From positions 6,793 to 70,792 of the forward strand of contig JACRKQ010000053.1 of NCBI GenBank assembly GCA_016219705.1: DNA of 64,000 bases. The letters are read 5' to 3'. The translations under genes and the position numbers were made by a program. Below are positions 1-64,000 of this stretch, piece after piece; position 1 is the stretch's first letter, and every line of letters begins with the position of its first letter. The notes below the pieces were generated by a model. It worked only from the letters and a program-made list of their open reading frames with translations, was not told the origin of the DNA and searched no databases. This stretch comes from Candidatus Saganbacteria bacterium (GTDB taxonomy: Bacteria > Margulisbacteria > WOR-1 > O2-12-FULL-45-9).

Positions 1-1265
1 GGATCAAATACCATCTGGGCGTTGACGGAATAAGTTTGCCGCTTTTAATTTTGACCGCTCTCCTCTCTGTTATCTCCTTAATTTATTCCTGGATCATTAA
101 AGAACGGACCAAAGAGTATTTTATCCTTTTCCTCTTGCTTCAGATGGGGATGCTGGGGGTCTTTTCAGCTTTAGACCTTTTCCTTTTTTACGTCTTTTGG
201 GAGATAAGTTTGGTGCCGATGTATTTTTTGATCGGTGTCTGGGGCGGGGCGCGCAAAGAATACGCGGCGATCAAATTCTTCCTGTATACGCTTTTAGGCA
301 GTCTGGCGATGCTCCTCTCGATCCTGGTTTTGTATTTTAATACTTCCCCGCATACCTTTGATCTCCTGGAGTTGGCAAAAATTGCTGATCCTCGAACCGC
401 GGCGCTGGTCTTTAGCGGTTTCTTTTTGGCTTTTGCGATTAAGGTCCCGATGTTCCCTTTTCACACCTGGCTGCCGGACGCGCACGTGGAGGCGCCCACG
501 GCTGGTTCCGTGATCCTGGCGGGAGTTCTTTTAAAGATGGGGGCGTACGGTTTTATTCGGTTTTCTCTGCCGCTCCTGCCGGAGGCTTGCCGCTTTTTTG
601 CCGTACCGATCGCGATCCTGGCAGTGATCAGCATCGTTTATGGCGCCCTGGTTTCGCTGGCGCAGACTGACCTTAAAAAATTAATCGCCTACAGCTCGGT
701 GAATCATATGGGTTACGTGATGCTCGGTATTGCCGCCGGGATGATGAGTTCCCCCCAATTGGCGGCGCAGTCAACAGCGATCTCCGGCGCGGTCCTGCAG
801 ATGGTTAGCCACGGCTTGATCACGGGCGGGCTCTTTTTATTGGTGGGCGTGATTTATGAGCGGACACATACCCGCCAGCTCGCCGATTTCGGCGGCCTGG
901 GGGCGAAGCTCCCGGTCTTTGCCGGCATCTTTAGTTTTTTTGCTTTCGGTTCGCTCGGCTTGCCGGCGCTGTCCGGTTTTATCAGCGAGTTTTTGATTTT
1001 TATCGGGACTTTTCCGATCTATCCGGTTTTGACCGGACTATCGCTGATTGGCGTCTTATTAACGGCCGCGTTATTTTTGGTCACCATTGAAAAAATGTTA
1101 TTGGGTCCGCTTTTGCCGAAAAACAATCTTTTAGTTGACGTTGATAAACGTGAAATTTTCTGTCTCGGGGTTTTGGGCGTTCTCGTTTTGCTCCTGGGCG
1201 TCTACCCGCTTCCATTGTTGAAAATGATGGAAAACTCTGTAGCGTTTATTTTGGGAGGAAGATAA
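1..1265 (+). CDS. nuoM: NADH-quinone oxidoreductase subunit M, 5'-truncated by window edge (frame open to position 1)
   Basis: Conserved complex I antiporter-like motifs (FFYVFWEISLVPMYFLIG, WLPDAHVEAPTAGSVILAGVLLKMG); aligns to E. coli NuoM from about residue 90. Confidence 0.85.
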   Translation, partial: IKYHLGVDGISLPLLILTALLSVISLIYSWIIKERTKEYFILFLLLQMGMLGVFSALDLFLFYVFWEISLVPMYFLIGVWGGARKEYAAIKFFLYTLLGSLAMLLSILVLYFNTSPHTFDLLELAKIADPRTAALVFSGFFLAFAIKVPMFPFHTWLPDAHVEAPTAGSVILAGVLLKMGAYGFIRFSLPLLPEACRFFAVPIAILAVISIVYGALVSLAQTDLKKLIAYSSVNHMGYVMLGIAAGMMSSPQLAAQSTAISGAVLQMVSHGLITGGLFLLVGVIYERTHTRQLADFGGLGAKLPVFAGIFSFFAFGSLGLPALSGFISEFLIFIGTFPIYPVLTGLSLIGVLLTAALFLVTIEKMLLGPLLPKNNLLVDVDKREIFCLGVLGVLVLLLGVYPLPLLKMMENSVAFILGGR

Positions 1266-1266
1266 T

Positions 1267-2640
1267 TTGTCTCTGTTTTGGCCGGAAGGAATAGTTTTAT
1301 TAACTGCCTGTCTCGTCCTGGTAGGGGATCTCTTCCCGCGGCGTGTCCAGCCTGTTCCGATCGCGCTTGCAGGTTTAGGGCTAAGCTTGCTTTCCCTGCT
1401 GGTGTTGCGCTCGGGCGGAAGTTTAGCCGCTTTGGCTCACAATTTTTATTGGTTTGATCTCTTCTCCCTGTTTTTCAAAGGCTTGTTTTTAGGCATTGGC
1501 TTAATTATCGTCATGATAAATATCGATTATTTTAAGGCCCAGGTCAAGAAAAATGAAGGTGAGTTTTATTTCTTGTTCCTAATTTCTCTTTTAGGCTTGA
1601 TGATCGTTGTCAGTTCGCCGAATTTGCTTTTAATCTATCTGGGCATAGAGATTGTCGGTCAATCATCTTATCTCCTCGCTGGCTGGCAAAAAAACCTGCG
1701 GCGGTCCGGGGAAGCGGCCATCAAATATTTTCTTTTTGGCGCCGTCGCCTCGGCGATTTTTCTTTACGGCGTTTCCTTATTCTATGGGCTGACCGGCAGT
1801 TTTGATTTAAGCCGGTTACTTGTTTCTCCTTTGCTCTCGCCGTTATATTATGCCGCCTTGATTTTTATGGTCCTGGGTTTTGGTTTTAAGATTGCCATGG
1901 CGCCGATGCAATTCTGGTGTCCCGATGTTTACGAAGGAGCGCCAATACCGATCACCGCTTATCTCTCCGTCGGCCCCAAAGCGGCCGGATTTGCCGTGCT
2001 TTTACGGTTTATAACGTTAGCGCGGGCGGATCTTATTTGGCTTTTTGCTCTGTTAGCGGCGGTGACGATGACTTGGGGCAATCTTGTTGCTTTAAGACAG
2101 AAAAACATCAAGCGCTTATTGGCCTATTCCAGTATTGCCCAAGCCGGTTACATCTTAATCGGTTTAGTCTCCCCGCAGTTAGGCTACGGGGTGGTCGGTT
2201 TTTATCTTTTGGCTTACGCGCTGGCAAATTTAGGGATCTTTGCTATTGTCATTTATTTATCTTTAATTTTGCAAAGCGAAAATATCGATGATTACGCCGG
2301 TTTTGCCCGCCGGTCGCCGGCTTTGGCGGGAGCGCTGGCGCTATTTTTGTTTTCCCTGATCGGCATACCTCCTCTGGCCGGTTTCGTCGGTAAATTTTTG
2401 ATTTTCAAGGCGGCGGTGGGGAGCGGTTTTCTCTGGCTGGCGCTTTTGGGCGTTATCAATAGCGTTGTTTCGGTCTATTATTATCTCAATATTTTACGGG
2501 TGATCTACTTTAAGCCAGGGGACGAAACAGCGATTAATCTTCCGGCGGCGATTGCCTTGGCGGTCATGGCTTGTTTAATTGGCACTATTGTTTTTGGCCT
2601 TTTTCCCGATTTGGCCGGCAACTTCTTTTTAAAAATTTAA
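1267..2640 (+). CDS. nuoN: NADH-quinone oxidoreductase subunit N
   Basis: Polytopic membrane protein immediately after nuoM; LLAYSSIAQAGYILIG motif typical of NuoN. Confidence 0.8.
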   Translation: MSLFWPEGIVLLTACLVLVGDLFPRRVQPVPIALAGLGLSLLSLLVLRSGGSLAALAHNFYWFDLFSLFFKGLFLGIGLIIVMINIDYFKAQVKKNEGEFYFLFLISLLGLMIVVSSPNLLLIYLGIEIVGQSSYLLAGWQKNLRRSGEAAIKYFLFGAVASAIFLYGVSLFYGLTGSFDLSRLLVSPLLSPLYYAALIFMVLGFGFKIAMAPMQFWCPDVYEGAPIPITAYLSVGPKAAGFAVLLRFITLARADLIWLFALLAAVTMTWGNLVALRQKNIKRLLAYSSIAQAGYILIGLVSPQLGYGVVGFYLLAYALANLGIFAIVIYLSLILQSENIDDYAGFARRSPALAGALALFLFSLIGIPPLAGFVGKFLIFKAAVGSGFLWLALLGVINSVVSVYYYLNILRVIYFKPGDETAINLPAAIALAVMACLIGTIVFGLFPDLAGNFFLKI

Positions 2641-2655
2641 CCGCTGATGTTTTCA

Positions 2656-4110
2656 TCAAATAATACTTGGTTTCCGCTTATGCCAGTCCGTATTCTGTTC
2701 GTAGGTGAAGGCGGCGCGCAATAAAGTCTCTTCTGCAAAAGCTTTTCCAATTAATTGTAAACCGATCGGCAGATTATCGATAAAACCGCAGGGGAGAGAA
2801 ATAGCCGGCAATCCTGCCAGGTTAACCGGGATAGTGGCGATGTCAGAGAGATACATGGCCAGAGGGTCGTTGGACTTTTCCCCGACTTTAAAAGCAGCCG
2901 AAGTGGTGGTAGGGGAGAGAAGAAGGTCGCAATTCTGGAACGCCCGCTCAAAATCATTCTTAATCACGGTGCGGACTTTTAACGCTTTGAGGTAAAAGGC
3001 GTCATAATAACCGGCGGAAAGGGCGTAAGTGCCGATCAATATCCGCCTTTTAACTTCCGGCCCAAAACCTTCCGCCCGCGTATTGTTGTACATTGTCAAA
3101 AGGTCAGGGGAGTTGGGACTGCGTTGTCCGTATTTAACTCCGTCATAGCGGCCCAAATTTGAGCTGGCTTCAGCCGGAGCAATTAAATAATAAGTTGCCA
3201 CGGCGTATGCAAAAGTGGGAAGTGAAACTTCCATTATCTTCGCCCCTAATTCTTCAAACTTCTTCATGGTTTGCTGGATTGACTCCTTAACTTTGGGTTC
3301 AATCCCTTCTCCTAATAGTTCTTTAATAATGCCAATGCGGAGATTTTTGATGTCGTTGACCAATGATTTTTGATAGTCAGGGACGGGCCGGTCAACAGAA
3401 GTGGAATCTTTTTTATCATGGCCGGCCAAAACATTTAACATAATAGCGGTGTCGGTGACATCTTTGGTTAGCGGGCCGATTTGGTCGAGAGAGGAGGCGA
3501 AAGCCACTAATCCATAACGAGAAACCAGCCCATAAGTTGGTTTAAGGCCGACGACACCGCAGAATGCGGCTGGCTGTCTGATCGAGCCGCCGGTGTCCGA
3601 TCCCGTTGCCATCACGGCTTCATTAGCGGCGACGGCGGCAGCGGAGCCTCCAGAAGATCCCCCCGGCACACAATTTAGGTCCCAGGGGTTATAAGTCTTA
3701 TGCAAACCGGAGTTTTCTGTCGAAGAGCCCATAGCGAATTCATCAAGATTTGTTTTTCCCACCACAACGGCTCCCGCGGCTTTTAGTTTTTCGACCACAG
3801 TGGCATCATATGGAGGCTTGTAATTGCTCAAGATTTTTGAAGAGCATGTTGTCAAAATTCCTTTTGTGCACATGTTATCTTTGATGGCGATAGGAATTCC
3901 TGTCAGCGGGGTAACGTTATCGTTATTTTTCAGTCGTTCATCAGCCGCTTTGGCTTGTTTAAGCGCTTCTTCTTTTGTTACTGTTACAAAAGCCTGGATT
4001 TTTGGCTCAACTTTTTCCAGATGAGCAAAGACTGCGGTGGTCAGCTCCTGGGAGCTGCTCTCTTTTTTGGCGAGTAACTTATTAAGTTCATGGGCGGTTT
4101 TTTTGTGCAT
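2656..4110 (-). CDS. gatA: Glu-tRNA(Gln)/Asp-tRNA(Asn) amidotransferase subunit A
   Basis: Amidase signature [13 protein letters not shown], 484 aa, directly downstream of gatC. Confidence 0.9.
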
Positions 4111-4388
4111 TATTCCATTATCTTTGGCACTCTAAACATATTGTTTTCCACTGTTGGTCCGTTAGCGACGATTTCATCCGTATTTGTACAAGGGGCGGCC
4201 ACATCTTCCCGCCAAACATTTTTCATTGGGATTGCGTGGGAGGCGGGAGGAATATTGTTCGTGTCCAGTTTTTGCAGCCTGGCGGCATAATCTAAAATAA
4301 CCGAAAGCTGCCGGCCGTATAACACTTTTTCGTCTTCAGTCAAACCGAGACGAGCGAGTTTGGCGATGTGATTAATATCGAGCTGCAT
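4110..4388 (-). CDS. gatC: amidotransferase subunit C
   Basis: 92 aa, [13 protein letters not shown]...DTNNIPP pattern typical of GatC; abuts gatA. Confidence 0.8.
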
Positions 4389-4403
4389 AAATCAATTATA
4401 TCG

Positions 4404-5414
4404 TTATAGACGCAAGCTGGCAACAGGGGAGAGGGATAATGACGAATGACTAATGACTAATGACGAATTAATGAATTTATAATACCCAGCACAGCCAATC
4501 ATGGCTGCGTTATCAGTACAATATTCAAAGGGAGGAATTATTACTTCCAGCCCTTCTTTCTGACCTCTTTTTTGTAATCGACTCCTTAAGCTGGAATTGG
4601 CCGAGACGCCGCCGGCGAGGGTGACAATTTGGACGTTGCGATCTTTGGCCGCGCGAATGGTTTTCTCTACCAGCGTTTCGACGATGGCTTCCTGAAAACT
4701 AGCGACGAGGTCTGGAACTTGTGAAGCGTGAAGAGTGAGGCGTGAAACGTAATTTACAACCGCTGTTTTGATTCCGCTGAAACTGAAATCGTAACCCTGG
4801 TCCATCATAGGGCGGGGAAATTTGATGGCGGCTGGATTTCCTCTCTTGGCCAACTTATCAATAACCGGTCCGCCGGGATAACCCAAACCCAAAAAACGAG
4901 CGACTTTATCAAACGCTTCTCCCGCCGCATCATCCCGAGTCCGGCCCAGCGTTTCATATTCTCCATGACCTTTGACGAGAATAATCATTGTGTGCCCGCC
5001 GGAGACTAATAAACTAATAAAGGGAAAACTTAGAATTTTAGATTTAGAGTTTAAGAAGTTGGCGTATATGTGTCCTTCAAGATGGTTAACTTCAACCAGC
5101 GGGATTTTTCTTCCCCAGGCAATGGCTTTAGCTGCGCAGAGCCCGACGAGGAGGGAGCCGACCAAGCCTGGGCCATAAGTTACGGCAACGGCATTTATGT
5201 CGCCAAACCCAACGTTGGCTCTTTCCAGCGCTTCTTTAATGACCGGATTGATCACTTCAATATGTTTGCGAGCGGCAACTTCGGGAACAATCCCGCCATA
5301 TTTTTTATGAAATTCAATTTGCGAGGAGATGACGTTGGAAAGAACTTCCTGTCCGTCTCTGACAACGGCGGCGGCGGTTTCGTCACAGGATGTTTCGATG
5401 GCTACTATAAACAC
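4404..5414 (-). CDS. tsaD: tRNA N6-adenosine threonylcarbamoyltransferase
   Basis: Kae1/TsaD motifs (IETSCDETAAAV, SLLVSGGHT, DDAAGEAFDKVAR, AGGVSAN); contains heptamer-repeat-derived segments. Confidence 0.85.
   Translation of the reverse strand: MFIVAIETSCDETAAAVVRDGQEVLSNVISSQIEFHKKYGGIVPEVAARKHIEVINPVIKEALERANVGFGDINAVAVTYGPGLVGSLLVGLCAAKAIAWGRKIPLVEVNHLEGHIYANFLNSKSKILSFPFISLLVSGGHTMIILVKGHGEYETLGRTRDDAAGEAFDKVARFLGLGYPGGPVIDKLAKRGNPAAIKFPRPMMDQGYDFSFSGIKTAVVNYVSRLTLHASQVPDLVASFQEAIVETLVEKTIRAAKDRNVQIVTLAGGVSANSSLRSRLQKRGQKEGLEVIIPPFEYCTDNAAMIGCAGYYKFINSSLVISHSSLSLSPVASLRL
4437..4478. repeat. heptamer array (TAATGAC/GAATGAC)x4 plus degenerate units, 42 nt, encoding the C-terminal tail of tsaD
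   Basis: Direct reading of sequence. Confidence 0.85.
4721..4755. repeat. heptamer array GTGAAGC GTGAAGA GTGAGGC GTGAAAC inside tsaD
   Basis: Direct reading. Confidence 0.8.
5021..5048. repeat. irregular TTAGANT ~7-nt tandem repeat inside tsaD
   Basis: Direct reading. Confidence 0.6.
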
Positions 5415-6478
5415 AGCAGAGGAACCTCCTTTTTGGACAATGACAGTGGTCGGGCATCACGCTGGCCCAGGAAGACGTCGGGGAAGATATCAAGGGGCCA
5501 ACCCAGTTCGTTCAAAGAAAGGGAAAAATAATTAGTGGCATTATAGGCAAAATCGCCGTAGGAATGGTAGGCGTAATGTAAACTGACGCCGGCGTAATGG
5601 AAAGTTGCTCCGTAAGTGAAATTATTGGTCAAGGTCGAGCTCTGCGGGTCCTGGTCGACGCCGGCGCGTAAAGTTAAAAATGGATTAGGCGCAAATTCAA
5701 TTCCGGTATGGATGGTTGTCGATTTGGCTGTTTGCAGACTTACATTGGCGTCGGCCGCGATGGAGAGATCAACCGGCGCATAAACAGCCGCTTTTAATTC
5801 TTCGCCCAAGAGAAAAAACCGGGAGCCGATTTTTATTGAGAGAGGTAGATTTTCTCCCTGGGAATTTGCGATGATTTTACTAGAACTGAAGAGATTTTGG
5901 CCGACAACGCCAAAGCTAAACGGACCAACTCCCTGCTGCAGCAAACCGACGTCCAGGTTCCAGCAGCTGCCGGAGCCGGCGCTGACTTCATAGCCATTCT
6001 GGGTATAATATTTCAAGTTAAGCCCCCAGGAGAAGCGTTCATTAAGACGGCGGCCGAACGAGAGGAAGATAACGCTATCGTTGAAAGAGGTTGTTGATTT
6101 TGGTAAAACGCTGGCCGAATCCCTGATTTCAATTCCTCCGATATTGGCGCCGACATAACCCAGCCCGATGGCGCTCTGCTCGCCGAGAGGATAAACGCCG
6201 CCTAGCAGAGAATAAGTGACATCCTCCATGACATTGGCTGACATTGAGAGGAGTTCAAAAGCGTCGATACCGCCCAATCCAGCTGGATTGCTGAAAATAG
6301 TATCAGCGGATTCTCCGACCGCCACGTATGCTCGTCCCATTCCCAGCGCGCGGGCGCCAACGCCGATGGTGAGAGGATCAAAGGTTGTTTGGGCGGCAAC
6401 AACACTGGGAAGAAATGACAAATGACAAATGACAAATGACAAATGAAGGAATCGCTTCGCGATATTATAATAATTCAT
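5405..6478 (-). CDS. secreted outer-membrane beta-barrel protein, PorV/PorQ/FadL-like
   Basis: N-terminal signal peptide followed by GARALGMGRAYVAVGESADTIFSNPAGLG (FadL/PorV-family N-terminal signature), alternating beta-strand pattern, aromatic C-terminus; family assignment from memory only. Confidence 0.4.
   Translation of the reverse strand: MNYYNIAKRFLHLSFVICHLSFLPSVVAAQTTFDPLTIGVGARALGMGRAYVAVGESADTIFSNPAGLGGIDAFELLSMSANVMEDVTYSLLGGVYPLGEQSAIGLGYVGANIGGIEIRDSASVLPKSTTSFNDSVIFLSFGRRLNERFSWGLNLKYYTQNGYEVSAGSGSCWNLDVGLLQQGVGPFSFGVVGQNLFSSSKIIANSQGENLPLSIKIGSRFFLLGEELKAAVYAPVDLSIAADANVSLQTAKSTTIHTGIEFAPNPFLTLRAGVDQDPQSSTLTNNFTYGATFHYAGVSLHYAYHSYGDFAYNATNYFSLSLNELGWPLDIFPDVFLGQRDARPLSLSKKEVPLLCL
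6413..6452. repeat. (AAATGAC)x4 + AAATGAAGGAAT terminus, antisense within signal-peptide codons of PorV-like gene
   Basis: Direct reading. Confidence 0.9.
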
Positions 6479-6838
6479 TTATCGATTGGTAATCCAAATC
6501 TTGCCTTTGCCCAGGCGAGTTTTACCGCTATCAATCAGTTGATATAAATAGACGCTGCTGCCGACAAGTTCATTATTGGCGTCGTAGCCGTTCCAGGTTA
6601 TGCGATTGGTTGCGCCGGCCTGGAGATTAAAAACTTTGCGCTGCAAAAGCCGCGCGGCCATGTCATAAATATATAAGAAGGCTTCAGTTGTGGCGGTTGA
6701 ACTGCATTCAAAGGTGGCTATTTGCCCGGCGGCGGGGTTAAAGGGGTTGGGGTAATTAATAATCGTAACGGCGAAAAATAGAGTGATGAGCCAATTTCTT
6801 CTTTTCATGGAGGTATTGTAGCGGATTTTTTCCAGCAT
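6479..6838 (-). CDS. small secreted protein consisting only of a signal peptide plus T9SS-type C-terminal sorting domain (Por_Secre_tail / FlgD-Ig-like)
   Basis: MKRRNWLITLFFAV signal peptide then NYPNPFNP...LYIYDMAARLL...WNGYDANNELVGSSVYLYQL..GKGKIWI, the hallmark of the TIGR04183 CTD; stop codon abuts start of downstream barrel gene. Confidence 0.5.
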   Translation of the reverse strand: MLEKIRYNTSMKRRNWLITLFFAVTIINYPNPFNPAAGQIATFECSSTATTEAFLYIYDMAARLLQRKVFNLQAGATNRITWNGYDANNELVGSSVYLYQLIDSGKTRLGKGKIWITNR

Positions 6839-6891
6839 GCCAAATTATCATGAAGATGCTATACTTTTAGTGTCATGGCTTTGCCCAAAAA

Positions 6892-7581
6892 ATGATTGAT
6901 ATTGCTGCCAATATTGTTGAAGTTCGCCAGCGAGTGGCTGCTGCGGCAAAAAAATCCGGTCGCAATCCGGCCGATATCAAAATCATTGCGGTAACGAAAA
7001 CTGTTCCGGTTGAGATAATCGAACAGGCAGTTGCCGCGGGAATTACTGATCTCGGAGAGAATCGAGTTCAAGAAGCGACTCCTAAAATTGAAACACTCCG
7101 GCCCAAATATTCTAAAATTAATTGGCACATGATTGGTCATTTGCAGAGAAATAAAGTAAAACAGGTTCTCGCGAAATTTGATTTAATTCAATCGCTTGAT
7201 TCTGAACGCTTAGCACAGGAAATCAATCAACAAGCGACGATTCCCGTTTCCGTCCTGGTAGAGGTCAATGTCGGCGGTGAAGCAAGTAAAACGGGGCTGC
7301 CGGTGGCTGAAGTAATTAGTTTTTTGCAAAATCTGCCGGACTTTGCTAATATTAATGTCACCGGGCTAATGACTGTTGCGCCCTGGTTTTCCGATCCAGA
7401 AAAAACACGGCCTTATTTTGCGCAATTGAAACAGTTAAGCGAAAAAATAAAGACATTAAACCTGCCTCATGTTACAATGCAGTATCTTTCTATGGGGATG
7501 AGCGCTGATTTTGTCCCGGCCATAGAAGAAGGATCGAATATGGTCCGTTTGGGCCGCGCAATTTTTGGTAAGAGGAGTTGA
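6892..7581 (+). CDS. yggS: pyridoxal-phosphate homeostasis protein YggS family
   Basis: Alanine-racemase N-terminal-like fold motifs (AVTKTVPVE, DLGENRVQE, HMIGHLQRNK). Confidence 0.8.
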   Translation: MIDIAANIVEVRQRVAAAAKKSGRNPADIKIIAVTKTVPVEIIEQAVAAGITDLGENRVQEATPKIETLRPKYSKINWHMIGHLQRNKVKQVLAKFDLIQSLDSERLAQEINQQATIPVSVLVEVNVGGEASKTGLPVAEVISFLQNLPDFANINVTGLMTVAPWFSDPEKTRPYFAQLKQLSEKIKTLNLPHVTMQYLSMGMSADFVPAIEEGSNMVRLGRAIFGKRS

Positions 7582-7586
7582 AATAA

Positions 7587-8021
7587 ATGGGTTTATTTGA
7601 AAGAGCGAAACAGTTTATCGGTTTGGAGGAAGATGTCGAAGGAGGAGAAAAGAGCTTTGGCCAGCAGTTGGATATGTCGACGATTTTGCGCGGCAAAAAA
7701 GAACGAAGTGAGGGATCTTATGATGTCATGATTTATGAGCCGAAAGTGTACGAAGATTCGCTGAATATTTCCACTAATTTGCGTTCAGGCGCGCCGGTAA
7801 TCATTAATTTAAAGCACCTTGATCCTTCGGAAGGGACGCGTTTGATCGATTTTGTCTGCGGCACCGCCTACGCCATTGACGGCCATATGTTAAAAATAGG
7901 CGAGTCGATCTTCCTTTTTACTCCTAACAACATCGCTATCACTTCAGCCGAAGAGAAGGCGTCATTATCAGAGAGCGTAACTTTTGACCAGGAAAAACGC
8001 GAAACTTTTTTCTCCCGCTAA
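7587..8021 (+). CDS. sepF: cell division protein SepF
   Basis: DUF552/SepF-like 144 aa, downstream of yggS as in many genomes. Confidence 0.7.
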   Translation: MGLFERAKQFIGLEEDVEGGEKSFGQQLDMSTILRGKKERSEGSYDVMIYEPKVYEDSLNISTNLRSGAPVIINLKHLDPSEGTRLIDFVCGTAYAIDGHMLKIGESIFLFTPNNIAITSAEEKASLSESVTFDQEKRETFFSR

Positions 8022-8032
8022 ATGAGGTCATT

Positions 8033-8821
8033 GTGACAAGTATCGGTTTTATCGGCGGCGGCCGGATGGCCGAAGCCATAATTAAAGGTTTAACTGCCGC
8101 TAAATCAGATTGGGAAATCCATGTTTCTGACAGCGATCCGGCGCGGCGGGAACACTTGCGCAACCGATATTCGGCAACTGCCCATGTTAATAACGCGCAG
8201 TTAGCCCAACTGGTTGATGTCATCGTCTTAGCCATTAAGCCGCAGGTCTTTTTGTCGGTGGTAAAAGATTTAACCGTTAAGCCGGATAAATTAGTTGTTT
8301 CCATCGCGGCTGGCGTCACTCTCGATTTTTTGGAAAACGCTTTTCCTCAAGTTCCGGTTGTCCGGGTGATGCCGAATAATCCAGCGCTGGTCAAGGCAGG
8401 GATGACGGCGATCTCAACCGGCCCAAATGTTTCTAGAGATAAATTACTTCTAGTTGAGAAAATTTTCAGCGCAGTCGGAGAGATTGTTCACGTCGAAGAA
8501 AAACATATGGATGCGGTAACCGGGCTTTCCGGTTCCGGGCCGGCATATGTTTATTTAATGATCGAAGCTTTAACCGCGGCGGGCCGGGAATTAGGATTAG
8601 CTGCGGCTGTTTCCGAAAAACTGGCGCTCCAGACTGTTTGGGGCGCGGCGCAGACAATGTTAAAAACAGGCCAGTCCGCGGCCCAACTGCGCGAGATGGT
8701 GACATCACCAGGTGGGACAACTTTAGCTGGGCTGAAAGTTCTCGAAGAAAAACAATTTTTCCTCGTGTTGGTTGAGGCGGTAAAAGCGGCGGCGGTCCGC
8801 GCACAGCAGCTTAGTCAGTAA
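8033..8821 (+). CDS. proC: pyrroline-5-carboxylate reductase
   Basis: IGFIGGGRMAEA Rossmann motif, GSGPAYVYLMIEAL and SPGGTT motifs. Confidence 0.85.
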   Translation: MTSIGFIGGGRMAEAIIKGLTAAKSDWEIHVSDSDPARREHLRNRYSATAHVNNAQLAQLVDVIVLAIKPQVFLSVVKDLTVKPDKLVVSIAAGVTLDFLENAFPQVPVVRVMPNNPALVKAGMTAISTGPNVSRDKLLLVEKIFSAVGEIVHVEEKHMDAVTGLSGSGPAYVYLMIEALTAAGRELGLAAAVSEKLALQTVWGAAQTMLKTGQSAAQLREMVTSPGGTTLAGLKVLEEKQFFLVLVEAVKAAAVRAQQLSQ

Positions 8822-8842
8822 TATTAAGAAAGCAGGTTAATA

Positions 8843-9754
8843 ATGTCAAAGGTCCTTATTGTCGGTACGATTGGTCTGGATACGATTGAAACGCCTTTTG
8901 GTAAAAAGCCGGAGATAATCGGTGGTTCTGCCGTCCATGCCGCCGTGGCGGCCAGTTTTTTTGCCCAGCCGGCGATTGTCGGCGTGGCGGGGACGGATTT
9001 TCCTGAAGAGCATTTAACCTTCCTGCGGTCGCGCGGTATTGATACCAGCGGCATTAATATCCTGGCGGGTGAGACTTTTCGCTGGTCGGGTTTTTATGAA
9101 TACGACATGAACCAGGCCCATACGCGTGACACCCGTTTAAACCTTTACGCGACTTTTGATCCGCAGATCCCGGAAACACTGCGGGCAACGGCATATGTTT
9201 TCCTGGCGAACCTTGATCCCGATCTCCAATTAAAAGTCTTGGACCAGCTTAAAGGGCCAAAGCTGGTGGCCATGGACACAATGGATTTCTGGATAAAAAA
9301 TAAGCGCGAAGTCCTGCACAAAGTAATTAAAAAAGTTGATGTCGTTTTGATGAATGACGGCGAAGCGAGACAATTTATGGAGACGCCCAACCTGCCGCTG
9401 GCGGCCAACCGGCTGTTGGAGCTGGGTACCAAGCTGGTCATCATTAAAAAAGGCGAGCATGGCGCTCTGCTTTTCAGCCGGGACAATCATTTTGCCGCGC
9501 CGTCATATCCCCAGGATCAATTACGCGATCCGACCGGGGCGGGGGATTCTTTCGCGGGGGGCTTTATCGGCTATTTGGCCAAAAGTTATGACCTCTCCGA
9601 GCAGAATATCCGTCGCGCGGTCATTGTCGGATCAGTGATGGCTTCATTTAACGTCGAAGATTTCAGTCTCAATCGTTTAAAACAGCTAAAACACAAGGAG
9701 ATTGTCGAACGTTTTGCGGCCTTCCGCCGTTTTACAGAGTTTGCAGCAATTTAA
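8843..9754 (+). CDS. PfkB-family carbohydrate kinase
   Basis: Ribokinase-like fold with anion-hole motif DPTGAGDSFAGGF. Confidence 0.7.
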   Translation: MSKVLIVGTIGLDTIETPFGKKPEIIGGSAVHAAVAASFFAQPAIVGVAGTDFPEEHLTFLRSRGIDTSGINILAGETFRWSGFYEYDMNQAHTRDTRLNLYATFDPQIPETLRATAYVFLANLDPDLQLKVLDQLKGPKLVAMDTMDFWIKNKREVLHKVIKKVDVVLMNDGEARQFMETPNLPLAANRLLELGTKLVIIKKGEHGALLFSRDNHFAAPSYPQDQLRDPTGAGDSFAGGFIGYLAKSYDLSEQNIRRAVIVGSVMASFNVEDFSLNRLKQLKHKEIVERFAAFRRFTEFAAI

Positions 9755-9784
9755 CCCGCCAGAGGCGGGCAGAGGGGGAAAAGG

Positions 9785-10465
9785 ATGGATGATTATCAGA
9801 GGATCGGCCGGTTACTATTCCAGGAGAGATTAATTGATTCGCACGGCGGTAATTTAAGCTGGCGGGAAGGAGACAAAATTTTCATCACCGGTCTTAATGT
9901 GATGTTGGGGGATCTGAAACCTGAAGATATTATTGAGGTTGGCCTGGAACCGGGAGCCGATGATCAAAAGGCTTCACGGGAATTACCGACCCATCGCGCG
10001 CTTTATAAAAATTCCGCAATTAAAGCTATTGTTCATGCCCATCCGGCCAACGCGATCGCCATTTCCCTGACTGATAATAAAATTATTCCCCAGGATTCAG
10101 AAGGGCTATTCTTATATAAGTCAGCGCCGATTGTCCGGGTTAGAGATGGGGTGGGGTCGGAAGAAACTGTCCGCTTACTCCCCAGCTTTCTCGGCAAAGA
10201 AAATGTTATTGCCGTGGTGAAAGGCCATGGGAGTTTTGCCGTCGGACAAAATTTAGAAGAAGCTTATAAATATACTTCCTGTCTGGAAAATTCCTGCCGG
10301 GTGATTATCGCGGTCAGGGCTTCAGGGGGGCGGGGCAGCGGACAGACGGCAGTCAGCAATGTCAGTAAGCCCATGGAGCGGCCGCAGCGGGGGAGACCAG
10401 CTTTCAAGTCGGCTATTCCGCCCGGCATCGGCGTGATGGATCGCAGCCGTTATCGCAATCGATGA
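9785..10465 (+). CDS. class II aldolase/adducin-domain protein
   Basis: HAHPANAIAIS motif of class II (fuculose-phosphate-like) aldolases; low-complexity C-terminal tail overlapping rel start. Confidence 0.6.
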   Translation: MDDYQRIGRLLFQERLIDSHGGNLSWREGDKIFITGLNVMLGDLKPEDIIEVGLEPGADDQKASRELPTHRALYKNSAIKAIVHAHPANAIAISLTDNKIIPQDSEGLFLYKSAPIVRVRDGVGSEETVRLLPSFLGKENVIAVVKGHGSFAVGQNLEEAYKYTSCLENSCRVIIAVRASGGRGSGQTAVSNVSKPMERPQRGRPAFKSAIPPGIGVMDRSRYRNR

Positions 10466-12417
10466 ATGAGCTAGAAAATTTACTCGCTAAAATAAAAAGT
10501 TACAATCCCCAGGCCGACCTGGAACTTGTCAAGCTGGCTTATGTTTTTGCCGCCGAGGTTCATCGCGAACACAAAAGACTTTCCGGCGATCCCTATATTA
10601 TCCATCCTCTCTCCGTGGCCGAAATCTTAGCCGACCTGGAACAGGATGTCCTGACGATCGCGGCGGCGCTCCTCCATGATGTTGTCGAAGATTCAACCGT
10701 GACTCGCGAGATGCTGGTCGCCAAGTTTGGGGCGGAAATTGCGCGGTTGGTGGAAGGGGTGACGAAACTTAGCCAATTAAATTTTGTCAGCCGCGAAATT
10801 CGCCAGGCGGAAAATTTCCGCAAAATGTTTATCGCCATGGGGGAGGATTTCCGGATCATCATCATCAAGCTGGCTGACCGTCTGCATAATATGCGGACGA
10901 TCAAATACTTGCCTCTGCCAAAGCAGAGCGAGACGGCTCTGGAGACCCGCGAGATTTTTGCTCCCCTGGCGCACCGCCTGGGGATGTGGCGGCTGAAGTG
11001 GGAGCTCGAAGATTTATCTTTTTCGGTGCTGGAACCGGACAAATATGAAGAGGTTAAGACCAGGATTGCCGAAAGCCGTACTGGCCGGGAAAAATACATC
11101 CAGGATTTTATCTCCCAGGCTAAGGAATTGCTGCAAAAGGTAAATATAGAGGCGGAAATATTCGGGCGGGCCAAGCACTTTTACAGCATTTACCATAAGA
11201 TGGTCGACCAGAACCTGGAATTTAATGAAATTTACGATCTGACGGCGGTCCGGATCATCATCAATTCAATTAAAGAATGTTATGCCGTTTTGGGTGTTGT
11301 CCACGCGGCCTGGAAGCCGATCCCGGGTCGTTTCCGCGATTACATTGCCATGTCCAAATCCAATGGTTATCAATCCCTGCATACGACCGTCATCGGTCCC
11401 GGCGGCCGGCCGGTGGAAGTCCAGATCCGGACGCGTGAAATGCATCGCGTCGCCGAATATGGGATCGCGGCGCACTGGCGCTACAAAGAAGGAGAGACGG
11501 ATAAAGGCTTGGACCAGAAAATGTCATGGTTCCGCCAGATGCTGGAATGGCAGGAAGAATTAAAAGACGCCAAAGATTTTATGGAGAGCTTAAAGACGGA
11601 TTTATTCATTGATGAGGTCTTTGTTTTTACGCCCAAAGGAGCGGTTTTCGACCTGCCGATTGGCGCCACAACGATTGATTTTGCCTATCGTGTTCACACG
11701 GAAGTGGGACATCGAGTGGTGGGAGCCAGAGTTAACGGACGTTTAGTTCCGCTGGATTTTAAATTAAATAACGGTGATATTGTCGAAGTCCTGACCGGTA
11801 AAAAAGACAGCCCGTCGCGGGACTGGATCCGTTTTGTAAAAACCGCCGGTGCCCGCGTCAAAATCCGCAACTGGTTTAAAAAACAGCAGCCGATTGAGAA
11901 AGAAGCGGTTGAGCCTCAATTGGCAGAGAAAGAGGCTGCTCCATTGCTGTCGGCCGCGCCGCGATCACGAGTCAGGGCGAAATCAGCCGTTACTGTTTCC
12001 GGCCTGGAAAATGTGCTGGTCCGTTTTTCTAAATGTTGCCATCCGATTCCCGGCGAAAAAATTGTCGGCTACGTAACGTTGGGCAAAGGGGTGGCGATTC
12101 ACCGTTTTGATTGTCCCAATATAATTGGGCATGAACTCCCCAAAGATAAATTAGTAAAAGCGGCCTGGAACCGGCAAAACGAGGTGCTTTTCTCGACCGA
12201 AATTGAAATTGAATCTTTTGATCGGGTGGGAGTCTTTAAAGATATTCTCCACCAGATTGCGGAAATCAAAACGAATGTTTCGGCGGCCAAGGTTAAGACC
12301 AAGCGCGGCAGTTCCGCTTTTCTCAATATCACGGTTGATATTAAGGACAAAGATCATCTCGAGCGAGTAATTGCCGCCATCAAAAAAGTCCCCGATGTTT
12401 ACGAGGTGAAGCGCTGA
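10462..12417 (+). CDS. rel: bifunctional (p)ppGpp synthetase/hydrolase Rel
   Basis: HD hydrolase motif (HDVVEDS), synthetase domain, TGS and C-terminal ACT-like domains. Confidence 0.85.
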   Translation: MNELENLLAKIKSYNPQADLELVKLAYVFAAEVHREHKRLSGDPYIIHPLSVAEILADLEQDVLTIAAALLHDVVEDSTVTREMLVAKFGAEIARLVEGVTKLSQLNFVSREIRQAENFRKMFIAMGEDFRIIIIKLADRLHNMRTIKYLPLPKQSETALETREIFAPLAHRLGMWRLKWELEDLSFSVLEPDKYEEVKTRIAESRTGREKYIQDFISQAKELLQKVNIEAEIFGRAKHFYSIYHKMVDQNLEFNEIYDLTAVRIIINSIKECYAVLGVVHAAWKPIPGRFRDYIAMSKSNGYQSLHTTVIGPGGRPVEVQIRTREMHRVAEYGIAAHWRYKEGETDKGLDQKMSWFRQMLEWQEELKDAKDFMESLKTDLFIDEVFVFTPKGAVFDLPIGATTIDFAYRVHTEVGHRVVGARVNGRLVPLDFKLNNGDIVEVLTGKKDSPSRDWIRFVKTAGARVKIRNWFKKQQPIEKEAVEPQLAEKEAAPLLSAAPRSRVRAKSAVTVSGLENVLVRFSKCCHPIPGEKIVGYVTLGKGVAIHRFDCPNIIGHELPKDKLVKAAWNRQNEVLFSTEIEIESFDRVGVFKDILHQIAEIKTNVSAAKVKTKRGSSAFLNITVDIKDKDHLERVIAAIKKVPDVYEVKR

Positions 12418-12454
12418 AGGATTAAATGCTGTACTTACCTATGAGGTTCTTAGC

Positions 12455-12697
12455 TCATGATTTTTTTAATCTTTTAGTAGCATTCAGAACGGTTAAACCG
12501 ATAAGAGTCTTATTTTTGTAACGCAAAATAATATCATTTTCTGATAATTCAGAATCAGTTGCTTGTTGAGGTTTATCAAAATTTACGTATAAGACATCAG
12601 CTTCACGATCAAAATCAAACCAAACGTGCTTTTGGCTCAATTTCATTATATGTGGAACCACCTTAAAAATTTCGCTCATGGCTACTCTTGCTTCCAT
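12455..12697 (-). CDS. DUF2283-like small protein (putative antitoxin)
   Basis: EADVLYVNFDKP...IILRY..LIGLTVLNATKRL matches the DUF2283 pattern from memory; AT-rich. Confidence 0.45.
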   Translation of the reverse strand: MEARVAMSEIFKVVPHIMKLSQKHVWFDFDREADVLYVNFDKPQQATDSELSENDIILRYKNKTLIGLTVLNATKRLKKS

Positions 12698-12993
12698 ATA
12701 ATTTGCCTCCTTAAAAGTTTATTTATTTTTGATGAAATAAAGGCTGTGATCACAAAACCATCTTTGGCGCCTAATTCTTTGTAAATAACCACTAAATATT
12801 TTTTCCCTTCTCGTTTTTTTACTGCCAGCAGTTCTTTGTCGTTGGTTCCTTCCAGGACTATGTCTGGGGAGGTGACCGCTTCGAGGACGTCGTAGAAATT
12901 GCCAGCCAATTCACAGTGGTTTTCAACGACATGAACCCATCTTTCTTGTGGTAACCGAATGGCGATTCCGTTTACAGATTTCGCTGTATCCAT
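12682..12993 (-). CDS. DUF4258-like putative toxin
   Basis: Overlaps the DUF2283 gene by 16 nt; weak resemblance to DUF4258; AT-rich relative to flanks. Confidence 0.3.
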   Translation of the reverse strand: MDTAKSVNGIAIRLPQERWVHVVENHCELAGNFYDVLEAVTSPDIVLEGTNDKELLAVKKREGKKYLVVIYKELGAKDGFVITAFISSKINKLLRRQIIWKQE

Positions 12994-13192
12994 TGCTTAC
13001 AATTTTGTCATATTTCGACGCAATAATCAATCAGCTCTGACGAATAGTATTTCTTCGCACCCGTAAACCCCTCCCCACTTGCCGACGCATCTTTTTACCA
13101 ACTAGCGTGAGTTTACTAAGGGGAAAATAAAAAAGGATGTAAGGCTGATAATCAATTACTAAACTTGAAAAGCTCCAGCCGGGCTGATATAC

Positions 13193-13756
13193 TTGCTTTT
13201 CATGGCGATACCAATTAACGAAATCAAACCCGGGATGACCGTATCAATAAACCGGGATCTTTTTCGCTGCCTGGATTACCACCATCAGCGTGCCGCCCAG
13301 CAGAGCTGGATTAAAATTAAATTTAAAAACCTGCGCAGCGGGGCGATAATAGACCGCACTTTTAAGCCCGGCGAAAAAATAGAGCCGGCGCATATTGAAT
13401 ATAAGCAAATGCAATTCCTCTACGCTGATTTAGCTTTGTTCCATTTTATGGATCAGACTACTTATGAACAGATTGCTCTCCCCAAAGAAAAAGTCAGCGA
13501 CGCGGCGAAATATATTAAGGAAGGTTTTGTGGTCGGTATTTCTTTCTATGGAGATGAAGCGCTGGATGTTAGCCTGCCAGCTGCGGTAGAGCTCAAAGTC
13601 GTAGAAACTTCGCCAGGATTTAAAGGCGACACGGTTTCCGGGACCAAACCGGCGACGATGGAGACCGGATTGGTCGTGCAAGTGCCGTTTTTTGTCAATG
13701 TCGGAGATCTGCTTAAGGTGGGGACTGAAGAAGGGAAATACTTAGGGAGGGCATAA
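13193..13756 (+). CDS. efp: elongation factor P
   Basis: Full-length alignment to EF-P (KPGFKGDTVSGTKPATMETG, VQVPFFV); true start may be the second Met (MAIPINE). Confidence 0.85.
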   Translation: MLFMAIPINEIKPGMTVSINRDLFRCLDYHHQRAAQQSWIKIKFKNLRSGAIIDRTFKPGEKIEPAHIEYKQMQFLYADLALFHFMDQTTYEQIALPKEKVSDAAKYIKEGFVVGISFYGDEALDVSLPAAVELKVVETSPGFKGDTVSGTKPATMETGLVVQVPFFVNVGDLLKVGTEEGKYLGRA

Positions 13757-13758
13757 TA

Positions 13759-13798
13759 AAATGACAAATGACAAATTACAAATGACAAATGAAGGAAT
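13759..13798. repeat. AAATGAC AAATGAC AAATTAC AAATGAC + AAATGAAGGAAT in efp-accB spacer
   Basis: Direct reading. Confidence 0.9.
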
Positions 13799-13803
13799 TT
13801 ATT

Positions 13804-14256
13804 ATGGTTGACTGGGAATTGGTCGAAAAACTTATCAAAACAGTTAAAGAGGCAGGGATTTCTGGTTTAGCGGTTGAAGAAAAAGGGGTTAAATATGAAG
13901 TGCGAAGCGAGGGCGGCCAGATCACTGCTCATCCGACCGTGATCTCCGCGCCGGCGCACCAGACAGTTCATGCTTCGGCAAAAGTTGAATCAGAAACTAT
14001 GGCGGAAGAAGCTGATGTGGTGGCCATTACTTCACCTATGGTCGGGACTTTTTACCGATCGCCATCGCCGGAATCGCCGCCGTTTGTTGCGGTCGGCGAT
14101 ACAATTGCTTCCAGTAAACCCGTTTGCATCATTGAAGCGATGAAGCTCTTTAACGAGATTGAAGCGGAAGTCAGCGGTAAAATTATAAAAATATTAGTGG
14201 AAAACGGCCAACCGGTGGAATACGGCCAAAAATTGATGCTGGTTAAAAAAGGCTAG
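13804..14256 (+). CDS. accB: biotin carboxyl carrier protein / biotinyl-domain protein
   Basis: C-terminal biotinyl domain with EAMKLFNEI (AMK biotinylation motif). The ORF track starts at 13789 inside the repeat terminus; ATG 13804 has AAGGA 7 nt upstream. Confidence 0.7.
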
Positions 14257-14263
14257 CCTTCTG

Positions 14264-15142
14264 ATGTTTTCCGCGCTTCTCCTCTCTTTGCGTCCCAGAC
14301 AGTGGACCAAAAATTTTATTATTTTTGCCGGCATAGTCTTTTCTCTCAAGTTTTTTGAGATTCTTCTTTTAGTCAGAGTTATTGAAGCCTTTATTATTTT
14401 TTGTCTCTTGAGCAGTGCGATCTATTTGATTAATGATGTCAATGACCGGAAGTCCGATGCTAAACACCCCACAAAAAAATTAAGGCCGATTGCGTCGGGC
14501 GCATTAAGCTCGGCCTGGGCATTAACCAGCGCCTTAATCCTTGGCCTGGGAGCGCAAGCCCTGGCCTTTTACCTTGATTTTAATTTTGCCATAGTTACCA
14601 TGGCTTACATTATACTGATGCTTTTTTATACTTTTCTTCTGCGTGATTTTGTCATCCTTGATGCTTTATGCATCGCGGCCGGTTTTGTCCTGCGGGCGAT
14701 TGCCGGGGTGGTGGTGATCGCGGTTGAACTTTCCCCGTGGCTGGTTATCTGCACAATCCTTTTGTCTCTTTTCATCGCTTTCGGTAAAAGACGGCATGAA
14801 TTGGTCCTGTTGGCGGAAGGAGCGTCGGAACATCGAAAAATTCTTGATGAATATAATCCGCAGTTGCTGGACCAATTGATTGCCGCGGTAGCCGGGTCAA
14901 CGGTCATGGCTTATTCTCTCTATACTCTTTGGCCGGAGACGATTGCCAAGTTTGGGACCCGTAATCTTGTCTACTCTGTTCCTTTTGTTTTATACGGGAT
15001 TTTTCGCTATCTTTATCTCATCTATCAAAAAGGCAAAGGGGGAAAGCCAGAAGAGATTTTGCTGACGGACTGGCCATTGTTGATAGATATTATTTTATGG
15101 GTTATTGCGTTATCGTTGATTCTCTACACATGGACCGCTTGA
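14264..15142 (+). CDS. UbiA-family prenyltransferase (decaprenyl-phosphate phosphoribosyltransferase-like)
   Basis: NDVNDRKSD Asp-rich motif, 8-9 predicted TM helices. Confidence 0.7.
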   Translation: MFSALLLSLRPRQWTKNFIIFAGIVFSLKFFEILLLVRVIEAFIIFCLLSSAIYLINDVNDRKSDAKHPTKKLRPIASGALSSAWALTSALILGLGAQALAFYLDFNFAIVTMAYIILMLFYTFLLRDFVILDALCIAAGFVLRAIAGVVVIAVELSPWLVICTILLSLFIAFGKRRHELVLLAEGASEHRKILDEYNPQLLDQLIAAVAGSTVMAYSLYTLWPETIAKFGTRNLVYSVPFVLYGIFRYLYLIYQKGKGGKPEEILLTDWPLLIDIILWVIALSLILYTWTA

Positions 15143-15166
15143 ATTATATTTTTTTATCTGATATTA

Positions 15167-15188
15167 TATACACATAATTATGTGTATA
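15167..15188. promoter_or_regulatory. perfect 22-bp palindrome TATACACATAATTATGTGTATA, candidate operator upstream of vapB-like gene
   Basis: Direct reading; followed by AAGGAGG RBS and ATG at 15205. Confidence 0.55.
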
Positions 15189-15204
15189 AAGGAGGTTTTT
15201 ATTT

Positions 15205-15447
15205 ATGCTATCAAAGCGTGTCCAGGTCTTAATTGAGGAAAAAGAACTTGAAAAGTTAAAGAAAATCGGCCATCGAGCGCATAAATCTGTGGGAGAGATA
15301 TTCAGGGAAGCGGTCCGTCTGTATAGTGAACGCTTGGCCAGCCGCTGCCAGCGTCTTGCTGTCGTTGAAAAAATGGCAAAACTGCGAGCTCCGATCGCTG
15401 ATTGGCGTAAAATAGAAAAGCAAATTATTCGGGCGCAGGCTAAATGA
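15205..15447 (+). CDS. ribbon-helix-helix antitoxin (VapB-like)
   Basis: 80 aa, N-terminal RVQVLIEEKELEKLKK RHH-like; preceded by perfect 22-bp palindrome and AAGGAGG RBS; 4-nt overlap with PIN gene. Confidence 0.5.
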   Translation: MLSKRVQVLIEEKELEKLKKIGHRAHKSVGEIFREAVRLYSERLASRCQRLAVVEKMAKLRAPIADWRKIEKQIIRAQAK

Positions 15448-15857
15448 AGCGCTTGTTTATTGACACTAATATCTTTATTTACGCCCAAGGTTTGGAACAT
15501 AAATATAAGCAGCCCTGCCAGATTGTCATGCGGCTGGTTGCCGCTGATGAGATCTACGGAGTGACGAATACTGAAGTGCTTCAGGAGATTATGTATCGTT
15601 ATGATGCCATTGGCAAAAGGGAAATTGGTTTACAAATGGTCGATAATGTCCTGGCCATCATCCATGAAGTCCTGGCGGTAGAGAAAGCGGATGTTTTGCT
15701 GGCAGCCGGCTTGCTTCGTAAACATCAACAACTAAATATCAGGGATGCGTTTCATGCCGCGACAGCCGTAAGAAACAACTTGAAATATATTTTAAGCGTG
15801 GACAAGCATTTTGATCTTTTAAGTATTTTACAGCGCGTTGATCCGTTCGATATTTAA
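15444..15857 (+). CDS. vapC: PIN-domain toxin VapC
   Basis: N-terminal LFIDTNIFIYA with catalytic Asp, PIN acidic residues downstream. Confidence 0.7.
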   Translation: MKRLFIDTNIFIYAQGLEHKYKQPCQIVMRLVAADEIYGVTNTEVLQEIMYRYDAIGKREIGLQMVDNVLAIIHEVLAVEKADVLLAAGLLRKHQQLNIRDAFHAATAVRNNLKYILSVDKHFDLLSILQRVDPFDI

Positions 15858-15867
15858 GTTAACAACA

Positions 15868-16950
15868 ATGAAGAGAAGCAAGGTCTCGGTGCTAAAAACT
15901 AAACCGGAAACGGCGCTGGCTGATTACGGCCAGTTAATGCGCTTGGCTGATTATCAAAATTATTTGCCCAAAGACAAAGATACCGCGTTAAAGATTAATA
16001 TCTCCTGGCACCATTTTTATCCAGCCTGTTCCACCACCCCCTGGCAGCTTGAAGGCGTAATCAAAACACTTTTGGCTGACGGCTATAAGCGGGAATTAAT
16101 TCACGGTTGTCATAATCGGACGGTGGTTGTCTCGGCGACAAAAGGGGAGCTGGCGAATAAACATAAGCCTGTAATTGATAAATATGGATTGAGAAATGTC
16201 CATCTTTACAAAGACGAACAGTGGATAAAATATGAACCGCAGGGAAAAATGTTGGTCCTGGACCAGATATTCCCCGACGGGATTTATATCCCCAAACGGT
16301 TTATCGGTGAAAATATTATCCATTTGCCGACGATAAAGACTCATATTTTTACAACAATAACCGGCGCCATGAAAAATGCTTTTGGCGGGCTCTTGCATGA
16401 AAAACGCCATTGGACCCATTCAGTAATCCATGAAACATTAGTGGATCTATTAACGATCCAGAAAGAGATCCACTCCGGCCTTTTTGCGGTCATGGACGGG
16501 ACTTTTGCCGGAGATGGCCCCGGGCCGCGCTGCATGGTCCCTTACGTTAAAGATTACATCCTGGCTTCCAATGATCAGGTGGCTATCGACGCGATCGCGG
16601 CGCAGATGATGGGGTTTGACCCGATGTCGCTTAAATTTATCCGCCTGGCGCATGAGGCCGGTTTAGGGGTAGGCGACCCGCAGGAAATTGAAGTTGTCGG
16701 GGAAGATATTTCCAAAGTTAATTTCCATTTCCAGATGGAGCGGACGACTTTTGCCAGCCGCGGTCAGGAATTGATCTATTGGGGACCGTTAAAACCGCTG
16801 GAAAATTTTCTGCTCCGCACTGTCCTGGCTCCCTGGTCGTATCTGGCCTCAATTTTGTATCACGATTATTACTGGTATCCCTGTGTCGGCAAAGAACGTG
16901 TTAATGAGATGCTTAAGACCGGCTGGGGCCAGCTCTTCCAGAGTTATTAA
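15868..16950 (+). CDS. DUF362-domain protein
   Basis: IKTHIFTTITGAMKNAFGG matches the DUF362 KTH signature from memory; the ORF track starts at 15838 overlapping vapC, in-frame ATG at 15868 preferred. Confidence 0.55.
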   Translation: MKRSKVSVLKTKPETALADYGQLMRLADYQNYLPKDKDTALKINISWHHFYPACSTTPWQLEGVIKTLLADGYKRELIHGCHNRTVVVSATKGELANKHKPVIDKYGLRNVHLYKDEQWIKYEPQGKMLVLDQIFPDGIYIPKRFIGENIIHLPTIKTHIFTTITGAMKNAFGGLLHEKRHWTHSVIHETLVDLLTIQKEIHSGLFAVMDGTFAGDGPGPRCMVPYVKDYILASNDQVAIDAIAAQMMGFDPMSLKFIRLAHEAGLGVGDPQEIEVVGEDISKVNFHFQMERTTFASRGQELIYWGPLKPLENFLLRTVLAPWSYLASILYHDYYWYPCVGKERVNEMLKTGWGQLFQSY

Positions 16951-18650
16951 TGCGCAAAAAGTGGTTGATTCATCCGGAGAGTCAGTTAGTGCGACAATTA
17001 GCGGACGAATTAAATATCTCTGCTATTACGGCCCAAATTCTGATCAATCGCGGCATTAATAATCCGGCCCAAGCCCAGGTTTTTCTTCAACCTAAATTAA
17101 TCAATTTGTCCGATCCTTTTGAAATTCCCAATATAAAACAGGCGGCCGAACGGGTTTTATTGGCTAAAGAACGCGGGGAAAAGGTTTTGATTTTTGGAGA
17201 TTATGATGTTGATGGGGTGACCGGCACGGCCATTCTGCTGCAGACGCTCAAATTCCTGGGGCTGGCCCCTTTACATTATATACCGCACCGCTACGATGAA
17301 GGCTACAGCCTGTCGCTTGAAGCAGTGGAAAAAATCGCGGCTGACGGGGTAAAGCTTATTATCACCGTAGATTGCGGGACCTCTAATTTTACAGAGATTA
17401 CCCGAGCGCGTGAATTAGGGATGGAAGTGGTGGTAACTGATCATCATAATTTATCTCGACAAGTCCTGCCGGCGGCGGCGATTGTTAATCCCAAATTCAT
17501 GGCGCAAGACCATCCGGCGCGGAATCTGGCAGGGGCGGGGGTCGCGTTTAAGTTTGCTTGGGCTCTTTTGCGGACGGCGGGGATAAAAGAGAGCGCCTTT
17601 CTGGCTTCTCTTCTTGATCTGGCGGCTTTGGGGACGATTGCCGATATTGTCCCTCTGGCGGAAGAAAATCGGATTATCGCTGTCCGCGGGTTAGCCCAGC
17701 TCAACCAGCGCCAGCGTGTCGGTTTAAGACATTTATCTGATGTGGCCGGCCTGCCCGAGAGGGTGACGGTCGAACATGTCAGTTTTTCCCTGGCGCCGCG
17801 GATCAATGCGGCGGGCCGTTTGGAGCACGCCAATAAAGCGCTGGAGCTAATGTTGACGGCTGATGAATCTCAAGCCCAAGAGCTGGCTGGCGAATTAAAT
17901 TCAATAAATATAAAACGTCAGGATATAGGCAGCGGCATCAAGTCAGCGGTCTTCGGGCAATTAACCGATCATATTATGGAGGACGAGCCGTTAATTGTTT
18001 TAAGCGGGGATAATTGGCATCCTGGAGTAATTGGCATTGTTGCTTCGCAAGTGGTCGATCGCTTTTCCCGTCCGACGATTTTGATTGGTGTTTATGATGA
18101 AGTGGGACGGGGTTCGGCGCGGTCATTAGCTGGGATTAATATTTATAATCTACTTAATTCCTGCAGCGATCTCTTTGAAACTTTTGGCGGACACGCCGGG
18201 GCGGCGGGTTTTGAAATTAAAACTGATAAACTGACTGAATTGACCAGCCGCTTAAAAGAGGCGGCGCAGATATCTTTAGCGCCTGAAGCTTTGATCCCTA
18301 AACTGATGATCGATATGGAATTACCGACCCAAACCTTAACATTAACGCTGGCAAAAAAGTTGGAAATATTTGCTCCTCATGGAGAAGGGAATCCTCAACC
18401 GCTCTTTTTAAGCCGCCAACTTCGCTTAATCGATCAACGGACTGTCGGCCGGGACAATCGGCATTTGAAATTAAAATTATCTGATGGAATTGCTCATCTT
18501 GATACCATTGGCTTTGATTGTGGCCACTTGGCCGGCCAATTAGTGGCTAATGCCTGTTATGATGTTGTCTATCGACTGGAGTCCAATGAATGGAATGGAT
18601 TTGAGAATGTCCAGCTTAACCTGGCGGATATTAGGGAGGCTAAATCATGA
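16950..18650 (+). CDS. recJ: single-stranded-DNA-specific exonuclease RecJ
   Basis: DHH (GDYDVDGVTG, VTDHH) and DHHA1 motifs, 566 aa. Confidence 0.85.
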   Translation: MRKKWLIHPESQLVRQLADELNISAITAQILINRGINNPAQAQVFLQPKLINLSDPFEIPNIKQAAERVLLAKERGEKVLIFGDYDVDGVTGTAILLQTLKFLGLAPLHYIPHRYDEGYSLSLEAVEKIAADGVKLIITVDCGTSNFTEITRARELGMEVVVTDHHNLSRQVLPAAAIVNPKFMAQDHPARNLAGAGVAFKFAWALLRTAGIKESAFLASLLDLAALGTIADIVPLAEENRIIAVRGLAQLNQRQRVGLRHLSDVAGLPERVTVEHVSFSLAPRINAAGRLEHANKALELMLTADESQAQELAGELNSINIKRQDIGSGIKSAVFGQLTDHIMEDEPLIVLSGDNWHPGVIGIVASQVVDRFSRPTILIGVYDEVGRGSARSLAGINIYNLLNSCSDLFETFGGHAGAAGFEIKTDKLTELTSRLKEAAQISLAPEALIPKLMIDMELPTQTLTLTLAKKLEIFAPHGEGNPQPLFLSRQLRLIDQRTVGRDNRHLKLKLSDGIAHLDTIGFDCGHLAGQLVANACYDVVYRLESNEWNGFENVQLNLADIREAKS

Positions 18651-19948
18651 AGATAATGGTTGTCGGTTCCGGCGGCCGCGAGCACGCGCTGATTTGGAAA
18701 ATCAAGCAGAGTTCAGTCGTTGCAAAAATTTATTGTGTGCCGGGGAATGCCGGAACAGCGGAACTGGCGGAAAATGTGGAGATTAAAGCGGATGATATTA
18801 ACGGTCTGCTGAAATTTGCCAAAGAACAAAAAATCAATCTGACTGTTGTTGGTCCCGAAGTGCCGTTGGCGGCCGGCATAGTTGATTTGTTCAACAAAAA
18901 TGATTTAAGGATTTTTGGCCCGTCTGCGGCGGCAGCGCGGATTGAGGGGAGCAAAGTTTTTGCTAAACAATTTATGGCTAAATATGGCATTCCCACCGCC
19001 CAATCCGGGATCTTCGCTGATAAAAAAAAGGCAAAAGCTTACATTAACATGATGGGGGCGCCGATCGTGGTCAAGGCCGATGGTTTAGCGGCGGGGAAGG
19101 GGGTCGTCGTCTGCCAAACAGTTGAGGCGGCAAATCAGGCGGTTGAACTTATTATGGAGAAAAAAGAATTCGGCCAGGCCGGGGCGCAGGTTGTCATTGA
19201 GGAGTGTTTGATCGGGGAAGAATCTTCGATTATTGCTTTAACTGATGGCGAAACAATTGTTCCTCTGGCTTCATCTCAAGACCACAAACGGATTTTTGAT
19301 AATGATGAGGGACCAAATACCGGAGGGATGGGAGCGTATTCACCGGCGCCGGTTGTGACCGATGGTTTAATGGAACAGATTAATAATGAGGTCCTTCTCC
19401 CCTTCGTCCAAGGAATGAAACAGGAGGGGATTGTTTACAAGGGAGTTATTTATGCTGGAATTATGGTTACAAAAGCGGGGCCGAAGGTTTTAGAGTTTAA
19501 TGCCCGTTTTGGCGATCCGGAAACCCAACCGATCATGATGCGGCTCAAGAGCGATCTTGTCCCGATTCTTGAAGCAGTGATAGACGGTAAATTAGCCGGC
19601 CAAAAAATTATTTGGGACGAACGAGCGGCGGTCTGTGTCGTTTTAGCGGCGGGAGGCTATCCGGGGAAATATGAGACTGGTTTGCCGATCACCGGATTAG
19701 ATAAAGTTCATCAGGTTGCTAAGGCTTATGTTTTTCATGCGGGAACGAAAATAGAGGATAGAACAGAGAAGACAGAACACAGACTACAGATATCAACTAA
19801 TGGCGGCCGCGTTCTTGGCGTGACAGCGTTAGGCGATTCGCTCAAATTTGCTATCGACAAAGCTTACCAGGCTGTCTCATTAATCAATTTTAAAGGCATG
19901 CATTACCGGAAAGATATCGGTGGGAAGGCCCTGAAGCTGGTTCGCTAA
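18647..19948 (+). CDS. purD: phosphoribosylamine--glycine ligase
   Basis: Full-length PurD (ATP-grasp; MKIMVVGSGGREHAL, TNGGRVLGVTALG); carries a 42-nt heptamer-array insertion. Confidence 0.9.
   Translation: MKIMVVGSGGREHALIWKIKQSSVVAKIYCVPGNAGTAELAENVEIKADDINGLLKFAKEQKINLTVVGPEVPLAAGIVDLFNKNDLRIFGPSAAAARIEGSKVFAKQFMAKYGIPTAQSGIFADKKKAKAYINMMGAPIVVKADGLAAGKGVVVCQTVEAANQAVELIMEKKEFGQAGAQVVIEECLIGEESSIIALTDGETIVPLASSQDHKRIFDNDEGPNTGGMGAYSPAPVVTDGLMEQINNEVLLPFVQGMKQEGIVYKGVIYAGIMVTKAGPKVLEFNARFGDPETQPIMMRLKSDLVPILEAVIDGKLAGQKIIWDERAAVCVVLAAGGYPGKYETGLPITGLDKVHQVAKAYVFHAGTKIEDRTEKTEHRLQISTNGGRVLGVTALGDSLKFAIDKAYQAVSLINFKGMHYRKDIGGKALKLVR
19753..19794. repeat. (AGANNNC)x6 heptamer array, 42 nt in-frame in purD
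   Basis: Direct reading. Confidence 0.85.
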
Positions 19949-19967
19949 AAAAAAACTAAAATTTTTC

Positions 19968-19997
19968 TTGACAAGTATAGGTAAATTAGTGTAAAAT
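19968..19997 (+). promoter_or_regulatory. sigma-70-like promoter for rpmG/superoperon: TTGACA -35, 18-bp spacer, TAAAAT -10
   Basis: TTGACA at 19968-19973 and TAAAAT at 19992-19997, about 105 nt upstream of rpmG ATG. Confidence 0.5.
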
Positions 19998-20102
19998 TAA
20001 TCTTTGTTCGCTTCTTCGGGTGCGAGCGATAAAATAATTTCCTTTTTCCAGAATTTTAAAAAAGTTTTGGCAAGGGGATAGTTTGTGTTTTAAAAAGATT
20101 TT

Positions 20103-20252
20103 ATGCAAGAAGTTATAACATTAGTTTGTACGAATTGTAAAAGAAAAAATTATTCTTCAACGAAGAATAAAAAGAATATTAAGGAACGCCTTGAACGGAC
20201 AAAATATTGTAAGTGGTGCCGTAAACACACTGGTCACAAAGAGGAAAAATAG
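20103..20252 (+). CDS. rpmG: 50S ribosomal protein L33
   Basis: Unlisted short [50 protein letters not shown] with the L33 zinc-ribbon CxxC...CxxC; canonical position before tRNA-Trp and secE. Confidence 0.8.
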
Positions 20253-20258
20253 CGCTAA

Positions 20259-20329
20259 GGGAGTGTCGGTTAATGGTAAACCACTGGTCTCCAAAACCAG
20301 GACTGGGGGTTCGAGCCCTCCCACTCCCG
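20259..20329 (+). tRNA. tRNA-Trp (anticodon CCA)
   Basis: Hand-folded cloverleaf: acceptor GGGAGTG/CACTCCC, D-arm GGTT-AATGGTA-AACC, anticodon arm CTGGT-CTCCAAA-ACCAG, T-arm GGGGG-TTCGAGC-CCTCC; canonical rpmG-tRNATrp-secE-nusG context. Confidence 0.8.
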
Positions 20330-20339
20330 GTCTGTTAAG

Positions 20340-20534
20340 ATGAAAGAAAAATTTGAACAACTAGTTAAATACCTGAAAGAAACCAGGGGAGAGACAAAAA
20401 AGGTCATTTGGCCAAATCAGCGTTATATTGCGGTGGCGACAACGATCATTGTAGTTCTCTCGTTGATCACGGGGCTTTATATTATGGGAGTTGATTTTAT
20501 TTTTACGAAGATTTTTGGAGTGTTGTTAAAATAG
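20340..20534 (+). CDS. secE: preprotein translocase subunit SecE
   Basis: 64 aa, single C-terminal TM helix, conserved position before nusG. Confidence 0.7.
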   Translation: MKEKFEQLVKYLKETRGETKKVIWPNQRYIAVATTIIVVLSLITGLYIMGVDFIFTKIFGVLLK

Positions 20535-20537
20535 TTT

Positions 20538-21140
20538 ATGGATGAGATAAACGAAAATAATTTAAGCCAGGCGGAAACGCCGCCGGAGCAAGTAGGGGCG
20601 GATTCGGCAGTTGGTGAAAAAAAATGGTATGTGATTCAGGCATTAACCGGACAAGAAGATCGGGTCAAACAGGCGCTCGAGCTGACGATCAAGAATCGAA
20701 ATTTACAAAACCGGGTTTTCCAGGTCATGGTGCCGACTGAAGAAATAATTGAAATCAAAGGTGGCAAGCGGGTTGAGAAAATTAAGAAGATGTTTCCTGG
20801 TTATGTTTTCCTGGAGATGATACTTGATGAGCAATCGTGGTATGAAATCAGGGAAACTCCTGGAGTGGCTCGTTTCATCGGGACAAAGATTCAGCCCACC
20901 CCTGTTTCCGGGCGCGAAATGCAGAGAGTTTTAAAACAACTTGGCAAAGAAGGGAAACTCCTGGAGATTGCGTTTGAAAAAGGCGAGGGCGTTCGGGTGA
21001 TTTCCGGTCCCTTCCGGGGGTATACAGGGACTATTGATGAAGTCAATGCGGAAAAAGGCAAGTTGAAGATTTTGATTAATATTTTTGGCCGGGACACGCC
21101 GGTTGAGGTTAATGTCGAGCATGCCCAAAAGCTTGTATAG
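20538..21140 (+). CDS. nusG: transcription termination/antitermination factor NusG
   Basis: NGN domain plus KOW (GEGVRVISGPFRGYTGTIDEV); acidic ~25-aa N-terminal extension. Confidence 0.85.
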   Translation: MDEINENNLSQAETPPEQVGADSAVGEKKWYVIQALTGQEDRVKQALELTIKNRNLQNRVFQVMVPTEEIIEIKGGKRVEKIKKMFPGYVFLEMILDEQSWYEIRETPGVARFIGTKIQPTPVSGREMQRVLKQLGKEGKLLEIAFEKGEGVRVISGPFRGYTGTIDEVNAEKGKLKILINIFGRDTPVEVNVEHAQKLV

Positions 21141-21153
21141 GCAATAATTAATT

Positions 21154-21591
21154 ATGGCAAAGAAAAAGAAAAAAGAAGTTTTAACGACCGTCAAACTGCA
21201 GATCCCTGCCGGTAAAGCAAATCCGGCGCCTCCCATTGGTCCCGCTTTGGGTCAGCACGGACTTAATATTATGGAATTCTGCAAGCAGTACAATGCGGCG
21301 ACTAAGGATAAGGGCGATCTCATCGTGCCGGTGGAAATTTCCATTTATAAAGACCGTTCATTCTCTTTTATTCTCAAGACACCGCCGGCGGCGGAGTTGC
21401 TGCGTAAGGCTGCTGGGGTCGAAAAAGGGTCCAGCGTGCCAAATAAAACAAAAGTTGGTAAAGTCAGCCGCCAGAAAGTTAAAGAAATTGCTGAAATGAA
21501 GCTGCCGGATCTTAATGCCAATGATGTAGCTGCGGCGATGCGCATAATTGAAGGGACGGCTCGTAATATGGGGATTATGGTGGAAGGTTAA
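21154..21591 (+). CDS. rplK: 50S ribosomal protein L11
   Basis: [26 protein letters not shown]. Confidence 0.9.
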
Positions 21592-21592
21592 A

Positions 21593-22294
21593 ATGAGACC
21601 AAGTAAAAGTTTTAAAGCTAAAGCCCAATTAGTTGATCGTTTGAAAAAATATTCGTTGAGCGAAGCCTTACCTTTGCTGAAGCAGACAGCGCGTGCAAAA
21701 TTTGATGAATCGGTTGACCTGGCCATGAAATTAGGGGTTGATCCCAAGAAACATGCGGTGCGCGGCACGGTCGTTTTGCCTGGCGGTTCCGGCCGAACGC
21801 AAAAAGTCGCGGTAATTGCCAAAGGACCTAAAGCCAGCGAAGCGGAACAGGCGGGCGCCGATCTTGTCGGCGGGGATGACCTGGTTGAAAAGATCCAAAA
21901 GGGATATCTTGACTTCGATATCTTAATCTGCACGCCTGACATGATGCCGGCCATGGGAAAATTGGGCAAAGTTTTGGGGCCAAAAGGTTTAATGCCCAAC
22001 CCTAAATCCGGGACTGTGGCCCTGGATGTGGCGCAGGCGGTCAAGGAATTTAAGGGCGGCAAGACCGAATTTAAGATGGATAAAAACGGCGCCTTGCACA
22101 TGGTGATCGGCAAAATCTCTTTTGCAGCCGACGCTTTGGAGAAGAATTTTTCAGCGGCGCTGGCGGCGATTTTGCAGGCGAAACCGAGCGGGATTAAAGG
22201 GGTTTTTATCCAATCAATCATCCTCTCCAGCACCATGGGGCCGGGCATTAAACTCGATCCTAAAATAGCGCAAGATTCTAGAGAGGCGGAGTAA
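21593..22294 (+). CDS. rplA: 50S ribosomal protein L1
   Basis: In-frame ATG at 21593 right after rplK stop (MRPSKSFKAK...); the ORF track extends upstream to 21548. Confidence 0.9.
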   Translation: MRPSKSFKAKAQLVDRLKKYSLSEALPLLKQTARAKFDESVDLAMKLGVDPKKHAVRGTVVLPGGSGRTQKVAVIAKGPKASEAEQAGADLVGGDDLVEKIQKGYLDFDILICTPDMMPAMGKLGKVLGPKGLMPNPKSGTVALDVAQAVKEFKGGKTEFKMDKNGALHMVIGKISFAADALEKNFSAALAAILQAKPSGIKGVFIQSIILSSTMGPGIKLDPKIAQDSREAE

Positions 22295-22296
22295 TT

Positions 22297-22827
22297 ATGG
22301 CCAACGCAAAAGTTATTGATAAAAAACAACAGCTTGTCGATCAGCTCAAGGAAAAAATTGAGAAAGCCCGGGTTCTGGTCATTTCTGATTATCGCGGCGT
22401 GACAGTCTCTGAAATTACTGGATTGCGCCGCAAATTGCTGAAAGAAAAATCGGAATTTAAAATTGTAAAAAATACACTGTTGCAACGCGCTCTGGCGGCC
22501 AGCGGCTTTACCGATTTAGACCAGCATTTAAGCGGTCCGACCGCGATTCTCTTCGGTTATCAGGATCCGATTGCCCCGATAAAATTGCTGGTTGAGTATG
22601 TTGAAGAGATTGAAAAAGGCCAGGTTAAGGGCGGCATCGTTGAACGCCGAGTGGTCGACATCAAAGGGATTGCCGCGCTGTCGAAATTGCCGCCTAAAGA
22701 AGTCTTAATTGCCAAAGTGATTGGTGGTTTTAAGTCACCGCTTTATGGTCTGGTAAATGTGCTCCAGGGCAATATCCGTAAATTAGTTTATGTTTTTAAT
22801 GCTGTTAAGGATAAAAAAAGTAGTTAG
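22297..22827 (+). CDS. rplJ: 50S ribosomal protein L10
   Basis: Homology pattern and position between rplA and rplL. Confidence 0.85.
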   Translation: MANAKVIDKKQQLVDQLKEKIEKARVLVISDYRGVTVSEITGLRRKLLKEKSEFKIVKNTLLQRALAASGFTDLDQHLSGPTAILFGYQDPIAPIKLLVEYVEEIEKGQVKGGIVERRVVDIKGIAALSKLPPKEVLIAKVIGGFKSPLYGLVNVLQGNIRKLVYVFNAVKDKKSS

Positions 22828-22857
22828 TTGTGAGTTGTAAGTTAATTGAGAAAGGAA
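22821..22857. repeat. TAGTTAG TTGTGAG TTGTAAG TTAATTG + AGAAAGGAAGG in rplJ-rplL spacer
   Basis: Direct reading. Confidence 0.7.
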
Positions 22858-22867
22858 GGTGAAAAAG

Positions 22868-23242
22868 ATGGCGAATGTTGATGAAATTCTGACATCAGTT
22901 GAACAGTTGACAGTTTTAGAATTAGCTGATTTAGTGAAAAAGCTGGAAGAGAAGTTTGGCGTTTCGGCGGTTGCCCCGATGATGATGGGCGGTGGCGTGG
23001 CGGCCGGCGGAGGTGAAGCGGCGGAAGTTAAGGATGAATTTGATGTTGTCTTGGTTAGCGCCGGAGATAAAAAAATTCAAGTCCTTAAAGTTCTGCGCGA
23101 AGTTACCGGTTTGGGCTTAAAAGAAGCCAAGGAAGTTGTTGATTCTGCTCCAAAACCAGTCAAATCCGGCGTCAAGAAAGAAGAAGCGGAAGAAATTAAG
23201 AAAAAGCTGGAGACTGAAGGAGCGAAAGTCGAGATTAAGTAA
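22868..23242 (+). CDS. rplL: 50S ribosomal protein L7/L12
   Basis: [32 protein letters not shown]..., Gly/Ala hinge, C-terminal [30 protein letters not shown]. Confidence 0.9.
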
Positions 23243-26200
23243 TGGTAAAGCGTACAATATTAGTTGATGAAAAGGCCAGGAAAGTTGTTGAAGCGCCGGA
23301 TCTGCTGGAATTGCAAAAAGATTCTTTCCGGTGGTTCTTGGAAGAAGGCTTGCCTGAAGAGATCCGCAATGTTTCCCCAATTAAGGGATACGAAGGGAAA
23401 CTGGAGCTCTCTTTTACCGGCAAATATGTGCTGGGCAAACCAAAGTTTCCGCCCCAGGATTGCTTGATACGGGAAACAACTTATGCCATGCCGCTCAAGG
23501 TTGAAACGCGGTTGCTGAAGAATCAGAGCAAAGAAGTTCAATCACAGCAGGTCTTTATCGGTGATTTGCCGATGATGACAGAGCGCGGTACTTTCATCAT
23601 TAATGGTGCGGAACGGGTCATCGTTTCGCAGCTTGTCCGCTCGCCCGGGGTTTATTACCGCGAATCAAAACGCATTGAACGCGTTGGTAAGACTTTCTAT
23701 TACGCGACGGTTATTCCTGACCGCGGCGCCTGGCTGGAGATTGAGACCGACGCTAACGGCGCGGTTTCAACTCGCATTAACCGCACTCGCAAGATTCCCA
23801 TCACCATGTTTCTGGCGGCGATCGGCTGCACAGAAAAGGAGACATTGGAAGCTCTGTCAGAAGGAGAGTTCCGTCGCCGCTCGCTTAAAGAATGTCAGAT
23901 TTTACCAGAGGAAGAGGCGTTAATCGAAGTTTACAAAAAGCTGCGCCCCGGAGATCCTGTTACCCAGGAAGGGGCAAAAGTTTATCTCAATAACCTTTTC
24001 TTTAACAGCCGCCGTTATGATTTAGGTCGCGTCGGCCGCTACAAAATGAATCGCAAACTTGGGATCTCTGTCCCGGAAGATGAATGTGTGTTGACCAAAG
24101 TTGATATTTTAGCCATGGTCATATATCTCATTAAAATTAATTCCGGCGAAGGGATTGCTGATGATATTGATCACCTTGGCAACCGCCGTATTCGCGCCGT
24201 CGGTGAATTGCTGCAGCGCCAGCTGCGTCTCGGTTTGGCCAGGGTCGAGCGTTTAGTTAAAGAACAGATGATGATTAAAGGTGATGAAGTAGTGACGCCT
24301 GGACAATTGATAAATATCCGTCCACTACAAGCCGTTATTAAGGAATTCTTTGGGTCCAGCCAGTTGTCGCAATTTATGGACCAGACGAACCCGTTGGCGG
24401 AATTAACCCATAAACGGCGTTTGTCGGCCTTAGGTCCCGGCGGATTAAGCCGGGAGCGAGCGGGTTTTGAAGTCCGTGATATCCATCCTTCCCACTATGG
24501 CCGCGTCTGTCCGATTGAAACACCAGAAGGCCCGAACGCCGGTTTGATCGCCTCTTTATCAACTCACGCCAGGGTTAATAAGTTCGGCTTTATTGAAACA
24601 CCTTACCGCAAAGTGGAAAAAGGCGTGGTGAGCAATAAAATCGAATATTTAACGGCGGATGCCGAAGATTTCCATAAGATCGCTTCTTTTGATGTCCGCC
24701 TTGACAAAAACAATAAAATAATTGAAGAACAGGTCCCTGTCCGCTATCGTCGGGCTTTTGTCTTTGCTGACAATAAAGAAGTGACCTATATCGGCGTGGC
24801 TGCGGAACAGATTGTCGGTATTACTTCCGCCATGATCCCCTTCATCGAACATGATGACGCTAACCGCGCTTTGATGGGCGCCAATATGCAGCGCCAGTCT
24901 GTCCCCGTATTGCAACCGGAGGCGCCTATTGTCGGCACCGGGTTTGAAGATAAAGTTGCCAGCGATTCCCGGACCCTGGTCACCGCGGAAAATCCCGGTA
25001 AAGTAATTAAAGTTTCTGCGGACGAGATCATTATCCAGCGCGGCAACGGAAAAAAAGATCTTTATCGCTTGCTGACTTTTTGCCGCAGCAACCAGAACAC
25101 CCTAATCCACCAGCGGCCAATTGTTAAACTGGGAGATCAAGTTAAAGCCAACGAAGTCTTGGCCGATGGTTCCGCCACTGAAAATGGCGAATTGGCCCTG
25201 GGGCGCAATGTTTTAGTCGCGATGATGCCCTGGGAGGGCTATAACTATGAAGACGCGATTATCTTGTCAGAAAGATTAGTCAAAAAAGATCTGTTGACCT
25301 CTATTCATATTGAACGCCTGGAGGTTGAAGTCCGGGCGACAAAACTGGGAATGGAAGAAATTACCAGGGAAATTCCCAATGTCAGCGAAGATGCCTTAGC
25401 CAATCTTGATGACCGCGGCGTTATTGTCGCCGGCGCGGAGGTCAGTCCAGGTGAGATTCTTGTTGGCAAGGTTACCCCCAAAGGTGAAACGGAATTACCG
25501 GCGGAAGAAAAACTCCTGCGGGCAATTTTTGGCGATAAAGCGCGCGACATGCGCGATACTTCCCTGCGCGTCCCTCCCGGCGAGGGAGGGATAGTGATCG
25601 CAGTGCGGGTTTTCTCGCGTGAGAATGGCGATGAATTGCCTCCCGGCGTCCATGAATTGATCCGTGTCTATATGGCGCAGATGCGCAAAATTGCCGTCGG
25701 TGATAAGATTGCCGGCCGCCATGGCAACAAAGGCGTGGTTGCCCGTATCCTGCCGGAAGAAGATTTACCATACCTCCCTGATGGCACTCCAGTTGATGTG
25801 ATTCTAAATCCTTTAGGCGTTCCTTCGCGTATGAATATCGGCCAAATTTTTGAATTATTGCTGGGTCACGCCGGGCATATTAATAATCTCCACTACGAAG
25901 TCCCGGCTTTTGATGAGGCGACGGAAGAAGACGCTTCGGTTAACACTATCGAACGTGAATTAACCAGGGCGAGAGAAAAGAGCGGTTTTCAATGGTTAGA
26001 TAACAGCGGTAAAGTGGAGTTGCGCGATGGGCGCACCGGCCGGTCGTTTGGGCGCAAGATTGCCGTTGGTTACATGTACTTAATGAAATTAATCCATTTA
26101 GTTGATGATAAAATGCACGCGCGCTCCACGGGTCCGTATTCATTGATCACCCAGCAGCCATTGGGCGGCAAAGCCCAATTTGGCGGCCAGCGCTTCGGAG

Positions 26201-26505
26201 AGATGGAAGTCTGGGCCCTGGAAGCCTATGGGGCGGCGCACACCTTGCAGGAGCTCTTGACTGTCAAATCTGATGATGTCGTCGGACGCTCCCGGGTTTA
26301 TGAAGCAATTATTAAAGGGAAATTTATGGGTAAACCGGGAGTGCCGGAATCATTTAAAGTCCTGGTCCGGGAACTGCGTAGCTTATGTCTTGATTTCCAA
26401 ACGATCGATAAAGCGGGTAAAGAAGTGAAAATTGATGAACAAGAAAAATTACCCAGCCGCCGCTCCAACATTTTTGGTAAAGAAAAAACTAAGAGGAGGG
26501 ACTAA
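23242..26505 (+). CDS. rpoB: DNA-directed RNA polymerase subunit beta
   Basis: 1087 aa with canonical beta motifs ([29 protein letters not shown]). Confidence 0.95.
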
Positions 26506-26508
26506 CCT

Positions 26509-29500
26509 TTGCCTTTATCGATAAAAAGAAACGAAGAAAAAGAATTTGACTTTATCAAGATCGGCCTAGCCTCGCCGGAAAAAATTCTGCTCTGGTCTTT
26601 TGGCGAAGTTGAAAAGCCTGAAACCATCAACTATCGCACCTTTAAGCCGGAGCGTAAAGGCTTGTTTGACGAGAAGATCTTTGGGCCGGTGAAAGACTGG
26701 GAGTGCCACTGTGGGAAATATCGTCGGGTGCGCTATCGCGGCATCATTTGCGAACGCTGCGGTGTTGAAGTTACCACGTCACGCGTGCGCCGCGAGCGGA
26801 TGGGACACATCAAACTGGTGGAACCGATCGCTCATATCTGGTTCCTACGCGGGATCCCCGGCTATATGAGCTTATTGCTTGATGTTTCAACCAAAGCGCT
26901 GGAAGAAGTCGTTTATTATGACGCTTTTATTGTTACGGAAGCGGCGGTGGAGAACAAGCGCTTAAAAGTTGGCCGTATTTTGCGCGAAGCAGAATATCAG
27001 GACGCGCTGGAAAAATTTGCCGGCGAATTTAAAGCGGAGACTGGCGCGCGCGCGGTCCGTGATTTATTAGCAAAAATTGATTTGAACCAGACAGTTTCTA
27101 AATTGCGCCGCGATTTAAAGACTGCCGTCGGACAAAAACGTCTCAAAATCATCAAACGCTTGCGGGTAGCGGAAGCCTTCTTAAAGTCAGGCAACCGGCC
27201 GGAGTGGATGATCGTCGACAATTTACCGGTTATCCCGCCTGATTTGCGGCCGATGGTCCAGCTGGAAGGCGGCCGCTTCGCCACGTCCGACCTTAACGAC
27301 CTTTATCGCCGTGTCTTGAACCGCAACAATCGGCTGAAGAAAATGATCAACATGGGCGCGCCAGATATGATCATCCGCAATGAAAAACGGATGCTCCAGG
27401 AATCAGTCGATGTCCTGATCGATAATGGCCGCCGCAAACGGGCAGTGACCGGCACAACGGGACGTCCGCTTAAATCATTAACCGATATTATTGAAGGCAA
27501 GCAGGGTCGTTTCCGCCAGAATCTCCTGGGTAAACGAGCTGATTATTCCGGCCGTTCGGTTATTGTCGTTGGTCCAAACCTAAAATTACATCAATGCGGC
27601 TTGCCCAAAGAGATGGCCCTGGAATTATTCAAGCCGTTTGTTATCCGCAAATTAGTTGACCGCAACCTGGCCCAAAATGTCAAATCGGCCAAGCGGATGA
27701 TTGAAAACCAGGAAGTGATCGTCTGGGATATTTTAGAAGAGGTGATTAAGGGACATCCGGTTTTATTAAACCGCGCCCCAACTCTGCATCGTCTGGGCAT
27801 CCAGGCTTTCGAGCCGGTTCTTGTTGAAGGCAAGGCGATCCAGATCCATCCGCTGGTCTGCACGGCGTTTAACGCTGACTTTGACGGCGATCAGATGGCG
27901 GTCCACGTTCCTCTGCTGTTTGAAGCCCAGGTTGAATCCCGCATTTTAATGTTATCGTCCAACAATCTGCTTTCCGCCGCCTCCGGCCGGCCGGTAGTGA
28001 CACCTACCCAGGATATGGTTCTGGGCACTTATTATATGACTGTTGCTGACGAGGGCGCGGCTTTAGGCAAAGGCGGGGTTTTCTCCGGTGATTGGGAGGC
28101 GATGATTGCTAACGACCTTGATGAATTGCACCTCCATGCTGGCATTAAAGTCCGCCGCGGCGGCGCGATTATCGAAACAACGGTTGGTCGTATCAAATTT
28201 AATTTTACCTTAAATCGGGTGTTGCAGCGCCGGGGGATCACGGAAGAATATCCTTTTATCAACAAAGTTTTGGTCAAAAAAGAATTGGAAAAACTGATTA
28301 CCGATTGTTTCCACCGTTACGGCAACGCGGTCACGGCGGAAATTGCCGATGAAATCAAGCGGTTGGGTTTTAAATATGCCACTTTAGCCGGTGTCTCTAT
28401 CGCCATTGAAGACCTGGTTATCCCGGCCAAGAAGCGCGAAATTGTCGATAAGGCCAGCCGCCAGATTACCGAGCTCGAAAAGCATTTCCACGCCGGCAGC
28501 ATTTCAGCCAAAGAGAAACTTATCCGCTCCCTGGATATTTGGAGCAATGTGACCGAAGAAGTGACACAGCGGATGCTGGATGAATTTGACAAACTTAATT
28601 CTGTTTATATGATGGCTTTCTCCGGCGCCCGCGGCAATGTCCAGCAGGTCCGTCAATTGTCCGGGATCCGCGGTTTAATGGCCGATCCGTCCGGTAACAT
28701 TATAGATATACCAATTAAGGCGAATTTCAAAGAAGGCCTTAATTTAACCGAATATTTCATTTCATCTTACGGCGCCCGCAAAGGGTTGGTTGACACGGCG
28801 TTGCGCACCGCCGATTCCGGATATTTAACGCGCCGTCTTGTTGATGTCTCCCAGGATGTTCTGATCACTGAAGAAGACTGTGGGACTAAAGAAGGTATAG
28901 AATTAGCGACAATCCGTGAAGGCTATGAAGAATTGATCCCTCTTTGGCAGCGTTTAATTCATCGTATTCCTCTCAAAAATGTTACTGATTTACTGTCCGG
29001 TAAAATCATTGCTAAAGCGGGGGAGAGACTGGATGAGGCGGCGGCCCGGGCAATTTATGATGCCGGAATCGAAAAAGTTGTTGTCCGATCCGTTTTATCC
29101 TGCCAGACTAAAATTGGTTTGTGCCAGAAGTGCTACGGTTTGGATCTTTCCACGATGCGGCCGGTTAATATCGGCGAAGCGGTCGGGATTATTGCGGCGC
29201 AATCTATCGGTGAGCCAGGAACCCAGCTGACAATGAGAACTTTCCATATTGGCGGCGTAGCTTTGCACAAAGCTGCCAAGGTTGCGGTGCGCACCAAACA
29301 TGGCGGTATAATTCATTTTGGCGAAGGGACCGAAGTTAAAAATATTACGGATGAATTAGGGGACAAACACCAAATGGTGGCCAGGAGTTCGGTGATCTTG
29401 GTCAAAATTAAAGACAAAAAAGAAGAGTATCCTCTGCCGGTGGGAGCCATCCTGCTGGTCAAGGAAGGGCAAAAAGTTGAAGCCGGGGAGAATATTGCTG

Positions 29501-30669
29501 AATACGATCCGACTTATGAATATATTATCTCCAGCGCCGCCGGCAAAATCATGTATCTTGACCTTGAAGTCAGCAAGAGGCGGCATGAAAATATTGCGAA
29601 AAAAGACGGCGAAGTTTTTGTTTATAACTCGAAAGTTTTCAAGGAATATGACGTGCCCAAAGGAGCGCAGATTTTTGTTAGGGTTGGCAGCAAAGTAAAA
29701 CCGGGAGATGAATTAGCGGCTGGCGTTGTAGTCAAAATAGCTGGCGTCATTATTGCTGTGACGAAAGATGTGATCCGTTTGGCGCCGGGAGAAAATTACT
29801 TGGTTATTGCCGGTTCCCGTGTTTTTGTTGAAGATGGAGACAAAGTAGAGAGCTACGATGTCGTTGCCAAAGTTGAATCGATACGGCGTGATCCCAGCAA
29901 GACCCGCGATATCATCCAAGGGCTGCCCAAAGTCGAAGAATTATTTGAAGGCCGCCGTCCCCGCGATGCCGCCATACTGTCGGAAATTGAAGGCATAGCG
30001 GAAGTCGGCGAAAGTGAAGGGGTGCGCGTGGTCAAAGTTATCGGACCAAAAGATAATGTTAAAGAATATCATGTCCCTTATGAAACTAGGCTGCGCGTAA
30101 TCACTAATGATAAGATCCACGCGGGGATGCAATTGACCGAAGGGGTCGTCAATCCCCACGATATTTTAAGGATTGTGGGGGTAGGGTTAGTCCAGACTTT
30201 CTTGGTGGCGGAAATCCAAAAAATATACCGCGCTCAAGGCGTGACCATTGCTGATAAGCATATTGAAGTCATTGTCCGGCAGATGACAAAAAAAGTACGC
30301 GTTGTCGACCCGGGCGGCTCCACTCTTCTGCCGGGTGAATTAATTGAAAAAAATCGTCTGGAAGAAATAAATGAAAAGATGAAAGGGGATAAAGTAACGG
30401 CAACTGAAGTTCTGTTAGGGATTACCAAGGCTTCCTTAACTACGGAGAGCTTTATCTCCGCGGCTTCGTTCCAGGAAACGGCGCGAATTTTGACTGACGC
30501 CGCCATCCAAGGGAAAGTCGACGAGATGTACGGCTTAAAAGAAAATGTCATCGTCGGCAAGCCGATTCCCGCCGGCACCGGTTTTGTCGATTACAATAAT
30601 ATTGAATTAGTCCCCATTACAGGATTATTGGGCCAGCTCCAGGTGGCCGCTGGGGCGGAGGAGCAATAA
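26509..30669 (+). CDS. rpoC: DNA-directed RNA polymerase subunit beta'
   Basis: 1386 aa; zinc finger [27 protein letters not shown] catalytic motif; TTG start with AAGAGGAGGG RBS. Confidence 0.95.
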
Positions 30670-30670
30670 A

Positions 30671-31066
30671 ATGCCGACGATAAACCAATTAGTCAGAAGA
30701 AGCCGCACTCAAAAACGGGGGAAAAGTAAAGCCCCCGCTTTAAAAGGAAGTTCTCTGCGCCGCGGGGTTTGCGTCAGGGTCTATACCACGACGCCCAAAA
30801 AACCAAATTCGGCTTTGCGTAAGGTCGCCAGGGTCAGATTAACTTCCGGGATTGAGGTTTCTGCTTATATTCCCGGGGTGGGACATAATCTTCAGGAGCA
30901 TTCGGTGGTCCTGGTGCGGGGCGGCCGCGTAAAAGATCTTCCCGGGGTCCGTTATCACATTGTACGCGGGGCGTTGGATACCGCTGGAGTGGAAGGCCGC
31001 AAGCAGAGCCGCTCCAAATACGGCGCTAAATTGCAAAAAGTAAAAGGAGGAACTGCCGGTGCCTAG
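30671..31066 (+). CDS. rpsL: 30S ribosomal protein S12
   Basis: PTINQLVR...[11 protein letters not shown]. Confidence 0.95.
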
Positions 31067-31529
31067 ATATGGTAATGTTGCCAAAAGAGATATTCCGGCC
31101 GATCCGGTCTTCTCTAGCATTCTAGTCCAAAGATTCATTAACAAGTTGATGAGAAGAGGCAAAAAAGCCGTGGTCGAAAGTATGGTCTATCGATCTTTGA
31201 CGGAACTTGAGAAAAAAATCGGCAAGCCGGCGCTGGAAATTTTTGAAAAAGCGCTGGAGAACGTTACCCCATTATTGCAGGTCAAGGCCCGGCGCGTCGG
31301 CGGCGCCACCTATCAGGTCCCGGTGGAAATTAATAAGGTCCGCGGCCAGGCGCTGGCGATGAAGTGGCTGCGCGATGTCTGTCTGGAACGTTCCGGCCGC
31401 TCAATGGCGGAAAAGCTCGTCGCCGAGCTGACCGACGCTTACAATGGAGTCGGCGGCGCAATTAAAAAGAAAGACGATCAGCATAAAGTGGCGGAAGCCA
31501 ATAAAGCTTTTGCCCACTTCAGGTGGTAA
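31059..31529 (+). CDS. rpsG: 30S ribosomal protein S7
   Basis: Position after rpsL, S7 motifs. Confidence 0.9.
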
Positions 31530-31537
31530 TATAAATA

Positions 31538-33643
31538 ATGGTTAGAGAGTACGCATTAGATAAATATCGCAATATGGGGTTTGCCGCGCATATCGACGCG
31601 GGCAAGACCACAACGACAGAACGGGTGCTGTTTTACAGCGGCCGTCTCCATCGTTTGGGAGAAGTTCATGAGGGGACGACGACAATGGATTGGATGGAGC
31701 AGGAGCGGGAGCGCGGCATTACCATCACCTCGGCCGCGACGACCACTTTCTGGCGCGATCACCAGATAAATATTATCGACACGCCTGGGCATGTTGATTT
31801 TACTGTAGAAGTTGAGCGTTCCCTGCGAGTGCTTGATGGCGTGGTTGTTATCTTCTGCGCCGTGGGCGGCTGCCAGCCCCAGTCAGAAACAGTCTGGCGC
31901 CAGGCGACGCGCTACAGCGTGCCGCGCATCGCTTTTATCAATAAGATGGACCGCGTCGGCGCTGATTTTTATCGGGTCGTTGGTCAGATAAAAGACCGCC
32001 TGTTGGCTCGGCCGGTGGCTTTCCAATTGCCGATCGGCGCTGAAGAAAAATTCTCCGGCGTTATCGACCTGGTGGAAATGGACGCAATTATTTATGAAGA
32101 TGAATTGGGGATGAAATTGAGTCGGCAGCCGATCCCGGTTGACCTCAAAGAGAAAGCCCAACATTATCGGGAAAAACTGGTTGAAGCGGCGGCGGAGTCA
32201 AACGATGTGCTTTTGGAAAAATATCTGGCCGGCCAGGCCTTAACGAAGGAAGAAGTAAAAGCTGGTTTGCGCCAGGCGACAATTAACGCGCAAATTATCC
32301 CTGTGGTCTGCGGAACGGCCTTCAAAAATAAAGGGGTGCAGCCTTTGCTTGACGCGATCATTGATTATTTACCGTCGCCATTAGATAAGAAAGCGGTTAA
32401 AGGTTTAAACCCAAAAACGGGCTTGGAAGAAGAGAGACAAACCAGTGATAATGAACCGTTTTCCGCCCTGGCTTTCAAGATTATGTCCGATCCGTATGTC
32501 GGCCGTTTGACTTTTTTCCGGGTCTATTCCGGCACGCTCTCTTCCGGTTCTTATGTGCATAATTCCAGCAAAGATAAAAAAGAGCGGATTGGACGTCTTT
32601 TGCAGATGCATGCCAACAAGAGGGAAGAGATCGCTGAGATCAGCGCCGGCGATATCGGGGCGGCGGTTGGCTTGAAATTTACCATGACCGGTGACACCTT
32701 ATGTGACGTCGATAAACAGGTTATTTTGGAATCAATCCAATTTCCGGAGCCGGTTATCTTTGTGGCGATTGAACCGAAAACAAAAGCCGATCAGGAAAAA
32801 TTGGGGATTTCTTTGGGCCGCCTGGCGGATGAAGATCCAACTTTCAGGATTAAAGGCGATCCCGAGACCGGGCAGACGATCATTTCCGGCATGGGAGAAT
32901 TACATTTGGAAATTATCGTCGATCGTCTGCTGCGCGAATTCAAAGTTGAAGCTAATGTCGGCAAACCGCAGGTAGCGTATAAAGAGACAATCCGCGGTTC
33001 AGCGGAAGTGGAAGGCAAATTTATCAGGCAGACCGGCGGCCGCGGTCAGTATGGTCATGTTTGGCTGAAACTAGAGCCGCTGGAAGCAGGCAAAGGTTTT
33101 GAGTTCGTTAATAAAATTGTCGGCGGGTCAATCCCGCGGGAATATGTTCCGGCGGTCGAAGCCGGTGTTAAAGAAGCGGTTGCGACCGGAGTCTTAGCCG
33201 GTTATCCGGTGCTTGATTTGCGAGTAATTTTATTTGACGGTTCTTATCATGATGTTGACTCTTCAGAAATAGCTTTTAAGATCGCCGGCTCAATGGCCTT
33301 CAAGGCCGGCGTCATGAAGAGTAAGCCGGTCTTGCTGGAACCGATCATGAAGGTTGAAGTTGTTGTGCCGGAACAATATATGGGCGATGTGATTGGAGAT
33401 CTCAACAGCCGGCGCGGGCGCATCGAAGGGATGGAGGCCGCCCTGGGAATGCAGACGATAAAGGCCAAAGTGCCTTTGTCGACGATGTTTGGCTATTCGA
33501 CAGCTATGCGCTCCTTGACACAAGGCCGCGGAACGTATAGTATGGAGTTTTGCGAATACGACGAGATGCCGAAAAACCTCGCAGAAGAAATCATCGCCAA
33601 ATCCAAAGGTTCAACCGATGCTAATGCGGAAAAGGGGAAATAG
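31538..33643 (+). CDS. fusA: elongation factor G
   Basis: [13 protein letters not shown]1 motif, DTPGHVDF, 701 aa. Confidence 0.95.
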
Positions 33644-33961
33644 TTGATGGCCAAAAAACAGAGGATCAGGATCCGGCTAAAAAGTTATGATCATCGGGTG
33701 ATCGATCAATCAGCGAGCAAGATCGTCGATACGGCCAAGCGGGCCGGGGCGGATGTCTCCGGTCCTGTTCCTCTGCCGACAGATAAACAAATTTATTGCG
33801 TTCTGCGTTCGCCGCACGTTGATAAAAAATCGCGCGAGCATTTTGAAATCAGGACGCACAAGCGGATGATTGATATCATCGATCCGCCGCCGCAAACGGT
33901 TGATGCTTTAATGCAGCTTGATTTACCGTCGGGTGTCGATATCGAAATAAAAATGGGATAA
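33644..33961 (+). CDS. rpsJ: 30S ribosomal protein S10
   Basis: [19 protein letters not shown]. Confidence 0.9.
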
Positions 33962-33968
33962 TAAATTA

Positions 33969-34655
33969 ATGACAAGTTTATTAGGACAAAAAATAGGGAT
34001 GACGCAAATATTTGATGAGGCTGGCAATATCATTCCCGTGACTGTGGTCGAAGCCGGGCCATGTGTTGTCACCCAGCTTAAAACTACGATTAACGATGGA
34101 TATGATGCTATTCAAGTCGGTTTTGGCCAAAGCAAACATTTAAACAGACCGCAGCAGGGGCATTTAAAAACAGCCAAGTCGCGTTTCCTAAAAGAGTTTG
34201 CAGTCAGCAAACCGGAGGAATATCAGGTTGGACAGGAGATCAAGTTAGATGTTTTCAAATTAAATGACGTGGTTTCTGTGACGGCGACCTCAATCGGTAA
34301 AGGTTTCCAGGGGACGATCAAGCGGCATCACCATCACCGCGGGCCGATGAGCCATGGTTCAAAATCGCACCGGATTACCGGTTCGATCGGCGCCGGGACA
34401 ACCCCGGGGCGTGTCTTCAAAGGCAGAGGGATGGCGGGACATATGGGAGCAGCGCAAGTGACTCAACCGAGCTTAAGGATTGCGCGTGTCGATACGGCCA
34501 GGAATTTATTGCTGTTAGCGGGGGCGGTTCCAGGCAAGTCCGGCAACCTGGTTTTTATCCGTAAAACTGGTGAGTATAAGCCGCCGGTCCAAACCAAGCA
34601 TGCGGCGGATAAGAAAGCGGAAAAACCAACAATTGTTGGTAAGGCGAAAAAATAA
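33969..34655 (+). CDS. rplC: 50S ribosomal protein L3
   Basis: [27 protein letters not shown]. Confidence 0.9.
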
Positions 34656-35278
34656 TGGTTAGTTTACCTTTATATAATAACAATGGCCAGGCTAATGGTG
34701 AATTGAGCGTTGCGGAGAAAATCTTTGGAATTAAGCTCAATGAACAAGTCATGCAAACGGCTTTAGTCTGGTATCAAGCCAGTCGGCGCCGCGGCACCCA
34801 TTCAACTAAAACTCGGGCGGAAGTAAGCGGCGGCGGAAAAAAACCGTGGAAACAAAAAGGGACCGGCCGGGCCCGCGCCGGAAGTTCGCGTTCTCCTCTC
34901 TGGCGCCACGGCGGCGTGATCTTCGGGCCGAAACCGCGTGATTATAATTATACTTTGCCCAGAAAAGTCAGGAAGCTGGCGCTGATCAATGGCCTGGCCA
35001 ATCTGGCACAGGGCGGCAAAGCGAAAGTCGTTGAAACTTTAAAAATAGCCGAGCCGAAAACAAAATTAGCGGAGAAATTACTTAAGAATTTGGGAGCGGA
35101 AGGTAAAATTTTAATTGTTCTCAATGAAGTTGATGAAAATTTTCAGAAGGCGGGGAGGAATTTAGCCGGAGTCACAATAATGAATTATAAAGATTTAAAT
35201 ATTTACGACCTGCTTAATGCCGATTGTCTGGTTTTAGAAAAACCGGTTTTAACTAATTTAGAGGAGTTTTTGGTCTAA
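34655..35278 (+). CDS. rplD: 50S ribosomal protein L4
   Basis: Position and KPWKQKGTGRARAGS motif. Confidence 0.9.
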   Translation: MVSLPLYNNNGQANGELSVAEKIFGIKLNEQVMQTALVWYQASRRRGTHSTKTRAEVSGGGKKPWKQKGTGRARAGSSRSPLWRHGGVIFGPKPRDYNYTLPRKVRKLALINGLANLAQGGKAKVVETLKIAEPKTKLAEKLLKNLGAEGKILIVLNEVDENFQKAGRNLAGVTIMNYKDLNIYDLLNADCLVLEKPVLTNLEEFLV

Positions 35279-35559
35279 TGGAAGCAGAACAAATTATTAT
35301 TGCGCCGGTAGTGACGGAAAAAGCGGTTGGCGAGCGGACGTTGTCGCGCTATGTTTTTCGCGTCCATTTAGATGCGACCAAAGTCGCGATCGCCCAGGCA
35401 ATTGCCAAAATATTCAAGGTCAAAGTCTCCGCGGTTAACACCAGTTTTGTCCGGGCCAAACGCCGGGTCATGGGCCGTTCAATCGGTCAAACCAGCCGCT
35501 GGAAAAAAGCATATGTCACATTAGAATCCGGCCAAAAAATAGAGGAGCTTGAAGTTTAA
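35278..35559 (+). CDS. rplW: 50S ribosomal protein L23
   Basis: Position, size 93 aa. Confidence 0.85.
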
Positions 35560-36383
35560 TGGGCTTAAAATATAAAAATCCAATCACACCCGGTCAGCGT
35601 TTCCAGATTTCTGATGATTTTTCCGATATTACCAAAGGCAAACCAGAAAAATCATTGTTAACGCGTCTCCGCAAGACGGGCGGGCGTGATTGGATGGGTC
35701 GGGTCTCGGCGCGTTTCCGCGGCGGCGGGAGCCGCAGCCTTTACCGTCTAATTGATTTCAAGCGCAGCAAAGAGATGGCGGCCAAAGTTTTAGGAATCGA
35801 ATATGATCCTAATCGCAATGCCCGTATCGCCTTAATCGAGTATGAAGATGGCCAGAAGAGTTATATTTTAGCGCCTTTAGGCATCAATGTTGGCGAAGTC
35901 GTCAAGGCTGGGGCAGAAGTTGATATCAAGCTTGGCAACGCGCTGCCTCTGCGTTCCATCCCGGTTGGTACACTTATACATAATATTGAGCTGGAACCGG
36001 GAGCCGGTGGTAAATTGGCCCGATCAGCTGGGGCGGGGGTCATGCTTGTGGCTAAAGAAGGCGATTATGGGACAATTAAATTACCGTCAGGCGAACAGCG
36101 TCTGGTGCACATTAATTGTCGGGCCACCATTGGCCAGCTCGGTAATCTTGATGCCAAGAATGTTCGTTTGGGTAAAGCCGGTAAAATGCGGCATATGGGT
36201 TGGCGGCCGCACGTGCGCGGTGTTGTCATGAATCCCTGCGATCATCCGCATGGCGGCGGCGAAGGCAAGGCGCCGATCGGACGCAAACAGCCGGTTACGC
36301 CCTGGGGCCGGCCGACTTTGGGTAAGAAGACGCGGCATCCAAGGCGCAAGAGCAGCCGTTTTATCCTGATAAGAAGGAAGTAA
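35559..36383 (+). CDS. rplB: 50S ribosomal protein L2
   Basis: [33 protein letters not shown]. Confidence 0.95.
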
Positions 36384-36386
36384 TAT

Positions 36387-36671
36387 ATGGGACGTTCATT
36401 AAAAAAAGGTCCGTACGTTGATGAAAAATTGCTCCGGAAACTGCAAAAGATGAGTCAGGCCGGAGAGAAAAAAATTATAAAAACCTGGGCGCGCAGTTCC
36501 ACGGTGATTCCCGACATGATCGGTTACACTTTTGCTGTCCATAACGGCAAGAAGCATATGCCGATTTACATCACGGAGAACATGGTCGGCCACAAGCTGG
36601 GGGAATTTGCGCATACGCGTCTGTTCCGGGGCCATAGCGCGCCAACTGATAAGACGACGACATTAACATGA
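36387..36671 (+). CDS. rpsS: 30S ribosomal protein S19
   Basis: [39 protein letters not shown]. Confidence 0.9.
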
Positions 36672-37057
36672 CAAAAATAGAATCACGAGTTAAAGGAGTG
36701 CGGATTGGACCGCGTAAATTAGCGCGAGTCTTGGATATTGTGCGTGGACAGTTAGCGCTGGATGCCATGCAATTATTGCGTTTCATGCCGCAAAAAGGGG
36801 CGCGGATTTTAGAAAAAGCGATCAAATCCGCAGTAGCTAACGCTAAAAATAATTATAAACTAAATGATCTCAATTTAGTGATCTCTGAAGCTTATGTAAA
36901 CAAGGGGATGACGATGAAAAGGATGAGGCCGCGAGCAAGAGGCCGTGGTTTTCCGATTTTTAAGCGGACAGCGCACCTGACTGTCTGTTTAACCGAAAAA
37001 GATGATAAAACGATAAAACAACCTAACAATCGTTGGGAACCTAAGGAGGCAGCTTAA
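36668..37057 (+). CDS. rplV: 50S ribosomal protein L22
   Basis: Position and size. Confidence 0.85.
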
Positions 37058-37782
37058 TGGGACAAAAGATTCATCCCAAAGGTTTGCGCATTGGCATCAT
37101 TGAAAATTGGGACAGCTTCTGGCATGCCAGCGACCAGGAATACAGTAAATTTCTGGCCGAAGATTTTGAAATTAGGAGATTTTTAAAGAATAGCTTATTT
37201 AAAGCCGGTATTTCACGGATCTTCATTGGCCGCAAAGCCAACCAGGTGGAAATTGACTTGCATACAGCCCGTCCCGGTTTGATCATCGGTAAAGGCGGCA
37301 AAGAGGTGGCGGCGATCCGGGAAGAGTTAATGAGACGGACCGGAAAACAGGTCCAGCTCAATATCCATGAAGAGAACAAACCGGAGACATCGGCTGTTTT
37401 AGTGGCGGAATCTATTGCCGCGCAATTGGAAAAACGCATCTCTACCCGCCGGGCCATGCGCCAGGCTGTTTCAAAAGCGTTGCGTGCTGGAGTTAAGGGA
37501 GTAAAAGTCCGCTGCGCCGGCCGCCTGGGCGGCGCGGAAATAGCCCGTAAAGAATGGTATCGGATGGGCCGCGTTCCCCTGCATACTTTGCGGGCGAAGA
37601 TTGATTATGGTTTTGCGGAGGCGATGACGCTTTACGGTAAGATTGGGATAAAAGTCTGGTTTTTCAAAGGCGAAGTCTTCAAAGATAAAAAACCAGAACT
37701 AAAAGTCGAAGCTCCTGTTGCGGCGATAAAAATTCCGGAAGCGGCCGCGACAGCATTGGAACAGGGGAAGGTTGAAGCCTGA
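37057..37782 (+). CDS. rpsC: 30S ribosomal protein S3
   Basis: [16 protein letters not shown] domain. Confidence 0.9.
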
Positions 37783-38192
37783 TGGTCTTATTCCCGACAA
37801 AAACTAAATTTCGTAAACATCAGCGCGGCCGCTTGCGGGGATTAGCTGCGGCTGGCTGCACCTTAAATTTTGGTGAATTCGGTTTGCAGGCAGTGGAGGG
37901 GGGCTATTTAACGACAAACCAGATTGAATCAGCTCGGAAAGCCTTAACCCATTATCTCAAACGCGGCGGCAAAGTCTGGGTGCGCACTCTGGCGGATAAA
38001 ATAAAAACAGCCCGTCCGGCGGAGACAAGGATGGGCGGGGGAAAAGGAGCGCCGGAGGCTTTTATGGCGCCGGTTAAGCGCGGCCATATTATTTTTGAAT
38101 TGGGTGGGACAACAATGGAAGATGCGAAGGCGGCTTTTCGGCTGGCCAGTTTCAAATTGCCTTTGACCACCAGATTTATGGTGAAGATATGA
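37782..38192 (+). CDS. rplP: 50S ribosomal protein L16
   Basis: KFRKHQRGRLRG. Confidence 0.9.
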   Translation: MVLFPTKTKFRKHQRGRLRGLAAAGCTLNFGEFGLQAVEGGYLTTNQIESARKALTHYLKRGGKVWVRTLADKIKTARPAETRMGGGKGAPEAFMAPVKRGHIIFELGGTTMEDAKAAFRLASFKLPLTTRFMVKI

Positions 38193-38395
38193 AAACTAAT
38201 GAATTAAGAGAATTATCTGTCAGTGATTTAACAAAAAAAGCGGCTGATTTGCGGCGGGAGTTGATGCTGGCCCGTTTTTCCCAGGTAAACCAACAGCTCA
38301 AAAACCCTTTAAAGCGGCGGCAGTTGCGCCGCGAGATTGCCAGAATCTTGACGGTGGTTCGCGAAAAAGGAGCTAATAATGGCCGCGGAAAATAG
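38189..38395 (+). CDS. rpmC: 50S ribosomal protein L29
   Basis: Position, 68 aa. Confidence 0.85.
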   Translation: MKTNELRELSVSDLTKKAADLRRELMLARFSQVNQQLKNPLKRRQLRREIARILTVVREKGANNGRGK

Positions 38396-38696
38396 AAAAA
38401 ACAGGACCGGTGTTGTGGTCAGCAATAAGATGGCAAAAACGGTGGTCGTCGAGATTGAAATAACTTACCGTCATCCGTTCTACCAGAAAGTGATGCGCGC
38501 TTCCAAACGTTTGAAGGCCCATGATGAGATCAATGCCTGTGCCATTGGCGATCTGGTAGAAATTCAGGAGACGCGGCCGCTCTCCCGCGATAAATGCTGG
38601 CGGGTAGTCAAAATTCTGGGTAAGGGCAAGATTAGCCGCCACGATTTGCCTAAGAAGCGTGAAGTTAAGGAGGAAGCAAGTGATACAGCCGCGTAG
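38379..38696 (+). CDS. rpsQ: 30S ribosomal protein S17
   Basis: [17 protein letters not shown]. Confidence 0.85.
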
Positions 38697-39048
38697 CATG
38701 CTGCAAGTGGCCGATAATACCGGGGCTAAATTAGTAATGTGCATCCGGGTCATGGGCGGCTCTAATCGCAAGTATGCCAGTCTGGGCGACATCATTGTTG
38801 GGGTGGTCAAGGAAGCGGCCCCAAACATGACGGTCAAAAAAAGCGAAGTAATTTTTGGCGTTATCGTCCGTCTGCGCAAGCGCCAGCGCCGCAGCGACGG
38901 GTCTTATATTGTTTTTGATGATAATGCCATTGTGGTGATCAGCAAGGAAAAAAATCCGCGGGGCACCCGTGTTTTTGGCCCGGTGGCCAGGGAATTGCGC
39001 GACAAAGATTTTATGAAAATAATTTCTCTGGCGCCAGAGGTTGTTTAG
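38680..39048 (+). CDS. rplN: 50S ribosomal protein L14
   Basis: GTG start ([17 protein letters not shown]) with AAGGAGGAAG RBS; the ORF track extends to 38659. Confidence 0.9.
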
Positions 39049-39356
39049 TGAAATTAAAAATTAAAAAAGGCGATACAGTTATTGTCCTATCCGGCCGCGA
39101 TAAAGGGAAAAAAGGGAAAGTTTTAGAGGCTTTCCCAAAATCCGGTAATTTAATTATTGAGCGGGTCAATGTGGTGAAGCGCCATCTTAAACCAAATCGC
39201 AGTTTTGCCGGAGGTATTATTGAAAAAGCTTTGCCGCTTAATATTTGCAAGGCGATGCTGGTCTGCCCAAAATGCCACGAGCCGACTCGGGTAAAATTAA
39301 GTGACGCTGGCCGCGCCTGCAAACGCTGCGGCGAGATTGTCGATAAGGTGAAATAA
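39048..39356 (+). CDS. rplX: 50S ribosomal protein L24
   Basis: [25 protein letters not shown]. Confidence 0.9.
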
Positions 39357-39901
39357 TGAACGAATTAAAAGAAAAATTTGAAAAAGAAATCTTACCGGCG
39401 CTGATGAAAGCCGGTAAATATGAAAATAAGCTGCGCGCGCCTCATTTGGAAAAAGTGGTAATTAACCGGGGTGTTGGTGAGGTGCGGGAAAATCCTAAGG
39501 CGATTGAGACCTCCGCCCTGGAGCTGGCCGCCATTACCGGACAAAAACCATTGGTCAGGAAAGCTAAAAAAGCGATCTCTGTGTTTAAGATCAGGGCGGA
39601 TATGCCGATTGGCTTGAAAGTCACCCTGCGCGGCAAGCGAATGTATGATTTCGTCAACAAATTAATTAACATTTGTTTGCCGAAAATCCGCGACTTCAGA
39701 GGCGTTAGCCCAAAATCATTTGACGGCCGAGGCAATTACACTTTTGGTGTTAAGGAGCAATTGATTTTCCCCGAAGTTGATTATGAAAAAGTTGACCGTG
39801 TCCGGGGGATGGACATCACTATTGTTACGTCGACCAAGAAGGACCAAGAAGCCCGTCAACTACTGGAAGCGCTGGGGATGCCGTTCAGGGTCTCGACATA
39901 G
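39356..39901 (+). CDS. rplE: 50S ribosomal protein L5
   Basis: Position and motifs. Confidence 0.9.
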
Positions 39902-39943
39902 CTCGACTTAAAGAACCCAACAATTATTGGGAAGGAGTCATAA

Positions 39944-40129
39944 ATGGCGAAAAAAGCTTGGCTGGAAAGATTAAAAAAAGAGCCCAAATTTGCCAACAGG
40001 CATAAGAACCGCTGTTTTGTCTGCGGCCGCGCCCGCAGTTATATGAGAAAGTTTAAACTTTGCCGTCTCTGTTTTCGGAAAATGGCGCATGCCGGCGAAT
40101 TGCCTGGCGTGACAAAATCAAGCTGGTAG
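39944..40129 (+). CDS. rpsZ: 30S ribosomal protein S14 type Z (zinc-binding)
   Basis: 61 aa with CFVCGR...CRLCFR zinc ribbon. Confidence 0.9.
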
Positions 40130-40155
40130 TCTCTCGACAAGCTTAGGAGGAATTA

Positions 40156-40548
40156 ATGAACGATCCGATTGCCGATATGTTAATTAGAATCAAAAATGGC
40201 CAGGCGGCCAAAGCGGCTGCGGTGGATATGCCTCATTCCACGATTAAGGAAGCCATCGGCCAGCTTTTGGTTGCCGAAGGTTATTTGAGCAAATGCGAAA
40301 AGTTAAAACGAACAGATCGGCAATTTTTGCGTTTGGGGCTTAAATATAATAAAAACAAGCAGGGGGCTATCGCCGGGCTTAAACGCGTCAGCCGATCCGG
40401 CCGGCGCATTTATTCTAATTGCGCGGCTTTGCCGCTGGTGCAGTCGGGTTTTGGTAGAGTGATTGTTTCTACTTCAAAAGGATTAATGACCGATGAATTT
40501 GCCCGGCAGAAAAAGTTGGGCGGAGAGATTATCGGTTATGTTTGGTAA
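40156..40548 (+). CDS. rpsH: 30S ribosomal protein S8
   Basis: MNDPIADMLIRIKNG. Confidence 0.9.
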   Translation: MNDPIADMLIRIKNGQAAKAAAVDMPHSTIKEAIGQLLVAEGYLSKCEKLKRTDRQFLRLGLKYNKNKQGAIAGLKRVSRSGRRIYSNCAALPLVQSGFGRVIVSTSKGLMTDEFARQKKLGGEIIGYVW

Positions 40549-40554
40549 TAAATT

Positions 40555-41106
40555 ATGGGCAGAATAGGTAAAAGAGAATTAATTGTTCCGCCGGGTGTGG
40601 AGATAAAAATCTCGGCCGCCTCTTTCCAGGTAAAAGGGCCGAAGGGGACGCTGGCGCAGGAATATAAACCTGGGATCAAAATTGAATTTAAAGACGGTAA
40701 ATTATTAACGATTTGCCATTCAAAAGATCCCCAGGCGCTGGCTTTGCAGGGTCTCTACAACAGTTTAGCGAAAAATATGATTGACGGGGTGACCAAAGGT
40801 TTTGAAAAACGGCTGGAATTGGTTGGTGTCGGTTATCGCGCCGCGAAACAAGGGAAAGGCCTGCAAATGTCCCTTGGTTATTCTCATCCAATAATTATTG
40901 AGCCGCCGGCCGGCATTGATTTCGAAGTTGAAGGGCAAAATAAAATTACCGTCAAAGGTATTGATAAACAATTAGTTGGTGAATTGGCCGCTGAGATCAG
41001 GCAAATGCGAAAAGTTGAGCCTTATAAAGGCAAAGGGGTCAGATACCAGGGTGAAATTGTCAGGAAGAAAGCTGGTAAGGCGGCCAAGACGGCATCAGGA
41101 GCATAA
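40555..41106 (+). CDS. rplF: 50S ribosomal protein L6
   Basis: Position and size. Confidence 0.9.
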   Translation: MGRIGKRELIVPPGVEIKISAASFQVKGPKGTLAQEYKPGIKIEFKDGKLLTICHSKDPQALALQGLYNSLAKNMIDGVTKGFEKRLELVGVGYRAAKQGKGLQMSLGYSHPIIIEPPAGIDFEVEGQNKITVKGIDKQLVGELAAEIRQMRKVEPYKGKGVRYQGEIVRKKAGKAAKTASGA

Positions 41107-41109
41107 ATT

Positions 41110-41424
41110 ATGAGGCAAAAAGGCAAGAGGAAAAAAATATTCGGGACTTCAGAACGTCCGCGCCTTTCAGTTCGCCGGACATTAAATAATATCCATGTCC
41201 AGATTATCGATGATGCGGCTGGGAAGACTCTCGTCGCGGTTACAAGTTTAAAGATCAAAAATGGCGGCAATATTGCGGCGGCGCAGCAGGTCGGAAAAAT
41301 GACGGCGAAAAAGGCTGTGGCGGCAGGCATTAGTAAAGTTGTATTTGATCGCGGGTTAGCTAAATATCATGGCCGGATAAAAGCTTTGGCAGACGCGGCC
41401 AGAGAAGGAGGATTGCTTTTTTGA
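41110..41424 (+). CDS. rplR: 50S ribosomal protein L18
   Basis: Position, 104 aa. Confidence 0.85.
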
Positions 41425-41927
41425 GCGAAGCTAGAGGCAGAAACAGGGATTGGGATAAAGACCAGGAGTTTAAAGAAAAGGTGGTCCAGATTCGCCGGGT
41501 CACAAAGGTGGTTAAGGGCGGCAAAAAAATGGGTTTCCGCGCCGTTGTTGTAGTTGGCGACATGAAATCAAAAGTCGGCTTGGGAGTTGGGAAAGCGGCT
41601 GAAGTGGCGTCGGCGATCCGTAAAGGTGTTGAAGCAGCCAAGAAAGGCCAGATTAATATTGCTATTATTGAAGGGACCCTGCCTCATGACGCCCGAGGAA
41701 TGTTCGGCGCCAGTTCAGTTTTCCTGCGAACAGCGTCGCCTGGTACGGGGGTTATTGCCGGAGGAGCGGTGCGGGCAATTTTAGAATTGGCCGGCTTCAA
41801 AAATATTGTCGCCAAGTCCCTGGGGTCAAACAATGCGATTAACGTAGCGCGCGCCACCCTGAACGCTCTTTCCATTCTTAAAGATACGGCGACAGTTAAG
41901 CAAATCTACAGCCGGGAGATAGTTTAA
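41421..41927 (+). CDS. rpsE: 30S ribosomal protein S5
   Basis: [27 protein letters not shown]. Confidence 0.9.
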
Positions 41928-42343
41928 TGCTGCAGCTCAATAATCTGATTTGTCGGCCAGGGGCCAAGAAAAATAAAAAAAGAGTGGGGCGCGGAACCAG
42001 CTCCGGTTTTGGCAAGACCTGCGGCCGAGGGCATAAGGGGCAAAAGAGCCGCAGCGGCGGGACCAAAGGCTTGCGTTTTGAAGGTGGACAAACACCTCTT
42101 TATCGACGGCTACCCAAACGCGGCTTTAAAAACTATCCATTTAAAAAAGATTACACAATTATTAATGTCGCAGATTTAAATGATTATGAAGGTGAAGTAG
42201 ATAAACAGGCGTTGGGGGTCGGCGGATTGCTTAAAATTTTAGGCCAGGGCGAAATCAAGAAAGCGTTAACGGTGAAAGCTGATAAGTTTTCGGCTCAAGC
42301 AAAAAAGAAAATTGAGGCGGCGGGAGGACAATGCTTAACGTAA
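41927..42343 (+). CDS. rplO: 50S ribosomal protein L15 (no L30 gene between S5 and L15)
   Basis: [36 protein letters not shown]. Confidence 0.9.
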
Positions 42344-43593
42344 TTTCCGGAATTTTTAATATCAATGACCTGCGTAAGAAATTTCTTTATACGCTGGGGA
42401 TCATTGTCCTTTTTCGTTTGGGCACCCATATTCCGGTCGCAGGCATTGACCCGATCAAGCTCAATGCTTTATTTGGCCATGGCAACCTTTTAGGTTTTCT
42501 CGATCTATTTACCGGCGGCGCTTTACTGAAATTTTCGATCTTTGCCATGGGGATTGTCCCTTATATCAATGCTTCTATTATTATGCAGTTATTGACTGTT
42601 GTCGTACCGCAATTAGAAGAACTGCAGAAAGAGGGCGACGCCGGGCGCAAACAAATTGCGAAAATTACCCGTTATTTAGCGGTCGTCCTGGCGGCCTTCC
42701 AATCTTTTGGCATGTCCTTCTGGATGAGGGGCGCGATGGTTGACGGCTATAGTTTCCCTCTGTTTATGCTTAGCACGATTATTTCTCTGACTGCCGGGAC
42801 CACGCTGGTTATCTGGTTTTCCGAATTAATTACGGAAAACGGGATTGGCAACGGGGCTTCCTTATTGATCTTTGTTGGAATTGTTTCCCGCATCCCGGCT
42901 TATATTGTTCAAACAATTACTCTGGTGCGGGGCGGTGCCTCTATTTTTGGAGTGCTGATCCTGTTGCTGTCTTTTGTGGCGATGATTGTGGCGATTGTGA
43001 TTGTCCAGGAAGGCCAGCGCCGCATCCAGGTGCAATACGCGAAACGCGTAGTCGGCCGTAAAATTTACGGCGGACAAAATACCTTTATCCCGATCCGCAT
43101 CAACCAGGGAGGAGTTATCCCCATAATTTTCGCCTCGTCGGTTTTGTTATTTCCGGCAACGATGGCCCAATTTATTCCGAATGGAGCGGCCCAGCACTTG
43201 ATTGCCTGGTTGTCTCCTTCCGGTCCGTTCTACACGTTTTTGCTATTCGCCTTGATTTTCTTTTTCACTTATTTTTACACGGCGATCACTTTTAATCCGA
43301 CGGAATTAGCGGAAAATATTAAAAAGTATGGCGGATTTATTACCGGTATCCGGCCGGGAAAACCGACGGCGCAATATCTGGAATATGTTATTTCCCGGTT
43401 GACGCTGGTCGGGGCTTTATTTTTAGCGATTGTTGCGATCGTGCCGACTTTTATTGAGAGCGCCACGCATATCACTTCTTTCCAGGGGTTGGGTTCAACG
43501 GCGTTGTTGATCATGGTCGGCGTGGCGATGGATTTGGTTCGGCAGATTGAGACCCATCTGGTGACGCGTCAGTACGAAGGCTTGCTGGCGTGA
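42331..43593 (+). CDS. secY: preprotein translocase subunit SecY
   Basis: 10-TM protein, conserved position after rplO. Confidence 0.9.
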
Positions 43594-44249
43594 ACCTGGT
43601 TTTTTTTGGCCCGCCTGGTTCAGGAAAAGGGACCCAGGCTAAATTGTTAAAAAATAAGTTTAACATTCCTCATATCTCGCTGGGAGATATGTTGCGCGAT
43701 GAAGTGCGAGCAGAAAGCGAGATTGGAAAACGCGCCGGCGAGATAATGAATGCGGGAAAATTGGTCCCTGATGAGCTGACGATTGAATTAACGAGAGAAC
43801 GGTTAAAAAAACCGGACTGCCAGCAGGGTTTTATTCTTGATGGTTTTCCGCGTTCTTTGCTTCAAGCGGAGGCTTTAGAGCAGATATTGAATGATCTGCA
43901 GATGAAACTTGATAAAGTAGTGTATTTCCAAGTCGACGAAGATGAAGTGGTGGGGAGATTGTCAGGGAGGCGGAGCTGTAAAAAATGCGGCGCTGTTTAT
44001 CACATTAAATTTAATCAGCCCAGGGTCGCCGGAAGATGTGATAATGATGGAGAGATGCTCTGCCAGCGCCCGGATGATGCAGAAGCGGCGATTAGAACTC
44101 GATTTGAAGTTTATGCGCGACAGACGTTGCCTGTGCTGGAAGGTTACAGACAAGCAAACTTATTGGCAACAGTTGCTGCGCAGGGTGAAATTGATGATGT
44201 ATTTGCGAGGGTGTTAGCGGCCATAAATGATGGCGGACATCAAGCTTAA
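43590..44249 (+). CDS. adk: adenylate kinase
   Basis: GPPGSGKGTQA P-loop, zinc lid CxxC...CxxC. Confidence 0.9.
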   Translation: MNLVFFGPPGSGKGTQAKLLKNKFNIPHISLGDMLRDEVRAESEIGKRAGEIMNAGKLVPDELTIELTRERLKKPDCQQGFILDGFPRSLLQAEALEQILNDLQMKLDKVVYFQVDEDEVVGRLSGRRSCKKCGAVYHIKFNQPRVAGRCDNDGEMLCQRPDDAEAAIRTRFEVYARQTLPVLEGYRQANLLATVAAQGEIDDVFARVLAAINDGGHQA

Positions 44250-44994
44250 GTCCCTGGCGGAGGTTGCCGTAATCAGGCAAGCTTGCCAAATTGTGGCGCG
44301 CGCGCTGGAAGAAATGGCCCGGCAGGTTAAGCCTGGTGTTACAACCGGGGACCTTGATAATTTTGCGGAAAAATTAATTCGGGAAGCTGGAGCGGAGCCG
44401 GTGTTCATCGGTTATCGTGGCTACCGTCACGCGACCTGCATCTCGGTCAATGAAGAAATTGTTCACGGGATTCCTGGATCACGGGTTTTACAAGAAGGCG
44501 ATATCGTTAGCCTGGATGTCGGGTCTCGATATCATGGTTATTGCGGTGATACGGCGGCCACAGTGGCTGTCGGAAAAATTAATGCCAAAGCGGCTAGGCT
44601 GCTGCGGACAACAAAAGAAGCTTTGCGGGCGGCAATAAGACAGGCGCAGCCTGGAAAACATTTGGGTGATATCTCGGCGGCTATCCAGCGCGTGGCGGAG
44701 GCTAAAGGTTATTCGGTGGTTCGCGAGCTTTACGGTCATGGTGTTGGCGTGGAGCTTCATGAAGATCCGCTGGTCCCAAATTTTGGACGAATAGGAGAAG
44801 GCCCGTTATTAAAAGCGGGGATGGTTTTAGCGGTTGAGCCGATGTTAAATGTTGGGACCTGGCGCATTAAAACTTTGAATGATGGTTGGACGGTTGTCAC
44901 AACTGATCGGCAATTGTCCTGTCATTTTGAACATACTATTTTTATAAATGAAAGCGGTCCGGAGATCCTGACAAAAAGGACAACAGATGGTTAA
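44227..44994 (+). CDS. map: type I methionine aminopeptidase
   Basis: Pita-bread fold motifs ([12 protein letters not shown]). Confidence 0.9.
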
Positions 44995-45208
44995 AGATAA
45001 GGATGTAATTGAATTAGAAGGGGAGATTGTCGAATCATTGCCTAACGCGATGTTTCGCGTAAAACTGGAGACCGGCCAGCCTGTGCTGGCTCATGTTTCG
45101 GGGAAAATCAGGCGACATTGGATCCGGATCCTGCCGGGGGATAAGGTCAAAGTTGAGCTTTCACCTTATGATCTGACGCGCGGCCGGATTACGTATCGGA
45201 TGAAATAA
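44987..45208 (+). CDS. infA: translation initiation factor IF-1
   Basis: 73 aa S1-like OB fold. Confidence 0.9.
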
Positions 45209-45248
45209 CCCTTCGACGATGATCGGGGTTCGGGACAAGGAGAATTAA

Positions 45249-45362
45249 ATGAAAGTACGTTCGTCAGTTAAAAAAATCTGTGAAAAGTGCAAAGTTGTGC
45301 GCCGGCATGGCCGGGTGTACATCATTTGTGAAATCCCTAAGCATAAACAGAGACAAGGCTAG
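45249..45362 (+). CDS. rpmJ: 50S ribosomal protein L36
   Basis: Unlisted short [40 protein letters not shown] (C-x2-C...C-x4-H zinc ribbon). Confidence 0.85.
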
Positions 45363-45371
45363 GAGGAAAAA

Positions 45372-45755
45372 ATGGTAAGACTTGTTGGGGTTGATTTACC
45401 GCCTAATAAGCGGGTGGCAGTTGGTTTAACTTACATTTATGGCATTGGTCAGTCCCTTAGCCGGGTTATCCTGGAAAAGACCGGGATTAGTCCGGACCGT
45501 AAAATTAAAGATTTAAACGATAGTGAAGTAGTGGCCCTCCGCGACGAGATAAAAAATTACGCCGTTGAAGGTGATTTACGCAAAGATATTTCCCTGGCGA
45601 TCAAGCGGCTGATGGACATTGGGACATACCGCGGTTCCCGCCATCGTAAAGGTTTGCCGGCCCGCGGCCAGCGGACAAAAACTAACGCCAGGACCAAGCG
45701 CGGTAAGAGGAAGACTGTCGGTCTCGGTAAACGAAAGGAAGAGGAGAAGATTTAA
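45372..45755 (+). CDS. rpsM: 30S ribosomal protein S13
   Basis: [30 protein letters not shown]. Confidence 0.9.
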
Positions 45756-46147
45756 TGAGCGAAGAAAAAACGGTTGTCCATAAAAAAAAGCATAAGCGAG
45801 TATCGGCCTTAGGCGTGGCGCACATCAAAGCGACATTCAATAATACAATTGTTTCGATTACTGATGAAAGCGGCGGGGTAGTGGCCTGGGCTTCAGCCGG
45901 CGGGGTGGGTTTCAAAGGGACCAAAAAAGGGACGCCATTCGCTGCTTCTTCAGCGGCGGAACTGGCGGCCAAAAAAGCTTTGGAAATGGGCGTGCGTGAA
46001 GTTAATGTTGTTGTTAAAGGTCCGGGCTCCGGTCGCGAGACGGCGATCCGTGCGCTGCAGGGGGCGGGGTTGGAGATCAACTCCATTAAAGACGTGACGC
46101 CGATCCCGCATAATGGCTGCCGGCCGCCGAAAAGGAGAAGGGTCTAA
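45755..46147 (+). CDS. rpsK: 30S ribosomal protein S11
   Basis: [16 protein letters not shown]. Confidence 0.9.
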
Positions 46148-46764
46148 TGAGCAGACATATTACGGCGACCTGTAAACTTTGCCGTCGGGAAAAAGTCAAA
46201 CTCTTCCTTAAGGGGGATAAATGCGCGTCAGAAAAATGCCCCTTCAGCCGGCGCTCTTTTCCGCCGGGCCAGCATGGGAAAGCACCGGTTAGAGTATCAG
46301 AATATGGCATCCGTTTACGCGAGAAACAGAAAGCGCGCCGCATTTACGGCTTAACAGAAAAACAATTCGCGAAATATTTTGACATGGCTGCCGCCCGGCG
46401 CGGTGATACGGGGGAACAACTGCTCCAGCTTTTAGAACTGCGCCTGGATAATGTGGTTTACCGTCTTGGTTTCGCGGCTTCCCGGCAGGCGGCGCGCCAG
46501 TTAGTCAAGCACGGCGGTGTTAATATCAATGGCCGTAAAGCTAACATTCCTTCGTTCCAGACTAAAATTAACGATGTAATCCAAATTAAGCCAAAACGGG
46601 TGGCCTTGGTCAAAGCTGTCCAGGAAAAAGCGCCTGATTATACTGTGCCGGTCTGGTTGACGCAGAAAGGTGAGATTGAAGGGCAAGTCGCGGCTGTTCC
46701 TTCCCGGGACCAGATTGATACGGTGGTGGAAGAACAGATGATTGTTGAATACTATTCGCGTTAG
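46147..46764 (+). CDS. rpsD: 30S ribosomal protein S4
   Basis: N-terminal zinc ribbon-like CKLCRREKVKLFLKGDKC, S4 domain. Confidence 0.9.
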   Translation: MSRHITATCKLCRREKVKLFLKGDKCASEKCPFSRRSFPPGQHGKAPVRVSEYGIRLREKQKARRIYGLTEKQFAKYFDMAAARRGDTGEQLLQLLELRLDNVVYRLGFAASRQAARQLVKHGGVNINGRKANIPSFQTKINDVIQIKPKRVALVKAVQEKAPDYTVPVWLTQKGEIEGQVAAVPSRDQIDTVVEEQMIVEYYSR

Positions 46765-46786
46765 TTAAAGGAGGAAAAGAAAGAAG

Positions 46787-47734
46787 ATGATTATAATGAA
46801 AGAGAAACCATGGGTCAGAGTTGCGGAATCAGGCGATACCTTTGGCCAGTTTGTGGTGGAGCCGCTGGAGAGAGGTTTTGGGGCAACTCTGGGCAATGCG
46901 CTGCGGCGGGTATTATTATCCTCCTTGTACGGCGCGGCGGTCACGGCGGTAAAAATTGAAGGAGTTTCACATTCTTTTTCCACCATCCCGGGCGTGGTGG
47001 AAGATGTCTTGCAGATAATACTTAATTTAAAAGAAGTGGTGATCCGTTCCCATTCTGAACAGCCTAAAACCGTGACCATAAAAGCTAAAGGCCGCGGTGA
47101 AGTCAAAGCCGGTGACATTGAGCATGATGCTGAAATTGAAATTGTCAATCCTGAACATGTCATTGCGACACTAGACAGCTCCGGCAAGCTGGAAATGGAG
47201 CTGATTATCGAACGGGGCAAAGGGTATATTCCGGCCGAGCGCAATAAGAAAGCGAACCTGGCAGTTGGTTTTTTACCGATCGATTCCATTTTTACGCCTG
47301 TCCTCAAGGTTAATATCTCGACCGAAGAAGTGCGTGTCGGACAAGAAATTAATTATGATCGTCTGGTTCTCTCCGTTTGGACCAACGGCAGCCTGAAACC
47401 GGAAGAGGCGGTTAAAGAGAGCGCCCGTATTCTGGATAGGCACATTGACCTCTTTATCCATCTGGGTGAACAGGTGGAGGTCCAAGGGACGGACCAGGAG
47501 CGAAAAAGCGAAGTGCCGGAATCAGTCTTGAACATGAATATTGAAGATCTGGAACTCTCGGCCCGTTCCTTGAACTGTCTCAAAAAAGCGCAAATCAAGA
47601 CGGTGGGGGAACTGATTTCCAATTCGGAAGAAGAACTGATGAAAAACAAAAATTTTGGTTCAAAATCGCTTGACGAAGTCCGGGAAAAATTGACGGAATA
47701 TAAATTGGGATTAAAAGGAGATAAAGTAGAGTGA
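46787..47734 (+). CDS. rpoA: DNA-directed RNA polymerase subunit alpha
   Basis: N-terminal dimerisation domain and C-terminal alpha-CTD. Confidence 0.9.
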   Translation: MIIMKEKPWVRVAESGDTFGQFVVEPLERGFGATLGNALRRVLLSSLYGAAVTAVKIEGVSHSFSTIPGVVEDVLQIILNLKEVVIRSHSEQPKTVTIKAKGRGEVKAGDIEHDAEIEIVNPEHVIATLDSSGKLEMELIIERGKGYIPAERNKKANLAVGFLPIDSIFTPVLKVNISTEEVRVGQEINYDRLVLSVWTNGSLKPEEAVKESARILDRHIDLFIHLGEQVEVQGTDQERKSEVPESVLNMNIEDLELSARSLNCLKKAQIKTVGELISNSEEELMKNKNFGSKSLDEVREKLTEYKLGLKGDKVE

Positions 47735-48081
47735 GGCATGCTAAAAGCAATAAACATTTAAGCCGTCCGGCCGACCAGCGTCTGGCCATGCTGCGGGCGA
47801 TTGTCCGGTCATTATTCCTATCAGGTAAAGTTTCCGTGACTGTGGCCCGCGCCAAAGAAGCCAGGCGGTTAGCGGAAAAGATAATTGCTGTTGCCAAGCA
47901 GAACAATTTAACGGCGCGGCGCCAGGTCGAGTCGATTATGGGCGAGCGCGCCATCACAACTTGGATTTTTAAGAACGCGCCAGAGCGTTTTGAAGGCCGG
48001 GCGGGTGGTTGTACGCGGCTGGTGCGAACAGGTTTTCGCCGGGGAGACGCCGCTCCCATGGCAGTGTTAGAATTGTTATAA
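47731..48081 (+). CDS. rplQ: 50S ribosomal protein L17
   Basis: MRHAKSNKHLSRPADQRLAMLR. Confidence 0.9.
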   Translation: MRHAKSNKHLSRPADQRLAMLRAIVRSLFLSGKVSVTVARAKEARRLAEKIIAVAKQNNLTARRQVESIMGERAITTWIFKNAPERFEGRAGGCTRLVRTGFRRGDAAPMAVLELL

Positions 48082-48107
48082 TTGTGAAATGTGAGGAGTT
48101 TTAAGCC

Positions 48108-48545
48108 ATGAAAAAGAATCGGACGATATTTGCCAAACGAGAAACGCTAAATCGCGACTGGTATATTGTTAATGCGGCGGAAAAAGTTTTGGGGCGCCTG
48201 GCCACAAAAGTTGCGACTTATCTGCGGGGCAAGCATAAGCCGTGTTTTACCCCCAATGTCGATTGCGGAGATTTTATCATTATAACCAATGCTGATAAGG
48301 TTCGGTTCACGGGTAAAAAAGAAAAACAAAAAATATATTTTACCCATTCTGGTTATCCTCATGGACAAAAATTATTGAACCTTGAGGTGATGATGGCCGA
48401 AGATCCCGCCCAGGTTATCCGCCTGGCCGTTGCCGGCATGCTGCCGAAAAACCGTTTAGGGAGGCAAATGATTAAGAAGCTTAAAATTTATTGCGGCGCC
48501 AAACACCCGCATACAGAACAAAAAATTAAGGAACTTGAGGTGTAG
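48108..48545 (+). CDS. rplM: 50S ribosomal protein L13
   Basis: Position and size. Confidence 0.85.
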   Translation: MKKNRTIFAKRETLNRDWYIVNAAEKVLGRLATKVATYLRGKHKPCFTPNVDCGDFIIITNADKVRFTGKKEKQKIYFTHSGYPHGQKLLNLEVMMAEDPAQVIRLAVAGMLPKNRLGRQMIKKLKIYCGAKHPHTEQKIKELEV

Positions 48546-49030
48546 TGAAAAATATGACGGAACAAAAAAAGACGACCAAGCCGAAGGCCCATAAAACCGC
48601 TGAAACAGCTGTTCATCGCGCCAGAAAAGTAAAAGACGAGTCAGTAAAATATTATGGGACGGGCCGGCGTAAAGAAGCCGTCGCCCGGGTGTGGCTCAAG
48701 CCGGGGAGCGGTAATTTTCAGATTAATGGCCATAGCTTGAAAGAATATTTTTGCGGCCGGCGTGTTTTAGAATATCAAATTCTTCGGCCGCTTGAAGCAA
48801 CTAATACCAGAACCAGCTATGATGTCCTGGCCGAGACCTACGGCGGCGGGGTCCCGGGACAAGCGGGAGCGATCTGCCTGGGAATTGCCCGCGCCTTACT
48901 TGAAATCAGCCCGGATTTTAGGATAAAATTAAAACGTGAAGGTTTGCTGACGCGGGATCCGCGCACTAAAGAACGGAAAAAATACGGCCTTAAGCGCGCC
49001 AGACGAGCTTTCCAGTATACCAAACGTTAA
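48545..49030 (+). CDS. rpsI: 30S ribosomal protein S9 (with ~30-aa basic N-terminal extension)
   Basis: YYGTGRRKEAVARVWL and C-terminal KRARRAFQYTKR. Confidence 0.85.
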   Translation: MKNMTEQKKTTKPKAHKTAETAVHRARKVKDESVKYYGTGRRKEAVARVWLKPGSGNFQINGHSLKEYFCGRRVLEYQILRPLEATNTRTSYDVLAETYGGGVPGQAGAICLGIARALLEISPDFRIKLKREGLLTRDPRTKERKKYGLKRARRAFQYTKR

Positions 49031-49050
49031 AACGTTGAAAGGGGTGATAT

Positions 49051-49392
49051 ATGTCAAACATTCCTACCGGTCGTCATTACGAAGGTTATCGCGACCAGAA
49101 GAAAATTGAACAAGGTGGGATTGTCCGCTTGTGCGGTTCTTTCCTTCTCGACCACGAAGCAGATATCCTCAATTTGATCAAACACGAAGGCCTGCTCGCC
49201 GCCGAAAAAAACCCACAAAATAAAATCCTCACTTTGGCCAAAATTGACGGCGGAATTGTCGCCGAAACCAGCGACCATCATTTAGCTCTGCGCATTGGGA
49301 AAGCCCTGCTTCACGCCTACAAAGGCGAACACCAATATAAATTTACTAAAGGCGAGAAATTTGTTGAAGTCGATTGGCAGAGGAATGATTAG
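49051..49392 (+). CDS. hypothetical protein (113 aa), no recognisable domain
   Basis: ORF with AGGGG RBS between rpsI and the aminotransferase. Confidence 0.4.
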   Translation: MSNIPTGRHYEGYRDQKKIEQGGIVRLCGSFLLDHEADILNLIKHEGLLAAEKNPQNKILTLAKIDGGIVAETSDHHLALRIGKALLHAYKGEHQYKFTKGEKFVEVDWQRND

Positions 49393-49407
49393 AGAAAGGA
49401 CCTGAAT

Positions 49408-50556
49408 ATGGCAAGAAAAATGATTAAGTACAGTTTGATGATCCCCGGTCCAACCCCCATTCCCACTCGCGTTTTATCAGCCATGAACCATGACATGATC
49501 GGCCATCGCGGGCCTCTGTTTTCGGCCGTGATGAAGGAAGTCATGGAGCTGTTGCGCTGGGCTTACGATACTAAGAATGAAATTTTTATTTATCCCTCTT
49601 CGGGAACAGGCGGGATGGAGGTAGCAGTCGTCAATACGCTTTCTCCCGGAGACAAAGTTATTGTTTTGAATATCGGTAATTTTGGCTCCCGCTTTGTGAA
49701 AATCTGCAAAGCTTACGGTGTTGATGTTAACGACGTGAAATTTGAACGAGGCAAACCAGCCGATCCTGCGGTCTTGGAGGCTGAATTGAAAAAAGGTCCG
49801 GTCAAAGCTGTTCTCTTTCAGCAAAATGAGACCTCAACCGGAGTGCTAAATGATGTCGAAACGTTAGCTAAAACGGTTAGAAAAAATCAGCTTGATGCGT
49901 TGGTTATTGTCGACGCGGTCTCCGGTATGATGGCGGCGCCTTTGAAAACTGATGAGTGGGATCTTGACGTTGTTGTTTCCGGTTCACAGAAGGCTTTTAT
50001 GGTCCCACCTGGAGTTTCAGCTGTTTCCATTTCTGCCCGGGCCTGGAAAGCGCACGCAAGTTCCAAATGTCCAAAACATTATTGGGACTGGGCTTTGATG
50101 AAAGAAGAAGCGCCCAAAGGTCACACGTATACCACGCCGCCGGAATCGCTGATCTTTGGCATGCGGGAAGGTTTGCGGATGTTGAAAGAAGAGGGGAAAG
50201 AGAATGTTTTTGCCCGTCATAAATTCAATCGTGATCTCTGCCGGACCGCGGCGAAAGCTTTGGGTTTAAAACTCTTAGCTGATGATGCCCATGCCTCACC
50301 GGCCGTGACGGCGATTTCTCCGCCTGCAGGCATTGATGGCGAAGAAGTCCGTAAATTAATGCGGGAAGATTTTAACGTTGAAGTAGCGCCCGGCCAGGGA
50401 GAACTGAAAAGTAAAATTTTTAGAATCGGCCACCTTGGATACGTTGATTCTTTGGACATTATTGGCGCTTTTGCGGCTTTAGAAGTTTTGTTCAAGCGTT
50501 TAGGGGCGAAGACTGACTTCGGCGCGGGCGTCAAAGCGGCGATGGAAATGCTTTAG
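49408..50556 (+). CDS. class V aminotransferase (serine-glyoxylate / phosphoserine aminotransferase-like)
   Basis: PLP-lysine motif SGSQKAFMVPPG, fold type I class V pattern; serA nearby. Confidence 0.7.
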   Translation: MARKMIKYSLMIPGPTPIPTRVLSAMNHDMIGHRGPLFSAVMKEVMELLRWAYDTKNEIFIYPSSGTGGMEVAVVNTLSPGDKVIVLNIGNFGSRFVKICKAYGVDVNDVKFERGKPADPAVLEAELKKGPVKAVLFQQNETSTGVLNDVETLAKTVRKNQLDALVIVDAVSGMMAAPLKTDEWDLDVVVSGSQKAFMVPPGVSAVSISARAWKAHASSKCPKHYWDWALMKEEAPKGHTYTTPPESLIFGMREGLRMLKEEGKENVFARHKFNRDLCRTAAKALGLKLLADDAHASPAVTAISPPAGIDGEEVRKLMREDFNVEVAPGQGELKSKIFRIGHLGYVDSLDIIGAFAALEVLFKRLGAKTDFGAGVKAAMEML

Positions 50557-50557
50557 T

Positions 50558-50597
50558 GAATGACTAATTCCTAATGCCTAATGTCTAATGAAGGAAT
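50558..50597. repeat. GAATGAC TAATTCC TAATGCC TAATGTC + TAATGAAGGAAT filling spacer upstream of truA
   Basis: Direct reading. Confidence 0.9.
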
Positions 50598-51364
50598 TGC
50601 TTCACGATGTTATCTTATTTATTCAATACGATGGGACCAACTTTGCCGGTTTTGAATTGCAACCTGGCCAGCGCACCATTCGCGGAGAACTGGAAAAAAC
50701 CCTGGCCAAAGTTTACCAACAAAAAATATCAATTATTTCTGCTGCTCGGACTGATGCTGGGGCGCATGCTTTAGAAAATGTGGTCAGCTTTAAGGCCAAA
50801 AATAGTATTCCGCTTGATAAAATACCTACAGTGTTAAATACTGTTCTCCCACGGACCATCAGAATTATCAAGGCTGAAAAAAACAATGGTCATGTCCGCC
50901 ATGATGCTAAAACAAAAATTTACGAATACTTAATCTTTAATGGGGAAAACCTTCCGCCGCAGTTAAATCATCTGGTCTGGCAGGTCGGGCTCCCGCTTAA
51001 TCTCACGGCGATGAAAAGAGCGGCAAGATATCTAGTTGGCAAACACGATTTTTCTTCGTTTTGCGCGGCCCATTCAGATGATAAGGACTTTGTCAAAAAA
51101 ATACATTCATTTGACATTTGTTCCGCCTTAGGCGGATCATTTGTCATTTGGGGTGGAGTGAAGTATCGTTTGATCAGAATCCGCGTGACCGGCGACGGTT
51201 TTTTGTACAAGATGGTCAGAAACATTGTCGGAACTTTAGTTTGTGTTGGCTTAGGAAAGTTGACTGTGGCTGATGTCAAAGGGATCCTGGAAGCTAAAGA
51301 TCGCCAAAAAGCGGGTAGAACTGCGCCGGCACAGGGGTTGTGCTTGGTGAAGATTCGCTATTAA
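50588..51364 (+). CDS. truA: tRNA pseudouridine(38-40) synthase
   Basis: IQYDGTNFAGFELQ, RTDAGAHAL catalytic Asp motif; start ATG lies inside the heptamer-array terminus. Confidence 0.85.
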   Translation: MKELLHDVILFIQYDGTNFAGFELQPGQRTIRGELEKTLAKVYQQKISIISAARTDAGAHALENVVSFKAKNSIPLDKIPTVLNTVLPRTIRIIKAEKNNGHVRHDAKTKIYEYLIFNGENLPPQLNHLVWQVGLPLNLTAMKRAARYLVGKHDFSSFCAAHSDDKDFVKKIHSFDICSALGGSFVIWGGVKYRLIRIRVTGDGFLYKMVRNIVGTLVCVGLGKLTVADVKGILEAKDRQKAGRTAPAQGLCLVKIRY

Positions 51365-51401
51365 CGCTTATTAATGAAGATGGTATAATTAAAAGAAGAT
51401 C

Positions 51402-52169
51402 ATGCCCCATCTATCAGAATTATTCAAAGAAATCGACCGCAAAAAGGCCTTGATCGACCAGGCCAGGCCGTTGCCTGCCATCATCCTGGATAAACTGACC
51501 GAATACCTCGATATCGAATGGACTTACAATAGCAATGCGATTGAAGGGAACACGATGACCCGCCAGGAGACGATGTTAATCTTAAAAGAAGGCTTAACCA
51601 TCTCTGGAAAAAGCATGCGGGAACATCTGGAGGTTACTAACCACAAAAATGCGATTGATTACCTGGCGGAGCTTTTGACTAAAGTTGAGCCGATTACCCA
51701 AAAAGATGTAAAACGTATTCACTTTTTAGTTTTAGAAGGAATTAATAATGAAAACGCGGGGAAATATCGGAGCGTTGAAGTATATATATCTGGTACAACT
51801 TATTTGCCTCCAAAACCAGCTGAAGTGCCAGAATTAATGCTCGATTTTTCCAAATGGCTTGTGGAGCGACAAGAACTGCAAGATTTACATCCGGTTAAAT
51901 TAGCGGCAGAGGCCCATTATAAGTTTGTGACAATTCATCCTTTTATCGATGGCAATGGCCGGACAGCGAGGCTTCTAATGAATTTGATTCTGATGAAATA
52001 TGGTTATCCGATCGCGGTTTTAGAATGTGAAACAGATAAAAGAAAACGATATTATCAGGCGATCCGAACAGGGCATACGGGAGATTTGTTTCCATTCGAA
52101 ATTTTAATTGCTGAATATGTAAATTTAACTGCTGATAAATTTGTCGGCTCGATTCCAAAAGGGGGATAA
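51402..52169 (+). CDS. Fic-family protein, class II (N-terminal inhibitory helix SNAIEG) - paralog 1
   Basis: HPFIDGNGRTARLL Fic motif; (S/T)xxxE(G/N) inhibitory motif at residues ~43-48. Confidence 0.8.
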   Translation: MPHLSELFKEIDRKKALIDQARPLPAIILDKLTEYLDIEWTYNSNAIEGNTMTRQETMLILKEGLTISGKSMREHLEVTNHKNAIDYLAELLTKVEPITQKDVKRIHFLVLEGINNENAGKYRSVEVYISGTTYLPPKPAEVPELMLDFSKWLVERQELQDLHPVKLAAEAHYKFVTIHPFIDGNGRTARLLMNLILMKYGYPIAVLECETDKRKRYYQAIRTGHTGDLFPFEILIAEYVNLTADKFVGSIPKGG

Positions 52170-52173
52170 TTGA

Positions 52174-52302
52174 AGCAGTAATCGTTATTTTATTTCCCGC
52201 CGCGGCAAGGTGGAAGCGGTGATTGTCAGCTCTGAAGAATTTGAAAGCTGGGGAGAAATCTTGCCGCCGCAGGGGTTGTGCTGGATGAAAGTGGAGTATT
52301 AA
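52174..52302 (+). pseudogene. start-less chimeric remnant: middle of phd-like antitoxin fused in frame to a truA 3'-end-like segment
   Basis: 52183-52256 is ~90% identical to phd 53950-54025. 52259-52302 resembles truA 51320-51364. Reads RYFISRRGKVEAVIVSSEEFESWGEILPPQGLCWMKVEY* with no start codon. Confidence 0.6.
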
Positions 52303-52303
52303 A

Positions 52304-52621
52304 TTATTTCAATTTAATACCAGTTTTTTTTATTTCATCGACAAATAAATTTTTTTGTGTAAAATCACCGGATGTAAACGGATGAATTTCAATAAGGTTT
52401 GATGTTTTACTTAAATACGGGATCAGCATTTTTGAATCATAAAATCTGATGCCGGTAAATTTAGATGAAACCAACGCCAAATCGATGTCACTTTCAGTTG
52501 TTGGCTGACCTTTGGCGTAGGATCCAAATAAATAAGCTTGCTTGATAGGAATATTTTTATTAAGCTGCCCAATTAAAAATTTCAGTTTTTTAATTATATT
52601 TTTATTTCTTTTAAAAGCCAT
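52304..52621 (-). CDS. minimal nucleotidyltransferase (MNT, antitoxin of HEPN/MNT module)
   Basis: GSYAKGQPTTESDIDLALV = GSxxxG...DxD NTase motif; ~30% GC. Confidence 0.7.
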   Translation of the reverse strand: MAFKRNKNIIKKLKFLIGQLNKNIPIKQAYLFGSYAKGQPTTESDIDLALVSSKFTGIRFYDSKMLIPYLSKTSNLIEIHPFTSGDFTQKNLFVDEIKKTGIKLK

Positions 52622-52995
52622 TTATATAAATCCTTTATTTTGGAAAAATAAATTTCTGTAAATTTTCTGGTGCAAAGCTTATAAAATTGAAATTTGTTGT
52701 CCGGATATCTGGCCTCTAAGTTGAAATCATTGATTTCTTTAAGAAAATTTATCGTTTCAACTGGCAAGCTTAATTTTGTTTTCTCTGCTAAATAATCTAA
52801 TTTGTGGATTTTTGGTGGGAAAGCGTTATTATCCCTGACATAATAAGCTTTGAGAACTTTTTCTATTACGAGATGAGCTAAAAATAGACACCAGTCATAA
52901 TGTTGGCTTGTGAATAAAGCTTCTGCTGTTTCTAAATCATGATGGGCTGATTTTAGCCAGTATTCTATCTGCTCTTTAATACTTTTAGCGAACAT
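52594..52995 (-). CDS. HEPN-domain protein (toxin partner of MNT)
   Basis: Pfam HEPN-like pattern (...QAVEKaLKA..., KIHKLDYL, EARYPD), overlaps MNT gene by 28 nt. Confidence 0.65.
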   Translation of the reverse strand: MFAKSIKEQIEYWLKSAHHDLETAEALFTSQHYDWCLFLAHLVIEKVLKAYYVRDNNAFPPKIHKLDYLAEKTKLSLPVETINFLKEINDFNLEARYPDNKFQFYKLCTRKFTEIYFSKIKDLYKWLLKEIKI

Positions 52996-53047
52996 GTTTA
53001 TATATTATACATTATTAATAATTTGATGTAAAATAAGGAATTATATC

Positions 53048-53815
53048 ATGCCCAATCTATCAGAACTGCTTAAAGAAATCGACCGCAAAAAGGCCTTAAT
53101 TGATCAGGCGAGGCCGCTGCCGAAAATTATTGTCGACAAGCTGTCGGAATATTTTACGGTTGAGTGGACTTATACGAGTAATGCGATAGAAGGGAACACT
53201 CTGGACCGGGCGGAAACTCTGGCTGTCTTAAAAGACGGTGCGACCATTGGTGGCAAGTCTTTAAAAGAGCATTTAGAGGCCATTAATCATAAAGCGGCCA
53301 TTACCTACATTAATGAAATATTTACTAAGGTTGAGCCGATTACGCAAAACGATATCAAATATCTCCACTCCTTGATTTTACGGGGGATCAATGACCGCTA
53401 CGCCGGACATTATCGGGATGTTGACGTTATTATTGTCGGCGCCAAACATATCCCTCCGCTGCCCGATAAAGTTCCCGCACTGATGAATGATTTTTCCCTG
53501 TGGCTGGTGGACCGACAGGAGACAAGAGATCTGCACCCTGTGGAATTTGCGGTGCTGGCACATTATCAGCTGGTCAATATTCATCCTTTTATTGACGGCA
53601 ACGGCAGAACATCCCGCTTGTTGATGAATCTGATTTTAATGAAATATGGTTATCCCATTGCTATTATTGATTGTGAAAAGGAGCCGCGGACTATTTATTA
53701 TCATGCCATAAGAAAAGCTGATGATGGCGACAATGTGCCGTTTAAAATTCTTGTTGCTGAATACGTTAACAAAACGGCGGATATTTATGTCGGCTCGATT
53801 CCAAAAAGGGGATAA
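53048..53815 (+). CDS. Fic-family protein, class II - paralog 2
   Basis: HPFIDGNGRTSRLL and TSNAIEGN motifs; ~60% aa identity to paralog 1 with near-identical termini. Confidence 0.8.
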   Translation: MPNLSELLKEIDRKKALIDQARPLPKIIVDKLSEYFTVEWTYTSNAIEGNTLDRAETLAVLKDGATIGGKSLKEHLEAINHKAAITYINEIFTKVEPITQNDIKYLHSLILRGINDRYAGHYRDVDVIIVGAKHIPPLPDKVPALMNDFSLWLVDRQETRDLHPVEFAVLAHYQLVNIHPFIDGNGRTSRLLMNLILMKYGYPIAIIDCEKEPRTIYYHAIRKADDGDNVPFKILVAEYVNKTADIYVGSIPKRG

Positions 53816-53836
53816 TTTGAACTTTACAGATTGTAC

Positions 53837-53856
53837 ATAATATCGTACAATTAAAA
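53837..53856. promoter_or_regulatory. inverted repeat TTGTAC-n8-GTACAA upstream of phd/relE
   Basis: Direct reading. Confidence 0.35.
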
Positions 53857-53869
53857 AAAAGGGTGGGGT

Positions 53870-54145
53870 ATGAAAAAAAATGAAACAACTATTCCTGTGA
53901 GCGAAGCGCGCCAGAAACTCCCGGAGCTGGTGGACAACGTTAGAAAGCTGCATAACCGTTATTTTATTTCCCGCCGCGGCAAGGTAGAGGCGGTGATTGT
54001 CAGTTCTGAAGAATTTGAAAGCTGGGGGGAAACGCTGGACATTGTCGCCAATCGGGCGGAGATGAAGGCCATGGCCCGGGCTTTTGCCGACATTAAAAAA
54101 GGCCGGGTAAAATATTTTGAAGATATATTTGGAGACAAGGCCTGA
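53870..54145 (+). CDS. Phd/YefM-family antitoxin
   Basis: IPVSEARQKLPELVD...VIVSSEEFESW pattern. Confidence 0.7.
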   Translation: MKKNETTIPVSEARQKLPELVDNVRKLHNRYFISRRGKVEAVIVSSEEFESWGETLDIVANRAEMKAMARAFADIKKGRVKYFEDIFGDKA

Positions 54146-54396
54146 TGACGCGCGAGGTGCTTTTTACCCGCGAAGCGAAAAAAAATCTAAAAAAATTGCC
54201 AAATCATGTTCTGGAAAAGGTTAAAACAGCGGTTTTGGAGATCAGAGAAAATTCCTTATCAGGCAAGCCGCTTAGAGGCATTTTAAAAGGGCAATATTCT
54301 TTTCGCATTGGCGACTATCGCATCGTTTATTTATTGTCAGGCAGAAACCAGATTTACATTCTTTACGTCCGCCATCGTCGCGATGCGTATAAGTAA
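54145..54396 (+). CDS. RelE/ParE-family toxin
   Basis: 83 aa, YRIVYLLSGRNQIYILYVRHRRDAY C-terminal pattern; start overlaps phd stop. Confidence 0.7.
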   Translation: MTREVLFTREAKKNLKKLPNHVLEKVKTAVLEIRENSLSGKPLRGILKGQYSFRIGDYRIVYLLSGRNQIYILYVRHRRDAYK

Positions 54397-54427
54397 AAAA
54401 TATCATTAGAAAGGATGTGTTAAAGAT

Positions 54428-56008
54428 ATGAAAGTCCTAGCTTCTGACAAAATTGATGAAAGTGGTTTGAAGATGCTCCGTGACGCTGGTATTGAGGCCG
54501 ACATGAAGATTGGATTGCCGGAAGAAGAATTGGTCAAAATTATTCCGCAATATGACGCCTTAATCGTCCGCTCTGATACCAAAGTTACGCCAAAAATCAT
54601 TGAAGCCGGAAAAAAATTACAAATTATCGGACGGGCCGGCGTTGGCGTTGACAACGTCGATTTACCGACGGCGACCAAAAACGGCGTGATCGTCGTCAAT
54701 TCTCCAGAGGGAAACACCGTTGCCGCCGCGGAACATTCCTTTGCGATGCTGCTGGCGATGGCCAGACAAATTCCACAGGCCCACGGAAAATTGAAAACCG
54801 GCGTCTGGGACAAAAAGAGCTTCAAAGGAGTCGAAGTCTTGAACAAAGTTCTGGGTGTGGTCGGTTTAGGGAAAATTGGCCGCCGCGTGGCTTCGTATGC
54901 TCTGGGTATGGGGATGAAGGTTCTTGCTTACGATCCCTTTGTGACCGAAGAATATGCCAAGTCACTTGGAGTCGAATTAAAACCGCTTGATCAAGTTCTT
55001 AACCAGGCTAATTTTGTAACTTTTCACATTCCCAAGACCAAAGAGACTGCCAATTTGATTAACAAAGCAACTTTGGCCAAGATGAAAAAAGGTGTTCGCT
55101 TGATCAACGTTGCCCGCGGAGGAATTATCAATGAGGCTGATCTGTGTGAAGCGTTAAAAAGCGGCCAAGTTGCGGCGGCGGCGCTTGATGTTTTTGAAAA
55201 AGAGCCTTTGTCTGCGGACAGTCCATTATTAAATTTGGATAATATAGTTGTTACTCCGCACCTTGGCGCTTCGACCGTTGAAGCTCAAGTCAATGTGGCC
55301 ATTGATGTGGTCGAGCAGATTATTGATGTTCTGCAGGGTGGGGTGGCCCGTTCGGCGGTAAACATTCCTTCGATGAAACCGGAATTGATCGCTCCGGTCC
55401 GGCCCTTTATGGGGATTACGGAAAAATTGGGAACTTTAGCGGCCCAGTTAGTCCCGGGGGCGGTTTCTAAAGTCAGTGTTGAATACAGCGGCGAAATTGC
55501 GGAGAAAGAGATCTCGCCGCTGACGACAACGCTGCTTAAGGGTTTGCTAACCCCAATGATGGATGTCGTCGTTAATTTTGTCAACGCGCCATTGATCGCC
55601 AAAGAACGCGGGATAGAAATTACGGAGACTAAAAATTGCGAGGCCCGTGATTTCGCAAATTTAATCAAAGTAAAAGTGGTCTCCGCCCAGGGGAGCCGCG
55701 AAGTCGGCGGTACAGTTTTTGTTGGGGTGGGAGATCGCCTGGTTTTGATCGACGGCTACCGTGTTGACGCCGATCCCAGCGGTTATTTATTAATAATTTC
55801 CAATATTGATAAGCCGGGGATGATTGGTAAAGTTGGGACTTGTTTGGGGCAGCATGGTATAAACATTGCTTCCATGGATGTCGGGCGGCTTACAGTCAAT
55901 GAAAAAGCAGTTATGGTTCTCAATGTAGATAATACTGTCTCTGATACTGTCATAAAAGATTTAACGGCGATTGATGGGATTGCCGGGGCGACGCTGGTAA
56001 AACTTTAA
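54428..56008 (+). CDS. serA: D-3-phosphoglycerate dehydrogenase
   Basis: 2-hydroxyacid DH fold (GLGKIGRRVA), C-terminal ACT domain, 526 aa. Confidence 0.85.
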   Translation: MKVLASDKIDESGLKMLRDAGIEADMKIGLPEEELVKIIPQYDALIVRSDTKVTPKIIEAGKKLQIIGRAGVGVDNVDLPTATKNGVIVVNSPEGNTVAAAEHSFAMLLAMARQIPQAHGKLKTGVWDKKSFKGVEVLNKVLGVVGLGKIGRRVASYALGMGMKVLAYDPFVTEEYAKSLGVELKPLDQVLNQANFVTFHIPKTKETANLINKATLAKMKKGVRLINVARGGIINEADLCEALKSGQVAAAALDVFEKEPLSADSPLLNLDNIVVTPHLGASTVEAQVNVAIDVVEQIIDVLQGGVARSAVNIPSMKPELIAPVRPFMGITEKLGTLAAQLVPGAVSKVSVEYSGEIAEKEISPLTTTLLKGLLTPMMDVVVNFVNAPLIAKERGIEITETKNCEARDFANLIKVKVVSAQGSREVGGTVFVGVGDRLVLIDGYRVDADPSGYLLIISNIDKPGMIGKVGTCLGQHGINIASMDVGRLTVNEKAVMVLNVDNTVSDTVIKDLTAIDGIAGATLVKL

Positions 56009-56009
56009 A

Positions 56010-56783
56010 ATGTTCTGGTTGGGCCGCAAGAAAATAGGCTTGGCTTTGGGCGGCGGGGTAGCGCGGGGCATTGCTCATGTTGGCGTGTTGCGAGTTATTG
56101 AGGAATCCCGCCTTCCGGTTGAATATGTCGCGGCCACGTCGGCCGGGGCGATAATTGGCGCGGTTTATGCCGCCGGGTTAAGCCTGGCAAGAATTGAAGA
56201 ACTCGCCTTAAAGATCCGCTGGTCGAAAATTTTGAAACTAGCTTTTTTTCGCCCAGGATTAATAACCTCCCAGGTAATTGAAGATCTAATAATTGAATAC
56301 ATAGGGGATAAAGATTTTAAAGAATTGAAAATCCCTCTGGCCGTTGTGGCCACAGATCTTAAAACCGGCGGGCCAGTAATTATTAGAAGCGGCAGTGTGG
56401 CTAGAGCAGTGTCGGCTAGCGCCTCATTTCCTGGTTTATTTTCTCCGGTTATCTATAATAGCCAGCATTTGATTGACGGCGGCCTGGCCTATAATTTACC
56501 AGTTAGCGTCGTTAGGGAGCTGGGAGCAAATTTTGTTATAGCTTCAGATGTTATCCCGGCAATTCCGCCACACCATTTACCCCAAACGCCTCTGCATGTT
56601 TTTGGACGGGCCCTGGATATCCTCCTTAATAAATTGTCTTTTCAAGAGCGCAAGCTGGCGGATATTCTGATCGAGCCGCATTATTCCGAAGATATCTATC
56701 CTTTTGATATGCATAAAGCCAGAAAATTGATCGCCGCGGGAGAAATTGCGGCGCATAAAGCATTAAAATATGTTAAAATATAA
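56010..56783 (+). CDS. patatin-like phospholipase
   Basis: GGGVARGIAHVGVL oxyanion motif, ATSAG (GxSxG variant) and DGG dyad. Confidence 0.75.
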   Translation: MFWLGRKKIGLALGGGVARGIAHVGVLRVIEESRLPVEYVAATSAGAIIGAVYAAGLSLARIEELALKIRWSKILKLAFFRPGLITSQVIEDLIIEYIGDKDFKELKIPLAVVATDLKTGGPVIIRSGSVARAVSASASFPGLFSPVIYNSQHLIDGGLAYNLPVSVVRELGANFVIASDVIPAIPPHHLPQTPLHVFGRALDILLNKLSFQERKLADILIEPHYSEDIYPFDMHKARKLIAAGEIAAHKALKYVKI

Positions 56784-56820
56784 ATATCTTAATGAATTCA
56801 ATTAAGAAAGGGGAGAATTA

Positions 56821-59055
56821 ATGTCAGAATCTAGTGTTGTGCTACCGGTTTTGGGCGCGTTAGAATTAAATTTGCTTTGGTTGGTCTTTGGTTCGGCTAT
56901 TGTTGCTTTATTATACGGTGGGTTCCTGGCCTGGAAAGTTCTAAGGGAACCGCAAGGCTCTAACGCGATGATTGAAGTCTCAAAAGCCATCCAGGAGGGA
57001 TCAGCGGCTTATCTTTCCCGCCAATTCAAAGTTATGGCGGTTTTTATTTTACTTTTAACGGCGGGCCTTTATTTTATGTATCGGCCGATATATTCTAATA
57101 ATCCGGTTTTACCTATCGGGATTGCGATTGCTTTCCTATTGGGTTCGATTGCTTCCGCCGGGGCTGGTTTTGTCGGTATGAGTTTAGCTGTTCGAGCTAA
57201 CACTCGGGTGGCTAACGCCGCGTTAACCAGTTTCAAAAAATCACTGGAAATTGCTTTTCAGGCCGGGACTATTTCCGGCATGTTTACCGTGGGGTTTGGT
57301 CTCCTGGGCGCTGTCATAATCTTCATGATCTTCCGCCAGGATGCGATGAAGGTTTTAGTCGGCTTTGGTTTCGGCGGCTGTTTGGTCGCTCTCTTCATGA
57401 GGATCGGCGGCGGTATTTTTACCAAAGCGGCTGATGTCGGCGCCGATTTAGTCGGAAAAGTCGAGAAAAATATCCCTGAAGATGATCCGCGCAATGCAGC
57501 CGTTATCGCTGATAATGTTGGTGATAACGTCGGTGACTGTGCTGGCATGGCGGCGGATGTCTTTGAAAGCTACGAAGTAACCCTGGTGGCGGCGATAATT
57601 TTGGGGGCGGGTGTTCTTCTGGAACCAAGCTTTAAGGCTGCTTACGGGGTCTTAGCCTCGGCTATGGCCTTAAAGTTAATTATTTATCCGCTGTTGGTTC
57701 GTGCTGTTGGTGTCTTTGCTTCAATCATTGGCACGATGGTCGTCCGCGGTAAGGACGGTGAGCAGGTTGGCGACGCAATGAAGCCGATTAAATTTGGTTT
57801 TTGGGTTGCCGCCTTGACATCAATAGCTGGTTTTGGCTTGGTTAATTATTTGTATTTAAAAGATTGGCGTTTTTTCTTTGCGACTTTAACCGGTATCATT
57901 TTGGCAATTGTGATTGAATGGATCACCGATTATTATACTCACACCGAACATCGGCCGGTAAAAGAGACCTCTTTTTCCACGAAGACTGGCCCAGCGACGA
58001 CAATTTTAACGGGTTTCGGCTTAGCTCAAGAATCTTCGGTTTGGGCGATACTGGCCATTGGCGTAACCATTTTTGTCTCCATGAGCATCTTTGCCGGAGA
58101 CCTGGCGTTAGCGGCTTATGGCGTTGCTTTGGCTGGCCTGGGGCTATTAACAACGACTGGTTTTATTCTGGCCGAAGATACCTTCGGTCCGATATCTGAT
58201 AATGCTAACGGTATTTTCGAAATGTCGGGAGCGAACAAAGGGGCAGGGGCGAAGGCGCAGGAAATCATCACCAAGCTGGATGCGGTGGGAAATACGACTA
58301 AGGCGCTAACCAAAGGATTTGCGATTGCCACCGCAGTTATCGCGGCCATTGCTTTATTTAAATCATTTATTGCTGAAGGCGGACTGGCAAATATTGGTAT
58401 TCAGTTGAATATGCCCGAAGTCTTTATCGGCTTATTAATTGGCGGTGCGGTGCCGTTTCTTTTCTCTTCTTTCTTAATCGGCGCCGTCAGTCGTTCGGCA
58501 ACTAAAGTGGTGGAAGAAGTTCGGCGCCAATTCAGGGAAATTCCTGGCTTGATGGAAGGGAAGAATAAGCCGGAGTATTTTAAGTGTGTTGATATTGTTA
58601 CGGCTAGTGCGCAAAAAGAATTGGTGGGTCCGGCCATTTTAGCCGTTTGCACTCCGATCGCGGTTGGGTTTGGTTTAGGCGCGGCGGCATTAGGCGGATA
58701 CCTGGCTGGTGCGATTCTGGTTGGACAATTGCTGGCGGTTCTTTTGGCTAATTCGGGCGCTATTTGGGACAATGCCAAAAAAGTGATTGAAATGGGGGCT
58801 TATGGCGGCAAGGGGAGCGATTCTCACAAAGCGGCGGTTATTGGTGACACGGTCGGGGATCCATTTAAAGATACGGCTGGCCCGGCGCTGAACCCATTGA
58901 TCAAGGTGATGAACCTGGTGGCGATTCTAATTGTTCCGATGATTATCATTAATCTAGCTCCCGAGGTTAGATATACAGTTGTTGGAATTGCCGTCGGCTT
59001 AATTGGTCTAGCCTTTTGGCTGTCCAAGAGAGAAAAAATGATGGAGGAGAAATAG
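56821..59055 (+). CDS. hppA: membrane-bound H+-translocating pyrophosphatase
   Basis: GDNVGDNVGDCAGMAADVFESYEV signature, 744 aa polytopic. Confidence 0.9.
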   Translation: MSESSVVLPVLGALELNLLWLVFGSAIVALLYGGFLAWKVLREPQGSNAMIEVSKAIQEGSAAYLSRQFKVMAVFILLLTAGLYFMYRPIYSNNPVLPIGIAIAFLLGSIASAGAGFVGMSLAVRANTRVANAALTSFKKSLEIAFQAGTISGMFTVGFGLLGAVIIFMIFRQDAMKVLVGFGFGGCLVALFMRIGGGIFTKAADVGADLVGKVEKNIPEDDPRNAAVIADNVGDNVGDCAGMAADVFESYEVTLVAAIILGAGVLLEPSFKAAYGVLASAMALKLIIYPLLVRAVGVFASIIGTMVVRGKDGEQVGDAMKPIKFGFWVAALTSIAGFGLVNYLYLKDWRFFFATLTGIILAIVIEWITDYYTHTEHRPVKETSFSTKTGPATTILTGFGLAQESSVWAILAIGVTIFVSMSIFAGDLALAAYGVALAGLGLLTTTGFILAEDTFGPISDNANGIFEMSGANKGAGAKAQEIITKLDAVGNTTKALTKGFAIATAVIAAIALFKSFIAEGGLANIGIQLNMPEVFIGLLIGGAVPFLFSSFLIGAVSRSATKVVEEVRRQFREIPGLMEGKNKPEYFKCVDIVTASAQKELVGPAILAVCTPIAVGFGLGAAALGGYLAGAILVGQLLAVLLANSGAIWDNAKKVIEMGAYGGKGSDSHKAAVIGDTVGDPFKDTAGPALNPLIKVMNLVAILIVPMIIINLAPEVRYTVVGIAVGLIGLAFWLSKREKMMEEK

Positions 59056-59058
59056 ACT

Positions 59059-61923
59059 CTGGAGTACAAACAAACCCTCAATCTGCCCCAGACCGCTTTT
59101 CCCATCCGCGCTAATTTGCAAAAAATTGAAGCGGATTTGCTGGCGCATTGGGAAAATCTTGACCTCTATCAGCAAATTCAAGCCAAGAATAAAACAGCCG
59201 CTAAAAAATTTGTTTTGCATGACGGCCCCCCTTATCCTAATGGCGATATTCACCTTGGCCATGCTTTGAATAAAATCATCAAAGATATCATTATTAAATA
59301 TAAATCGATGCAGGGCTTTGCCTCTCCCTATATCCCCGGTTGGGACTGTCACGGTTTGCCGATCGAAACACAGCTGATCAAGCAGTTGACAGATGAAGAG
59401 CGCAAAAAATATAAAGAGCCGAATAAAAAAGTTGAGTTTAGGAATAGGTGTAAAGAATATGCCTTAAAATATGTTGACTTGCAGCGCCAGGAGTTTAAAC
59501 GCCTGGGAGCGCTTGGCGACTGGGAAAACCCATATTTAACGATTGATCCTCTATATGAAGCCGACATAATTCGCCTCTTTGGGGATTTGGCCGAAAAAGG
59601 TTATGTTTATCGCGGCTTAAAACCGATTCACTGGTGTCCGCATTGCGAAACGGCATTGGCGGAAGCGGAATTGGAATATGAGGAGGATAAGTCGCCGTCA
59701 ATCTACGTCAAATTCGAAATCCGAAATCCGAAATCAGAAATAAATTCCAAAATTAAAAATCCAAACTTGCCAACTGATTTGCCCTGGTTTTTTGTCGTTT
59801 GGACGACGACGCCGTGGACTCTGCCAGCGAACATGGCGATTGCAGCGCATGCGGAATACGAGTACGTATTTATTAATGTCAAATGTCAAATGACAAATGA
59901 CAAATATCGGAATGAAATTTATATTGTTGCCGAAGGTTTGCTGGAAGATTTTGTAAAAAGAGTCGGGATTACAGATTATCAAATCATTGATAAGACCAAA
60001 GGGGAATATTTAGAAGGCGTTGTCGCTAAACATCCCTTTATTGATTGCGACGTTATGCTCGTCTTGGATGAATATGTCACCCTGGAGCAGGGGACGGGCT
60101 TGGTACATATTGCTCCAGGACACGGAATTGAAGATTATAAAGTTGGTCTAAAATATAAATTGTTCCCCATTGTCATGCCGGTTACGGCTGATGGGCGCTT
60201 TGACGAAACGGTCCCGGAATTTATCCGCGGTGAATTTTATAAGAAAGCGAATGACTTAATTATTGAGCAACTCAAAAATGGAGGAAGTTTTCTCAGGTTA
60301 GAGAACATAAAACATTCTTTCCCTCATTGCTGGCGCTGTAAGAATCCCGTTATTTTTCGGGCAACCGAGCAGTGGTTTGTTTCTGTTGATCATCTTGGAA
60401 TGCGCGAGAAGGCATTGAAGGCCATTATTGATACAAAGTGGTATCCGGCTTGGGGAGAAAATCGGATTCGCGGGATGGTAGAAACCCGTCCGGATTGGTG
60501 TATCTCTCGTCAGAGAACCTGGGGGGTGCCGATTCCGGTTTTTTATTGTGATAAATGTCACCAGCCGTCAATGACCGGAATTTTTAATGAATCAATCCGC
60601 AAAATTGTTTTAGAACGGGGGACGAATGGTTGGTTTGATTTGTCAGCCAAGGAGATTTTGCCGTCGGGAACAAAATGTTCAAAATGCGACGGCGATTCTT
60701 TTACTAAAGAAACCGATATTCTCGATGTCTGGTTTGAATCAGGCTCGTCTCACGCGCTGCTGGAGCGCTTGCCGGATCATCATTGGCCGGCGGACTTATA
60801 TCTTGAGGGTTCTGATCAGCATCGCGGTTGGTTTCAAAGTTCTTTATTGATTGCTGTGGGATATAAAGGGAGGGCGCCGTTTAATTCTGTCCTGACTCAT
60901 GGCTTTACCATTGATGATAAGGGAAAAAAGATGAGCAAATCCCTGGGCAATGTCATCGGTCCGCAAGAGGTGGTTAAAGAATATGGAGCGGATGTTTTGC
61001 GTCTCTGGGTTGCGTCGACAGATTTTCGCAACGATATGGCGGCGTCAAAGAATATTCTAGTTCAGGTCAGAGAGGCCTATTCAAAAATTCGCAATACCTG
61101 CCGTTTTTTAATCAGTAATTTATATGATTTTACCCCCTCCTCCGACGTGCGTCGGAGTCTCCCCCTTGAAAAGGGGGAGAATGAGAGGGGGTTGCTTGAA
61201 CTTGACCGTTGGATACTTTTGCGCTTGAATCGATTAATTGAGAGGATAATCCAATCTTACGACGAATATGAACTGCACGTTGTTTATCACGCTCTTTATG
61301 AATTTTGTGTAAACGATCTCTCGGCTCATTATCTCGATATGTCCAAAGATCGGCTGTATTGCGACGGTAAAAGTTCGCCAGAGCGACGCTCGGCCCAATT
61401 TGCGATGTGGGAGATATTGTTTGCCTTAGTTGGAATGATGGCCCCTGTTCTCTCCTTTACGGCGGAAGACATCGGGCGGCATATGGCGGCAATGACTAAT
61501 GACAAATGCCTAATGCCTAATGAAGGCAGTATCTTTTTATCAAACTTCCCTAAAATTAAGGAAGAATATTTAGATAAAGAGTTAGAAGCTCGCTGGGAAA
61601 AGATTATGGTTTTGCGAGCGGAAGTTTATAAAGTGTTGGAAGAGAAGCGGGCCAATAAAATTATTTCGGCTTCGATTGAAGCCGTTGTGGAGATTGGCTT
61701 GCAGGGTCGGGAATGGCTGAAAGCTGTTGATCCCAAAATTCTCCCGATGGTTTTAATTGTTTCCCAAGTCAAATTGGTCGACGGAGATAAAATCGCAGTA
61801 AGTAAGGCGTCTGATCAAAAATGCGGCCGTTGCTGGATGTTGCTCCCGACGGTGGGGAAGAGCCATCAACATCCGGATTTGTGTGAGCGTTGTGAAAAGG
61901 TTGTCAGGGAATTGACAGGGTAA
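59059..61923 (+). CDS. ileS: isoleucine--tRNA ligase (probable CTG start; the ORF track begins at TTG 59116)
   Basis: HLGHALNK (HIGH), KMSKS, C-terminal zinc finger CGRCW...CERC; conserved N-terminus EYKQTLNLPQTAFP is encoded upstream of the called start. Confidence 0.85.
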   Translation: MEYKQTLNLPQTAFPIRANLQKIEADLLAHWENLDLYQQIQAKNKTAAKKFVLHDGPPYPNGDIHLGHALNKIIKDIIIKYKSMQGFASPYIPGWDCHGLPIETQLIKQLTDEERKKYKEPNKKVEFRNRCKEYALKYVDLQRQEFKRLGALGDWENPYLTIDPLYEADIIRLFGDLAEKGYVYRGLKPIHWCPHCETALAEAELEYEEDKSPSIYVKFEIRNPKSEINSKIKNPNLPTDLPWFFVVWTTTPWTLPANMAIAAHAEYEYVFINVKCQMTNDKYRNEIYIVAEGLLEDFVKRVGITDYQIIDKTKGEYLEGVVAKHPFIDCDVMLVLDEYVTLEQGTGLVHIAPGHGIEDYKVGLKYKLFPIVMPVTADGRFDETVPEFIRGEFYKKANDLIIEQLKNGGSFLRLENIKHSFPHCWRCKNPVIFRATEQWFVSVDHLGMREKALKAIIDTKWYPAWGENRIRGMVETRPDWCISRQRTWGVPIPVFYCDKCHQPSMTGIFNESIRKIVLERGTNGWFDLSAKEILPSGTKCSKCDGDSFTKETDILDVWFESGSSHALLERLPDHHWPADLYLEGSDQHRGWFQSSLLIAVGYKGRAPFNSVLTHGFTIDDKGKKMSKSLGNVIGPQEVVKEYGADVLRLWVASTDFRNDMAASKNILVQVREAYSKIRNTCRFLISNLYDFTPSSDVRRSLPLEKGENERGLLELDRWILLRLNRLIERIIQSYDEYELHVVYHALYEFCVNDLSAHYLDMSKDRLYCDGKSSPERRSAQFAMWEILFALVGMMAPVLSFTAEDIGRHMAAMTNDKCLMPNEGSIFLSNFPKIKEEYLDKELEARWEKIMVLRAEVYKVLEEKRANKIISASIEAVVEIGLQGREWLKAVDPKILPMVLIVSQVKLVDGDKIAVSKASDQKCGRCWMLLPTVGKSHQHPDLCERCEKVVRELTG
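59715..59749. repeat. (CGAAATC)x3 plus degenerate units inside ileS
   Basis: Direct reading. Confidence 0.85.
59874..59915. repeat. TAATGTC AAATGTC AAATGAC AAATGAC AAATATC GGAATGA, 42 nt in-frame in ileS
   Basis: Direct reading. Confidence 0.9.
61133..61191. repeat. 59-nt GC-rich nested palindromic element inside ileS: outer stem CCCCCTC/GAGGGGG enclosing two perfect hairpins
   Basis: Inner hairpins: CTCCGACG-tg-CGTCGGAG (61140-61157) and TCTCCCCC-TTGAAAA-GGGGGAGA (61158-61180). Confidence 0.8.
61490..61526. repeat. CAATGAC TAATGAC AAATGCC TAATGCC TAATGAAGG in ileS
   Basis: Direct reading. Confidence 0.85.
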
Positions 61924-61955
61924 CTACATTGTAGTACAATATGGGAGATTGAAAA

Positions 61956-62221
61956 TTGCTTATTTCGGCTTTTGATTGGGATGAGAAGAATATTACGCAT
62001 ATCGCTAGGCACAATGTAACGCCTGAAGAAGTCGAAGAAATGTTTGAAAGTCGGCCATTAATTTTTAAAAGCAGAGACGAGAGTTGTGTTGCTTTAGGAC
62101 AGTCCGATGTTGGTCGTTATTTGATGGTTGCGTATAGATATTGCGAAGCCGAAGCAATTAGAGTTATTACCGCTCGAGATATGAGCGATAGCGAACGACG
62201 TTTATTCAGGAGGAAAAAAGG

Positions 62222-62225
<4 letters not shown>
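61956..62225 (+). CDS. BrnT-like toxin (DUF497)
   Basis: FDWDEKNITHIARHNVTPEEVEE...RVITARDMS pattern; TTG start with GGGAG RBS. Confidence 0.6.
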
Positions 62226-63812
<1,587 letters not shown>

Positions 63813-63814
63813 AT

Positions 63815-63856
63815 AAATGACAAATGCCAAATTACAAATGACAAATGAAGGAAGAA
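63815..63856. repeat. AAATGAC AAATGCC AAATTAC AAATGAC + AAATGAAGGAAG downstream of ahcY
   Basis: Direct reading. Confidence 0.9.
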
Positions 63857-63864
63857 TTATTATA

Positions 63865-64000
63865 TGGCAGACGAAGGGATTAAAGAGCTAGGAGATAAAT
63901 TTAATAAACTGGCCGAAGCGATTGAAAAGGCTGGCGCGAATCATTACGCCGCTTTGGCAACTACCCCTTGGCGTTTTTTCTGGGCTAATTTTTTAATCGG
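63865..64000 (+). CDS. hypothetical protein, 3'-truncated by window edge
   Basis: ATG with AAGGAAG SD supplied by the preceding heptamer array. Confidence 0.35.

Follow-up and report, generated by a model that had tools for sequence, protein, structure and literature searches.

We analysed a 64,000-nt stretch of a Candidatus Saganbacteria contig (hereafter, the window, numbered from its first letter), which carries a single ileS gene on the plus strand (59059..61923). This gene, the host of the arrays described here, encodes a type-1 bacterial isoleucyl-tRNA synthetase of 954 aa, an essential enzyme. The product is 100% identical to the NCBI entry 'isoleucine--tRNA ligase [Candidatus Saganbacteria bacterium]' (P0001), contains the Pfam domains tRNA-synt_1, Anticodon_1 and zf-FPG_IleRS, and its AlphaFold2 (AF2) model matches the IleRS structures 8c9e and 1qu2 with TM-scores of 0.79-0.81. 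Its nearest relative shares 68-70% identity. At least four repeat or palindrome segments, referred to as sites C, D, E and F, lie in frame within this ileS.

Repeats were called with Tandem Repeats Finder (TRF). Site D (59874..59915, plus strand) is a degenerate array of the heptamer AAATGAC, for which TRF called a period of 7 at 59875-59905 (4.4 copies, 95% matches). A preliminary description of the locus had placed here an in-frame array encoding KCQMTNDKYRN, and both its coordinates and its translation proved exact: the codons AAT GTC AAA TGT CAA ATG ACA AAT GAC AAA TAT CGG AAT GAA translate to N V K C Q M T N D K Y R N E. Read from 59874, the 7-mers are TAATGTC, AAATGTC, AAATGAC, AAATGAC, AAATATC and GGAATGA; of the 'exactly 6 units' counted previously, five are in phase, but the sixth (GGAATGA) fits only after a 1-nt phase shift. 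Only two consecutive units are perfect, the outer ones being degenerate (5/7 matches or off phase). The core (59875-59907, 33 nt) has the size typical of the family, i.e., 4.7 units. The AAATGAC unit holds an overlapped ATG and TGA, and a perfect (AAATGAC)n tract presents a TGA every 21 nt in any frame. At site D, the would-be TGA codons read TGT (59884-86) and TAT (59905-07), and these replacements make up most of this copy's deviations from the consensus.

The site D insert extends the tip of a CP1/editing-domain beta-hairpin by a net nine residues, exactly opposite a 9-residue gap in P. megaterium IleRS1 (8c9e). AF2 predicted two strands here (residues 249-258 and 264-272) with a turn at MTNDK (pLDDT ~82). 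No insert was present in 92 of 115 related IleS proteins, which have a 6-residue turn versus the 15 residues of the window, the remaining 23 carried unrelated inserts, and the site D copy was found in this genome alone. Strain variants of this insert were sought in metagenomes by a flank-anchored scan, with 0 matches.

Site F (61490..61526, plus strand) is a second in-frame AAATGAC-family array, encoding (A)MTNDKCLMPNE(G) and thus including the MTNDKC peptide reported earlier. TRF called it at 61491-61523 (4.7 copies, 84% matches), which is also its 33-nt core. It lies in a linker past the last helix of the anticodon-binding domain, opposite an 8-residue gap in 8c9e, and was predicted by AF2 to be coil (pLDDT < 50 at residues 796-803). 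The would-be in-frame TGA codon reads TGC (61507-09), a replacement that is not the bulk of this second copy's deviations from the consensus. Two related genomes, L005 (MTNDKCQMSNE) and L132 (MTNDKFQMTNEG), carry the same module at site F in the same frame as the window. The gaps in 8c9e and the short site D turn of most relatives bear out the earlier claim that both arrays add residues where homologues are shorter.

Site C (59710..59741, plus strand) is a third heptamer array, of another unit (AAATCCG), which encodes K F E I R N P K S E I in frame (TRF, 4.6 copies, 92% matches) opposite an 11-residue gap in 8c9e; it is the sole AAATCCG array in the window. Its DNA is nearly identical in L009, L010 and L011, and where the amino acids are identical, so are the codons at 11 of 13 positions, versus 37% elsewhere in the gene (p = 7.5e-4). 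Such synonymous conservation is not expected from simple neutral decay and points to continuing homogenisation, segment exchange or nucleotide-level selection as possible causes. Site C arrays start inside conserved native codons (GTC AAA TTC) that resemble a local seed from which an array could expand in place. Site E (61132..61192, plus strand) is a palindromic two-hairpin element of ~60 nt that encodes TPSSDVRRSLPLEKGENERG in frame. Its RNA folds at -43.5 kcal/mol (minimum free energy; z = -6.1; 0/200 shuffles as good); nine gapped residues lie opposite it in 8c9e, and AF2 gives residues 676-690 a pLDDT < 50.

When folded as RNA, none of the three ileS heptamer arrays showed structure above shuffles, and a hairpin or attenuator reading of these arrays was therefore dropped. 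An Rfam search of the window at gathering thresholds returned one tRNA only, with no match at the arrays. The arrays are A-rich and unstructured (31-33 nt; fold z-scores of 0.12 and -0.11), which, together with the Rfam result, gives no sign of an RNA-structure role. Phase variation was rejected on the grounds that ileS is essential and its repeat tract both short and interrupted.

The heptamer family extends across the window. A search with the pattern AAATGACAAATGAC, allowing ≤2 mismatches, gave 22 matches versus 1.04 ± 0.90 expected, a number reached in 0/100 shuffles, and period-7 arrays with a TRF score ≥40 numbered eight versus 0 in each of 30 dinucleotide shuffles. These counts, along with the TRF calls, substantiate the proposal that the arrays at sites D and F belong to the same unit family as the intergenic arrays. 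AAATGAC-family arrays lie at 4438, 6413, 13759, 50559, 59875, 61491 and 63815. Counting heptamer arrays of any unit, in-frame copies occur in ileS (three), tsaD (two) and the signal peptide of an outer-membrane protein (one). The intergenic copies form a discrete 33-nt module placed from a stop codon to the next start: the arrays at 13759, 50559 and 63815 are in forward orientation, begin 2 nt past a stop codon and end either at the next start codon or 11-15 nt short of it. The efp/accB module (13759..13792, plus strand; TRF, 4.9 copies; downstream gene with a Biotin_lipoyl domain) opens a mini-ORF (13761-13811) that overlaps the accB start at 13804; the same junction in L010 is a 13-nt spacer only. 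The module between ahcY and a DUF5665 gene (63815..63848, plus strand; TRF, Pfam) is also present in L010 (15748-15780); it is missing from L005, L006, L007, L009 and L011, where ahcY and the DUF5665 gene abut or overlap. A TAATGCC/AATGACT variant array (50559..50590, plus strand), whose last ATG is the probable truA start, is followed by the 22-nt motif AGGAATTGCTTCACGATGTTAT.

Two further arrays lie antisense to genes. The perfect (AAATGAC)4.9 array at 6413..6446 (plus strand) is antisense to the minus-strand outer-membrane protein gene and would encode the hydrophobic core of that protein's predicted N-terminal signal peptide. The AATGACG/AATGACT array at 4438..4468 (plus strand) is antisense to tsaD and encodes the C-terminal tail SSLVISHSSL, which lies past the end of the TsaD domain (the Pfam match stops at residue 307 of 336).

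The phenomenon is lineage-wide and not confined to this gene copy. Period-7 arrays occupy ~six recurrent ileS loops in seven to nine related Saganbacteria/Margulisbacteria genomes (L005-L011, L132, L133), with genome-specific units: GGGACGA at three sites in L006, GAGTCGC-type units at three sites in L009, and AAATCCG at two sites. At site E, the unit is GACTCGC in L009 and GGGTCGC in L010, all units having changed together with the length kept, and some arrays (sites E and F) swap for an equal-length segment, adding nothing. Such recurrence at identical sites, sometimes length-neutral, is poorly explained by random insertion followed by selection. The residue at the would-be TGA position varies among lineages (C, F, S, Y), which fits independent stop removal in each. 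A contig scan using the repeat-encoded peptides as patterns recovered only four distant IleS loci (23-33% identity). Relatives whose IleS also carries MTNDK-type peptides belong to the same clade, rather than to distant taxa lacking the intergenic repeat, and L005 carries an intergenic AAATGAC array on the contig that also holds its ileS with an MTNDK-type peptide. Elsewhere, a metagenome scan found AAATGAC arrays to be ordinary, ranging from 33 to 131 nt on contigs of 22-66% GC. The ~33-nt size was consequently rejected as a fixed property of AAATGAC everywhere; the discrete size is limited to Saganbacteria-type copies. Among variant metagenome copies, departures from TGA numbered six in unit 3 versus four in unit 4, counts too small to speak for or against selection on the mini-ORF frame.

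Taken together, these findings make it probable that the ileS tracts are tolerated, stop-purged in-frame copies of a dispersed AAATGAC heptanucleotide array, passengers and not adaptations. Our best reading, by analogy, is that the repeats in ileS belong to a lineage-wide family of small repeats comparable to the Rickettsia palindromic elements (RPEs), and we infer that the inserted peptides are neutral. The source would be the genome's dispersed AAATGAC array, with a typical module of ~33 nt (4.7 units, 11 codons) that usually sits in the sense strand between one gene's stop codon and the next gene's start. Copies within ileS would survive where the length changes by a net multiple of three, where each unit with an in-frame TGA has acquired a substitution (TGT, TAT, TGC), and where the spot is solvent-exposed and variable in length, as at the site D hairpin (+9 residues) and the disordered linker of site F (~+8 residues); the site C array, with its other unit, and the site E palindrome would survive likewise. 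The process appears to be active across Saganbacteria/Margulisbacteria, with period-7 arrays and small hairpins repeatedly placed or regenerated in the same permissive loops. As to their origin, the arrays may have arisen through replication slippage at local seeds and subsequent gene conversion between arrays, or a ready-made module may have inserted; a site D frame needing two stop replacements is awkward for one-step insertion into an essential gene.

Pre-formed insertion is central to a possible, if doubtful, alternative, namely that the 33-nt heptamer module and the small hairpins are selfish micro-elements like the RPEs, whose 11-codon length and single open frame (MTNDK[C/L/F]QMTNEG) spare genes and tightly coupled junctions on landing. 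The discrete size is in keeping with this, array lengths peaking at 30-34 nt (33/66 arrays, genic and intergenic copies both present), as is the variant AATGACAAATGACCAATGTCAAATGTCAAATGA, identical in three unrelated contigs (L008, L021 and L034). Module copies also keep one frame, shared by site F of the window, L005 and L132 and by a copy in an ABC permease of L008; identical hairpin-encoded peptides turn up at different loops depending on the genome (GNREVHSQVS, site E of P0012 and site D of P0010 and P0061; LPLxKGEN, as LPL(E/N)KGEN, site E of the window and site D of P0044); and the presence or absence of modules at orthologous gene junctions is discordant with relatedness. Yet neither a transposase nor any target-site duplication or terminal inverted repeat was seen, some arrays at sites E and F replace a segment of equal length, site C arrays start in seed-like native codons, and in other organisms AAATGAC forms arrays of variable length. 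More tentatively still, such micro-elements, active in Saganbacteria/Margulisbacteria, might move among, or be rewritten at, fixed permissive sites, with each genome's own units kept by gene conversion or selection and with intergenic mini-ORFs (MTNDK[L/C]QMTNEG...) passing ribosomes between cistrons; the permissive sites may be loops on the surface of essential proteins, along with signal peptides and the junctions of tightly coupled genes.

The mini-ORFs bear as well on an unlikely reading in which the heptamer acts at the nucleic-acid level, either bound by a heptad-register ssRNA- or ssDNA-binding protein (of the S1, cold-shock or HutP kind) or serving translation initiation or coupling, with the in-gene copies kept for control of ileS expression or for internal initiation. 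Intergenic modules run exactly from stop codon to start, every unit in them offers an ATG and a TGA, and an AGGA follows the module. Five modules (13759 and 63815 in the window, and those in L010, L021 and L064) open a mini-ORF that overlaps the downstream start, as TAATG in L010, as ATGA in L021 and L064, with the stop one codon past the start at 13759, and with a longer overlap at 63815. The A-rich, unstructured arrays, the synonymous-site conservation at site C and the identical placement of the TAACTGA repeats of Beggiatoaceae and cyanobacteria, for which a translational role was proposed (PMC4679880), are also compatible with such a role. However, orthologous ileS sites carry very different units in different genomes, the site D copy sets one genome apart from 115 relatives, just two perfect units are left in the degenerate in-gene copies, and no candidate binding protein was found. 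It is still less probable that KCQMTNDKYRN and MTNDKCLMPNE were recruited for an IleRS function such as tRNA contact, partner interaction or stability. The preliminary description had the element 'exapted twice' in ileS; both copies are indeed in frame, but no sign of function emerged, and at least four segments are present, so that 'twice' undercounts them. The ordered hairpin extension predicted at site D and the repeated lengthening of the same loops in relatives might speak for exaptation, whereas the inserted peptide is dictated by the DNA unit, same-loop inserts are unrelated across lineages, 80% of relatives lack the site D insert and disorder is predicted for the site F insert. Chance resemblance of ordinary loop sequence to an intergenic repeat could draw on the degenerate outer units, yet the excess of pattern matches, the absence of period-7 arrays from all 30 shuffles and the presence of the same 33-nt module at the matching ileS site of L005 and L132 leave it with a negligible probability.

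The preferred reading of tolerated, stop-purged copies can be set beside known repeat systems. Margulisbacteria/Saganbacteria are a sister lineage of Cyanobacteria, in which STRR heptanucleotide arrays (Calothrix/Nostoc) were reportedly described by Mazel and colleagues in 1990; PMC4692102 also mentions these arrays. In both cases, tandem heptamers of several unit families are scattered across the genome, although STRRs are described as mainly non-coding. We know of no description of the same protein loops being recurrently occupied by different heptamer units. Heptamers have also been noted near start codons in Nostoc (bioRxiv 10.1101/2022.06.06.494920). Marine Beggiatoaceae, cyanobacteria and some Bacteroidetes carry TAACTGA heptamer direct repeats that are mostly intergenic and forward, lie a few nt from the start codon, often without a canonical ribosome-binding site, and differ among strains in 7-nt steps (MacGregor 2015, PMC4679880). 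The window's intergenic AAATGAC modules are placed alike and also have a stop-containing 7-nt unit; the unit itself differs, and copies within ORFs are rare there, whereas here they are in frame, stop-edited and in essential genes. GGGNATC heptamer arrays of Xanthomonas and Nostoc, mostly located between co-oriented ORFs near start or stop codons and sometimes in inverted pairs, have a preferred copy number of about four that was explained by G-quadruplex formation (Rehm 2015, PMC4692102), an explanation impossible for AAATGAC. Four tandem heptanucleotides (unit GGACCGG) likewise make up elements of Geobacter metallireducens annotated as putative regulatory RNA (Aklujkar 2009, PMC2700814). Those elements resemble ours in comprising about four tandem heptamers within and between genes; they differ in their GC-rich unit, versus AAATGAC and AAATCCG here, and were not analysed for reading frame, protein loops or orthologous sites.

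RPEs, dispersed palindromic repeats of ~100-150 bp, are found in frame in unrelated housekeeping genes, where the peptide segments they add sit at places that the protein fold can accommodate (PMC10969869). The repeats studied here similarly form dispersed in-frame copies in unrelated genes, at surface, fold-compatible positions as judged by the AF2 model and the structure gaps, and the site E hairpin is the closer analogue; the AAATGAC and AAATCCG arrays, however, are tandem, unstructured and 30-34 nt long, in place of a ~100-150 bp palindrome. Phase-variable contingency loci also have tandem units that are not a multiple of 3 inside a reading frame, but theirs are long, perfect and frame-switching, in dispensable surface or restriction-modification genes, whereas the ileS tracts are short and interrupted, in an essential gene in which a one-unit slip would be lethal.

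If the pattern holds genome-wide, the loops of conserved essential proteins would change in length chiefly through a lineage-specific mutational process that generates 7-nt periodic arrays and small palindromes. The pattern would then provide a free-living counterpart, in an uncultured phylum, to the 'selfish DNA in protein-coding genes' of Rickettsia, and would extend the heptamer-repeat biology of Cyanobacteria to a non-photosynthetic sister lineage. The stop-to-start placement of the modules, some with a mini-ORF stop overlapping the next start, offers a testable idea for the role of heptamer repeats. Of practical relevance for candidate-phyla phylogeny, such inserts make marker genes, ileS among them, seem more divergent and raise their indel counts.

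The ileS gene, on the + strand, has its true start at 59059 and encodes a 954-residue isoleucyl-tRNA synthetase with a class-I catalytic domain, an anticodon-binding domain and a C-terminal zinc finger (Pfam); its neighbours are an H+-pyrophosphatase gene on one side and ahcY on the other. The product is 100% identical to the NCBI entry isoleucine--tRNA ligase of Candidatus Saganbacteria bacterium, and its nearest other relatives, 68-70% identical, all come from Saganbacteria/Margulisbacteria metagenome bins. The preliminary description had placed an array of an AAATGAC-type heptamer within this gene at 59874-59915 (hereafter site D), and we confirmed that this tract (TAATGTC AAATGTC AAATGAC AAATGAC AAATATC GGAATGA) lies in the ileS frame, reading N V K C Q M T N D K Y R N E. 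Tandem Repeats Finder (TRF) reported it at 59875-59905 (+) with period 7, 4.4 copies and 95% matches. Its length had been given as exactly six units; five are indeed in phase, yet the sixth matches only with a 1-nt shift. A second ileS array said to encode MTNDKC was likewise recovered at 61491-61523 (+; period 7, 4.7 copies, 84% matches), where the peptide is MTNDKCLMPNE (site F). Both belong, as had been claimed, to the same family as the intergenic arrays. Further AAATGAC-family arrays were reported by TRF at 4438, 6413, 13759, 50559 and 63815. The abundance of the repeat is far from random: a two-unit AAATGAC probe, allowing up to 2 mismatches, matched the window 22 times against 1.04 expected, with no shuffle coming near, and the window holds eight strong period-7 arrays while each of 30 dinucleotide shuffles held none.

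Because 7 and 3 have no common factor, a perfect (AAATGAC)n tract puts a TGA in every reading frame each 21 nt. In the site D copy, the two would-be TGA codons read TGT (59884-86) and TAT (59905-07), the remaining units being otherwise near-perfect; in the site F copy, which has further departures from the consensus, the single would-be TGA reads TGC (61507-09). Other lineages with the same IleS peptide carry C, F or S at the would-be stop (MTNDKC, MTNDKF, MTNDKS, KFQMTN), and this variety is what independent stop-codon removal would give. The stop replacements directly mark the ileS copies as descendants of the repeat.

We compared the window protein with 115 full-length IleS relatives. At site D, 92 of them have a 6-residue turn (e.g., LKVDGE) as against 15 residues in the window, and the remaining 23 bear inserts, unrelated in sequence, that add between 1 and 27 residues, in most cases 8 to 10 (e.g., DEGRGTGD, EIRDPKSEQG and ESRTLNVEHRS); at this site, KCQMTNDKYRN was found in the window alone. 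At site F, a segment with 7-residue periodicity, 9-12 residues long or longer, is present in most Saganbacteria-type relatives, and in several (proteins P0012, P0042 and P0063) the peptide is of the AAATGAC type.

To place the inserts in the enzyme, we used the best solved homologue, P. megaterium IleRS1 (8c9e), relative to which the window protein has 11 extra residues at site C (segment beginning EIRNPKSEINSK), 9 at site D (KCQMTNDKY), 9 at site E (DVRRSLPLEKGENERG) and 8 at site F (NDKCLMPN). An AlphaFold2 (AF2) model of the window protein (mean pLDDT 79, pTM 0.72) superposed on IleRS structures with TM-scores of 0.79-0.81. In this model, the site D insert lengthens a two-stranded hairpin of the CP1/editing domain (strands 249-258 and 264-272) and makes its turn at MTNDK (pLDDT about 82), while the site F insert is a coil following helix 780-793, with pLDDT below 50 at 796-803. 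Both inserts are therefore peripheral, in parts of the enzyme whose length varies.

At the DNA level, period-7 arrays in nine ileS loci of relatives (L numbers) recur at about six positions, sites A to F. The units are genome-specific, yet reused within one genome: sites A and D of L006 are filled with GGGACGA, and F with the reverse complement of that unit; in L009, a CGAGTCG type recurs at B, D and E, while C and F hold AAATCCG; and the units are CGAGGGA and AGACCGA in L007, and TTACGAC and GTAGCCA in L008. The AAATGAC unit itself recurs in ileS of L133, at site C, and of L005 and L132, where site F holds the 33-nt module in the same frame as in the window. Not every array adds residues: at sites E and F, some occupy a segment that is just as long in relatives. 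The site E arrays of L009 and L010 differ in every unit at the same two positions (GACTCGC versus GGGTCGC), and L006 and L011, whose IleS proteins are 88% identical, nevertheless disagree at three of the six sites in whether an array is there or in its type. At site C of the latter pair (about +640 to +710 nt), a 24-codon cassette, of array type in one and non-array type in the other, is wholly different between perfectly conserved flanks; by its sequence, it looks like a segment replacement or recombination.

Site C of the window (59710-59741, +) holds a third ileS array, absent from the preliminary description: AAATCCG x4.6 in frame, the single array of that unit in the window, encoding KFEIRNPKSEI. 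Its DNA is almost unchanged in L009, L010 and L011, although protein identity is about 70%. When the window is compared with L009, 11 of 13 same-amino-acid positions at this site use identical codons, as against 37% for the remainder of ileS (Fisher p = 7.5e-4), and the similarity persists though the genomes differ by ~10 points in GC content. Such codon identity speaks against plain neutral decay; continuing homogenisation, segment exchange between lineages or nucleotide-level selection could each be its source.

The simplest account of the site D tract, and in our view a probable one, is that of a tolerated passenger: a heptamer repeat dispersed through the genome has left, in a permissive loop, a copy that is in frame and purged of stops. 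The preliminary description had instead read the two ileS copies as exapted peptide insertions, a proposal that finds no support and that we hold to be very unlikely: the DNA unit sets the peptide sequence, the same loop is filled with unrelated peptides in other genomes, and the majority of relatives lack the insert. A function of the in-gene copies at the RNA or DNA level is a minority possibility that we hold to be unlikely, and such a function is more plausible for the intergenic copies than for those in genes. The ileS arrays are not phase-variation loci.

As to how a passenger of this kind arose, insertion of a pre-formed module, in the manner of Rickettsia palindromic elements, fits part of the data and is entertained here tentatively, while local slippage that began at seed sequences, with subsequent conversion between arrays, also fits parts of them. 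Intergenic copies in the window and related loci form a discrete module, and 33 of the 66 period-7 arrays in the window and seven loci are 30-34 nt long. The arrays resemble Rickettsia palindromic elements in their effect on proteins (PMC10969869), but fall short of the palindrome and size that define those elements. Strain polymorphism aside, they share the defining features of dispersed STRR/TAACTGA-type heptanucleotide repeats, and they are like the four-heptamer elements of G. metallireducens, which are present within and between genes (PMC2700814). In open-access text, we found no report of such heptamer repeats in Saganbacteria, nor of a lineage in which different heptamer units occupy the same loops of one essential enzyme.

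The AAATGAC unit is widespread: over 120 metagenome contigs, with GC contents of 22-66%, contain perfect arrays of 33-131 nt. The intergenic module has the consensus AATGAC AAATGAC NAATGNC AAATGNC AAATGA, usually followed by AGG(A). Each of the window copies at 13759, 50559 and 63815 starts 2 nt past a stop codon and extends up to the next start or just short of it; in the 50559 array, the final ATG is the probable start of truA. This placement matches that of the TAACTGA repeats described by MacGregor (PMC4679880), whose proposed role in translation was never demonstrated. Of the 14 Saganbacteria-type copies that lie outside sense-strand ORFs, nine have the TGA of unit 3 replaced, which keeps the frame from the module's first ATG open. 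The resulting mini-ORF (MTNDK[L/C]QMTNEG...), whose frame is also that of the ileS site F peptide, overlaps the downstream start in five copies: L010 15749-15796 (MTNYECRMTNEGRAI*, with a TAATG stop-start overlap), L021 and L064 (ATGA overlaps), window 13761-13811 (stopping 1 codon after the accB start) and window 63817-63891 (24 codons, running about 9 codons beyond the downstream start). These mini-ORFs may act as a translational-coupling relay at junctions where, in relatives, the two genes overlap or abut one another. All seven window AAATGAC arrays of at least 4 units lie on the + strand, two of them antisense to their host genes, and GC skew is positive over the entire window; array orientation may follow the replication strand rather than transcription.

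Small elements of another kind follow the same pattern. One occupies site E of the window (61132-61192, +), an in-frame two-hairpin palindrome (minimum free energy -43.5 kcal/mol, z = -6.1) that encodes TPSSDVRRSLPLEKGENERG in a loop predicted by AF2 to be disordered. Its peptide LPLEKGEN has a near match, LPLNKGEN, at site D of P0044, and the appearance of a similar peptide at another ileS loop recalls the behaviour of Rickettsia palindromic elements; likewise, hairpin-encoded GNREVHSQVS occupies site E of P0012 and site D of both P0010 and P0061.

Arrays also enter other proteins. In tsaD (minus strand), the array at 4438-4468 encodes a C-terminal tail, SSLVISHSSL, beyond the Pfam domain, and GTGAAGC x4.3 at 4721-4750 encodes a loop inside it. 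A perfect (AAATGAC)4.9 at 6413-6446, read antisense in an outer-membrane protein gene (5405-6478, minus), encodes the hydrophobic core of the predicted signal peptide. UPF0164-family proteins of L006 (3988-4118) and L011 (2688-2718) bear arrays of other units in their N-terminal regions. At 51100-51155, inside truA, two short antisense AAATGAC-type unit pairs lie on either side of the palindrome TCCGCCTTAGGCGGA; the stretch encodes HSFDICSALGGSFVIW, a hairpin in TruA, and is 3 residues shorter in relatives. A 22-nt motif, AGGAATCGCTTCGCGATATTAT, with a small ATCGC/GCGAT hairpin, lies directly 3' of AAATGAC-type arrays at window 6447-6468 and 50592-50613 (two sites against 0 expected) and in metagenome contig L100 (4591), so the dispersed element is sometimes larger than the array alone. 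Inverted array pairs around short hairpins or an ~80-nt spacer, suggestive of larger composite elements, were seen in L005 (2074-2190), L010 (2819-2960), L008 (12431-12972) and L034.

Follow-up and report, generated by a model that had tools for sequence, protein, structure and literature searches.

The heptamer array at positions 61490-61526, located inside the ileS gene of a Candidatus Saganbacteria contig, is probably a copy, translated in frame, of a small dispersed element of Saganbacteria and Margulisbacteria, composed of four NAATGAC-type heptamers followed by AATGAAGG. The analysis was carried out on a stretch of 64,000 nt (assembly GCA_016219705.1, contig JACRKQ010000053.1, positions 6,793 to 70,792, forward strand), referred to as the window. 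Sequence and coordinates of the array, and its location in frame within ileS, are exactly those given in a preliminary description of this DNA. The units CAATGAC (61490-61496), TAATGAC (61497-61503), AAATGCC (61504-61510) and TAATGCC (61511-61517) are followed by TAATGAAGG (61518-61526), for a length of 37 bp, translated as A A M T N D K C L M P N E G. By using Tandem Repeats Finder, head-to-tail units of period 7 were detected at 61491-61523, in 4.7 copies. The Shine-Dalgarno-like terminus, which the preliminary description had reported as kept inside the gene, is indeed present and is read as Asn-Glu-Gly.

61490..61526, forward strand: AATGAC-type heptamer element, ileS site 3; four units plus terminal TAATGAAGG, in frame, peptide AAMTNDKCLMPNEG
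61504..61510, forward strand: unit 3, AAATGCC, the sole site-3 unit with a potential in-frame TGA; it reads AAA TGC (Lys-Cys)
61519..61526, forward strand: AATGAAGG terminus, Shine-Dalgarno-like, Asn-Glu-Gly in the ileS frame

The pattern AATGMCWAATGMC, searched with at most one mismatch, has 25 matches in the window against 0.9 expected, a count reached by none of 100 shuffles. Seven AATGAC-type arrays were identified, each made of four units and an AATGAA-type end, together with at least four further arrays belonging to other heptamer families. Taken as a raw count, AATGAAGG is unremarkable in the window (6 found, 3.7 expected); five of these six form the 3' end of an AATGAC-type array, so that five of the seven arrays end in this sequence, and at AATGA sites outside arrays AGG comes next in only 1 case of 167. 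The probability of finding AATGAAGG at five or more of seven array ends is about 1.6e-10; for the ileS array by itself it is about 0.006. Similarity of the terminus is therefore above chance, and the preliminary description holds on this point.

The format of four units plus AATGAAGG is also found at 6413, 13759, 50559 and 63815 of the window, in another genome (L005:2074) and at ileS site 3 of four genomes, while four units plus AATGAA(G/T)G describe all AATGAC-type arrays in the window and in L005, L008 and L010. When period-7 arrays of all families are considered, 27 of 44 contain 4.3-5.0 copies and 31 of 44 lie deep within long ORFs, in a sample biased towards ileS. Two of the arrays of the window are antisense to the ORF containing them.

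4438..4480, forward strand: AATGACG-type array ending in AATTAATGAATTT, antisense to the minus-strand tsaD ORF, in whose 3' end it codes for the C-terminal tail
6413..6449, forward strand: perfect copy, (AAATGAC)x4 plus AAATGAAGG, then the tail AATCGCTTCGCGAT, antisense in a minus-strand ORF

The perfect copy falls inside the 5' end of an ORF for a FadL-like outer-membrane protein. At least two further copies of the GGAATCGCTTCGC tail are present among the metagenome matches listed (L079, L032).

Three copies are located between genes.

13759..13795, forward strand: intergenic copy between efp and accB, 2 nt past the efp stop codon
50559..50594, forward strand: intergenic copy between a class-V aminotransferase gene and truA, 2 nt past the stop codon
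63815..63851, forward strand: intergenic copy between the AdoHcy hydrolase gene and a DUF5665 gene, 2 nt past the stop codon

Intergenic copies start 0-5 nt past the upstream stop codon, and these three fit a placement between a stop codon and a nearby start, with 2-6 repeats. In the first, AAGGAA lies 7 nt 5' of the start (ATG GTT GAC) of the gene for the biotin carboxyl carrier protein; in the second, the truA ORF has its first start codon in the ATG of the terminus; in the third, AAGGAAG lies 9 nt 5' of ATG. Their RNA is unstructured and A-rich, with the AAGGAA end 7-10 nt 5' of the next start in two cases. A perfect (AAATGAC)n carries a TGA in each of its three frames, and its reverse complement is free of stops; two of the three spacer copies (13759 and 63815) contain variant units which leave one frame open. 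Such copies may work between cistrons as cassettes that offer both a stop function and a ribosome-binding site. The array at 50559..50594 is missing from the orthologous spacers of L005 and L133 (the L006 spacer is not comparable), and that at 63815..63851 from the 0-23-nt orthologous spacers of L005, L006, L133 and L011. Elsewhere in the window, an AGTTGTN array spans the rplJ stop codon, upstream of rplL.

The ileS copy is located more than 130 codons from both gene ends. The preliminary description had raised an N-truncated product, started from an internal ATG; here the AAGG end would serve as an internal ribosome-binding site for a C-terminal IleRS fragment. GAAGG does resemble a Shine-Dalgarno site, and the same end precedes real starts by 7-9 nt in the intergenic copies 13759 and 63815. 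However, no ATG, GTG or TTG occurs in any frame in the 40 nt past 61526, the next in-frame ATG being near 61608, about 80 nt downstream of the terminus; internal initiation was rejected for this reason and is considered very improbable. Some orthologues, moreover, carry AATGAATG, AATGATGG or unrelated arrays in place of the terminus, and a fragment of about 130 residues would have no catalytic domain. The Shine-Dalgarno-like end of the ileS copy would rather be a passenger, translated as Asn-Glu-Gly and, for want of a start codon behind it, unable to initiate a truncated protein. The earlier suggestion that the terminus is not kept solely for translation initiation is supported by this lack of a start codon and by the presence of the terminus at another ileS site, in another frame (see below).

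In-gene forward copies are purged of stop codons: all seven contain no in-frame stops and 1-4 stops in the other frames, the site-3 copy having 2 and 4 in the two frames not used. In the ileS copies each unit with a potential in-frame TGA reads TGC, TGT, TTT or TTA, and the site-3 copy is viable only because its unit 3 reads TGC; the same unit reads TGT in L005, TTT in L008 and TTA in L006. Use of UGA as a sense codon in this lineage was considered and rejected, since the in-frame TGAs of in-gene arrays are always replaced while out-of-frame TGAs persist. The number of site-3 units is equal in L005, L006 and L008, the L011 array being shorter, and the gene is the essential ileS, unlike a phase-variable contingency locus, in which changes in unit number switch a dispensable or surface gene on and off through its reading frame.

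The gene contains two further heptamer arrays and a palindromic insertion.

59116..61923, forward strand: ileS, isoleucine--tRNA ligase, as in the ORF listing, with HIGH (HLGH) and KMSKS motifs
59710..59765, forward strand: ileS site 1, AAATCCG-type array (AAATTCG AAATCCG AAATCCG AAATCAG AAATAAA ...), peptide FEIRNPKSEINSKIKNPN
59875..59915, forward strand: ileS site 2, AATGAC-type array (AATGTCA AATGTCA AATGACA AATGACA AATATCG GAATGAA), peptide NVKCQMTNDKYRNE
61132..61192, forward strand: nested three-stem palindromic element inserted in frame in ileS, -43.1 kcal/mol, z -6.9

The ileS start is more likely at 59059, because the NCBI protein is 954 aa long; its N-terminus (MEYKQTLNLP...) agrees with the orthologues. 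The site-1 array begins on the conserved Lys-Phe codons AAATTC, while that of site 2, whose in-frame units read TGT and TAT, adds 9 residues that most orthologues lack. The nested hairpin (stems 61140-61147/61150-61157 and 61158-61167/61171-61180, closing pair ACCCCCTC/GAGGGGGT, peptide ..PSSDVRRSLPLEKGENERG..) is a separate insertion, distinct from the heptamer arrays.

The site-3 array falls within the Pfam Anticodon_1 region (residues 697-859), i.e. in the anticodon-binding domain, and is an 8-residue insertion relative to the solved IleRS structures 8c9f and 1ffy, at a position where loop length varies across the orthologue alignment; it preserves the frame and lies outside the conserved core. 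In the AlphaFold model of IleS, which is of moderate quality only (mean pLDDT 75.7), a helix at 780-793 is followed by coil, with pLDDT below 50 at residues 796-803. Alignment and model thus place the array in a permissive, predictedly poorly ordered loop of the anticodon-binding domain, and its translation in a floppy surface loop of the essential IleRS is apparently harmless. No significant RNA fold was detected at the array (z -1.66); at gathering score, Rfam revealed a single tRNA in the whole window and no family at any array; no target-site duplication longer than 3 nt was seen by eye on the flanks of the ileS array.

Comparison with orthologues was performed over large distances, as the closest available IleS is 68% identical and a search of genome contigs returned only distant IleS proteins of other phyla, with 23-33% identity. 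Because of this, the case for mobility rests on distant genomes; no recent insertion or excision of the array was observed. AATGAC-type arrays occupy the same IleS site in L005, L006, L008, L011 and L009, and orthologues 55-68% identical carry one of equal length. The ileS copy, common to distant orthologues in place, phase and unit number, is therefore not a recent arrival but sits at an orthologous hot spot. Other heptamer families are found at site 3 in L010 (CCAGTAA), L133 (AAATCCG, 8.6 copies) and L132 (AATGCCG), and many orthologues have no array there at all. Sister pairs well supported by bootstrap with a distance method (P0015/P0028, P0059/P0069, P0002/P0007) differ in the heptamer family at the site or in its presence, and family swaps at site 1 keep loop length, as AAAT-NNN is repeated five times in both families. 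The three array-bearing loops of ileS are probably hot spots, at which heptamer families replace one another.

The terminus was also found outside site 3. In L134, L136 and L135, AAATGAAGG ends an AATGAC-type array at site 1, in a different IleS loop, where it is read in a different frame (Q-M-K-D/E rather than N-E-G); this cannot be explained by selection at the protein level, since the frame differs. Site-1 orthologues with no array, or with an AAATCCG-type one, have no GAAGG. The structured variant ...TGTC TGTC AATGAATG is near-identical in the ileS gene of L005 and in an intergenic copy of L010, at 14697. Codon usage within the site-3 array of five orthologues is nearly constant: Asn is AAT in 20 of 20 pairs and Asp is GAC in 6 of 6, even though four of these five ileS genes use GAT more often than GAC for Asp. 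Identical codon pairs are 47 of 56 against 29.9 expected, a comparison based on non-independent pairs from five sequences and 12 codons, while the third base of the Gly codon, directly past ...GG, is free (1 of 6 identical). The site-3 DNA thus stays near the family consensus at synonymous positions, and conservation ends at the element boundary.

These observations indicate that the terminus is part of the element at the DNA level, because copies occur in another frame and at another site and codon conservation stops at GG. They also support the earlier proposal that array and terminus form one unit, as the AATGAAGG-ended format recurs even in another genome, at another site and in another frame; the absence of the intergenic arrays 50559 and 63815 from spacers of related genomes points the same way. 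The further claim that this unit moves stands in part: the unit format is dispersed, which suggests dispersal by copying as a unit, while movement as such was deduced from the dispersal rather than observed. A DNA-level process probably keeps the array uniform, as synonymous conservation stops exactly at the element end; it could consist of conversion or templated copying from other arrays, of slippage-driven homogenization, or of selection on the nucleic acid.

The array might alternatively be a local microsatellite, grown in situ by slippage from a seed within the ileS loop, with GAAGG derived from ancestral Glu/Asp-Gly codons and nothing copied in. Solved IleRS proteins read ..TEES.. and short-loop orthologues ..KIDG, KTDG or KKDG before Ser-Val/Ile-Phe; at the position of E-G-S in the window, E-E-S is found in solved Firmicute IleRS and D-G-S in some short-loop orthologues, so that part of GAAGG could indeed be ancestral codons or insertion microhomology. 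Site-1 arrays start at the conserved, unit-like Lys-Phe AAATTY, and neighboring units share variants, TGCC in two successive units of the window and TGTC in two of L005, as expected from slippage. The NAATGAC unit is, moreover, widespread beyond Saganbacteria among the metagenome matches listed for the four-unit pattern: most come from unrelated organisms and are ordinary variable NAATGAC arrays of 5-29 units, with AATGACC as the commonest unit, mostly lacking a AATGAAGG-type terminus, which makes a slippage origin of the whole family plausible. For the ileS copy, however, this explanation is unlikely, as it has to face the AAATGAAGG end in another frame at site 1, where array-free and AAATCCG-type orthologues have no GAAGG, the constant unit number of the AATGAC-type arrays in the window and its relatives, the occurrence of one structured variant at non-homologous loci of different genomes, and the conservation of synonymous positions among orthologues only 55-68% identical. 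The latter conservation, exceeding protein need and ending at the element boundary, would also be expected, together with the fixed copy number, if the array were a selected signal in ileS, bound as mRNA or DNA by a heptad-reading protein involved, for example, in regulation or pausing. RNA-binding regulators have been proposed for the analogous TAACTGA repeats, S1, Csp or CsrA-like proteins being the suggested binders (MacGregor 2015, PMC4679880). Such a signal is nonetheless quite unlikely here, given the well-supported sisters with a different family or no array at the site, the many array-free orthologues, and the lack of both RNA structure and an Rfam family at the array. The probability of a chance resemblance or an assembly artefact is close to nil: although the number of AATGAAGG in the window, taken alone, is not significant, this reading is refuted by the family count, by the terminus P of about 1e-10 and by the finding of the same array, at the same site, in genomes from different samples that were assembled independently.

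A bolder extension of the dispersed-element explanation, put forward as a long shot, is that an active templated process in Margulisbacteria, and perhaps in cyanobacterial relatives, writes or converts fixed arrays of about five heptamers at prior arrays or microhomologies, acting between genes as well as inside essential ones. It would account for the constant unit number, for synonymous conservation ending at the boundary, for family swaps at constant loop length and for sister lineages with different arrays. If it were true, the AATGAC element would be, between genes, a portable cassette with three-frame stops and a ribosome-binding site, and different heptamer families would time and again be written, in register, over the same loops of essential proteins.

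Short heptamer arrays have been on record from several phyla for 35 years, with no accepted origin or function. Owing to a recognizable end, copies can be treated in counts and alignments as units, not as anonymous microsatellites, and the presence of forward copies in an essential, universal gene turns orthologue alignment into a clock and into a before/after view of insertion, stop-purging and replacement; the contrast between intergenic and in-gene copies separates the nature of the element from its use. In addition, many conserved proteins in these genomes carry repeat-encoded loops, which inflate apparent divergence, may confuse alignments and the assignment of domains, and account for odd low-complexity peptides (KSEIRNP, KCQMTND) seen in proteins of Margulisbacteria.

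Among prior reports, the ileS element is closest to the cyanobacterial STRR, the Beggiatoaceae TAACTGA repeats and the Geobacter 4x/5x heptamers. Two other classes resemble it in part. Rickettsia palindromic elements (RPE) are reportedly 100-150 bp long and inserted in frame in protein-coding genes; they are alike in being selfish or neutral repeat DNA, tolerated in frame in surface regions of essential housekeeping proteins, translated and inherited, whereas the site-3 array is a 37-bp direct, non-palindromic tandem repeat, and the 61132-61192 hairpin of ileS is more RPE-like. The small dispersed repeats (SDR) of Nostoc, cited in PMC3116915, are mobile elements of 21-27 nt. They are said to be often embedded in tandem heptamer repeats. 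A 21-nt perfect hairpin lies inside the AAATCCC array at IleS site 1 of L010, a likeness which concerns what accompanies arrays in relatives, since the site-3 element itself is a heptamer array and not a hairpin.

The host phylum is the sister of Cyanobacteria. The STRR2 unit is reportedly TTGGTCA, the reverse complement, rotated, of AATGACC, and the unit of the window, AATGAC plus A, T or G, matches this sequence at 6 of 7 positions. STRR and long simple sequence repeats (LSSR) are likewise dispersed tandem 7-nt units, with several unit families per genome, and the seven AATGAC-type and at least four other arrays found in 64 kb show the dispersal typical of these and of the Geobacter elements. 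Repeat units that are not a multiple of 3 have been reported as rare in coding regions. STRR and LSSR (Mrazek et al. 2007) are variable in length and mostly non-coding, in contrast to the fixed format and, in the ileS-biased sample, mostly in-ORF location observed here.

The TAACTGA direct repeats of marine Beggiatoaceae, some Cyanobacteria and Bacteroidetes occur as 2-6 copies in arrays that are mostly intergenic and either overlap the upstream stop codon or follow it directly, a few nt from the next start; they have no predicted RNA structure and also occur in ribosomal-protein operons (MacGregor 2015, PMC4679880). They share with the present element the heptamer unit, the short arrays, a forward strand with stops in all three frames and the absence of RNA structure, and their ribosomal-operon sites recall the AGTTGTN array across the rplJ stop. 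The unit is different, being AATGAC[A/T] here, with the site-3 form [ACT]AATG[AC]C, and the 3' terminus is defined as AATGAAGG and Shine-Dalgarno-like, whereas canonical ribosome-binding sites seldom occur in the repeat-containing spacers of BOGUAY (PMC4679880). Forward repeats occur in BOGUAY at ORF ends only, unlike the forward copies described here, which are internal to an essential gene, with stops removed. In Geobacter metallireducens, heptamer elements made of 4x GGGACCG at 49 sites and 5x MTYCTGA at 15 were taken for binding sites or regulatory RNA elements (Aklujkar 2009, PMC2700814). GGGACC-type arrays are also found in IleS genes of the present set (L132:6079, L011:10819); the Geobacter elements differ in their units and phylum, and no conserved terminus, stop-purging or cross-species hot spots were reported for them.

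The preliminary description had reported an AATGAC-family array retaining a Shine-Dalgarno-like terminus inside ileS, the isoleucyl-tRNA synthetase gene, and its presence there is borne out by the sequence, by Tandem Repeats Finder (period 7, 4.7 copies) and by the reading frame. It is one of seven AATGAC-type arrays in the window, which also carries at least four heptamer arrays of other families. The repeated elements are the following, "other family" marking the latter.

4438-4480, + strand: AATGACG-type array in the tsaD ORF (4404..5414, minus strand), corresponding to the C-terminal tail (..FINSSLVISHSSLSLSP..), past the Pfam TsaD match ending at residue 307
4721-4750: GTGAAGC-type array (other family) within the tsaD domain (..RLTLHASQ..)
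6413-6478, + strand: perfect array, (AAATGAC)4 AAATGAAGG, with a AATCGCTTCGCGAT tail, antisense in the 5' end of minus-strand ORF 5405..6478
13759, + strand: AAATGAC AAATGAC AAATTAC AAATGAC AAATGAAGG, starting 2 nt past the efp stop, with AAGGAA 7 nt before ATG GTT GAC of the biotin carboxyl carrier gene
19760-19783: AGAACAC-type array (other family), 3.4 copies, in the purD ORF (18647..19948), in the C-terminal domain region of phosphoribosylglycinamide synthetase
22818-22843: AGTTGTN-type array (other family) in the rplJ-rplL spacer, overlapping the rplJ stop; AAAGGAAGGTG and the start of rplL come next
50559, + strand: GAATGAC TAATTCC TAATGCC TAATGTC TAATGAAGG, starting 2 nt past an aminotransferase stop, the ATG of its terminus opening the truA ORF
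59710-59765: AAATCCG-type array (other family) encoding EIRNPKSEINSKIKNPN, ileS site 1
59875, + strand: AATGAC-type array, ileS site 2
61132-61192: nested three-stem palindromic element, inserted in frame in ileS (..PSSDVRRSLPLEKGENERG..)
61490-61526, + strand: CAATGAC TAATGAC AAATGCC TAATGCC TAATGAAGG, ileS site 3
63815, + strand: AAATGAC AAATGCC AAATTAC AAATGAC AAATGAAGG, starting 2 nt past the AdoHcy hydrolase stop, with AAGGAAG 9 nt before the DUF5665 start

All seven AATGAC-type arrays lie on the + strand, including the two in minus-strand genes; their orientation could track replication or transcription, which the data do not separate, because GC skew is positive throughout the window and nearly all genes are on the + strand. 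ORF 5405..6478 encodes a FadL/Toluene_X-like outer-membrane protein in which array and tail, read in reverse, yield 30 residues that look like a signal peptide with a putatively array-encoded hydrophobic core. The AGTTGTN unit family also occurs in two loci of related genomes, L010 (17709, 19307) and L134 (3799).

The pattern AATGMCWAATGMC, with up to one mismatch, has 25 matches in the window versus 0.9 expected. The GAAGG-bearing end AATGAAGG is unremarkable in total (6 occurrences versus 3.7 expected), and five of the six are array termini; outside arrays, AATGA is followed by AGG in one of 167 cases. The similarity of the termini is above chance, five of the seven arrays ending with AATGAAGG (P about 1.6e-10; about 0.006 for the ileS array by itself).

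Aligned at their ends, the copies at 6413, 13759, 50559, 61491 (ileS site 3) and 63815 share a common format of four units followed by AATGAA(G/T)G, found also at L005:2074, in the ileS copies of L005, L008, L006 and L011 and in an intergenic copy, L010:14697. Among period-7 arrays of all families in ten Margulisbacteria loci (228 kb), 27 of 44 have 4.3-5.0 copies, and 31 of 44 lie well within long ORFs, in a sample centred on ileS. Among the matches listed in a metagenome scan, other organisms carry this unit in ordinary arrays 5-29 units long that usually lack the terminus, which argues that the fixed format belongs to this lineage and not to the AATGAC unit as such. A perfect AATGAC-type array contains TGA in all three frames, its reverse complement being open in all three; no significant fold of the array RNA and no Rfam match to the array were found. 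These properties suggest a putative role for the intergenic copies as a cassette of stop, unstructured leader and Shine-Dalgarno sequence. The AdoHcyase-DUF5665 spacer of L005, L006, L133 and L011 is 0-23 nt long and array-free, and no array is present in the aminotransferase-truA interval of L005 and L133, so the copies at 63815 and 50559 are insertions relative to these genomes.

Two further arrangements concern the surroundings of the arrays. In the window (6450-6470 and 50595-50612), at L010:14730-14750 and in L079 and L032, the array terminus is followed by a tail, GGAATCGCTTCGC(GAT..), common to non-homologous loci of several genomes and to metagenome contigs; it hints at a longer composite element, with a count in the window not above chance (7 matches with up to two mismatches versus 8.6 expected). 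At L005:2074-2190, upstream of a class-V aminotransferase gene, two inverted AATGAC-type elements surround GC-rich hairpins (GTCCGCCGTTGGCGGAC, TCCGTCGAAGACGGA), an arrangement which may be composite or MITE-like.

The ileS ORF was listed as 59116..61923; the NCBI protein (P0001) is 954 aa long, and translating the sequence upstream gives MEYKQTLNLP..., in agreement with the orthologues, which places the real start probably at 59059. The product shows the HIGH and KMSKS motifs, and its Pfam domains are tRNA-synt_1, Anticodon_1 (697-859) and zf-FPG_IleRS; its exact match is annotated as Candidatus Saganbacteria, and identity to its best relatives, which come from Saganbacteria, Margulisbacteria or WOR-1, does not exceed 68%. 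The site-3 array is read in frame as AAMTNDKCLMPNEG, residues 791-804 in the 935-aa numbering. In an AlphaFold model built on the orthologue alignment (mean pLDDT 75.7) a helix ends at residue 793 and residues 796-803 have pLDDT below 50, and comparison with the solved enzymes 8c9f and 1ffy reveals an 8-residue insertion exactly at the array (HIPNVT--------EESV versus HMAAMTNDKCLMPNEGSI); the array is thus translated as an insertion in a permissive loop. Unit 3, the only one of the five units able to set TGA in frame, reads AAA TGC, while the other two frames retain 2 and 4 stops. Freedom from in-frame stops holds for all seven in-gene forward arrays examined, and at site 3 the in-frame TGA is replaced differently in L005 (TGT), L008 (TTT) and L006 (TTA); this purging indicates that TGA is read as a stop codon in this lineage.

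The first five ileS genes below carry at site 3 an array in the same phase as that of the window and mostly with as many units; the others have different heptamer families or, in L134 and L136, no repeat (locus, with its IleS protein in parentheses).

L005 (P0012): CAATGAC AAATGAC AAATGTC AAATGTC AAATGAATG
L008 (P0042): GAATGAC AAATGAC AAATTTC AAATGAC AAATGAAGG
L006 (P0015): TAATTAA AAATGAA AAATTAA AAATTAA AAATGAAGG
L011 (P0055): shorter form, ending in AATGAAGG
L009 (P0023): decayed form
L010 (P0006): CCAGTAA-type units, the in-frame TAA changed to TTG
L133 (P0002): 8.6 AAATCCG units
L132 (P0038): AATGCCG-type and TTCGAAA-type arrays
L134 and L136: short loops without repeat

The copy is thus common to distant orthologues. 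Among 120 orthologous proteins, roughly a dozen have MTND-type loops, spread over deep and shallow branches alike, and well-supported sister pairs are unlike at the site (P0015/P0028 and P0059/P0069, 100% bootstrap; P0002/P0007, 98%). Site 3 is a hot spot with turnover, whose history may be one old array with many replacements or repeated gains, both of which fit the data. In the ileS gene of L132 (5943-8768) there are six separate heptamer arrays, each of a different unit family (AGGGACC, AACTGCA, GTCCGAA, ATTCCGC, AATACCG, TTCGATA), in variable loops that are used in other orthologues too; about 4.4 kb downstream is a gene for an IS91-family transposase.

Other inserts were noted in the same proteins. 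The palindromic element at 61132-61192 (-43.1 kcal/mol, z -6.9) is an insertion versus most orthologues, and a similar peptide, LPLNKGENVERSETRGG, in a different IleS loop of P0044 suggests a second family of small mobile elements. Site 1 of P0006 has, in frame inside an AAATCCC array, a perfect hairpin of 21 nt, CCTGCCTGCCGATCAGGCAGG (L010:10673-10693; -16.9 kcal/mol, z -5.0), which encodes PACRSGR; it resembles small dispersed repeats of Nostoc, and related CLPAGR/K peptides occur in variable loops of P0051, P0045, P0032 and P0099.

Site 1 bears on whether array and terminus form one unit. Dozens of orthologues have peptides very like that of the window, others carry an AATGAC-type array of equal length and phase (QMTNVKCQMKD..), and further ones a non-repeat loop one residue shorter (KVIDPKSIKVDKKSP..); conserved Lys-Phe codons, AAATTY, start both array families. 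In L134 (P0054), L136 (P0052) and L135 (P0099) the site reads AAATTTC AAATGAC AAATGTC AAATGTC AAATGAAGG, in a different frame from site 3 (Q-M-T-N-V-K-C-Q-M-K-D/E); the window array of equal length and phase lacks GAAGG. In the site-3 array of five orthologues, a small sample of non-independent pairs, identical codons were found in 47 of 56 pairs, versus 29.9 expected from how these amino acids are encoded in the rest of the gene (Asn AAT 20/20, Lys AAA 8/8, Glu GAA 10/10); Asp is GAC in 6/6, despite a preference for GAT in four of the five genes. Conservation at the DNA level stops where the element stops, the Gly codon directly past the GG sharing its third base in one of six pairs. Unrelated loci also share structured variants: over 37 bases, AATGAATG end included, the intergenic copy at L010:14697 and the ileS copy of L005 differ by one. 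The terminus in another frame, the codons fixed up to GG and the recurrent variants argue that the terminus belongs to the element and, as had been proposed, is not tied to initiation only. E-E-S in Firmicute enzymes and D-G-S in short-loop orthologues nevertheless allow for a partly ancestral origin of the junction, or for microhomology there.

Site 3 holds a copy of a fixed-format, dispersed element that is in frame, purged of stops and placed in a disordered loop. The reading we consider probable is that this element, terminus included, would be copied as a unit into new places, arrays drawing in or replacing other arrays. A homogenising process would hold copies near the family consensus: conversion or copying templated by other arrays, slippage combined with selection for constant length, or selection on the nucleic acid. 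The Shine-Dalgarno-like end would be useful between genes and only carried along in ileS, where the most likely status of the copy is that of a tolerated passenger. Slippage in place with ancestral E-G codons is unlikely, since the same end stands in another frame at site 1. A selected nucleic-acid signal inside ileS, to which the codon identity could also be ascribed, is somewhat less likely still. An internal ribosome-binding site yielding an N-truncated product, an idea raised in the preliminary description, fails, as all frames are free of ATG, GTG and TTG over the 40 nt 3' of the terminus, and is very improbable; to chance or artefact, set beside the terminus statistics, we give practically no credence. 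As a whole, the locus reveals a poorly understood, lineage-wide repeat system with directly testable features.

The AATGAC element has analogues in the STRR repeats of Cyanobacteria and in the in-frame palindromic elements of Rickettsia. The literature searched offered no link between heptamer repeats and Saganbacteria or Margulisbacteria. Of the systems described so far, the one that behaves most similarly is the TAACTGA repeat found in marine Beggiatoaceae, some Cyanobacteria and Bacteroidetes, which has 2-6 copies between a stop and the next start, forward three-frame stops and no predicted RNA structure, and occurs also in ribosomal-protein operons (PMC4679880), a parallel to the rplJ-rplL array; forward TAACTGA repeats, however, are found only at ORF ends, whereas forward AATGAC copies lie inside ileS. 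The closest earlier report of fixed-copy heptamer elements concerns Geobacter metallireducens, with 49 copies of 4x GGGACCG 'within genes ... as well as between genes' and 5x MTYCTGA at 15 sites (PMC2700814). The preference of G-rich heptamers for four units was explained by Rehm et al. via quadruplex formation (PMC4692102), which is inapplicable to AATGAC. Relative to these systems, the defined terminus, the stop-purged forward copies in an essential gene, the phylum-wide orthologous hot spots and the in-register swaps between heptamer families appear to be new.

Follow-up and report, generated by a model that had tools for sequence, protein, structure and literature searches.

Why should ileS, the gene for isoleucine-tRNA ligase (IleRS) in a Saganbacteria genome, hold a GC-rich nested hairpin of 61 bases inside its coding sequence? 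The comparisons set out below indicate that it is very probably a mobile palindromic element that has inserted, with the reading frame kept, into a permissive loop of the protein. A preliminary description of the window (the whole 64-kb stretch of DNA analysed) had placed a structured element at 61133-61191 within ileS; its sequence was confirmed, and a closing A:T pair extends it to 61132-61192 (Table 1). The element runs in the order arm, variable hairpin P2, conserved hairpin P3, linker, arm', and its outer stem P1 (61132-61139 with 61185-61192) acts as a terminal inverted repeat. RNAfold returns exactly the nested three-helix fold that had been proposed, an outer stem enclosing two hairpins. 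The finer account of the hairpins needed correction: both exist, but the 2-nt loop drawn for hairpin 1 is not feasible, one pair opening to leave 7 bp and a 4-nt loop, and hairpin 2 folds with 10 bp and a 3-nt loop instead of the TTGAAAA loop. The minimum free energy of the RNA is -43.5 kcal/mol, compared with -24.2 +/- 3.5 for 200 dinucleotide shuffles (z = -5.57), none of which folds as well (0/200); with DNA parameters the value is -24.9 (z = -6.69). The GC content, earlier estimated at ~65% against ~45% locally, measures 66%, where the kilobases on either side have 44% and 43%.

Table 1. Coordinates of the palindromic element, its parts and its host gene in the window
Feature	Position	Strand	Basis or detail
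Solo palindromic element, complete, 61 nt	61132..61192	+	sequence, RNA and DNA folds, translation, alignment
5' terminal arm ACCCCCTC	61132..61139	+	pairs with 61185-61192
Hairpin 1, variable hairpin P2, CTCCGACGTGCGTCGGAG	61140..61157	+	CTCCGACG-TG-CGTCGGAG
Hairpin 2, conserved hairpin P3, TCTCCCCCTTGAAAAGGGGGAGA	61158..61180	+	TCTCCCCCTT-GAA-AAGGGGGAGA, family signature
Linker ATGA	61181-61184	+	sequence
3' terminal arm GAGGGGGT	61185..61192	+	sequence, fold, alignment
ileS (isoleucine-tRNA ligase) ORF, 935 aa	59116..61923	+	translation, 100% identity to P0001

P0001, the identical protein (954 aa), is annotated 'Candidatus Saganbacteria bacterium', and NCBI places its start 19 codons upstream. 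As had been noted, the element shares the ileS frame; it reads TPSSDVRRSLPLEKGENERG, a 20-residue peptide rich in Pro, Ser, Gly and Glu that forms residues 673-692 of IleRS. The loop concerned measures 25 residues here and 13-16 in element-free Margulisbacteria orthologs, a gain of ~9-12 residues with the element, and it is 9 residues shorter in the solved IleRS structures (8c9e/8c9f, 1ffy). In the AlphaFold model (mean pLDDT 88.6), residues 673-692 form a loop joining helices 645-667 and 695-716, with pLDDT below 50 at residues 680-688; the insert site is thus, as modelled, a disordered loop where the catalytic body joins the anticodon-binding helical domain. The element would have landed in this surface loop and been tolerated there. 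The copies that we examined lack stop codons owing to their C-run/G-run composition, and since intragenic copies are in frame, the ribosome would simply translate across them.

The possibility that the element is not translated at all deserves consideration, since known bypass sites feature a very stable hairpin within a coding region, much as seen here, and the length of 61 nt is not divisible by three. The ribosome might hop over the element, as in T4 gene 60, or the element might be removed from the mRNA, in either case giving a protein without the 20 residues. We consider this very improbable: at intragenic copies the host frame is open through the whole element and the flanks are in register, which would be needless if it were skipped, no stop codon follows any take-off codon, and the length variants of the element (58, 61, 64 and 67 nt, within an overall range of 58-69 nt) step by multiples of three. 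An element of any of these four lengths alone adds no multiple of three bases, a fact that counts against the insertion reading. Among RNA families, only a tRNA matched in the window at the gathering threshold of Rfam 15, and the element had no match; permissive matches on the element to U4atac, twister-P1 and CRISPR-DR53 were far below their cut-offs and were set aside as noise, the twister-P1 match scoring 13 bits (cut-off 67), and no ribozyme or intron match was significant.

On a point that the preliminary description had raised for checking, closely related ileS orthologs lack the element, and most ileS orthologs have no hairpin of any kind at its site. Four more orthologs (L001, L003, L005 and L128), retrieved through protein homology and not by DNA pattern, carry it at the same position; in L128 the ileS-site element is reverse-complemented, and a second copy lies elsewhere in the same gene. 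The distribution among Margulisbacteria ileS genes is patchy, in that the closest relatives of each carrier are without the element: carriers are 78-80% identical to element-free orthologs and only 62-73% identical to one another, and none of 200 bootstrap replicates gave a carrier another carrier as its nearest neighbour. Several copies show decay, L003 and L154 in the 3' arm, L005 in P2. The opposite orientation of L128 and L144 was weighed as proof of independent insertion and then downgraded, since a palindrome can invert in place; orientation differences in general can be explained in this way, with no independent insertion involved. Since the source of the window is a metagenome-assembled genome and assemblers are known to be misled by repeats, an assembly or chimera artefact has to be weighed; with the reading frame intact and the same ileS site filled in independent assemblies from ENA, JGI and NCBI, we regard it as extremely unlikely.

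Within the 64-kb window, no further copy was found with either half of the element (up to 3 mismatches) or with its ACCCCCTC/GAGGGGGT arms, and the ~167 kb flanking nine Margulisbacteria loci held no copy outside ileS, which counts against a mobile element. A GC-rich hairpin in rpoB (25571-25591), considered as a related element, encodes a conserved protein motif and was dismissed as chance. The wider picture is different. A metagenome scan for the subfamily to which the element belongs yielded 32 loci, 26 of them in frames open for 150 aa or more and at least 23 in frame within other identified genes. Pfam assigns the hosts to IleRS, ValRS, LeuRS, a GltD-like protein (in L141, 77% identical to a gene in a Margulisbacteria contig), TrpA, QueH, GT4, the AHAS small subunit, ThiE and a radical SAM enzyme. 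A genome scan for the broader hairpin family gave at least 120 stretches in many phyla, often within housekeeping genes of CPR bacteria, with at least 36 matches in frames of at least 300 aa and Mur ligase, AlaRS, CysRS, IMPDH, NusA and UvrA among the hosts. The ACCCCCTC arm adjoins the hairpin in most of at least 129 matches from many phyla, under a genome-scan pattern that did not demand flanking arms.

Copies thus occur in both orientations, in several reading frames and in many unrelated genes, which supports the earlier proposal of an in-frame palindromic mobile element resembling those of Rickettsia. Rather than a unique sequence whose peptide is conserved on non-palindromic DNA, as had been set against that proposal, we found many copies with conserved palindromic DNA. 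The same dispersal contradicts an ordinary lineage-specific expansion of the loop by slippage or duplication, with a palindrome that is incidental or due to selection on the peptide. Such an origin would fit the loop in ileS orthologs, which is hypervariable in length and sequence and in many of them contains heptanucleotide tandem arrays that resemble local slippage products. However, near-identical DNA recurs in dozens of unrelated genes, in many phyla, one and the same DNA is translated in several frames and both orientations, the amino acid at the loop codon varies, and no shuffle among 200 folds as stably; we therefore judge loop expansion highly unlikely.

What is conserved among the copies can be read from an alignment of the window element with 35 others. 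The 5' arm ACCCCCTC is invariant in all 36, an invariance that for P1 and P3 is partly fixed by the search patterns, P2 alone being free to vary. At the P2 position, other copies have GTCCC-TTCG-GGGAC or longer self-complementary variants, from all of which the window variant is distinct; 11 of 12 other variants still fold as a hairpin, the exception being the decayed one in L005. The ileS copies found by protein homology alone have identical P3 stems in all four cases. Identity at third codon positions among ileS copies is ~0.39 in the flanks and 1.00 in the element stems, and the sequence of the P3 stems and of the 5' arm does not vary, even at third positions, across orthologs that are themselves only 64-87% identical; in L001 and L162 (76% amino acid identity), the elements differ solely in the P3 loop. 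Because the stems are identical at third positions while the P3 loop triplet, and with it the amino acid encoded there, is free to vary between copies, the palindromic DNA and not the peptide is, on these comparisons, the conserved part.

Such conservation could also mean that the hairpin is a functional cis-acting nucleic-acid structure under selection, its mobile origin being secondary; the preliminary description had named a structured RNA or ribosome-pausing site as its alternative. It might pause the ribosome at the domain boundary, giving the catalytic body time to fold ahead of the emergence of the anticodon-binding domain, or act in mRNA stability or processing. The great stability of the fold, as RNA and as DNA, is consistent with this, as are the identity of P3 stems and 5' arm at third positions next to flanks at ~39%, the restriction of differences between L001 and L162 to the P3 loop, and the presence of unrelated hairpin families at the very same ileS site in some other orthologs. 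In ileS orthologs whose synonymous sites are saturated, perfect P3 stems could likewise point to functional selection instead of selfish persistence. Copies also cluster at domain boundaries: the catalytic-to-anticodon junction of IleRS and ValRS, the catalytic-to-editing junction of LeuRS, the Fer4_20-to-Pyr_redox_2 linker of GltD and the interdomain linker of GT4. Domain linkers, however, are simply the most insertion-tolerant places, and identical stems could equally reflect recent insertion, or gene conversion between copies. Moreover, most ileS orthologs dispense with a hairpin at the site, the 3' arm and P2 decay freely, both orientations and several reading frames occur, and the element has neither an Rfam match nor, in a scan for intrinsic terminators and promoters, any site or terminator-like tail. 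A cis-acting role as the main explanation seems unlikely to us and is a minority rival.

Some features of the insertions count against the preferred reading, that of a mobile palindromic element. No target-site duplication or direct repeat flanks ~20 full copies, and no conserved target motif is visible among the subfamily copies. Twelve of the 32 subfamily copies nevertheless lie in class Ia aaRS genes, 10 of them at one homologous loop, and ValRS alone has 6 copies, in both orientations, at the loop homologous to the IleRS site. This clustering exceeds what a simple model of insertion into any permissive loop predicts.

A candidate source of mobility lies in longer units that share the termini of the element. 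Among 1.3 Mb of loci, six arm-flanked long units are candidates, including L150; the longer units with the termini of the element (L150, L175, L177, L132 and L083) encode no known transposase, and the gene within the bracketing repeats is DUF559 (PF04480), a Vsr-like PD-(D/E)XK nuclease. Each of the seven DUF559 ORFs found in the 1.3 Mb has a P3 hairpin no more than 90 nt away, and all DUF559 genes examined (7 distinct ones and near-identical copies) are bracketed by or adjoin hairpin modules. The protein of the L150 cassette carries the annotation Candidatus Margulisiibacteriota; among its 120 closest homologs, ~20-35 have C-terminal tails encoded by the hairpin, and three homologs picked on protein similarity and nothing else likewise have hairpin modules on both sides. 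Cassettes have the layout [arm-linker-P3]-gene-[P3-P2-arm'], and solo elements that of the cassette termini minus the gene, arm-linker-P3-P2-arm' (L175, L177 and L150 compared with L128 and the window element). The 64-kb window itself holds no DUF559 gene.

Since the solo architecture is just what is left when the gene between the inner hairpins is removed, the solo element is probably, judging by this layout, a MITE-like derivative of a DUF559 cassette. The manner of movement we infer. A cassette with these hairpin modules around a small DUF559 gene would lose the segment between its two P3 hairpins and leave a gene-less solo copy of a small MITE/REP-like mobile palindromic DNA, in which an 8-bp terminal inverted repeat (ACCCCCTC / GAGGGGGT) encloses a variable hairpin and a conserved C5/G5 hairpin and which would behave like Rickettsia palindromic elements. 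The DUF559 nuclease would either mobilise the hairpins or home into them. DUF559 proteins are reported to be enriched among predicted inversion targets, that is, they are flanked by inverted repeats (PMC9881135), and the Vsr/DUF559 clade includes a homing endonuclease (PMC3424549). We rate the idea that DUF559 is the mobilising enzyme at somewhat below an even chance: a PD-(D/E)XK nuclease is not a transposase, which counts against it as the mover, and it might instead home into pre-existing hairpins.

How does the element compare with known systems? It is analogous to Rickettsia palindromic elements (RPEs) and Correia elements and is probably not a member of either family. In the account of RPEs given in PMC10969869 (after Ogata et al. 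2000), these are small dispersed palindromic repeats, often in frame in housekeeping genes, translated as an extra peptide where the fold tolerates it, with tRNA-related enzymes among the hosts; a multi-copy palindrome with many copies in frame in coding genes is what we find here too. The likeness is functional only, since length (~100-150 bp in the RPE-1 to RPE-10 families, 58-67 nt here) and host phylum speak against the element belonging to those families. Further differences are the nested three-helix fold, the signature of C5/G5 hairpins with ACCCCCTC arms, hosts that are not Rickettsia but free-living Margulisbacteria, CPR bacteria, cyanobacteria and many other phyla, and the candidate partner gene DUF559, whereas RPEs come without one. 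REP/REPIN sequences (PMC3733652) are also multi-copy GC-rich hairpins of tens of nucleotides, occasionally intragenic, tRNA synthetase genes included, and a REPtron (RAYT) is likewise a small enzyme gene bracketed by repeat copies. However, GTAG and CGTC tags are both absent from the ends of the family consensus ACCCCCTCTGTCCC...GGGACATCTCCCCCTTnnnAAGGGGGAGAAnGAGAGGGGGT (CGTC is present solely inside the window-specific P2), the bracketed gene encodes a DUF559 PD-(D/E)XK nuclease instead of an IS200/IS605-type Y1 transposase (RAYT), of which none was seen, and a far larger fraction of copies is intragenic and in frame.

MITEs (Correia/NEMIS, ERIC, Nezha, QMITE) are short, with no coding capacity of their own, terminal inverted repeats and strong secondary structure, and can generate in-frame fusions; our element, with 8-bp arms, 58-69 nt and no coding of its own, has these properties and resembles, as they do, a deletion derivative of a longer gene-bearing unit sharing its ends. 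It differs in a terminal inverted repeat of only 8-9 bp, the absence of target-site duplications from ~20 full copies, a longer unit that encodes no recognisable transposase, and a size below that of typical MITEs (70-300 bp). Heterocystous cyanobacteria reportedly carry SDR and STRR heptamer repeats. SDRs are ~20-60 nt, hairpin-forming and sometimes nested, and cyanobacteria are a sister lineage of Margulisbacteria; by this description, the tiny nested hairpins and the co-occurring heptanucleotide tandem arrays, also present in this window, are similar. To our knowledge, neither in-frame colonisation of essential genes nor a DUF559 link has been described for SDR or STRR repeats. Vsr-fold homing endonucleases of the I-Bth0305I type (PMC3424549) offer a precedent for a small PD-(D/E)XK nuclease driving a selfish element; these lie in group I introns carried by phage genes and target the cognate intron-less alleles for homing, whereas here the nuclease gene is free-standing and hairpin-bracketed and gene-less hairpins are scattered in coding regions. 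Nothing to the point turned up in full-text literature searches for the motif strings or for CPR bacteria with in-frame palindromes. Tentatively, then, and at less than even odds, C5/G5 modules and the DUF559 genes that they bracket may constitute an undescribed class of mobile element that crosses phyla, with a REPtron-like layout, a Vsr-fold PD-(D/E)XK nuclease as engine in place of a transposase, gene-less derivatives that systematically enter coding sequences in frame in Margulisbacteria and CPR bacteria, and a marked preference of these for the catalytic-to-anticodon junction loop of class Ia aaRSs.

In-frame palindromic 'selfish DNA', a textbook oddity of Rickettsia, would thus extend to free-living candidate phyla (Margulisbacteria/Saganbacteria and CPR) and to essential genes such as those for IleRS, ValRS, LeuRS, AlaRS, CysRS, IMPDH and NusA, with tiny mobile hairpins routinely remodelling tolerated loops of core enzymes. 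There are consequences for annotation, in the form of spurious 'PLSKGE'-type peptides and inflated protein lengths, for alignment-based phylogeny of marker genes, and for assembly, as seen in the many partner genes that sit on very short contigs. The bracketing by hairpins suggests a concrete, testable function for DUF559, a very large family whose domain has had no known function, and a possible new mobilisation mechanism with a Vsr-like nuclease; if this is true, a large orphan family gains a function.

We show that the palindrome within the window's ileS gene belongs to a multi-copy family whose members sit in numerous genes, in either orientation and in several different frames, the intragenic ones leaving the host frame intact. 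Together with the existence of element-free ileS orthologs, this dispersal supports the in-frame palindromic mobile element proposed in the preliminary description. The element, whose sequence in the window DNA is as first read, consists of two arms that pair as an outer stem (P1) around a variable hairpin (P2) and a conserved C5/G5 hairpin (P3). The predicted nested structure was borne out by folding, both as RNA (minimum free energy -43.5 kcal/mol, shuffles -24.2 ± 3.5, z = -5.57, matched by 0 of 200 shuffles) and with DNA parameters, which give the same fold (-24.9, z = -6.69). The GC contrast and in-frame location also held, with 66% GC in the element against 43-44% in the adjoining kilobases and the entire gene, and a translation of TPSSDVRRSLPLEKGENERG within ORF 59116-61923 that would form part of the isoleucyl-tRNA synthetase (IleRS). 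No Rfam family matches the element; the window's sole Rfam match at gathering threshold is a tRNA gene.

Coordinates and composition of the element, related modules and other repeats
Feature	Location	Description
Whole element	window 61132-61192	includes closing A:T pair
5' arm		ACCCCCTC
Hairpin 1 (P2)		CTCCGACGTGCGTCGGAG
Hairpin 2 (P3)		TCTCCCCCTTGAAAAGGGGGAGA
Linker between P3 and 3' arm		ATGA
3' arm		GAGGGGGT
L127 ileS insert	L127:8986-9045	C/G-run nested palindrome CCCTCACCCC/GGGGTGAGGG, -58.8 kcal/mol, differs from element
L126 ileS insert	L126:12032-12118	two unrelated hairpins, -56.2 kcal/mol
L129 and L130 ileS inserts	L129:12101-12138, L130:12014-12044	tandem heptanucleotide arrays (CGACTNA, GGGTCAA)
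AAATGAC arrays	window 4438-4468, 6413-6446, 13759-13792, 50559-50590, 59875-59905, 61491-61523, 63815-63848	tandem, ~4.5 copies
AAATCCG-unit array	window 59710-59741	
tRNA gene	window 20259-20329	
rpoB hairpin	window 25571-25591	TCCCTCCCGGCGAGGGAGGGA
Diverged direct repeats	window 51399-54032	spaced 1646-1774 nt
GltD-like linker palindrome	L129:20080-20170	CTACCCTCCTCTCTCAGAGGGAGAGGGTAG
L150 cassette	L150:13396-13909	two inverted [arm-P2-P3] modules 514 nt apart around 143-aa ORF
Other bracketed DUF559 units	L132:1156-1640, L083:6009-6466, L175:1431-1970, L177:1430-1965	
Viral DUF559 gene adjoining module	L165:14107-14593, L172:180-666	near-identical contigs

The window's IleRS is identical to the NCBI isoleucine-tRNA ligase of 'Candidatus Saganbacteria bacterium', and its next-nearest relatives, which all belong to Margulisbacteria, Saganbacteria or WOR-1, share ~68% identity with it. 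Among the 120 closest sequences, the stretch between helix ...RFLLSNL(Y/N)DF and helix LLEIDRW is hypervariable; in the ortholog comparison that the preliminary description proposed, most orthologs lack the insert, having 13-16 residues there against 25 in the window, and the loop in solved IleRS structures is 9 residues shorter. Window-like peptides (TPSVPSGHLPLSKGENERG and similar) occur in four orthologs, and their DNA, obtained by exact protein look-up, has the element at the window's position; arms and P3 stems are unchanged there, and the middle hairpin differs. A fifth ortholog, L128, has a reverse-complemented element at this site and a second copy elsewhere in the gene. Since 5' arm and P3 stems are 100% identical among ileS copies, while the P3 loop codon varies freely and third-codon identity beside the element is ~39%, conservation acts on the nucleic-acid palindrome rather than on the peptide. 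The carriers are not a monophyletic group: with element-free orthologs each shares 78-80% identity (~72% for the window's protein), with other carriers only 62-73%, and the nearest neighbour was another carrier in none of 200 bootstrap resamplings. To explain this scatter, the element must have been gained repeatedly, lost precisely more than once, or both. In some lineages the element has persisted vertically, as seen from copy-specific variants common to loci L001 and L162 (76% amino acid identity) and to L003 and L154 (87%).

An AlphaFold model of IleRS built from 99 homologs (mean pLDDT 88.6) shows the ileS copy in a predicted disordered loop, the insert (residues 673-692) connecting helices 645-667 and 695-716; residues 680-688 (pLDDT <50) and the KMSKS loop are its least confident part. 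In other orthologs the homologous loop holds unrelated inserts (L126, L127, L129 and L130 in the table), and the heptanucleotide arrays among them explain the period-7 peptide repeats (e.g. QTTDHRLQTTD) of many IleRS orthologs. Two more insertion hot spots follow residues ~274 and ~812, the former occupied by the element family in one ortholog. The insert's place in a low-confidence loop of the model fits a selection filter under which insertions would survive only where they hit tolerant loops or linkers.

The window contains other repeats. Its AAATGAC arrays resemble cyanobacterial STRR repeats; several heptamer arrays closely precede a ribosome-binding site and start codon, three are in frame within ileS (peptides KCQMTNDKY, MTNDKCLMPNE and RNPKSEINSKIKNP), where they also coincide with confidence dips in the IleRS model, and the AAATGAC heptamer recurs in other Margulisbacteria contigs (L001, L126, L128 and L129). 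The diverged direct repeats (212 nt at 72% identity, 122 nt at 71%, 80 nt at 94%) point to paralogous genes arranged in tandem, in a region whose GC content is low (38% at 52-54 kb). A perfect, GC-rich 8-bp hairpin in rpoB encodes a conserved motif and was judged to be chance rather than an element copy.

The 64-kb window holds no further copy outside the ileS element, nor does ~167 kb of DNA flanking nine Margulisbacteria loci outside ileS, but the search for other copies suggested in the preliminary description succeeded on a wider scale. Scanning 185,579 species genomes for P3 alone (pattern CTCCCCCTTNNNAAGGGGGAG) returned at least 120 stretches. The matches listed span CPR/Patescibacteria, cyanobacteria, Planctomycetota, Poribacteria, Cellvibrio, Aeromonas, Photobacterium, Bacteroidota, Dehalococcoidia and further groups, and genomes often hold several each. 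Most of those listed have ACCCCCTC and/or GAGGGGGT 3-6 nt from the hairpin, which the pattern does not demand, and in several, as in the window, a further hairpin separates arm from P3. Stop-free frames of at least 300 aa span 36 of 129 hits among the matches listed; Pfam confirms genuine genes in which the element falls within a domain, including Mur ligase, AlaRS, CysRS, IMPDH, NusA, UvrA, peptidase U32, XerC-like recombinase, phosphoglucomutase, glycosyltransferases and FemAB. In six cyanobacterial loci (L039, L041, L062, L081, L084 and L104), C5/G5 modules form arrays beside a second palindrome, GACTTGTGTGTACACGGTAG, with a terminal GTAG like that of RAYT-type REPs.

The subfamily with window-type arms and P3, sought in metagenomes as ACCCCCTCTGTCCC-N(3-30)-P3, was found at 32 loci, 26 of them in frames of at least 150 aa and four at the window's ileS site. 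ValRS copies (L133, L144, L145, L147, L156 and L159; five in one orientation, one in the opposite) occupy the homologous loop, RFVLMN/element/ELADRWI, directly before the Anticodon_1 domain, and LeuRS copies (L136 and L149) the catalytic/editing junction in both orientations. Three copies lie at the Fer4_20/Pyr_redox_2 linker of a GltD-like oxidoreductase (L134, L141 and L153) and three at an interdomain linker of a GT4 glycosyltransferase; further hosts are TrpA, QueH, the AHAS small subunit, ThiE and a radical SAM enzyme. At least three copies share one 158-kb contig. The L141 host is 77% identical to its ortholog on a Margulisbacteria contig (L129), which indicates dispersal within the window's phylum; in that ortholog the same linker holds a different palindrome (region folding at -46.6 kcal/mol) that resembles a GTAG-type REP in being flanked by CTAC...GTAG.

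Neither a target-site duplication nor a target motif was found at subfamily copies. Lengths of 58, 61, 64 and 67 nt do not keep frame by themselves, so the survivors are a subset of events or those with small target deletions. Class Ia aminoacyl-tRNA synthetases host 12 of the 32 copies, with a striking excess (10 of 32) at their junction loops; moreover, ileS copies passed on vertically, with synonymous sites at saturation, still have perfect P3 stems. Both observations keep alive the alternative that the hairpin has a selected role, for example in pausing translation where two domains meet.

A search of the fetched loci for arms pairing over longer distances uncovered a candidate parent element, the L150 cassette. 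Its ORF encodes a DUF559 protein (PF04480, E = 1.2e-27), of the Vsr-like PD-(D/E)XK nuclease fold class and annotated by NCBI as Candidatus Margulisiibacteriota, that extends into the hairpin at its C-terminus; upstream module and gene are separated by a stretch with a TATAAT-like box. Across the fetched loci (1.3 Mb), profile searches of every ORF identified seven DUF559 genes, on two unbinned metagenome contigs (one Margulisiibacteriota per NCBI), in two CPR genomes and a gammaproteobacterial MAG, and on two viral contigs. All seven have a P3 hairpin within 90 nt, and four are bracketed on both sides. In an independent test, three homologs picked on protein similarity alone were all bracketed: L175, from a WOR-1 (Margulisbacteria) genome, and L177 read [ACCCCCTC-linker-P3]-gene-[P3-P2-GAGGGGGT], and L178 has variant hairpins on its flanks. 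Element-type modules, in direct or inverted orientation, physically bracket DUF559 genes of a single clade. Hairpin-encoded C-terminal tails (for example SPPYQGG, LPLTKGE and PPLVRGE) recur in ~20-35 of the 120 closest homologs of the L150 protein, many of them cyanobacterial and many on very short contigs, as is usual for repeats. Twelve IMG/VR viral contigs (L163-L174) carry arm and P3 modules, two of them with an adjoining DUF559 gene, a hint that phages may spread the element between phyla.

When the stretch that separates the two P3 hairpins is deleted from a cassette of the L175 and L177 layout, what is left is arm-linker-P3-P2-arm', exactly the gene-less element of L128, and its reverse complement is the window's arm-P2-P3-linker-arm'. 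The DUF559 cassettes are possibly the autonomous form of the element, and solo copies would then be MITE-like deletion derivatives, the nuclease mobilising the hairpins or, alternatively, homing into them. DUF559 is enriched (odds ratio 14.3) among predicted targets of programmed inversion, i.e. genes flanked by inverted repeats (PMC9881135), and one member of the Vsr/DUF559/DUF2726 clade is a homing endonuclease of a group I intron (PMC3424549). Our literature search found no paper connecting DUF559 with these hairpins.

The phenomenon is known in principle. In function, the element's closest counterparts are Rickettsia palindromic elements, which are in-frame selfish DNA (PMC10969869), and intragenic REPs, of which there are reports from tRNA synthetase genes (PMC3733652). 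A GTAG or CGTC REP is ruled out, since the element has no such tag and its partner gene is not a RAYT. The definition of a MITE applies in part: the element is small and has terminal inverted repeats, but it has neither target-site duplication nor transposase. What is new here are the lineages, the many essential genes involved and a plausible, previously unrecognised partner enzyme; if confirmed, the link to DUF559 would be the new part.
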